Sequence record: DRR723986_20466
Reading direction: 5' to 3' (one strand)
DNA length: 32,464 nt
Part shown: in pieces, positions 1-32,464 of the stretch
Layout: every line of letters begins with the position of its first letter
Position numbering within the stretch: position 1 is the stretch's first letter
The notes under the pieces: generated by a model
Told to the model about the DNA's origin: nothing
Database searches by the model: none
What the model saw: the letters and a program-made list of their open reading frames with translations, nothing else
Position numbers and translations under genes: made by a program

Positions 1-35
1 GAATCCTGCGCTCTAACCAACTGAGCTACCTCGCC
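1..35 (-). tRNA. 5' half of a tRNA, probably tRNA-Met(CAT), truncated by the window edge
   Basis: Reverse complement reads GGCGAGG-TA-GCTC-AGTTGGTTA-GAGC-G-CAGGA-TT-C: acceptor 5' strand, D-arm and anticodon stem. Only the first anticodon base (C) is inside the window, so Met is inferred. Confidence 0.8.
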
Positions 36-291
36 ATTTATATATTAATGTTGTTTCAATTACTTCAATGAGTTTCTAACCTAGTAGAAATATTTTTTGA
101 TATTGATTTTTGAAATTAATGCCTATATTAAAGCACTTTCATCCGTCAAATGAATTAGTTGACAATCGTTTATTATCAACCCAGATAACCTCCCGTTCGA
201 ATGGGAATGCAAATATGAGGTCTTGTATTGTGAAATGCAAGTTGACGTTCTTTAAAAAAATGAATTTTTACATAGAGTAAAAACGATTACC

Positions 292-687
292 ATGGTTAAA
301 AACAAGTTTGTGGCTGATTATCAAATCAATGCCTCCAAAAAAATAGTTTTCCACTATTTGAGTACTGCAAGTGGATTAGAGGAGTGGTTTGCCGATGAAG
401 TGAAAATAAACGAGGATAAGAATTATATTTTCAATTTTGATGGCGAGGATCATTACGCTCGCCTAGCTTCTCAGCGAAGTAACTCACATGTGAAATTTGA
501 ATTTTACGACCCAAAAAGTCCTGATGAATCAGATCATGCTTATATAGAATTTAAGCTAGAAGAAAATGATCTTACCCAAACACTCTTTTTAAAAGTGATT
601 GATTACTCGGATAGCTATGAAGACGATGAGCTAGTTGCGATCTGGGAAGGATTAATTGGGAGATTGAAAGATATTATAGGTGGGTAA
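292..687 (+). CDS. START-like/SRPBCC-fold domain protein
   Basis: 131 aa with LSTASGLEEWFADEV motif and C-terminal helix (WEGLIGRLKDIIGG) typical of Bacteroidota START-like proteins. Confidence 0.75.
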   Translation: MVKNKFVADYQINASKKIVFHYLSTASGLEEWFADEVKINEDKNYIFNFDGEDHYARLASQRSNSHVKFEFYDPKSPDESDHAYIEFKLEENDLTQTLFLKVIDYSDSYEDDELVAIWEGLIGRLKDIIGG

Positions 688-758
688 TCTCAATTCATTT
701 TAGCAAATTTGAACTTCGACTCCAAGGCTTCGTATTTGCCTAGTGAGCAGTTTAAATA

Positions 759-2546
759 ATGAAGAAACTAGATAAACTTATACTTGGGTCTTTTTTAGGC
801 CCATTTTTATTGACTTTTATTGTCGTGGATTTTATCCTGTTGACTGTCAACATGCTGAAATATTTCGATGAGATTTTTGGTAAGGGACTGAGCTTCTGGA
901 TCTATGCTGAATTGATTGGGTACTTTGTGATTAGCATTTCCCCCATGGCATTGCCTCTTGCAGTGCTACTTTCCAGTTTAATGACTTTTGGCAATCTTGG
1001 AGAGCATTTTGAATTAACGGCTATAAAAAGCAGTGGGATCTCTCTATTGCGGGCATTAAGGCCAATTGGTGTGTTTGTGATTATTCTTTCCTTTGCTGCA
1101 TACCTTTCCAACAATTACCTGGTTCCTAAGGTAAATCTGAAGACGTTTAGTTTGCTTTATGATATTCGAATGAAATCTCCGGCGTTGGATATAAAAGCTG
1201 GAGTGTTCTACGCAGGGATTCCTGGTTATAGTATTAAGGTCAATGAAAAAGTAGGTGAATATGGGCTCAAAGACATAATAATCTACAGCCATGCAGGTGG
1301 GTCTTCAGGAAATTTAAATATGACCCTTGCAGACTCGGGTAGGATGGAACCCTTTTTCAATGAAAATTACATGAAGCTTTCCTTGTTTCAAGGAATTAAT
1401 TACAGTGAAGAAAGGCAAACAAGAGGTATTAAGGAAAAACCTGTAGAATTTAATAGAACTTCTTTCGATACAAATGAAATTGTATTTGACCTGAATAATA
1501 CCTTTAAACTTAATAGAACAGCAGAAGATGCATGGTCAACGAATAGGTCAATCAAAAATATTTCACAAATAAAACTTGGGCTTGACTCTATTAGTACTTT
1601 ATTGAATGACAAGCTTTATCAAAATTATCAAAGTACTGAAAGTATTTACCCCTTCTTCACGAGAGATAGAAAATTTGATCCTCCAGTTGATATTGCCCAA
1701 CGTAAGTTTTTAGACGATTCAGTTAGGAAGGCAAAATTTGAAAAAGAAGAGGCTATAAAAGATTCCTTAGAGAATTTAAAGTTCAATGCCAAGAAGGATA
1801 CAAGTGCTGTTTTGACTGATAATCCAGAAGCTAGGTTGCCAAGCCGCGCAGGTAAAGACTCAGCCATCACTTCAATTCAATCAATTAAAGTAAAGACTAC
1901 ATCTGTTCAAGATTCCCCTAATATTACGGCCAATACTAAAAGGCAAATAAAAGATCAACCTGCCGCACTGGATTCAGCTGTAATGCCTGAAGCTAAAGTA
2001 GCAGTAAAAGTAACTAGAACTGCTCCTCTTACCGATAAGGAAAAAAAGGAGATCGATTCCTTAGTGGAAGGTCGAGGAATAAAGTTAAGTGCCGTTAATA
2101 TGGCATTGAATAATTCCAGAAGCCTGAAAAACAACTTTTCCATTCGCAAAACTGAAATAGATAATTATAAGAGAGACTACAGGAGATTCCAAATAGCATG
2201 GTATCAAAAATACACGCAAGCCTTCGCTTGCTTTGCAATGTTTTTGATTGGCGCACCACTTGGCGCAATTATTAAAAAAGGTGGACTAGGCATGCCTGTA
2301 TTAGTATCTATTATTTTCTTTATCGTTTACTATATGCTTACCATAACAGGGGAGAAGTGGGCCAAAGAAGGGCTAACTGATCCATTATTTGGGACTTGGT
2401 TTTCAATATTGTGTTTACTTCCCTTCGGATTATTCTTTATAAGACAAGCAAGAAAAGACTCCAGGCTATTCGAACCTGACTTCTATTTGAGCATGTGGAA
2501 AAGTGTTCAAAACAGAATTAAAGTTCTTCGTTCAAAAGCGAATTAA
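759..2546 (+). CDS. LptF/LptG family LPS export permease
   Basis: N-terminal TM helices, LPLAVLLSSLMTFGNLGEHFELTAIKSSGISL motif, periplasmic domain, C-terminal IGAPLGAIIKKGG plus 3 TM helices. Confidence 0.9.
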   Translation: MKKLDKLILGSFLGPFLLTFIVVDFILLTVNMLKYFDEIFGKGLSFWIYAELIGYFVISISPMALPLAVLLSSLMTFGNLGEHFELTAIKSSGISLLRALRPIGVFVIILSFAAYLSNNYLVPKVNLKTFSLLYDIRMKSPALDIKAGVFYAGIPGYSIKVNEKVGEYGLKDIIIYSHAGGSSGNLNMTLADSGRMEPFFNENYMKLSLFQGINYSEERQTRGIKEKPVEFNRTSFDTNEIVFDLNNTFKLNRTAEDAWSTNRSIKNISQIKLGLDSISTLLNDKLYQNYQSTESIYPFFTRDRKFDPPVDIAQRKFLDDSVRKAKFEKEEAIKDSLENLKFNAKKDTSAVLTDNPEARLPSRAGKDSAITSIQSIKVKTTSVQDSPNITANTKRQIKDQPAALDSAVMPEAKVAVKVTRTAPLTDKEKKEIDSLVEGRGIKLSAVNMALNNSRSLKNNFSIRKTEIDNYKRDYRRFQIAWYQKYTQAFACFAMFLIGAPLGAIIKKGGLGMPVLVSIIFFIVYYMLTITGEKWAKEGLTDPLFGTWFSILCLLPFGLFFIRQARKDSRLFEPDFYLSMWKSVQNRIKVLRSKAN

Positions 2547-2571
2547 GCTTTCATATTCTTAAAATATATCT

Positions 2572-2579
2572 TACCTTTG
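2572..2579 (+). promoter_or_regulatory. Bacteroidota -7 promoter element (TACCTTTG) for rpsO
   Basis: Exact TAnnTTTG match 27 nt before the rpsO ATG. Confidence 0.65.
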
Positions 2580-2606
2580 TGGTTGTTTTACAAAATTTAG
2601 CTAAAC

Positions 2607-2882
2607 ATGTATTTATCCTCAGAGATTAAAGAAGAGTTATTTAAGAATCATGGACGGTTAAAATCTGCTACTGACACAGGATCTCCTGAGTCTCAGATTG
2701 CCCTCTTTACACACAGAATCAAGCATTTGACTGAGCATTTGAAGTCAAATAAGAAGGATCACTCCTCAAGACTTGGTTTATTGAAGCTAGTAGGTAAGAG
2801 AAGAAGCCTATTGGATTATCTTCACAAGAAAGAAATCGAGCGATACAGATCAATCATCGCCGAGCTAGGAATCAGAAAATAA
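2607..2882 (+). CDS. rpsO: 30S ribosomal protein S15
   Basis: [10 protein letters not shown] and [24 protein letters not shown] motifs; lies upstream of pnp. Confidence 0.98.
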
Positions 2883-2889
2883 CCAATCT

Positions 2890-2924
2890 AGTAAGGTTCT
2901 CTTGAGTGAGAACCTTACTTTTTT
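2890..2924 (+). terminator. Intrinsic terminator/stem-loop between rpsO and pnp
   Basis: Perfect 12-bp stem AGTAAGGTTCTC / GAGAACCTTACT with a 6-nt loop and T tract. Confidence 0.8.
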
Positions 2925-2980
2925 ATTTTTAAGGTTATACCGAAACTTTTACCACTTACGACGCAAACTAACAATTATTT

Positions 2981-5122
2981 ATGTTACCGAATTTAATCAC
3001 CAAGACCATCACGCTTGAAGATGGCAGAGAAATTATAATAGAAACCGGTGCATTGGCTAAACAAGCTGATGGATCAGTAGTAGTGAAGATGGGTAAGGCT
3101 ATGCTTTTGGCTACAGTAGTATCCAAGAAGGAAGCTGGAGAAGGGGTGGACTTTTTACCTATGTCAGTTGATTACCAAGAGAAGTTTGCTTCCTCAGGAA
3201 AGATCCCAGGAGGTTTTTTGAAGAGAGAAGGAAGACTTTCCGATTACGAGATTTTGATTAGCCGTATTGTAGATAGAGCTATTCGCCCAATTTTCCCAGA
3301 TGATTATCACGCAGATACTCAGATCGCCATTACCTTAATAAGTGGTGATGAGGATGTGCTTCCAGATGCACTAGCAGGTCTTGCGGCTTCTGCTGCTTTA
3401 GCAGTTTCTGATATACCTTTCAATGGTCCTATCTCTGAAGTTCGTGTAGCTAAAATTGATGGTAAATTGAAAATTAATCCTTCTCCTTTGGAGTTGGAAA
3501 AAGCTTCTTTGGAATTTATAGTTGCAGGATCACTTGATTTTATCCTAATGGTAGAAGGTGAAGCTGACGAGATTCAGGAAGAAGAAATGCTAGAAGCGAT
3601 GCAATATGCTCATGAGGAAATCAAGAGACATTGCCAGGCTCAAATCGAGTTGACAAAGCTTGTAGGTAAAGAAGTAAAAAGAGAATACAATCACGAGAAG
3701 TCTGATCCAGCTCTTTTCGATAAAATGAGAGCAGAAGTTTACGACAAGCTTTATGCTTCTGTAGGCAAACTTATTGCTAATAAATCTGAGCGTTCTGCTT
3801 TAATTAAAGAAATTAAGGAAGAGTTCGTAGCTAGCTTAGGTGAAGATCACGGATACGAAGCAAGCCTTATTGGTCCATATTTCAGTAAGATCCATAAGGA
3901 AGCTGCTAGAAATTTGACTTTGAATGAGAAGAAAAGATTGGATGGTAGAAAATTGGACGAAGTAAGACCTATTTGGTCGGTCGTTGATTATTTACCTTCT
4001 GCTCACGGATCTGCAGTGTTTACCAGAGGTGAAACACAATCATTGACTACTTGTACATTGGGTACTAAGATGGACGAGATGATGGTAGATGGTGCGACTA
4101 TCTCAGGATACAACAAATTTTACCTTCACTATAATTTCCCTGGCTTCTCTACAGGTGAAGTAAAACCTAACAGAGGTCCAGGAAGAAGAGAAGTTGGTCA
4201 TGGTAACCTTGCCATGAGAGCTTTGAAAAAAGTACTTCCTCCTGTTGAGGAGAATCCATATACCATCCGTATCGTTTCTGACATTTTAGAATCTAACGGT
4301 TCATCTTCTATGGCAACCGTTTGTGCGGGTTCATTGGCATTGATGGATGCAGGTATACCTATCAAATCTGCTGTAACTGGTATCGCTATGGGGATGATCT
4401 CTGATGCGAAAACTGGTAAATATTCTATCCTTTCAGATATTTTGGGAGACGAAGATCATCTAGGTGATATGGATTTCAAGGTAACTGGAACTTCTAAAGG
4501 GATCACTGCTTGTCAGATGGACTTGAAAGTTGAAGGATTGGATTACTCAGTTTTGAAAGAGGCTTTGCTTCAGGCAAAAGAAGGTAGACTTCATATTTTG
4601 GATGAAATCACCAAGACTCTTGCAGCTCCTAAGGCAGAATTGAAGCCTCATACGCCAAGATCTTTCATCATGATGATTCCAAAGGAATTGATTGGTGCGG
4701 TGATTGGACCAGGTGGTAAGGTGATTCAGGAAATCCAGAAGGATACTGGAGCTACTATTGTCATTGAAGAAGTTGATAATCAGGGTAAAATTAATATTTT
4801 CTCTGCAAATCAAGATAAACTTAATGCTGCTCTTTCCCGTATCAAAGCAATCGTAGCGCAACCTGAAATTGGAGAGACTTATACTGGAAAAGTAAAAAAT
4901 ATTCAACCTTTTGGCGCCTTTGTGGAATTTATGCCGGGTAAGGATGGTTTACTACATATCTCGGAGATCAAGCATGAGCGTGTAGAAACTATGGACGGTG
5001 TGCTTGAGCCAGGAGAAGAAATACAGGTTAAATTGATCGATGTCGATAAGAAGACTGGTAAATTTAAACTTTCAAGAAAGGCTTTATTGCCAAAACCTGA
5101 GAAACCAGCATCTAATTCATAA
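2981..5122 (+). CDS. pnp: Polyribonucleotide nucleotidyltransferase (PNPase)
   Basis: Two RNase PH domains ([37 protein letters not shown]), KH (IGPGGK) and S1 ([14 protein letters not shown]) domains. Confidence 0.98.
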
Positions 5123-5189
5123 GGTTAATCGAAACAATTGATTAATTTGATTCTCTTAATATATTAAAATTCACAAATCATATTCCTGA

Positions 5190-6053
5190 ATGAGGCAGCT
5201 AAAGATTAGCAAACAGATTACCAACAGAGAAAGTCAGTCCCTGGATAAATATCTTCAAGAGATTGGAAAAGTTGACCTGTTGACAGCAGATGAAGAAGTA
5301 GTTCTGGCCAAGAGAATTAGAGAAGGTGACCAATTGGCACTGGAAAAATTGACCAAAGCCAACCTTCGATTTGTAGTATCAGTTGCCAAGCAGTACCAAA
5401 ACCAAGGACTTTCTTTGGGAGATTTGATAAATGAGGGAAACCTTGGTTTGATCAAAGCTGCGCAGCGATTTGATGAAACTCGTGGATTTAAATTCATTTC
5501 TTATGCCGTTTGGTGGATTAGACAATCTATCCTTCAGGCACTTGCAGAGCAGTCAAGAATTGTTCGTCTTCCATTGAACAGAGTAGGTTCATTGAATAAG
5601 ATTAGCAAGACTTTCAGCGAGCTTGAGCAGAAATTTGAGCGTGAACCATCTCCAGAAGAATTGGCAGAGGTTCTAGAAGTGACTGCTAACGAGGTTGTTG
5701 ATACCATGAAGATTTCTGGTCGTCACGTATCTATGGATGCACCATTCGTGCAAGGTGAAGAAAATAGCCTTTTGGACGTTTTGGAAAATGATGGTGATGA
5801 AAAGCCAGATGACGGATTGATGAATGATTCCCTTCGTAAGGAGGTTCAAAGAGCACTTTCCACGTTGACACAAAGAGAGGCTGATGTAATCACGCTTTAC
5901 TTTGGTCTCAACGGAGAGCATGCCATGACCTTGGAAGAAATTGGAGAGAAATTCAATCTGACCAGAGAGCGAGTAAGACAAATCAAAGAGAAGGCAATCC
6001 GCCGTCTGAGACATACATCCCGTAGTAAGACGCTGAAACCTTACCTCGGATAA
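5190..6053 (+). CDS. rpoD: Primary sigma-70 factor (Bacteroidota type, lacking region 1.1)
   Basis: [26 protein letters not shown] and [19 protein letters not shown] motifs; 287 aa. Confidence 0.93.
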
Positions 6054-6070
6054 GATAGCACACAAAACAC

Positions 6071-6096
6071 AGGGGGTTAATAGCCCCCTTTTTTTA
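6071..6096 (+). terminator. Intrinsic terminator after rpoD
   Basis: AGGGGGTTA-A-TAGCCCCCT stem-loop followed by a T tract. Confidence 0.8.
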
Positions 6097-6232
6097 TACC
6101 ATCTCTTTTGACCAGTTCATTGTAGTAATTTATTCTATGACTTAAGTCAAATCCTTAGGGAATTTTAACAATATGCAACTTTGTTACTAGGAGAGAATTC
6201 GTAAAATTTGCCCGATTTAATATTAACTATTA

Positions 6233-7177
6233 ATGAAACCAGAAATTGAAAAAGTAAAAGTTTTGATCATTGGATCAGGACCGGCAGGTTATACTGCAGC
6301 GATATATGCTTCAAGAGCAGGACTTTCTCCTGTATTGTATACCGGTGCACAGCCAGGTGGTCAACTGACCATTACTAATGATGTCGAAAATTATCCCGGG
6401 TATCCAAATAGTATCACTGGACCGGAGATGATGGAAGACTTTAGAAAACAAGCCGAACGATTTGGTACTCAGGTGAGATATGGCTTGGCCACAAGTGTGG
6501 ATTTTACCACCAAACCTCATACGGTCATTATGGATGAGCAGGTAACTATTCATGCGGATACTGTTTTAATATCCACAGGGGCCTCTGCTAAATGGTTAGG
6601 AATAGAAAGTGAAACTCGACTCAATGGCAAGGGGGTTTCTGCCTGTGCAGTTTGCGATGGGTTTTTCTTCAGAGGTCAGGAAGTTGCAATAGTTGGAGCA
6701 GGGGATACTGCATGTGAAGAAGCTTCTTACCTTTCCAATATTTGTAGTAAAGTTTACATGCTTGTGCGTAAGGACGAGATGCGTGCATCTCAAATCATGC
6801 AAAAACGTGTGATGAACAACCCAAAGATTGAAATCCTCTGGAATACTGAGACAGATGAAATACTGGGCGAGGATGAGGTAAATGGCCTTAGAATCTTTAA
6901 CAATAAAACTGGAGAAAAATCAGAAATCGCCATTTCTGGCTTCTTTGTTGCTATTGGACATCAACCAAACACCGGTATATTCAAAGATTATATTCATATG
7001 GATGAAGCCGGGTATATCAAAACTATCCCAGGAAGTACAAAAACCAACATCGAAGGCGTTTTTGCTTGTGGAGATGCTCAAGATAACATCTACAGGCAAG
7101 CAGTCACTGCGGCAGGCACAGGTTGTATGGCTGCTTTGGATGCTGAGCGATATTTGGCTGAGTTCGAGAATGATTAA
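6233..7177 (+). CDS. trxB: Thioredoxin-disulfide reductase
   Basis: IIGSGPAG FAD motif, CAVCDG active site, NADPH-binding VGAGDTA, GVFACGD and YRQAVTAAGTG. Confidence 0.97.
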   Translation: MKPEIEKVKVLIIGSGPAGYTAAIYASRAGLSPVLYTGAQPGGQLTITNDVENYPGYPNSITGPEMMEDFRKQAERFGTQVRYGLATSVDFTTKPHTVIMDEQVTIHADTVLISTGASAKWLGIESETRLNGKGVSACAVCDGFFFRGQEVAIVGAGDTACEEASYLSNICSKVYMLVRKDEMRASQIMQKRVMNNPKIEILWNTETDEILGEDEVNGLRIFNNKTGEKSEIAISGFFVAIGHQPNTGIFKDYIHMDEAGYIKTIPGSTKTNIEGVFACGDAQDNIYRQAVTAAGTGCMAALDAERYLAEFEND

Positions 7178-7186
7178 ACCCAATAG

Positions 7187-8230
7187 ATGAGGTACTCAAT
7201 CCTATTTGTAGTCTTTTGTTTAAATCTGAGCATTGGCGCTTTAAATGCCAATGCTCAAATTTTTCCTAAGATTATCAAGAAAAATAATACTACGCAATCT
7301 ACTGGATCAGGCCAGGAGAGGAGGAATATAGAGCTAAGAGGGTTTGATCAGGAATCTTACCTTAGGACATTATCTTCAGTCACTGATTCCATTATTTTTG
7401 AAAATAACGTAAATCTCGGAAGAGTAAGGTCTATTATTAGTGAGGACCAGGATATCATGATTTGGGCACCCACAAATCAGTTGATAAAAGTCTCTGAACA
7501 AATCCAAATTGATAGTATCTGGGTTACCGCTTTTGAGTATTACTCTTCTTGGGATTCTAATAAAATTGATATTTATAATTTTGATCCAAAGACATTTTCG
7601 GATACTGTAAATATTCGTCTTTACGATGAGTTTTTTGGATACAATTGGAAAATGCCCCTCGAAATTACTCCCATCACTTCATCCTATGGGTATAGATGGA
7701 GGAGATGGCATTATGGGACAGATTTGGATCTAAACACTGGGGATCCTGTCTATAGTGGTTTTGATGGCATAGTCCGGATAAAATCTTACGATAGGTACGG
7801 GTATGGATACTATATAGTTATCCGACATAAAAATGGCCTGGAAACTCTTTATGGTCATTTATCCAAACAACTAGTCGATGTTGGCCAAGAAGTAAAAGCA
7901 GGTGATTTAATTGCGAAAGGTGGTAATACTGGTAAAAGTACCGGTTCGCATTTGCATTATGAGCTTCGCTACCGAGGTTTAGCCTTCGATGCAGAAAAAG
8001 TATATGATTTTCCTGAGTACAAAATCCGGGATCAAAACTATTTGATAACTCCTGCTCTTTTTGGTAACATAGTTCAAGCTAGAACAAACGCATATCACAA
8101 AGTTAAAAAGGGAGAAAACTTGGGATCCATTGCCAGAAAATATGGTGTTTCAGTCAGTACATTAACTAGACTAAATGGGATCTCAACTCGCACAATATTA
8201 AGAATAGGACAGAACCTCCGGGTTCGCTAG
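7187..8230 (+). CDS. M23 family peptidoglycan DD-metalloendopeptidase with C-terminal LysM
   Basis: Signal peptide; HYGTD, YGHL and HLHYE zinc motifs; LysM HKVKKGENLGSIARKYG. Confidence 0.92.
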   Translation: MRYSILFVVFCLNLSIGALNANAQIFPKIIKKNNTTQSTGSGQERRNIELRGFDQESYLRTLSSVTDSIIFENNVNLGRVRSIISEDQDIMIWAPTNQLIKVSEQIQIDSIWVTAFEYYSSWDSNKIDIYNFDPKTFSDTVNIRLYDEFFGYNWKMPLEITPITSSYGYRWRRWHYGTDLDLNTGDPVYSGFDGIVRIKSYDRYGYGYYIVIRHKNGLETLYGHLSKQLVDVGQEVKAGDLIAKGGNTGKSTGSHLHYELRYRGLAFDAEKVYDFPEYKIRDQNYLITPALFGNIVQARTNAYHKVKKGENLGSIARKYGVSVSTLTRLNGISTRTILRIGQNLRVR

Positions 8231-8242
8231 CCAAAGTAGAAA

Positions 8243-8962
8243 ATGACAAAGCTGGATATTTTAGTTTTTGCAGCACATCCTGATGATGCAGAACTTGGTT
8301 GCTCTGGAACTATCGCAGCCCATGTGGCACTAGGCCATAAAGTAGGGATAGTTGATTTTACGCAGGGAGAAATGGGGACACGTGGAACTCCACAGCTTAG
8401 GCTTCAGGAGGCTGATGCTGCCGGTAAAATTCTTCAATTATCTGCAAGAGAAAATTTAGGCTTTAAGGACGTTTATTTCCAAAATGATGAGTTTCATCAA
8501 ATGAAATTGATCGAAATGATCAGAAAATATAGACCTGAAATTGTTTTGGCTAATGCAGTAATGGACAGACATCCGGACCATGGAAAAGGGTCTAGTTTAG
8601 CATCCACAGCATGCTTTATGAGTGGGCTACGAAAGATTGAAACTTTTTTAGATGGTGAAGTTCAAGAAGCTTGGAGACCAAAATTTGTCTATCACTATAT
8701 TCAGAATAACTACATCGAGCCAGATTTTGTAATGGATATTACTCCATATTGGCAGACTAAAATAGATAGTATCCTTGCTTTCCAATCACAGTTTTACGAT
8801 CCAACGAGTGAAGAACCTGTAAGTTTTATTTCCGATCCGGAGTTTCTACCATTCATAGAAGCAAGAGCCAGAGAATTTGGTCATAAAATTCTAGTGAAAT
8901 ACGGTGAAGGATTCACTGTGGAACGGATGATAGGCACAGATAATCTTTTCGATTTGAAATAA
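8243..8962 (+). CDS. bshB1: Bacillithiol biosynthesis deacetylase BshB1 (PIG-L family)
   Basis: AHPDDAELG, GEMGTRG and RHPDH motifs; C-terminal YGEGF. Confidence 0.88.
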   Translation: MTKLDILVFAAHPDDAELGCSGTIAAHVALGHKVGIVDFTQGEMGTRGTPQLRLQEADAAGKILQLSARENLGFKDVYFQNDEFHQMKLIEMIRKYRPEIVLANAVMDRHPDHGKGSSLASTACFMSGLRKIETFLDGEVQEAWRPKFVYHYIQNNYIEPDFVMDITPYWQTKIDSILAFQSQFYDPTSEEPVSFISDPEFLPFIEARAREFGHKILVKYGEGFTVERMIGTDNLFDLK

Positions 8963-9595
8963 TTAAGGAGCAAGTCTATTTAGAGACCATTCCCCATCCA
9001 CTAGTTCGTATTTAATTCTATCATGAAGTCGACTAGGCCTTCCTTGCCAGAATTCCATAGCATTTGGCATTAGTCTATAGCCTCCCCAGTGCGGTGGACG
9101 AACGATGGCTTTTCCCTCAAATTGCTTTTGAATTTCTAGTTGGCGTTCGTTGATAGTTTCTCTAGAGCTAATTTTTTGACTTTGCGGGGACACCCAAGCT
9201 CCGATTTGTGAACCTATAGGTCTTGAGAAAAAGTAAGTATCTGACTCTTTCTCAATCACTTTTTCTACTTTTCCTCGTACCCGTACCTGACGCTCTAGTT
9301 CAGGCCAAAAAAATGTTAAAGACGCAGCATTGTTGTTTTCAAGTTCTTTTCCTTTCTCGCTAGTATAGTTGGTGAAAAATACAAAACCAGTATCTACTCC
9401 CTTTAATAGCAAAATTCTAGCATTTGGAGCGCCATCCAAACCAATTGTTGATACAGTCATTGCATTAACTTCTAGAACTTGAGCTTTTAAAGCTTCTTCA
9501 AACCATGCTTTGAATTGAACGATTGGATCTATGTTTACATCATTGATATCCAAAGATTTAATAGTGTAGTCTTTACGTATTGCTGAGATGTTCAT
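8963..9595 (-). CDS. pdxH: Pyridoxamine 5'-phosphate oxidase
   Basis: RILLLKG, FFTNYTSEKG, RPPHWGGY and EFWQGRPSRLHDR motifs. Confidence 0.96.
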   Translation of the reverse strand: MNISAIRKDYTIKSLDINDVNIDPIVQFKAWFEEALKAQVLEVNAMTVSTIGLDGAPNARILLLKGVDTGFVFFTNYTSEKGKELENNNAASLTFFWPELERQVRVRGKVEKVIEKESDTYFFSRPIGSQIGAWVSPQSQKISSRETINERQLEIQKQFEGKAIVRPPHWGGYRLMPNAMEFWQGRPSRLHDRIKYELVDGEWSLNRLAP

Positions 9596-9692
9596 AGCTG
9601 GTTTAGTATCAATTAATTCTTAGATATAAAATTACCATAGCCATTGCATTTAAAAAATTATGATCTATATTTTTCAAGAATTTAGAATTTAG

Positions 9693-10268
9693 ATGCGAAT
9701 GATTAAAGATGAACAACGTAACCCTAAGGCTGGTGATCTTTTAATTTCCGAGCCATTTTTGCAAGACGAAAATTTTGTTCGCTCTGTGGTTTTACTTTGT
9801 GAACATTCCGAAGAAGGTAGTTTTGGCCTAATTATCAACAAACCTTCAATACTTAAATTGGGAGAACTTGTAGAAGCACTGGAGTTTTTAGATAAAGAAG
9901 TCTTCGTAGGAGGACCAGTAGAGCAAAATACACTGCATTTCATTTATGTCGGAGAAAAGGCATTAGAGGGCAGTATTTCATTGGGAGAAAATATATGGTG
10001 GGGAGGAGATTACGATTCCTTGGTAGAAAAATTAAAGTTAGGTTTAATTGACCATGATTCAGTCAGGTTCTATTTAGGGTATAGCGGATGGGGTTCTGAG
10101 CAATTAGATGAAGAGTTATCCGATGAGACCTGGATTATCTGTAGGGAAAATCTTGATGAACAAACCTTCAACTTTACCCCGGAAGAACTCTGGAAAAACC
10201 TGCTTAAAAATATGGGAGGGGAGTTTAAGGTAATAGCAAATTATCCTCTTGATCCAAGATTAAATTAG
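9693..10268 (+). CDS. YqgE/AlgH family protein
   Basis: FVRSVVLLCEH, GSFGLIINKP, VFVGGPV and RFYLGYSGW motifs. Confidence 0.92.
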   Translation: MRMIKDEQRNPKAGDLLISEPFLQDENFVRSVVLLCEHSEEGSFGLIINKPSILKLGELVEALEFLDKEVFVGGPVEQNTLHFIYVGEKALEGSISLGENIWWGGDYDSLVEKLKLGLIDHDSVRFYLGYSGWGSEQLDEELSDETWIICRENLDEQTFNFTPEELWKNLLKNMGGEFKVIANYPLDPRLN

Positions 10269-10278
10269 GCAAAATCCC

Positions 10279-10286
10279 TACTTTTG
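10279..10286 (+). promoter_or_regulatory. Bacteroidota -7 element (TACTTTTG) for the DUF349 gene
   Basis: Exact TAnnTTTG overlapping the ORF-track TTG start, supporting the downstream ATG at 10317. Confidence 0.55.
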
Positions 10287-10316
10287 CCCATATTGCCGCT
10301 TAATAGTACTGTTTTT

Positions 10317-12407
10317 ATGACTGATAAAAGTAATGATTTGTCCGACAAGGACAAGGTGACTCAAGCCTCCAATTCTGAAGAGGTGAAGGGTATCGAAAAG
10401 GAAATTAAATCTGAAACTAAGGAAGAATCTCCGGATGATAGGATACCTGAACCTACTTCAAAGGTAGATTCAAAACCAGAGAACGACTTGGAAGCTGAAT
10501 TGACCACGGAATCTTTAGAGGCTGTGGAAGAAGAGACTACGGAAGCTCCTATAACTGCTGTCAACGACCCTGTATCAGCGGAGCCGACGCCCTCAACTGA
10601 ACCTACTAATGAAGGACAAGTAGATGATGTAACGGAACAGACGGATTCAGAATCCGAAGAGAGTGATTCTGAGGATGAAGATGACGATCATCATGAAGAG
10701 GAGATCGAGGTATCTACACTGTCCAAAATAGAACTTGTGGCTTTGCTAAAAAGCAAAGTGAAACAGGAGAATATTTATAGAATTGATAAGCTTGTCCATG
10801 AAATCAAGGCAGCTTTTGATGAATATACACATAAGGAGAAGGATGAAGCGCTAGAGAAATTTAAAGCTGAAGGTGGCTCGGAAGACGATTTTGACTTCCG
10901 TCCAAGCGACGAAGAAAAGGAATTCAATACCTATTATTACGAATATCGCCATCAAATAGGAGCGCTTCGCAAAGAAGCTGAGAAGAAAAAAGAATCCAAC
11001 TTGACGGCAAAGACTGAATTGCTAAATAAACTCAGAGATCTTGTAGATGGAGAGGAAACTACTTTAAGTATGGCTACTATAAAAGCCTTACAAGAAGAGT
11101 GGAAAAGCATCGGTCAAGTTCCAGCTTCGCAAAATCGAAGTCTCTGGGCTAGTTACAATGCTTTAATGGATCGCTTTTATGACAATAGAAGTATCTATTT
11201 TGAATTAAAGGAACTTGATCGCAAGAAAAATCTTGAAAGTAAATTGGAGCTTGTAGATAAAGCTATTGCATTGAAAGATGTAAAAGATCTTAAAGACGCA
11301 ATCAAGGCATTGAATGAGCTGCACGAGGAGTTTAAACATATTGGTCCAGTTCCTAGGGAGGAGCAGGAGGCATTATGGCAGAAATTTAAAGCTGCTTCTG
11401 ATGCAGTTTATGATCGTAGAAAGGATTTCTATGAAGGTCAAAAAGAAGTTTTTAAAGCCAATCAAGATCAAAAAGAAGCTCTAATTGAGTCATTAAAACC
11501 ATTTGCTGAGTTTAAAGCTGATAGAATTCGTGATTGGAATACCAAGACTAAGGAGATCTTGGAAATTCAGAAAAATTGGGAAAAAATAGGTCCAGTTCCT
11601 AGAGAGGCTGGAAGAGATATCAACAAATCCTTTTGGGCTTCTTTCAAACAATTCTTTCACAACAAGAATTTGTTCTTTAAAGAACTTGATGAAATTAGAG
11701 CAACAAACCAAGCTAAAGCAGAGGAGTTAATTACAAAAGCAGAAGAACTAAAAGACACTACAGATTGGCAGAATACAGCCAATGCCTTAGTGAGACTTCA
11801 GCAAGATTGGAAAAAGCTAGGTCCAACCCCTGAAAAGAGTAGAGATAGTCTATATAAGCGCTTTAAACTTGCTTGTGATACTTTCTTTGACAACAGAAGA
11901 GAATCAAATAAGCAGTCCAATGCCGAGTTTGAGGAGAATCTTGCAAGCAAGCAGGCTCTGTGCAAGCAAATCACTGAGGCGGCTGAAAAGGGAGAAGTGT
12001 CTGAGGAAGAATTGACCAAATTAGTAGGGGAGTTCAATGATCTTGGATTTGTGCCAAGAAAATCAATGAAGGAGATACAGGCTCAATTCAAAACAGCAGT
12101 AGACATTTACTTAGAAAAACTAAGCCCTGAGGGTGCTGGTAGAGAAGAATTCTTGTTTAGGTTAAATCTGAACAGACTTCAATCGGATCCTAACGCTGTG
12201 AAGACGCTTAATAAAAAGGAACACGGTATACGTAAGCAAATTTCTGAATTGGAGAATAACATTACATTGTGGAAAAACAATTTAGAATTCTTTGCTGCCT
12301 CTAAGACTGCAGATAAATTGAAAGATCAGTTTGATCTTAAGATTCAGAAAGCAGAAGAAGAGATCGAAAAGTTGAAGAGTAAGCTGTCAATTTTAAGGGA
12401 GTTTTAA
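10317..12407 (+). CDS. DUF349 domain-containing helical-repeat protein
   Basis: Repeated WKxIGPVP...LW..F..A.D.F(Y) units and an acidic disordered N-terminus. ATG 10317 is preferred over TTG 10284. Confidence 0.88.
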   Translation: MTDKSNDLSDKDKVTQASNSEEVKGIEKEIKSETKEESPDDRIPEPTSKVDSKPENDLEAELTTESLEAVEEETTEAPITAVNDPVSAEPTPSTEPTNEGQVDDVTEQTDSESEESDSEDEDDDHHEEEIEVSTLSKIELVALLKSKVKQENIYRIDKLVHEIKAAFDEYTHKEKDEALEKFKAEGGSEDDFDFRPSDEEKEFNTYYYEYRHQIGALRKEAEKKKESNLTAKTELLNKLRDLVDGEETTLSMATIKALQEEWKSIGQVPASQNRSLWASYNALMDRFYDNRSIYFELKELDRKKNLESKLELVDKAIALKDVKDLKDAIKALNELHEEFKHIGPVPREEQEALWQKFKAASDAVYDRRKDFYEGQKEVFKANQDQKEALIESLKPFAEFKADRIRDWNTKTKEILEIQKNWEKIGPVPREAGRDINKSFWASFKQFFHNKNLFFKELDEIRATNQAKAEELITKAEELKDTTDWQNTANALVRLQQDWKKLGPTPEKSRDSLYKRFKLACDTFFDNRRESNKQSNAEFEENLASKQALCKQITEAAEKGEVSEEELTKLVGEFNDLGFVPRKSMKEIQAQFKTAVDIYLEKLSPEGAGREEFLFRLNLNRLQSDPNAVKTLNKKEHGIRKQISELENNITLWKNNLEFFAASKTADKLKDQFDLKIQKAEEEIEKLKSKLSILREF

Positions 12408-12455
12408 ATTTTTCTCACTCAGAATAAGGAAGATAGGATTTTTCTTTTCTGAGGG

Positions 12456-12487
12456 TTTGGAGCGAATAAAGTGAACGCCTATATTTG
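12456..12487 (+). promoter_or_regulatory. Bacteroidota sigma-A promoter for tRNA-Thr
   Basis: TTTG (12456-12459), 20-nt spacer, TATATTTG (12480-12487), 19 nt before the tRNA. Confidence 0.75.
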
Positions 12488-12506
12488 CATCACAATAACG
12501 GAATAA

Positions 12507-12579
<73 letters not shown>

Positions 12580-12580
12580 C

Positions 12581-12610
12581 AAAAAGGGAAACAGAAATGT
12601 TTCCCTTTTT
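12581..12610 (+). terminator. Intrinsic terminator after tRNA-Thr
   Basis: Perfect inverted repeat AAAAAGGGAAACA-GAAA-TGTTTCCCTTTTT. Confidence 0.88.
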
Positions 12611-12639
12611 GTATTTTAGGAGGACAAAGCTCCACTGAT

Positions 12640-12768
12640 ATGATTTTTGAATACGTACTTTACACTAAGAAATTCGATCAATTTCATATTGCTCAAACTG
12701 AAGATCTAGACAAAAGAGTCGAAGATCAGAAACAGATACATTTCATTCGTCTTCAACTTAATTCATAA
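12640..12768 (+). pseudogene. Degenerate small GIY-YIG nuclease remnant
   Basis: Translates as MIFEYVLYTKKFDQFHIAQTEDLDKRVEDQKQIHFIRLQLNS*. This resembles the YVYILYS..D..YIGQT.DL..R...H pattern, with YIG changed to HIA and an early stop. Confidence 0.55.
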
Positions 12769-12865
12769 ATGATTGAATGTTCTGATTTAGCGACTGAAGC
12801 TCTTTTATAGCTTAATTTAGCATTCTAGGTGTTTACCTATATTGGCAATTATAATTCATCGATTA

Positions 12866-13543
12866 TTATTCTTTTATACATCTCAAATAATAGCCTGGCA
12901 ATTCTTGAGAAGGAGAAAAATAGGCAGCATTAGAAGTTGAAACGAAAATTTTAGAGTCCTCTGAAAGATCTGAAATACCCACAGTTATTATATCTCCGGA
13001 CTGTTCTGTGGTAGATGTCCAGAAAGAAGCGATTAGCCCTTTTGATCCAAAATATCCAGCAATGTATCTTTCACCTCCAGGAAGTGCATTAAAGCCACTT
13101 GAATTGGTTCCAGATTTATTAAGCCAGTACTCCGTGCTTTTAAGTTTTTTACCTGCTTCAAATGTGCCTCCATTGAAAATAAACAAGTCATTCCAATCAG
13201 ATATACTAGGGATTTTCCAGTCTTTTGGAGCTAATCCTCTTGGGTCAACTATGGCGAAGTAATTATAGATAAGTCCATAAATCTCTCCATTTTGATCTAA
13301 ATCTTCATAATAAGACCAAGCCGGAATTTGGTTTAAATAAGCATCTTCCCAATCCCCTTGGTTAGTGGCATGGAAGAGAACATCTCCATTTTTGAATTTC
13401 TTTACCTCCAGATTTTTTTTCATCCAAATCTGATTACCTATTTCTATACCATTTTCTGGTATTCCTGAAAGATTTGGATCTTCCGGCTCTTGACAAGAAA
13501 ATAGTAGTAGAAAAATTAAAGTCAATGAAAGTAATTTGGACAT
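12866..13543 (-). CDS. FISUMP (Fibrobacter succinogenes major paralogous) domain lipoprotein
   Basis: Lipobox LLFSC; IGNQIWMKKNL, YGLIYN, LAPKDWKIPS..DW, GTNSSGFNALPGG, FWTST and terminal LRCIKE motifs. Confidence 0.88.
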   Translation of the reverse strand: MSKLLSLTLIFLLLFSCQEPEDPNLSGIPENGIEIGNQIWMKKNLEVKKFKNGDVLFHATNQGDWEDAYLNQIPAWSYYEDLDQNGEIYGLIYNYFAIVDPRGLAPKDWKIPSISDWNDLFIFNGGTFEAGKKLKSTEYWLNKSGTNSSGFNALPGGERYIAGYFGSKGLIASFWTSTTEQSGDIITVGISDLSEDSKIFVSTSNAAYFSPSQELPGYYLRCIKE

Positions 13544-13926
13544 CAGCAAAGATTAGGTAGTCAAACGTTCTTATTTAAACGATTTTGAATTGATTCATTT
13601 TCCTTTTTTCTAAACAATTAAAGCTTTTATTATTTAGGTTAACATCTTTTTAAACTAGTCAAAAAATGTATTCAGGAAATACTCAGCAAGAATCTCTGGA
13701 TTCAATTCTGTTTCTTGTAGTTAGATTTTTTGCCTAGTAGATTTTTGCTATAAAGGGCAAACTTTAAGTATAGATAAGATACCGAATATTCTTGTAATAC
13801 CTTAATTGCTAATGTGTTATTGGACTTACTTTTATAATATTAGAAGAAATCGAAGTATAAATTCAAATTCACAGGTAATGTTTTCAGTATATTGAATGAT
13901 TAAAACCTAAAACCACACAATTGCGC

Positions 13927-14313
13927 ATGAAATCAACTAAACTCGTATTGGCAAGCATAATGTTTATGCTATCGCTAAGCTTTGTAATTGCAGCTTCCAT
14001 TTCTTCTCCTGAATATTTTGAAGGCAAATGGAATGTATTAATAAAAGGAACTCCTGAAGGAGATGCTGTAATCCCTATTCGATTTGAGACAATTGATGGG
14101 AAAACCACTGGTTATTTCTTTGAAGAAGGAGCCACTGAAGAGAAAAAAATGACCTCCGCTTCAATTAATGGAGATGTTATTAATACTGCCTTTACTATTA
14201 GCGGCTATGATGTTACTTTATTTTTAAAAAAAGTAGACGCTGACTATGCTAAAGGAGATCTTTTGGGGATGTTTGATGCTGAAGGAACAAGAGTGAAAGA
14301 AGAAAGTAGGTAA
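13927..14313 (+). CDS. Hypothetical exported protein
   Basis: Signal peptide followed by a beta-strand-rich domain (FEGKWNVLIKGTPEGD); a terminator follows. Confidence 0.75.
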   Translation: MKSTKLVLASIMFMLSLSFVIAASISSPEYFEGKWNVLIKGTPEGDAVIPIRFETIDGKTTGYFFEEGATEEKKMTSASINGDVINTAFTISGYDVTLFLKKVDADYAKGDLLGMFDAEGTRVKEESR

Positions 14314-14354
14314 AGTGTAGAATTAAGCTAAAAACACTTTATCAAGTGGGTATG

Positions 14355-14386
14355 AAAAAGGCGATAGATAAATCTGTCACCTTTTT
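14355..14386 (+). terminator. Intrinsic terminator
   Basis: Imperfect stem AAAAAGGCGATAGAT / ATCTGTCACCTTTTT. Confidence 0.6.
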
Positions 14387-14660
14387 GCTTGTAAGCAATT
14401 GCATTCAATAATTTTTTTAGTACTACTAAGGCAGTTAAATTTTCTATAAAGCCCAAAATCATCCTTAATTTTTCTAGAGAATGAATTATTGCATATTCGA
14501 GGGATCCACCCCTAAATGTCCAGGAATATTAAATTTCTGAGGGTAGAAGAAAATTTGAATTTAGTCATCAATTAAAATATGATAAACTTGAATTATGACT
14601 GAATTATGATTACTTATGGCGTAATATCTATTAAAAAATAGAGTAAGTCAGATAGAACCT

Positions 14661-15533
14661 ATGAAAAAACCATTGCAGAAATCAAAAATTCCCAGTAACA
14701 AAGTTTTTGTTATAAGGGAATTGCGAGAGTCTTATTTGGATAAATATTGGCACTCTCATGAAGAATATCAATTAAATGTAATTTTGAAGGGTAGAGGTAC
14801 TCGCTACATTGGAGATCACATGAAGCCTTTCAAAGAAGGTGACTTAGTTCTTACTGGTCCAAATCTCCCACATGTATGGAGAAGTGATAACGCATATTTT
14901 GACCCGGCAAATGGGTTGGATACCCATGATATTGTGATTTATTTCCCTGAAAGCTTCTTAGGTAAAGATGCTTTGCAAAAAGAAGAGTTTGAAGAAATAG
15001 CTAAACTACTTGCCAGGGCGGATAGAGGTCTAGAAGTTACGGGGCAAACCAATAAAAAGGTGATGAAAATGATGAAAGAGTTGGTTCATCTCAAGGGCGG
15101 CGCCAGTATTATTGGACTTTTAGAGATTCTGGATGTTTTAGCCCACAGCTCCGAATTGCATCCAATCACCAATACAGATTATAAGAGCAATTACAGAGCA
15201 CATGAAAAGGATAAGATCTCCGAGATACTGGAATATGTCCTTAAAAACTTCAAGGAGAAAATTACACTGAGTGATGTTGCATCCATAGCTAATATGTCTG
15301 AAAGTGCTTTTAGCCGATATTTTAAAACACGGGTTAATAAATCTTTCTCCGATTTTGTAGGAGATGTGCGTATCAGTAATGCACGCAAGTTGCTTCAGGA
15401 TGAAGACTTGAACATTAGTCAGGTTTGCTATGAAAGTGGTTTCCCAACCTTATCCAATTTCAATAAGCAGTTTAAAGATAGAATTGGCAAAACTCCTATG
15501 GCTTATAAAAAGGACTTTATTGAGCCTATGTAA
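14661..15533 (+). CDS. AraC family transcriptional regulator (N-terminal cupin)
   Basis: WHSHEEYQL...GPNLPHVW cupin; C-terminal double HTH ending ISQVCYESGFPTLSNFNKQFK. Confidence 0.93.
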   Translation: MKKPLQKSKIPSNKVFVIRELRESYLDKYWHSHEEYQLNVILKGRGTRYIGDHMKPFKEGDLVLTGPNLPHVWRSDNAYFDPANGLDTHDIVIYFPESFLGKDALQKEEFEEIAKLLARADRGLEVTGQTNKKVMKMMKELVHLKGGASIIGLLEILDVLAHSSELHPITNTDYKSNYRAHEKDKISEILEYVLKNFKEKITLSDVASIANMSESAFSRYFKTRVNKSFSDFVGDVRISNARKLLQDEDLNISQVCYESGFPTLSNFNKQFKDRIGKTPMAYKKDFIEPM

Positions 15534-15581
15534 AAGAACTAGGTTTGCTTAGTGCATTTGATTAAATACAAATTATCCCCT

Positions 15582-16262
15582 CTAACCTCGATCAAAATGC
15601 CCCATTACCTCATCTATAAAGGACAGACTAATCGGAAAAGATTGACCTTCTAGGATCAACTGATGTCGTTCAGCTTTATCTACCAATTCAGAGTTGACGA
15701 TGTAAGAGCGATGTGTACGAATAAAAAAAGAGGGGAGTTCCTTCTCTATTTCAGCTAATGTGATCCTGCTGATTAGCTTTTCAGTTCTCAGGTGAAAGGT
15801 CACATAATTACCAGTAGCTTCGCAGCAGAACAGGTCTTTGAACTTTACTTTGATTTGACCTTCTGAGGTTTTAATATAGATAAACTGCTGCCTATTTCCG
15901 GGTTGTAATTGTTGCCATTCCTGAGCCTTTTGGCAGGCTTTAAGAAATCTAACTAAGCTAAATGGTTTCAATAAATAGTCGATTGCATCTAACTCAAAGC
16001 CTTGCACGGCATAGTCTGAATAGGCTGTAGTGAAGATCACCTGTGTTTCCTTCGGTAAAAGTGCAGCTAATTCCACTCCTGAAATATCAGGCATATTGAT
16101 GTCTAAGAAAATCAAGTCTACAGAATTGGCTTTTATATATTCTAAACCTTCTACAGCATCGGTAAAAGTGGTACTAAGTTCCAAAAATGGAACTTTGGAA
16201 GCATGAGATTTTATTACTTCCAATGCCATGGATTCGTCGTCAATTGCTATTGCTCTAATCAT
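15582..16262 (-). CDS. LytTR family response regulator
   Basis: Receiver domain (IDDE, FLDINMP, FTTAY, DYLLKP) plus LytTR domain (FIRTHRSYIVN). Confidence 0.95.
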   Translation of the reverse strand: MIRAIAIDDESMALEVIKSHASKVPFLELSTTFTDAVEGLEYIKANSVDLIFLDINMPDISGVELAALLPKETQVIFTTAYSDYAVQGFELDAIDYLLKPFSLVRFLKACQKAQEWQQLQPGNRQQFIYIKTSEGQIKVKFKDLFCCEATGNYVTFHLRTEKLISRITLAEIEKELPSFFIRTHRSYIVNSELVDKAERHQLILEGQSFPISLSFIDEVMGHFDRG

Positions 16263-16263
16263 A

Positions 16264-17667
16264 TCAACTTAGTTGTACAGAAAAGTGTACAAAGTGCTCT
16301 GTATCGTTTGCTACGATGGTTAAGTTATGCTTTTGTGGGTAAAAATGGGCCAGCCTGCTCTTGACATTTTCTAACCCTATCCCTGATTCGTCCCGTGGAT
16401 CTTCAGTTAGTTTTTTGGGATGAATACTATTGACCACATCAAGATGCACAGAGCCCTGCAGACATCTTAGATTGATCTTGATCCAAGATTTGCTTTTCGT
16501 GCTAATTCCATGTTTGAACGCATTCTCCACATAAGGAATCAAAAGCATGGGAGCAATGCTGCCTTCACAGATATCGTCTGACAATTTAATCTCCACATCC
16601 AAATTAGATTCGTTTTTGAAACGTAACATCTGTAGATCAAGGTAATTTCTCAAGTAATCTATTTCCCTTGTCAGAGGAATTTTATCCATCTGATTTTCAT
16701 GAAGCATAAAGCGCATCATATCACCCAGTTTCTGTATACCGTCAGACGTTTTCTCCGCATTTTCCATCAATGCGGATCCGTAAAGTGTATTTAAGGCGTT
16801 GAAAAGAAAATGTGGATTGATCTGAGATCTAAGAAAACTGAGATTGGCAGTGCTTTGATTGACTTGTACGGAAAGTGTGTCAATTTTTCCTCTATAATCA
16901 TCATACTTACTGAATACTATATTGGAAAGTGGAAATACAATTAAAATCAATGCAGCGATCATTCCAACCCCAAGAAGGATAATTTCTGGGACATTGTTCT
17001 CCGCAGCTATAATTACAAATATCAGGAAAATCAGGATCAACAGACCCCACAAGAACCAACGATAAGCTTTGATATTACCTTTTAATTTATTTCTGTAAAG
17101 CAGGTAGTAATTATAAAGTACAAAGAAGGCTATCCCTGGAATTATCAAAAGTAGAATAAACAAAATTGCCTCATTAACGAAAATTTGGGAGACAAATAGG
17201 AATACTCCAAGAAATATAAAAATCATAAATAATCGGATTCCATTATATAGCTGAAAATCCTTAAACATTGGAGGTAAAAACATTTTCCGTAACAGATTAG
17301 CAATCACCAAATAAACTGAGTACAGCAGAATCACACTTAGATAGAAACGAAAAAAACGTTCGGCACCCAAATTATTTATTGCTGCACATGTGCCAGTTAA
17401 CGCACCGGTAATAAGCATGGTAAGCAGGGAGAAAAGAATCAGATGTAAAACATTTTTATCTTTTAGGTACTTAGGAATTATAATTAGATGCATTACATAA
17501 AAACCAGCATATAGCACTATTGGTAGTACAACTATCCCAAAGAATTGTGCTATTGGCTCTCTATGGGTTGACATCGCAAAAACGATATTCGTCAACACTA
17601 TTATCAAAAAAACGAAGGTGGATATCCACCATTCTACATCTCTAAATACTAATCTTTTTGATTTCAT
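16264..17667 (-). CDS. LytS/YehU-type membrane sensor histidine kinase
   Basis: Multiple N-terminal TM segments; H-box SQINPHFLFNALN, N-box VENAFKHG, G-box SGIGLENV; stop 1 nt before the regulator ATG. Confidence 0.94.
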   Translation of the reverse strand: MKSKRLVFRDVEWWISTFVFLIIVLTNIVFAMSTHREPIAQFFGIVVLPIVLYAGFYVMHLIIIPKYLKDKNVLHLILFSLLTMLITGALTGTCAAINNLGAERFFRFYLSVILLYSVYLVIANLLRKMFLPPMFKDFQLYNGIRLFMIFIFLGVFLFVSQIFVNEAILFILLLIIPGIAFFVLYNYYLLYRNKLKGNIKAYRWFLWGLLILIFLIFVIIAAENNVPEIILLGVGMIAALILIVFPLSNIVFSKYDDYRGKIDTLSVQVNQSTANLSFLRSQINPHFLFNALNTLYGSALMENAEKTSDGIQKLGDMMRFMLHENQMDKIPLTREIDYLRNYLDLQMLRFKNESNLDVEIKLSDDICEGSIAPMLLIPYVENAFKHGISTKSKSWIKINLRCLQGSVHLDVVNSIHPKKLTEDPRDESGIGLENVKSRLAHFYPQKHNLTIVANDTEHFVHFSVQLS

Positions 17668-17693
17668 ATATCACTAATTATAAACATGTTAGA

Positions 17694-17840
17694 TTACCTT
17701 GATTCAATTGGATTTGTCTTAATGTTCAAAGTAACCTTTTCCGAATCCTCCTTCACAGGTCTGCCGTCTGAAAACATCAGCATGATATTGTAAATAAGCG
17801 CTAAAAGGATCAGCAAATAAAAGACTTTCTTGGTGTTCAT
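17694..17840 (-). CDS. Unannotated 48-aa signal-peptide/single-TM micropeptide upstream of the histidine kinase
   Basis: MNTKKVFYLLILLALIYNIMLMFSDGRPVKEDSEKVTLNIKTNPIESR*. A-rich context before the ATG, promoter elements ~25-55 nt upstream, stop 26 nt before the kinase ATG. Confidence 0.6.
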   Translation of the reverse strand: MNTKKVFYLLILLALIYNIMLMFSDGRPVKEDSEKVTLNIKTNPIESR

Positions 17841-17864
17841 TAATTCTCTTCCTAATTGATAAGA

Positions 17865-17930
17865 CAAGAGTAGTGGTACAAAAAAGTCTTTACAAAAGTA
17901 TGTGACGAAATGGGGAGTTTGTGGGATGAA
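17865..17930 (-). promoter_or_regulatory. Promoter with putative LytTR-binding direct repeats
   Basis: On the minus strand TTCATC (17925-17930) and TTCGTC (17904-17909) repeat at 21-bp period, followed by TTTG (17893-17896), a 20-nt spacer and TACTCTTG (17865-17872). Confidence 0.55.
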
Positions 17931-18077
17931 TAAGAATTTTGGATTATGTAAATACGATTTTAGCGATCGTTGATGGGTAGCTATTGTTATATAATTCTAC
18001 GATTATCAGCATTCACTATTGAGCTTTGATCCTCAAAAAGAGAGCATAAGGACTACTGAATATAGAATTAGTGTGTG

Positions 18078-19544
18078 CTAGAATGGGTTTTGGAGCAAAT
18101 TAATGTCCCATATACTTGGAAGGACAAAATACACCATCAAGGTTACCAGAATGATAGAGATCACATTCAGCCAAAAACCAGCTTTAACCATATCCTTCAT
18201 TTGCAGATAGCCAGATCCAAAAACAACTGCATTTGGAGGGGTTGCCACAGGTAGCATAAATGCACAGCTTGCAGCTAGCGTTGCTCCAACCATCAATCCA
18301 AAAGGATGTAAATCAAGCTTCACTGCTACTGATGCAAGTATTGGAAGCAACATGGATGCGGTGGCCACGTTTGATGTCACTTCAGTAAGGAAGTTGACAG
18401 AAGCGACGATAATCAGTAGCAAAAGTAAAAAGGAAATACCTTCTATTAACGTAAATCGAGTTCCTATCCATTCTGCCAATCCAGTTTCTTTGAATCCAGC
18501 TGCCAAAGCTAGCCCACCACCGAAAAGGATCAATACCCCCCAAGGAATGCGCTCTGCAGTTTTCCAGTCTAGAATACGTTCACCATCTTTTGAGGAAGGG
18601 ATAATAAATAACGCTATTACACCAATCAACACTATAATTGTATCGTCCAAGCCAGGCAAAAATTGCTGCAATAAGAAAGATCTGCTAATCCAAGCAAAAC
18701 AAACCAAACCGAAAATACTCATTACAATTTTTTCTTCATAGGTGATTTTACCTAAGGCAGTTAGCTGTGTTTTTATAATGCTTTTTCCATCACTCAAACT
18801 AAAACGGGAGGGTAGAGGGTTGGAAAAATTTACCAGATAGTACCAGCATATAAAAAGCATTACTGCAGACAAAGGCAAGCCGAACAACATCCATTCATTA
18901 AAACCAATCTCATATCCATATAGATCAGAAACTACACTCGCTAAAATGATATTAGTTGGCGTTCCAATCAATGTAGCGACTCCTCCGATGGATGCACTAT
19001 AGGCAATTCCAAGCATTATAGCTTTACCGAGATTTTCAGAAATGGCTAGTTTGGATGATCCAAGTTGATCTTTAAACTGATTTACCACAGCCAAGCCAAT
19101 AGGCAACATCATAAGAGAAGTTGCTGAATTGGAGATCCACATCGAAAGGATTCCAGTAGCCAAAATAAAACCCAGCACGATCTTGCGAAGGTCTGTTCCT
19201 ATTAGATTTATAATATTTAAAGCAATCCTGCGGTGTAAGCTCCATTTTTCAATTCCTGTTGCTAATAGAAAACCACCCATATACAGCAGAACTGTGGGGT
19301 GCATGTAGTTTTCAGATACATCAGCGATAGGGAGAATACCTAAAAGAGGCATCAAAATCAAAGGGAGGAATGCGGTCGCTGCAATGGGTAAGGCTTCAGA
19401 AATCCACCAGATCGCCATCCAAGCAGCTAAAGCGAGCATGGATTGAGCAGATTGGTTTAATCCATTGAACTCAACAAAAAAATTGATTCCTATAAATGCT
19501 AATGGCCCAAAGTAAAGCCCTAGTGATTTAAGATTGATCTTCAT
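18078..19544 (-). CDS. SLC13/DASS family sodium:dicarboxylate (or sulfate) symporter
   Basis: Highly hydrophobic; two SNT-like motifs (WISNSAT, VTSNVAT), TLIGTPTN and FMLPVATPPNAVVF. Confidence 0.93.
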   Translation of the reverse strand: MKINLKSLGLYFGPLAFIGINFFVEFNGLNQSAQSMLALAAWMAIWWISEALPIAATAFLPLILMPLLGILPIADVSENYMHPTVLLYMGGFLLATGIEKWSLHRRIALNIINLIGTDLRKIVLGFILATGILSMWISNSATSLMMLPIGLAVVNQFKDQLGSSKLAISENLGKAIMLGIAYSASIGGVATLIGTPTNIILASVVSDLYGYEIGFNEWMLFGLPLSAVMLFICWYYLVNFSNPLPSRFSLSDGKSIIKTQLTALGKITYEEKIVMSIFGLVCFAWISRSFLLQQFLPGLDDTIIVLIGVIALFIIPSSKDGERILDWKTAERIPWGVLILFGGGLALAAGFKETGLAEWIGTRFTLIEGISFLLLLLIIVASVNFLTEVTSNVATASMLLPILASVAVKLDLHPFGLMVGATLAASCAFMLPVATPPNAVVFGSGYLQMKDMVKAGFWLNVISIILVTLMVYFVLPSIWDINLLQNPF

Positions 19545-19763
19545 AAAGTCTTAAAGCTAAAACTTTTCGAGACATATATTTTGCCGAAAAATAAAAATCA
19601 AAGCTCAAAGGCTGAAATTTCTGGCCTTATGAATTTCCCATTCGCTTTTTTATATTCTACTTCAATACCAACTGATAGTTTACTGATTGAATATTGCTCA
19701 AAAGAGTTTTGATAGAACTAACTTATCGAGAATACATTGGATGAGTAGGTGAATAATTATTCT

Positions 19764-19791
19764 ATTTAACATAATATAAATTATGTAACAT
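19764..19791 (-). other. dif-like XerC/XerD recombination site
   Basis: Minus strand reads ATGTTACATAA-TTTATA-TTATGTTAAAT (11-6-11 layout). The XerD arm is identical to E. coli dif and 21 of the last 22 bases match. Confidence 0.8.
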
Positions 19792-19865
19792 ATAGACCCA
19801 AAGCCAAAGTCTCGTGAACAAGTTTGCCAATACTTTGTTATGCTATTAAACTAAAACCATTAATC

Positions 19866-20399
19866 ATGAAAACTTTAAACTATCTATTCGCTGTAGCGCT
19901 GTTATTTACAGTTGCTTGTAGCGGGGAAAAAACATCCACCGAAGAAGTTGAAGCTGTAGAAGTTGAAGAAGTTGTAGCCGAGCAGCCAAAAGACATAGTG
20001 ACTTTGGCGTTAGAAAATGAATCTTTAACTACACTAGTAACAGCATTAAAAGCTGCTGGCCTGGTTGAAACGTTACAAGGCGCAGGACCATTTACAGTGT
20101 TTGCCCCTTCTAATGAAGCTTTTGCTGCATTACCTGAAGGAACTGTTGAAGATCTATTAAAACCAGAAAACAAGGATAAACTAGTGGCTATCTTAACTTA
20201 CCACGTTGTCCCGGGAAAAGTAATTTCTACTGATCTTACAGATGGAATGAAAGCATCAACTGTAAATGGACAAGATCTTACTATTTCTACAACTGACGGA
20301 GCTAAAGTTAATGAGGCAAACGTGGTTACGGCTGATGTCGATGCTTCAAATGGAGTAATTCACGTTATTGATGCTGTGATTTTGCCTCCAGCAATGTAA
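19866..20399 (+). CDS. Fasciclin (FAS1) domain lipoprotein
   Basis: Lipobox [24 protein letters not shown] and [12 protein letters not shown] motifs. ATG 19866 is preferred over TTG 19824. Confidence 0.93.
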
Positions 20400-20423
20400 A
20401 AGAAAGCTGATTTATAAGTAATT

Positions 20424-20449
20424 AAAAGCCTCTTTTTGAGGCTTTTTTT
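20424..20449 (+). terminator. Intrinsic (probably bidirectional) terminator
   Basis: AAAAGCCTC-TTTTT-GAGGCTTTTTTT between convergent genes. Confidence 0.8.
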
Positions 20450-20480
20450 ATACCTAAGCTCTGAAAATTTCTATCAGTAA

Positions 20481-21113
20481 TTAATTCAATACTTCGAATC
20501 CTACCATAGTAAAATCATCATTGAAACTGCTTTTTCCGCTGAATTTAAGGCAAAATGATTTGATACTATCTAAGAGTTCTTTGATTGGAAGTTTAGAGTT
20601 ATTCTTTAAAAATGATGTGAATTCCTCTCTTTTCATCATCACATCGTCACTATTCCAAACCTCTAGTATAGCATCTGTATACAGGACTACCTTGTCTCCA
20701 ATTTCCAGCTTTATTGTAGATTCTGAATAAGTTACAGTTTCCCCGCTAAATGCGCCTACAAGAGGACTTAAAGATGTCAAAGAAATCACTTCTTTAGTGT
20801 TGGCCCTGACCACATAGCCCTCTGGATGGCCAGCTTGGGTGTAACTCAATCGCCGGGTATTAGAATCATAAACAACATAAAACATGGTGATAAATGAACC
20901 CCGGGGCATTTTATTATAGAGCTTTTCATTTGTTTCTGTAACTACTTTGGCTGTAGAACTAGTCTGTAGAGCTATATTTTTGAAGGCAAAGGAAGTCATG
21001 AAAGTCAGTAAAGCTGCTTGTATGCCATGCCCTGTAACATCAGCTATTAATACGCCGAAAACTCCCTTTTCAATTTCAATAATATCATAAAAGTCTCCCC
21101 CAATTTGATCCAT
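20481..21113 (-). CDS. SpoIIE/RsbU-type PP2C phosphatase domain (3' part of the interrupted LOV-PP2C gene)
   Basis: GGDFY, IADVTGHG, AGH, YTDAILE and DDFT metal-binding motifs; same frame as the upstream LOV ORF. Confidence 0.75.
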   Translation of the reverse strand: MDQIGGDFYDIIEIEKGVFGVLIADVTGHGIQAALLTFMTSFAFKNIALQTSSTAKVVTETNEKLYNKMPRGSFITMFYVVYDSNTRRLSYTQAGHPEGYVVRANTKEVISLTSLSPLVGAFSGETVTYSESTIKLEIGDKVVLYTDAILEVWNSDDVMMKREEFTSFLKNNSKLPIKELLDSIKSFCLKFSGKSSFNDDFTMVGFEVLN

Positions 21114-21125
21114 AGGTTCAAAAAC

Positions 21126-21674
21126 TCAAGCAAAACTAAGTTTGGTGGTAGTTGGAAAAGTTGATGGAAGTATGAAGTTCTGGACTCTCCTAGCCTCTTC
21201 CAGTTCATACTTGATTTTATACTGAAATGAGGCCAAATCCTTATTCGCTGACTTAAGGCTTTTTTGGGTTTCCCGTAACTCTGTAATATCAGACTGTACT
21301 CCTACATAGTGGGTCGTTATCCCATTTTTATCCTTGAGAGGAGTAATAGAAAGCCTATTCCAAAAGGGAGTTCCATCTTTCTTGTAATTCAATAATTCAA
21401 CAGTTGCCTGCTCTCCATTTTGTATGGCTAGTCTAAGAATATTTACAGTAGATTGATCGGTGTCCTTCCCTTGCAGGAACCTACAATTTTTGCCAATGAC
21501 ATCCAGCTTTGTATACCCAGTTAATCTCTCAAATCCCTCATTTACGAAAACAAGCGGTCTATCTATTTGATCCATTGAACTAATAGTAATCCCTTCATTT
21601 GCAGTATTTGTTGCTTTGATCAACAAATCTTCAAACTCCTTAATTGATACTATTTCTTTGGGGTTCATTCCCAT
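21126..21674 (-). pseudogene. LOV (PAS/PAC) photosensor plus coiled coil (5' part of a LOV-PP2C gene ended by an in-frame TGA)
   Basis: GKNCRFLQG, NYKKDG, FWN and GVQSDITE motifs, then ELEEARRVQNFILP linker. The frame continues after TGA as VFEPMDQIGGDF. Confidence 0.8.
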
Positions 21675-22131
21675 CTCCAAACAAAAGGGCTTCTTATATT
21701 AACTTGCTATACTTCTTAATTCTAAACTAAGAATCGCTAGGTTCAAACCAAAACAATCTTTTTCTAACACCTGAAATATTTTGCTCTTCCTTGCCCCAAT
21801 GCCTGAAGAGATCTAAGTCGTGAATAATATATCCAAGAAAATTTAGCGGTTTTTTCCTTAATTCAGGTCATAATTTTTTCATAAATAATACAATACAAAT
21901 AGCTGATAAAGAACTATTTAAAGGTTAAATAGAGTATTCCATTTCCATTGCCTGAAATTGTAATCTGCAGTATTGAGTTTGATAACTGAAAGGAGCCAAA
22001 TCCAGCAATACATGCTAATCCTATTTAAATATGGATCAGGAATTCTAAGGTTAAATCGTACAAGTACTTCAGTTGATTTTTATATGTTTGGCAATCAGTA
22101 ATACTTTAGCTTTTCGCTTGTGATCATACCT

Positions 22132-22887
22132 ATGTTTTTATCTATTGCATCAGAAATCAGTATCACATCATGGATTCTTAGTTTTTTAGCGGCTTTTGTC
22201 ATCGGATTATCCAAGGCTGGAATCAAGGGTATAGCGATTATCAATGTGACTTTCATGGCTATAGCCTTTGAAGCGAAACAATCCACAGGAATCGTTTTGC
22301 CGCTTTTAGTTTTTGCTGATGTGTTAGCTGTTATCTATTACAATCGTCATACGCAATGGAAATATGTGGCTAAATTTCTACCCTGGATGATCTTAGGGAT
22401 TGTTCTGGGAAGTTGGATCGGGATGGATCTTCCAGAGCAAACTTTTAAAATCGCTATGGCTATTATTATTTTTTTAGTCTTGGCTATTATTGTTTGGTGG
22501 GATCAGAAAAAAGTAGAGAAGGTACCCACGCACTGGGCTTTTGCGAGTGGAGTTGGAACTTTAGCAGGTTTTACGACTATGGTTGGCAACCTGGCTGGCC
22601 CTATTTCTAATATTTACTTTTTGGCTATGCGTCTGCCAAAAAACCATTTTATAGGTACAGCAGCTTGGCTTTTTCTGATTATCAATGTGTTCAAATTGCC
22701 TTTTCATATTTTCTTCTGGGATACTATTTCAGAGGCAACTCTACTCCTGGATCTGAAATTGATACCGGCAATTATCCTAGGATTTGTACTGGGAATAAAA
22801 CTAATAAAGATGATCGATGAAGCCTTTTTCAGAAAGATGATACTGATTTTAACAGCTTTGGGCGCGGTTATTATATTGTTTAAATAA
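22132..22887 (+). CDS. Sulfite exporter TauE/SafE family membrane protein
   Basis: ~8 TM segments; GLSKAGIKG and GFTTMVGNLAGP motifs; TATGTTTG -7 element at 22083-22090. Confidence 0.88.
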   Translation: MFLSIASEISITSWILSFLAAFVIGLSKAGIKGIAIINVTFMAIAFEAKQSTGIVLPLLVFADVLAVIYYNRHTQWKYVAKFLPWMILGIVLGSWIGMDLPEQTFKIAMAIIIFLVLAIIVWWDQKKVEKVPTHWAFASGVGTLAGFTTMVGNLAGPISNIYFLAMRLPKNHFIGTAAWLFLIINVFKLPFHIFFWDTISEATLLLDLKLIPAIILGFVLGIKLIKMIDEAFFRKMILILTALGAVIILFK

Positions 22888-23015
22888 ATTGGATTTAACT
22901 CAGCCTTGGATAAAAAAACTACCGAATGAAACCACCCGGTAGCCTTTAGGAACTATTCACCACTACTGGTTAAATCTATAAACTTCTCTTCAGTCCTCTT
23001 TTTCCAGTTTTTTAT

Positions 23016-23849
23016 TTAGTTTCTTTTCGCTGCCTCTCCTACTCCAATAAATGGAATAGCACCAGCTCCGGTAACCTCAGGCAGGATACCATTCCACTTT
23101 TCAATTGCTTTAAGATTGGCCTCTATCTTTCTCAACTCAATCAAATCAGGGGATATATTCATTTTCTGCAATCTTAAAGCCTCCGCCTCTGCAGTAGCTG
23201 CAGCAATGGTTTGCTCTGCTTCTACCTTGATTCTGTCTAAGTCCCGCTTAGCTTTCAAAGCATTTTGCTCTGCTGTCTGCTTTGCCTCTATTGCATCGGT
23301 AAATGTCTGGCTAAAGCTGAAATTAATTATTGAGAATGCATCTACGGCTATTTTAGATTCTAGTAAACGAGTAGTCAAAGCCTCTCTCATTTCTGAGCTA
23401 ACCGCTGGCCTTTTTGTAATTAATTCTTCGGCAGTATAACGGGCTGAGACCGCTTTCATTACCTCTTGAATGGCAGGATCTATGATTCTATCTTTGAATT
23501 GAACTCCAATTGTCTGATAAACTAAATTTGCCTCCTCAGGAATTACATGGTAATTCAAAGCTACCGACATATCTACATCCTGAAGGTCTGAGGAAGAGGA
23601 AGCGGCATCAGTTGTTGCTTTTTGGATTTTGACATCCATAATCTCTATAGTCTGAACCACAGGGATTTTAAAGTGAATACCCTCACTTAATACTTGGTCT
23701 TGTACTGCTCCAAAGTTCAAAACTATTCCACGCTCTCCAGCACCAATCTGCACCCACGGTTTTAAAATAAATAGTATGATCACCACTATTCCAGCAATAA
23801 CTAATTTCCTAATGGGTCCTTTTTCAAATACACTGTTAAATTCACTCAT
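23016..23849 (-). CDS. Prohibitin/SPFH (band 7) family protein
   Basis: N-terminal TM, GERGIVLNFG, EGIHFKIP and AIEAKQTAEQ...AEAEA coiled coil. Confidence 0.93.
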   Translation of the reverse strand: MSEFNSVFEKGPIRKLVIAGIVVIILFILKPWVQIGAGERGIVLNFGAVQDQVLSEGIHFKIPVVQTIEIMDVKIQKATTDAASSSSDLQDVDMSVALNYHVIPEEANLVYQTIGVQFKDRIIDPAIQEVMKAVSARYTAEELITKRPAVSSEMREALTTRLLESKIAVDAFSIINFSFSQTFTDAIEAKQTAEQNALKAKRDLDRIKVEAEQTIAAATAEAEALRLQKMNISPDLIELRKIEANLKAIEKWNGILPEVTGAGAIPFIGVGEAAKRN

Positions 23850-24087
23850 ATTTTGATTATTTAAGTTTTATTCCTTTTCTCACACACATAAAGAATAACC
23901 TATTCCTTACTTGGCTCCTTAATATCCACCCATTCTTCCAGATTTTAGAATTAAACTTGATAAGATTCATATTCTTGGATATAAATAATATTCCGTTCAA
24001 CTATTTCCGTTATTCTGGATTGATTATTCCCTTATAAAATACTTAACTACAATCTTTCTTATGTTCTCTCTACCTCTATGGTAAAAG

Positions 24088-24217
24088 AAAAATGTCAGAA
24101 TGAAGGATTGCAGAATGAAAAACTGACATTATATACTACCATATAATCGTTAATTCTGACATTTTTTCGGGAAAAGTGACAACGTTCATCCTTCAAAATG
24201 CTTGGCATTTAACTTGT
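24088..24217 (+). promoter_or_regulatory. hsp20 control region: TGACA boxes and sigma54-type -24/-12 promoter
   Basis: 14-bp perfect inverted repeat AAAAATGTCAGAAT (24088-24101) / ATTCTGACATTTTT (24153-24166); further TGACA at 24124 and 24177; TGGCA-N6-TTGT at 24203-24217. Confidence 0.6.
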
Positions 24218-24337
24218 TTTTATGTGCTCGAATCGCGATTCAATTTGTTAATTTCTTGATTCTGCATCTTGTTGTAAAACTCAACAGGATCAGCCATCAA
24301 GTAAGTGTATTTGTTAAACCTTAAAAACGTAAAAGCA

Positions 24338-24799
24338 ATGAACACATTAATGAAAAGAAACGGTTATAGCCCTGTTACTAGTATTTTTGATGACTTTCCT
24401 TCTAGAGGGCTTTTTGATTGGCTAGATGCAGCTGGTATTGGAAGAGATACCCGACAAAATACACTCCCTAGTGTAAATATCATCGAAACCGGAAATGATT
24501 TCAAAGTTGAAATGGCTGTTCCAGGAATGAAAAAAGAAGATTTCAAGGTTGAGCTGGATAATAATACCTTGAGCATTCAGGCTGAAATTTCTTCGGAATC
24601 GGAGGATAACTTTAACGAACCGGCACGGTATGCACGCAAAGAGTTCAGTTATCAATCTTTTAGACGAACATTTTATTTGCCAAATACGGTAGAAAATGAA
24701 AAGATTGAAGCTACCTACCAAGACGGGATTCTTTGCTTAATTATCCCTAAACGTGAAGAAGCGAAAAAGAAGCCGGTTAAAACAATACAGATATCTTAA
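24338..24799 (+). CDS. Hsp20/alpha-crystallin small heat shock protein
   Basis: PSVNIIE, AVPGMKKEDF, EFSYQSFRRTFYLP and ATYQDGIL motifs; C-terminal IQI. ATG 24338 preferred. Confidence 0.95.
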   Translation: MNTLMKRNGYSPVTSIFDDFPSRGLFDWLDAAGIGRDTRQNTLPSVNIIETGNDFKVEMAVPGMKKEDFKVELDNNTLSIQAEISSESEDNFNEPARYARKEFSYQSFRRTFYLPNTVENEKIEATYQDGILCLIIPKREEAKKKPVKTIQIS

Positions 24800-24925
24800 A
24801 TGGGGATTGGGCAACCTTAATCGAGATTGCCCTACCCTAGTTTACCGGATTCGGTAGTCTAATAAAAATTAAATATTCCTCTGTTATAACTAACATGTTG
24901 TTTTAATTTCAAAAATTAGTCTAAG

Positions 24926-25141
24926 ATGAAAAAAGGATCATTTCTTAACTACTATAAGACCATCCTTGAAAAAGTAAGCTTTGATGTCCATCTGTTGGAA
25001 AAGGAATATAAAAAAGCACAGTCTATTCTTGATGGATCTGAATCCAAAGAGTTGGATTATTGGCTAATCACTAGTGGGTTAGAGCATAAAATCAAAGGCT
25101 ATCCACTTCACAATAGGAAAACTGATCGAGTTGTAGATTAG
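24926..25141 (+). CDS. Small hypothetical protein (71 aa)
   Basis: ATG start, co-oriented after hsp20, protein-like helical sequence YYKTILEKVSFD..LLEKEYKKA. Confidence 0.7.
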   Translation: MKKGSFLNYYKTILEKVSFDVHLLEKEYKKAQSILDGSESKELDYWLITSGLEHKIKGYPLHNRKTDRVVD

Positions 25142-25412
25142 AATGATGGTTATTATACAGGTCCTGTCAGATATAATCAGGACATAAAACCCAATTATCA
25201 TAATTACTAATTTCTGGGATTCGGTTTCCCTCATGGCTTTCTCGGCCTGTGTTGCTGCAGGCCGAAGCTAATGAGCCTCATTTTATGGAAGCTCATTTTT
25301 TCGCTAGAATATCCATGCGACTGAGACGGGTTTTTTACCGTAACAAAAATTAGTATAAAAAACCATTACAATGATAATCCTCCTCTGGAACGTTCTTTGA
25401 TGCACCTTTGCT

Positions 25413-26078
25413 ATGCAACACAAAAAGAAAGTTTTAGCAGGAGTAGTAGCTATTATAATTTTGGGTGTAATTACCTTCAAATCTCTTCAAACCCCTACCC
25501 TTCAATCAGACACTCCCAATTTTTCCCCAGGCATTCATGCTAATATCAAGAAAGTTTTTCTTGATGTATGGCAGGAATACAAAGAACTCCACAGCTATGG
25601 TTTTGATGTGATCCAGAGCAGTCTTAGTAGCTCTACTATGCAGGCTCAGCCAGTGATTAATCTCAGTGATATTTTTGGAAAAAATCGACAGTATAAGTTA
25701 GATGTAGCCGAAAAAGTACTTGATTCAGACGATCTCTACATTGCCGATTTACCTGAGAATGTTTTACGTGGTTGGTTTGCACATGAGCTTGGCCATATAG
25801 TCGATTATGAAAATCACTCTAACGCTGGTATGATCGCATATGGTATCCGATATGTTTTGTCAGACAAATATAAACGTGAGCGTGAACATGAAGCGGATAG
25901 CATAGCTATTCGACATGGCTTCCGAAAAGATGTGATTGCAGCTAAGAAATATATTCTTGAGAATGATTTTATTTCCCCAGATTATCAAGACCAGATCAAA
26001 AGGTATTATATGTCAATCCGTGGTGCCGAACTTTGTCCAGATGAGCTTGTGCCTGTATTGCCTAAGGTTGAGATATAA
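25413..26078 (+). CDS. Membrane-anchored/exported HExxH zinc-metallopeptidase-like protein
   Basis: N-terminal hydrophobic segment, GWFAHELGH and downstream EHEAD (M48/M56-like spacing). Confidence 0.75.
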   Translation: MQHKKKVLAGVVAIIILGVITFKSLQTPTLQSDTPNFSPGIHANIKKVFLDVWQEYKELHSYGFDVIQSSLSSSTMQAQPVINLSDIFGKNRQYKLDVAEKVLDSDDLYIADLPENVLRGWFAHELGHIVDYENHSNAGMIAYGIRYVLSDKYKREREHEADSIAIRHGFRKDVIAAKKYILENDFISPDYQDQIKRYYMSIRGAELCPDELVPVLPKVEI

Positions 26079-27582
26079 ACTCAAGTAAGGAATTCATTTT
26101 TTCGCTTGTCATTACTTTCGGAGTTTTGGTTTGTCCACCTTTCTTACTCGTAGATGCTAAATAATTGGTGTATTGATCTTTTGATATCACTTTTACATTG
26201 ATTCCCTTAAGCGCTTTGGTACGGGCTACAGCATAATTTTTATTAGCTGCTTTCAATATCTCATCCAATTTCTCAGCTAACGCATCCGATTTCACCTCAC
26301 CTACTAGCACCCACTGATGAATGTATTCACCATCTTCATTTTTAACAGCAGCCACCATGTACTCATTTATAGAGGTCTTATTTTCTTCAGCTAATTCTAA
26401 AATAGCTTTGTCCATTTTTTCTTCCGAAAGCTGAGATCCAACTACATTTAGAAAGAATTTCGTTCTTCCTGTGATTTTAATTTGTGGTGGAGTTAGGCTT
26501 TCAAATCGGATTACATCTCCTATAGCATATCGCCAGGCTCCAGCACAGGAACTCAAAATCAACACGTATTCTTTTCCGATTTCTACCTCATCTATACCCA
26601 ATACTAATGGGTCGCTCAATAGATCCCCCGTCTCGTTTATTCCTCGTTCATCGAAGGGGACAAATTCAAAAAAGTAGCCGTGAGTTAAAGCCAATTTCAT
26701 CGCCATTGTCTCTGGCTTACATGTGTAGGCGATAAATCCCTCTGATGCCAAGTAGGTATCCAAAACCTTAATTGGCGTTTTGCAAACCGCTTCAAAGTCT
26801 TCTCTGTAAGTCTCGAATGCAACTCCTCCGGAGGCATACACTTGAAAGTTTGGCCAGATCTCATGTATGGTATTTAGTTGATGTCTCTCTATAATCCGCT
26901 GTAGCATCAGTAATACCCAGGATGGAATTCCAGCTATTGCTCCAATATTCCATTCAGGTGCTTGTTCAGCAATTGCATTTACGCGTTGATCCCAATCAGA
27001 AATAGCTGCTATGTCTTTTCCCGGTCTGTAGAAAATGTCGTACCAATCGGGGAAATTACTCACATTGATTCCAGAGATTTCTCCCTCTTTGAAACCCTTT
27101 TCATTTTCATCCAAATTTGCAGAACTACTCAACATTAAGACTTCAGATTCGAAAAGCGATTCGGGGAAATCAAATTCATGAAGAGAGTTAATCATAGAAG
27201 ATCCTACTGACCTCATGGAGGACATGAATTCCTTGGTTATAGGTATTCTCTTGCTGCTTTTCCCAGTAGTGCCACTGCTACGTGCAAAGAAATCTGGTTT
27301 GCCTGGCCAAGTGATATCATTCAATCGCTCTTGCCTCACCCACCATTGCTCATGCATTGTCTGATAATTGAATATTGGGACTTCTTTTCTAAATGCTGAG
27401 ACTGGATCATCTGATTTCAGAATATCTTCAAATCCATAATACTTCCCAAAGGCAGTATTTTTAGCTTGGTTTAAGAGTTCTTTCAGCTGCTTCTCTTGAG
27501 AAATCCTTGGGCTATCCTCTCCTAAAGTAAGTTTTGATGTTATTTCTAATCCGGCTTTTACAAGCTTTCCTATGATGGCCAT
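26062..27582 (-). CDS. GH3 family (acyl-acid amido synthetase-like) protein
   Basis: FARSSGTT P-loop, TYLASEG, FFEF and WRYAIGD..F motifs. Confidence 0.92.
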   Translation of the reverse strand: MAIIGKLVKAGLEITSKLTLGEDSPRISQEKQLKELLNQAKNTAFGKYYGFEDILKSDDPVSAFRKEVPIFNYQTMHEQWWVRQERLNDITWPGKPDFFARSSGTTGKSSKRIPITKEFMSSMRSVGSSMINSLHEFDFPESLFESEVLMLSSSANLDENEKGFKEGEISGINVSNFPDWYDIFYRPGKDIAAISDWDQRVNAIAEQAPEWNIGAIAGIPSWVLLMLQRIIERHQLNTIHEIWPNFQVYASGGVAFETYREDFEAVCKTPIKVLDTYLASEGFIAYTCKPETMAMKLALTHGYFFEFVPFDERGINETGDLLSDPLVLGIDEVEIGKEYVLILSSCAGAWRYAIGDVIRFESLTPPQIKITGRTKFFLNVVGSQLSEEKMDKAILELAEENKTSINEYMVAAVKNEDGEYIHQWVLVGEVKSDALAEKLDEILKAANKNYAVARTKALKGINVKVISKDQYTNYLASTSKKGGQTKTPKVMTSEKMNSLLEFISQP

Positions 27583-27810
27583 GTTCGTTTATTTTTCAGA
27601 GGAAATAAACAAACAGTATGCCTCGGTTGCTAATGAAAAATAAGCAGGCACTTCATAGTTCATTTAAGTATTACGATTTTTGTTTTACGGATTCTGGTCA
27701 TATAGGGCCTGCTATTTACATTTTTTAATTTTTCAAATTTAAATTCATTAGAACTTTACCACTTTCCCACCTCTCTCGTTTTCATTAATTGCTTTTCAAG
27801 TCATTTGCCT

Positions 27811-27818
27811 TAATTTTG
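27811..27818 (+). promoter_or_regulatory. Bacteroidota -7 element (TAATTTTG) for glnS
   Basis: Exact TAnnTTTG match 17 nt before the ATG. Confidence 0.55.
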
Positions 27819-27835
27819 AAATTCAATTTTCACCC

Positions 27836-29881
27836 ATGATAGAAGAAAAAGAATCACTCAATTTCATAGAACAACTCATTGCTGACGATCTAGCAGCAGG
27901 CTTTTCTCCGGAGAAACTTCGTTTTCGCTTTCCACCTGAGCCGAATGGGTATTTACATATAGGCCATGCTGCTTCTATTTGCCTGAATTTTGGATTGGGA
28001 GAAATGCATAATGCTCCTGTTAATCTTCGGTTTGATGATACTAATCCAAGTAAGGAAGAACAGGAATATGTAGATGCAATCAAGCGTGATATTCAATGGC
28101 TTGGATTTCAATGGGCTACAGAATGTTATTCTTCAGACTACTTTCAACAGCTATATGACTGGGCGGTTCAACTGATCAAAGAAGGGAAAGCCTATGTGGA
28201 TCAACAGTCTGCAGAAGCTATGGCCGAGCAAAAAGGAACGCCTACAACTCCAGGAGTGGCTGGTCCTTTTCGTGATCGATCAGTTGAGGAAAATCTAAAT
28301 TTATTTGAAAGAATGAAGGCTGGAGAATTTGAGCAAGGTAGTTATGTACTTCGTGCGAAGATTGATATGGCCTCTTCCAATATGTTGATGCGGGACCCTA
28401 TTCTTTATAGGATTGTGAGGAAAGCGCACCATCGTACTGGCACTGAATGGTGTATTTATCCAATGTATGATTGGGCTCACGGTGAGTCTGATTACGTAGA
28501 GCAGATTTCCCACTCTCTTTGTACGTTGGAATTCAAAATGCACAGGGAGCTGTACGACTGGTTCTTGGATCAAATCTATGACCCTACCAAACTGAGACCA
28601 AAGCAGAGAGAATTTGCCCGAAGAAATCTCAGTTATACAGTCATGAGCAAGAGAAAGCTTCTTGAATTGGTTCAAACCAAAACTGTAACCGGATGGGATG
28701 ACCCTCGTATGCCGACTATCTCTGGTCTACGAAGAAGAGGCTATACGCCTGAATCTATCCGTAAATTCTCTGATGTTTCTGGAATTTCCAAGCGTGATTC
28801 TGTAACAGATGTTTCTCTGTTGGAATTTTGCATTCGAGAGGATTTGAATAAAACTGCAACTCGAGTGATGGGGGTTTTAGATCCCGTGAAGTTAGTAATC
28901 ACCAATTATCCAGCTGGGAAAACTGAAATACTTTCCGCTGAAAATAATCCGGAAGATCCAAATTCAGGAACTCATGACTTACCATTTAGTGGTGAATTAT
29001 ATATAGAAAGAGAAGATTTCAAAGAAGAAGCAGGAAGTAAGTTTTTCCGCTTGACTTTGGGAAATGAGGTACGATTGAAAAGTGCCTACATCATCAAAGG
29101 TGAGTCAGTAGTAAAAGATGCTGCGGGCAATATTACTGAGATTCATTGTACTGCTGACTTGGATTCAAGATCTGGATCTGGAACTGAAGCTAGCACGAGA
29201 AAAGTAAAAGGGACGCTTCACTGGGTATCTATACAGCATGCAATAAAAGCGGAAGTTAGAGAATACGATAGACTATTTTTGGACGAAGCTCCAGACAGTC
29301 ATGAGGACAGGAATTTTATGGAATTCGTAAATCCAGACTCTCTCAAGGTAATCAAAGAGGCCTATCTAGAGCCTTTTCTTAAGGATGCAACCCTTGATGA
29401 TAAATTTCAGTTTCAGAGACTTGGTTACTTTACTTTGGATAAGGATTCTTCTTCAGAAAACCTTGTTTTTAATAAAACGGTAGGTTTGAGGGATTCATGG
29501 GCAAAACAGGCTCCGGTAGCTGCTGCACCGCAAAATCAACCCGTAAAGCAGCAGAACCATGGAGGCGGACAGGCTCAAGGGCAGCGCTCTGCTATCAATG
29601 AGATTCAGAAAATCTCAAAGAAATACACGAATCTATCCGGTGATAAGCTTGCCGCAGCTAGAGCAGATATTGCGAAATTGGCTGAGGAAGTGAGCTATGA
29701 AGAATTGGCTCCCCTATTCAACACAGCTGCTAAGAAAGTTGGGACTCGAATAGGAGCAATGATTACATTGGGTGTCCTGTTAGCCAATGGACAGGAGAGA
29801 AATGCTGAAATTGATGCTTTTATAGAAGCCGGCTTGTCAGATGGAAATGAAGAATTGGTTGGAGAAGCGAAGAAAATTTAA
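27836..29881 (+). CDS. glnS: Glutamine--tRNA ligase with C-terminal extension
   Basis: RFPPEPNGYLHIGH, VMSKRK, GWDDPRMPT and FQFQRLGYF motifs; ~120 extra C-terminal residues. Confidence 0.96.
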   Translation: MIEEKESLNFIEQLIADDLAAGFSPEKLRFRFPPEPNGYLHIGHAASICLNFGLGEMHNAPVNLRFDDTNPSKEEQEYVDAIKRDIQWLGFQWATECYSSDYFQQLYDWAVQLIKEGKAYVDQQSAEAMAEQKGTPTTPGVAGPFRDRSVEENLNLFERMKAGEFEQGSYVLRAKIDMASSNMLMRDPILYRIVRKAHHRTGTEWCIYPMYDWAHGESDYVEQISHSLCTLEFKMHRELYDWFLDQIYDPTKLRPKQREFARRNLSYTVMSKRKLLELVQTKTVTGWDDPRMPTISGLRRRGYTPESIRKFSDVSGISKRDSVTDVSLLEFCIREDLNKTATRVMGVLDPVKLVITNYPAGKTEILSAENNPEDPNSGTHDLPFSGELYIEREDFKEEAGSKFFRLTLGNEVRLKSAYIIKGESVVKDAAGNITEIHCTADLDSRSGSGTEASTRKVKGTLHWVSIQHAIKAEVREYDRLFLDEAPDSHEDRNFMEFVNPDSLKVIKEAYLEPFLKDATLDDKFQFQRLGYFTLDKDSSSENLVFNKTVGLRDSWAKQAPVAAAPQNQPVKQQNHGGGQAQGQRSAINEIQKISKKYTNLSGDKLAAARADIAKLAEEVSYEELAPLFNTAAKKVGTRIGAMITLGVLLANGQERNAEIDAFIEAGLSDGNEELVGEAKKI

Positions 29882-29921
29882 AATTAATTTCTGATAGACT
29901 TTGCAGTGTCGAAGTGTAGGT

Positions 29922-29963
29922 AAAAAAATCGCTCGTCGTGAAAATTCGACGAGCGATTTTTTT
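29922..29963. terminator. Bidirectional intrinsic terminator
   Basis: Perfect inverted repeat AAAAAAATCGCTCGTCG / CGACGAGCGATTTTTTT between convergent genes. Confidence 0.9.
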
Positions 29964-30015
29964 GTTAATCTACAGGTGAAGAATGGTCAGGTTTGCAACC
30001 ATGGCAACTACGTTC

Positions 30016-32463
30016 CTACTTATCCACGCCCATTGACACCTTCTCTGCATTAATAAGAATTGGCTTCCCAAAGCCTAGTTTTTCAAGACCAGCAAATTGT
30101 GTTTTGGCATCGCCTACGATCAGCCAAATCATCTTGTTTGGGTCAAGGTACATTTCTGATAATTCCTGAATTCTCTCCACAGTTAGTTCATTCACTATTT
30201 TCTCTCTATCCTTCATGTAGCCTGGATCCCATCCAAACTCACTGATATTCTCTAGCATATTCAGTTTTGCCCCAGCCGTCTCAAAAGCTCGAGCATTGCT
30301 TTTGATCATAAAGCTTTGAGTGGTTTCCAGATCTTGAGAAGTGTAAGTTGAAGGATAATCTGATAGTATATTTTTTACTAATTGAGCAGACTCATACGTA
30401 ACGTTGCTTCGCACACCGCTAGTAATAGTAAATGGAGCGGCCACTTTTCCACCGGAAAATGAAGACCTAATTCCATAAGTATATCCTTTGCCTTCACGTA
30501 GTTCTTGAGTTAGTCTGGAAGCAAATCCTCCTCCTCCCAAGATGTAATTCATTACCACCGCAGGGTAATAATCTGGATGGGTTGAAGTCATCGCTGGATA
30601 CCCGAACTGTAGCATTGATTGCTTTGCATCAGGGATGTCATAAAAATAAACCTGTGCATTTTCTGGCCTTGAGGGAGCATCATAAGCAGGAATACTCACG
30701 TCCTTACTTTCCCAGGCAGTTATCAAATCCTGAAGTGATGCAATGATTTTCACTTTCCCTAAATCACCAACAACATGCATTCGGGTTACGGATGGAGAAA
30801 TATAGTTATCATAATAGGTTTTCAGATCATTTAGAGTTATCGACTCCACAGATTTAATGTTTCCTAAAATGTTTTGAGAACGAATATTACCCTCTCCATA
30901 GATCAACTTATTAAATTCATTTTGGGCTACCATGTTGGGGCTTGCCTCCAGCTGTCGGATACGGCTGATGGTAGATTGTTTTGCCAATTCAAATTCCAGT
31001 GAGTCCCATCTTGGTTCCAGAATGATTTCCTTTACTAATTCCATCACCTGATCGTAGTTTCTACTTAATGTATTTACGGCTATAGTTGTATTCTCTGTAG
31101 TTGCATATACATTCACTGAGGCTCCTAATTGATCTATCGCGTCTTCCAATTCAGCAGTTGTCTTGGTTTGGGTACCCTTTGTCATCAACTGTGCCAAAAG
31201 ATTGGCCACTCCTACTTGATTAGGATCGTCCAATAATTGCCCTCCATCAATTATCATATTAAATTGAACCAATGGAACTTCATGGTTTTCAATACCATAT
31301 ACCTGTAAGCCATTAGCAAGTGAATCCTCCCAAACTGAAGGAATGGTCACCTCAGGTGTTTTGCCATATGGAGGCTCAACTGACCTATCAAAAGTGGATG
31401 GTGCACGCTCATATTCAGCTTGAATCGACGCATCAAAGCTTTCTTCTGCACCCTGTACGATTTGCTCTTCTACTACTTCAGCTTTCTTAGATCCTTGGAG
31501 TGCAGCTTCTAAGTTTCCTTTGGGCACAAAGCTGGTAGCTATGTAATTCTTACCGTAAATGTATTTTTTGAAAACCCGGGTCACGTCTTCTGTATTGACC
31601 GATAAAATGTTTTGAATATCCTGATTGATAAAGCCAGGATCTTTAGCGAAAATATTGTATTGAGTCAACTGTACTCCTTTACCTAAAACACTTGAAAGTC
31701 CATTGTAGAACCGTGTTTCCTGTCCAGCTTTTATTCGTGCTAGGTCTTTTTCTGAGATGCCCTCTTTTTCAAATTTGGCGAAAGCCATTTCTATGGCGGC
31801 AGCTACTTCATCCAAATCTTTGTCAGCATATGCGCGAACAGCAAGTTGCGCTTGTCCAGCCAATTCTGAAGTTCTATTGTACATCCTGACATTAGATGTT
31901 AGTTTTTTATCATCTACCAAAACTACATTGAGTGGAGCCTCTTTTCCATTGGATAGATAATCAGTAAGCACATCCAGAGCATAGGAGTCTGCATGATATT
32001 GCTCCACTGTAGGCCAAGTCATGGACAGTTCAGGAAGGCGGGCAAAATTATCTTCATGGTAAAGTTTTTGGATGGTTTCTACTTTCCCAGGTCTTGGAGT
32101 AAGTGGGGCTATATCTTCACCAGCGGCTATTTCATCAAAATATTTTTTCACCCATTCTTTCGCTTGTTTTGGGTCAAAATCACCAGCAATTGTAAGCGTA
32201 ACGTTATTTGGAACGTACCATCTTCTAAAAAACTCTTTTACGTCTTCCAATTTCGCATTCTGCAAATCTTCTAATGAGCCGATTACCTGCCAATTGTAAG
32301 GGTGATCTTCAGGATATAGATTCTTGTCAATCACATAAGAAGTATGGCCGTAGGGTTGGTTGTCCACGCCCTGCCTTTTTTCATTTTTCACCACCTGCTT
32401 CTCTTTGGCCAAAACAGGATCAGTTACAGTATTGATAAACCAACCTAGTTTGTCTGCTTCTGC
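30016..32463 (-). CDS. M16 (pitrilysin/insulinase) family metallopeptidase, 5'-truncated by the window edge
   Basis: Frame is open to the edge (AEADKLGWFINTV...); NEKRQ, HPY, WYVPNN and SRLTQELREGKGYTYG motifs. The HxxEH motif would lie outside the window. Confidence 0.92.
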   Translation of the reverse strand, partial: AEADKLGWFINTVTDPVLAKEKQVVKNEKRQGVDNQPYGHTSYVIDKNLYPEDHPYNWQVIGSLEDLQNAKLEDVKEFFRRWYVPNNVTLTIAGDFDPKQAKEWVKKYFDEIAAGEDIAPLTPRPGKVETIQKLYHEDNFARLPELSMTWPTVEQYHADSYALDVLTDYLSNGKEAPLNVVLVDDKKLTSNVRMYNRTSELAGQAQLAVRAYADKDLDEVAAAIEMAFAKFEKEGISEKDLARIKAGQETRFYNGLSSVLGKGVQLTQYNIFAKDPGFINQDIQNILSVNTEDVTRVFKKYIYGKNYIATSFVPKGNLEAALQGSKKAEVVEEQIVQGAEESFDASIQAEYERAPSTFDRSVEPPYGKTPEVTIPSVWEDSLANGLQVYGIENHEVPLVQFNMIIDGGQLLDDPNQVGVANLLAQLMTKGTQTKTTAELEDAIDQLGASVNVYATTENTTIAVNTLSRNYDQVMELVKEIILEPRWDSLEFELAKQSTISRIRQLEASPNMVAQNEFNKLIYGEGNIRSQNILGNIKSVESITLNDLKTYYDNYISPSVTRMHVVGDLGKVKIIASLQDLITAWESKDVSIPAYDAPSRPENAQVYFYDIPDAKQSMLQFGYPAMTSTHPDYYPAVVMNYILGGGGFASRLTQELREGKGYTYGIRSSFSGGKVAAPFTITSGVRSNVTYESAQLVKNILSDYPSTYTSQDLETTQSFMIKSNARAFETAGAKLNMLENISEFGWDPGYMKDREKIVNELTVERIQELSEMYLDPNKMIWLIVGDAKTQFAGLEKLGFGKPILINAEKVSMGVDK

Positions 32464-32464
32464 C

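Follow-up and report, generated by a model that had tools for sequence, protein, structure and literature searches.

In the AgrBDCA and ComCDE quorum-sensing systems, a LytTR regulator, phased repeats, and a multi-helix kinase occur together with a peptide gene in an autoregulated operon. The BtsS/BtsR and LytS/LytR systems combine a PF06580 kinase with a REC-LytTR regulator, tandem repeats, and a very small regulon. MgrB, a membrane peptide of 47 amino acids, is described as self-induced and inhibitory to PhoQ/PhoP (PMC2789325; PMC12648545). SamT (YdgU), of 27 amino acids, is described as a target gene of RstB/RstA, with a proposed negative feedback on the kinase (PMC13425233). The LytTR Regulatory Systems (LRS; HdrRM/BrsRM) are described as non-phosphorelay two-gene systems whose membrane proteins are self-induced and inhibitory (PMC6193735).

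The window, meaning the whole 32,464-nucleotide stretch of DNA that was analysed, contains on its minus strand a gene for a 48-amino acid micropeptide (17840 to 17694), with an ATG start, a basic N-terminus, one predicted helix, and a dispensable tail. After 26 nt it is followed by the gene for a 467-amino acid LytS-type histidine kinase (17667 to 16264, minus strand), whose only Pfam match is His_kinase (PF06580, E 3e-25). One nucleotide beyond the kinase begins the gene for a 226-amino acid REC-LytTR response regulator (16262 to 15582, minus strand; Pfam PF00072 and PF04397; acceptor Asp54). The first-pass annotation had described the ORF as having a basic N-terminus, a hydrophobic stretch, and a charged tail. 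We confirmed this description, with the hydrophobic stretch at residues 6 to 23; the placement of the ORF as first gene before a kinase and a LytTR regulator was borne out by the coordinates and the Pfam domains. Upstream, 148 nt separate the distal promoter box described below from the end of a DASS transporter gene; downstream of the three-gene unit lies a convergent AraC gene. No terminator was found between the genes of the unit, and an Rfam scan returned one tRNA and nothing else.

Relatives of the peptide that carry a name belong to Algoriphagus, Shivajiella, and Aquiflexum, where each is labelled hypothetical, and to Cyclobacterium; most likely, therefore, the DNA stems from a member of the Cyclobacteriaceae similar to Algoriphagus. 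As a stand-in genome we used G001, which has 85% shared words and a kinase that is 100% identical. As judged by sequence comparison, three genes make up the locus, for a micropeptide, a LytS-type kinase, and a LytTR regulator, and the micropeptide gene is conserved before the other two across a family of aquatic Bacteroidota. A PF06580 kinase with a phospho-accepting His and an adjoining REC-LytTR regulator with an Asp are both present; by its domains the locus is a LytS/LytTR system, with a MgrB/SamT-like action if our inference on the peptide holds.

Like YpdA/YpdB, as that system is described, the locus combines a PF06580 kinase with a REC-LytTR regulator, tandem repeats with a spacer of about 13 nt, and a very small regulon (PMC4847170). 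In contrast to YpdA/YpdB, BtsS/BtsR, and LytS/LytR, the predicted targets are the micropeptide and, in relatives, hydrolases, and not a known transporter. The best NCBIfam match of the regulator was BtsR, at 117 bits against a cut-off of 246, and the regulator was also far below the LytR cut-off; the membrane domain of the kinase had no Pfam match. The peptide resembles MgrB, as described, in its size, single helix, predicted induction by the cognate system, and likely action on the kinase in the membrane; however, it has no Pfam or NCBIfam match and no conserved periplasmic cysteines, its tail is dispensable, it is usually co-transcribed with the kinase, and this kinase is of the eight-helix LytS type and not PhoQ. 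With no family match and without two conserved Cys, we did not assign it to the MgrB family. With SamT, as described, it shares a minimal size of one helix (24 to 27 amino acids in the shortest versions here), the status of target gene of its own system (predicted here), and a negative feedback on the kinase that is proposed for both; kinase class, regulator class, and phylum differ, and homology was compared by family scans alone. The LRS, as described, share with this locus a probable autoregulated operon, direct repeats in a 21-bp phase just before the upstream element of the promoter, and a membrane protein encoded in the operon. Membership in the LRS was rejected, given the REC domain of the regulator and its cognate kinase; the membrane protein here also consists of only one helix.

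To characterize the micropeptide gene we used 145 full-length orthologous kinase loci (59 found first and 86 later; three partial matches were excluded). One genus supplies 87 of the 145, so the loci are not independent. The ORF tool had placed the start of the peptide at an in-frame upstream TTG at 17867, whereas the ATG equivalent to 17840 is the start in 45/48 orthologues. A Kozak-like A at -3 was not enriched (15/48 peptide starts, 19/46 kinase starts). In the 20-codon core of 19 orthologues, third codon positions were the most variable, and pN/pS was 0.38 (dN/dS 0.16, JC); none of 300 column shuffles was as low. With 48 orthologues, where synonymous sites are near saturation, pN/pS was 0.49, and 0/200 shuffles were as low. 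The other five frames of the core contained stops in 6 to 19 of the 19 sequences (18/19 in the +1 frame). By these substitution patterns, the 20-residue membrane core is under purifying selection. The conservation and dN/dS check proposed in the first-pass annotation thus came out in favor of a conserved ORF. Searches of Pfam and NCBIfam with the peptide gave no match above cut-off, the weak matches to ETRAMP and DltX being of the generic helix kind, and the best score in the ESM Atlas was 0.82, under the lead threshold.

The peptide co-occurs with the kinase. Among the 145 loci, the canonical peptide was present in 123 (in the operon in 122, moved in one). A divergent hydrophobic ORF occupied its place in nine, in seven (genus g95) a small divergent ORF stood elsewhere, preceded by similar boxes, and six orthologous loci retained the kinase with no peptide found. 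The canonical peptide lies directly before the kinase in 120/123 cases, including four operons led by a hydrolase. In 301 genomes of the order, 11/11 peptide matches within the family were at the kinase, as opposed to 0/19 checked matches outside the family. The kinase is present in 80/82 high-quality genomes of the genus, and no peptide was found in the five genus members that lack the kinase (two of these five genomes are of high quality). A search of 11,557 short ORFs with the peptide profile matched the one orthologous locus among them and nothing else. Scans of the collection based on the kinase alignment relied on generic patterns, and their matches were mostly distant kinases. On the tree, the peptide looks like an addition of one Cyclobacteriaceae clade. 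The divergent ORFs, both those relocated in g95 and those in place, matched the peptide with HHalign probabilities of 3 to 5%, and their homology rests on position and pattern; that the relocated single-helix ORF of g95 is homologous to the peptide is probable, on weak grounds.

Peptide lengths range from 24 to 79 amino acids in 122 copies. AlphaFold2 predicted a single helix for the peptide, at residues 3 to 24, with a disordered tail, and hydropathy agreed with one helix. Position 14 of the core is Ala or Gly in 122/122 copies, and this position was not required by the search pattern. Across the same cores, Ile11 was found in 101, Leu10 in 105, Tyr17 in 121, and Asn18 in 105; Tyr17 and Asn18 belonged to the search pattern, so these two counts are partly circular. 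The periodicity of conservation along the core peaks at 100 to 110 degrees and, together with the invariant Ala/Gly at position 14, argues for a helix-packing face. The conserved part of the peptide is only the predicted helix, and of this one face. The N-terminus has a net positive charge in 48/48 orthologues. From model and alignment, the peptide is likely a single membrane helix with one packing face and its N-terminus inside. With no conserved Cys, we rejected a lipoprotein. We also rejected a split-off kinase helix: kinases of orthologues that lack the peptide begin at an identical position and contain no additional helix.

The direct repeats that were implied by the end coordinate of the first-pass annotation are present upstream of the peptide gene. 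The distal box (TTCATCCC, 17930 to 17923, minus strand) and the proximal box (TTCGTCAC, 17909 to 17902, minus strand) are predicted LytTR sites 21 bp apart; two C positions of the distal box are invariant in 62 aligned promoters. LytTR sites are described as repeats of 9 to 11 nt with a spacer of 11 to 13 nt before the target promoter (PMC4847170); in the 62 promoters, we found an 8-bp core with a 13-nt spacer. The boxes are followed by a predicted promoter for the primary sigma factor of Bacteroidota (17896 to 17865, minus strand), with the -33 element TTTG at 17896-17893, 20 nt, and the -7 element TACTCTTG at 17872-17865. The -7 element has one mismatch to the consensus TANNTTTG, which is described, with TTTG at -33, for Bacteroidota (PMC6847099). 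A sigma-70 scan uses the wrong consensus for this phylum, and a general repeat finder passed over the 8-bp boxes. Of the 68 promoters located, 62 align gap-free, with four box cytosines and the TA invariant at fixed spacing; the promoters were located by a score favoring boxes that left the spacing to the TA free. Among the 86 later loci, 79 had a score of 26 to 57 with the promoter matrix, in five the promoter lay further upstream, and two contigs ended early. We consider it likely, from this conservation, that the two boxes are the autoactivation site of the operon's own LytTR regulator. The proposal of an autoregulated LytS/LytTR operon in a Bacteroidota genome is supported as probable, the boxes abutting the promoter in all 62 aligned cases.

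The same promoter precedes distant, longer, peptide-less kinases from Pedobacter, Mucilaginibacter, Rufibacter, Roseivirga, and metagenomes (21 of the 24 distant loci listed). Because these kinases carry it, autoregulation probably predates the peptide. The third base of the proximal box is C in 128/129 operons with the peptide versus 1/14 without it. When independent events were counted, loss of this C accompanied absence of the peptide in three of four (sign test on four pairs, p 0.25), and copies of the peptide that have moved also lack the C. These two observations weakened the notion that peptide and consensus proximal box move together. Distant peptide-less promoters had a consensus proximal box in 17/21 cases in one set and 7/10 in another.

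We ran the promoter model over 24 genomes and scored 150 candidates in each; training promoters match by construction. In G001 the operon's own promoter alone was significant (E 2e-12; next match 0.048), and the peptide is the sole non-regulatory gene behind a full two-box promoter; this arrangement suits a peptide that is an output of the system as well as one that acts as a brake. Further copies of the promoter were found before genes for an ABC ATPase (G031) and an S41 peptidase (G026), and at distant loci before ABC and M1 peptidase genes or genes for outer-membrane barrels. Within the operon itself, a serine hydrolase of the beta-lactamase family occurs in 8/145 loci, at three positions, as far as the limited flanks extend. 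The first-pass claim that the operon contains no larger target gene therefore stands for this genome and fails for the family, in which eight relatives carry the hydrolase. For DUF4407, a box pair scored above all shuffles in 10/27 genomes, with one box only in G001; DUF4407 may answer to this regulator or to a paralogous one. Pattern searches for the regulon in five genomes recovered the own promoter and mostly coding noise. The additional outputs would point to envelope upkeep or peptide breakdown.

By hydropathy, the kinase has eight predicted membrane helices joined by short loops and hardly any periplasmic domain; a partner would thus have to act in the membrane, and the kinase likely senses its signal there as well. 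The AlphaFold2 model had a mean pLDDT of 82.9. The H-box spans residues 283-293, with His286 as phospho-acceptor, and a fold search matched the catalytic domains and nothing else. The G001 genome contains 17 candidate relatives of the kinase. Kinase residues Trp13 and Thr17, which are separated by a single turn of the helix, were first singled out because they had changed in both divergent-peptide lineages. Trp13 is unchanged in 123/123 canonical cases and has changed three times, always on non-canonical branches with a divergent peptide; one of these changes was in held-out data (the new lineage G778). The nominal p for Trp13/Thr17 is 0.012, which is not significant over the 134 columns tested, and the cytoplasmic His416 scores equally. 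Conserved cytoplasmic columns also change more in the divergent-peptide lineages (75/187 changes on 23% of the tree length), these branches change faster overall, and in another lineage the peptide diverged at three residues with Trp13 intact. We treat the co-change of Trp13 with the peptide as a lead only to a possible contact.

The reading we prefer, with a probability of about 0.45, is that the peptide is a feedback brake on the kinase in the membrane, similar to MgrB and SamT. The phosphorylated regulator would bind the two boxes and raise peptide, kinase, and regulator together in a positive loop. The peptide would insert with its N-terminus inside, and the face formed by I11, A/G14, Y17/N18, and L21 would pack on a kinase helix, perhaps helix 1. 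The signal would be read within the membrane, and the effect of the peptide on the kinase would be inhibitory, so that output is damped in a negative feedback loop. Where present, the other outputs of the loop would be envelope enzymes (serine hydrolase, S41 peptidase, ABC exporter) and DUF4407. We propose the inhibitory sign because of the precedents of MgrB, SamT, and the LRS membrane proteins, and because a self-activating operon would gain from a co-expressed brake. In support, the peptide lies directly before the kinase in all but three of the canonical cases and is seen only with this kinase clade. Counter to it, the kinase persists in six orthologous genomes where no peptide was found. 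Because of these six, and because most of the distant peptide-less relatives have a consensus proximal box, a brake is not required.

It is possible, if somewhat doubtful, that the peptide is instead the output of the system and acts on another membrane protein, such as a transporter, DUF4407, or an envelope enzyme, with no contact to the kinase. In G001 no other non-regulatory gene stands under a full promoter, the peptide kept boxes of its own when it moved, and in 13/14 operons without the peptide the proximal box is altered, as though strong induction had become superfluous. The DASS gene is just upstream in 69/123 canonical loci versus 3/22 others, a comparison in which flanks are limited and kin are not independent. 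However, this gene is located upstream of the boxes, and 54/123 canonical loci do not have it. In nearly all arrangements, the peptide stays beside the kinase and not beside the promoter or the hydrolase, and it persists where the hydrolase is lost; its weak co-change with helix 1 of the kinase also speaks against this alternative.

An unlikely alternative holds that the peptide binds the kinase and stimulates or stabilises it, in the manner of SafA/UgtL or of a membrane-tethered autoinducer, which would create a self-amplifying switch. The anatomy and distribution are the same as those expected of a brake, and small proteins that activate kinases are described (PMC12648545). However, kinases persist without the peptide in the six genomes and in distant relatives. 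The activators in the published descriptions are under the control of another system, whereas the self-induced membrane proteins described (MgrB, SamT, and those of the LRS) inhibit.

In one genome (G135), a second copy of the promoter precedes a canonical peptide gene on another contig (E 5e-8 against the peptide profile), and the kinase operon lacks the peptide. In 7/7 genomes of g95 that were examined, a conserved single-helix ORF lies behind paired boxes away from the kinase, and in two further genomes (G037 and G765) a gene of 1.3-1.4 kb intervenes between peptide and kinase. Because the peptide has moved in the first genome and is separated from the kinase in the last two, action in trans is likely. 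A leader that works in cis, by coupling or attenuating kinase translation, would fit the position of the ORF, which comes first and in many loci is near or overlaps the kinase start (the gap is -4 nt in 7/46 loci). This reading is very unlikely because of the relocation, the separating genes, a gap that varies from -26 to 133 nt, and an RNA that folds no better than shuffles (z -0.32); conservation also lies in the helix and not at the 3' end, and no terminator was found between the genes. Unlike ribosome-arrest or attenuator leaders, the ORF has no fixed place before the gene and no conserved C-terminal arrest or codon motif.

The first-pass annotation had suggested an exported peptide or a membrane modulator. 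The modulator half of this suggestion is the reading that fits best, whereas an exported peptide of the AgrA/ComE-like kind is largely refuted by the sequence comparisons. Such a peptide would be the precursor of a pheromone sensed by the kinase, as with AgrD or ComC. The n and h regions resemble a signal peptide, a lenient cleavage site is present in 28/48 orthologues, the regulator is of the LytTR type with phased repeats, and a C39 peptidase is encoded elsewhere in 4/5 genomes. As in AgrBDCA and ComCDE, there is an operon with a peptide gene, probable autoregulation, and a multi-helix kinase; however, there is no conserved mature peptide, no gene for processing or export was found at the locus, and the kinase domain is of the LytS type (PF06580). 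A strict AxA cleavage site was found in just 3/48 orthologues, and the orthologues have neither a double-glycine leader nor a conserved Cys. A Pfam scan found no exporter at the locus and neither AgrB nor a C39-ABC gene in the window, and AgrB was not found in five genomes, in a search where no positive control passed the cut-off. Because the tail beyond the core has five or fewer residues in 31/122 copies and is otherwise unconserved, with only the helix conserved, a pheromone of the Agr or Com type is highly improbable. Finally, that the ORF is no gene, or only what remains of a longer one, is barely credible: it is absent from the protein collection as called from this DNA and its length varies, but all 37 matches of a profile search against 1.84 billion proteins are 35 to 83 amino acids long, contrary to the 5' stump that the first-pass annotation had raised, its core is under purifying selection, and the peptide is retained in many genera.

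In the open-access literature on LytTR/LytS, Bacteroidota, and small proteins, the titles and opening parts of abstracts do not describe the peptide or the operon, and neither LytS nor Bacteroid- occurs in the retrieved text of a review of small membrane proteins (PMC12648545). A bolder reading, less probable than not, is that these peptides, of 24 residues at the least, form a new membrane peptide family that serves a LytS/LytTR system as its third component. They would dock on helix 1 of the eight-helix kinase, tune the gain of a loop that activates itself, and evolve jointly with this helix and with the strength of the regulator's binding site. If true, no earlier peptide of this kind is described for a LytS-type kinase or within Bacteroidota, as far as the searched literature shows.

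Bacteroidota contain LytS/LytTR pairs in large numbers, and little has been learned of what most of them sense or control. The locus is a compact and testable circuit in harmless environmental bacteria, with a defined predicted operator, a minimal peptide of 24 residues, and candidate contact residues, and nature supplies variants that have relocated, altered, or lost the peptide. The promoter model is a means to read the regulon of an entire subfamily of kinases across Bacteroidota. Should the peptide act on the kinase, control by small proteins, which is described for the enterobacterial PhoQ, RstB, EnvZ, and PhoR, would reach a new class of kinases and a new phylum.

Two 8-bp direct repeats, predicted LytTR sites that we refer to as the boxes, precede the gene for the 48-aa peptide. 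Divergent hydrophobic ORFs occupy the place of this peptide in three lineages (L038, L046, L051, L403, and L415; L444; and L454, L455, and L460); in two of the three, Trp13 of the LytS-type kinase is replaced by Arg or Gln. A conserved single-helix ORF of 63-80 aa is found downstream of paired boxes in the genus g95 (L180:1144-1335, minus strand; L192; L483-L487), and in genome G132 it sits upstream of a MOSC-domain gene. The g95 ORF is possibly a diverged and relocated peptide. In genome G031 (L021:1257-1500), the peptide has apparently undergone recent decay; consensus boxes and a long leader are still present at this locus, and a second copy of the promoter precedes an ABC transporter (L177).

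The kinase had no match in the small-genome members of the genus (G004, G005, G007-G010, G012, and other 2-3 Mb genomes, most of them less than 90% complete), and the peptide was not found in any of the five tested genus genomes that lack the kinase. The two-box promoter is common to a wider kinase subfamily across Bacteroidota (L138-L149, L233-L241, L311-L325), whose operons often include or adjoin genes for serine hydrolases, an ABC-M1 peptidase, or an outer-membrane barrel. The first periplasmic loop of these kinases is some 30-40 residues longer than that of the peptide-linked clade.

Within the window, a DASS-family transporter (18078-19544, minus strand) is encoded upstream of the boxes and does not lie under them. 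The transporter occupies this position in 69 of the 123 loci with a recognizable peptide, versus 3 of the 22 others. Also on the minus strand, a PAS protein (21680-21126) carries the LOV motif GKNCRFLQ, the flavin-binding signature; 12 nt after it, a SpoIIE-type phosphatase ORF (21113-20481) starts mid-domain. A frameshift may have divided a single LOV-phosphatase gene into these two ORFs, or the split may be natural. A tRNA-Thr(TGT) on the plus strand (12507-12580) is followed by a Fib_succ_major gene and a secreted protein without assignment (12866-14313), and this is a possible small insertion site. The 681-aa glutaminyl/glutamyl-tRNA synthetase (27836-29881, plus strand) carries about 140 additional residues at its C-terminus, and this extension has no Pfam match.

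A similar pair of boxes lies upstream of a DUF4407 membrane-protein gene in 10 of 27 genomes (DUF4407 loci L197:982-2202 and L204-L230). Only a single box accompanies this gene in the nearest genome, G001 (G001:C13 near 38445), and in several others. The DUF4407 gene is a candidate conserved LytTR target.
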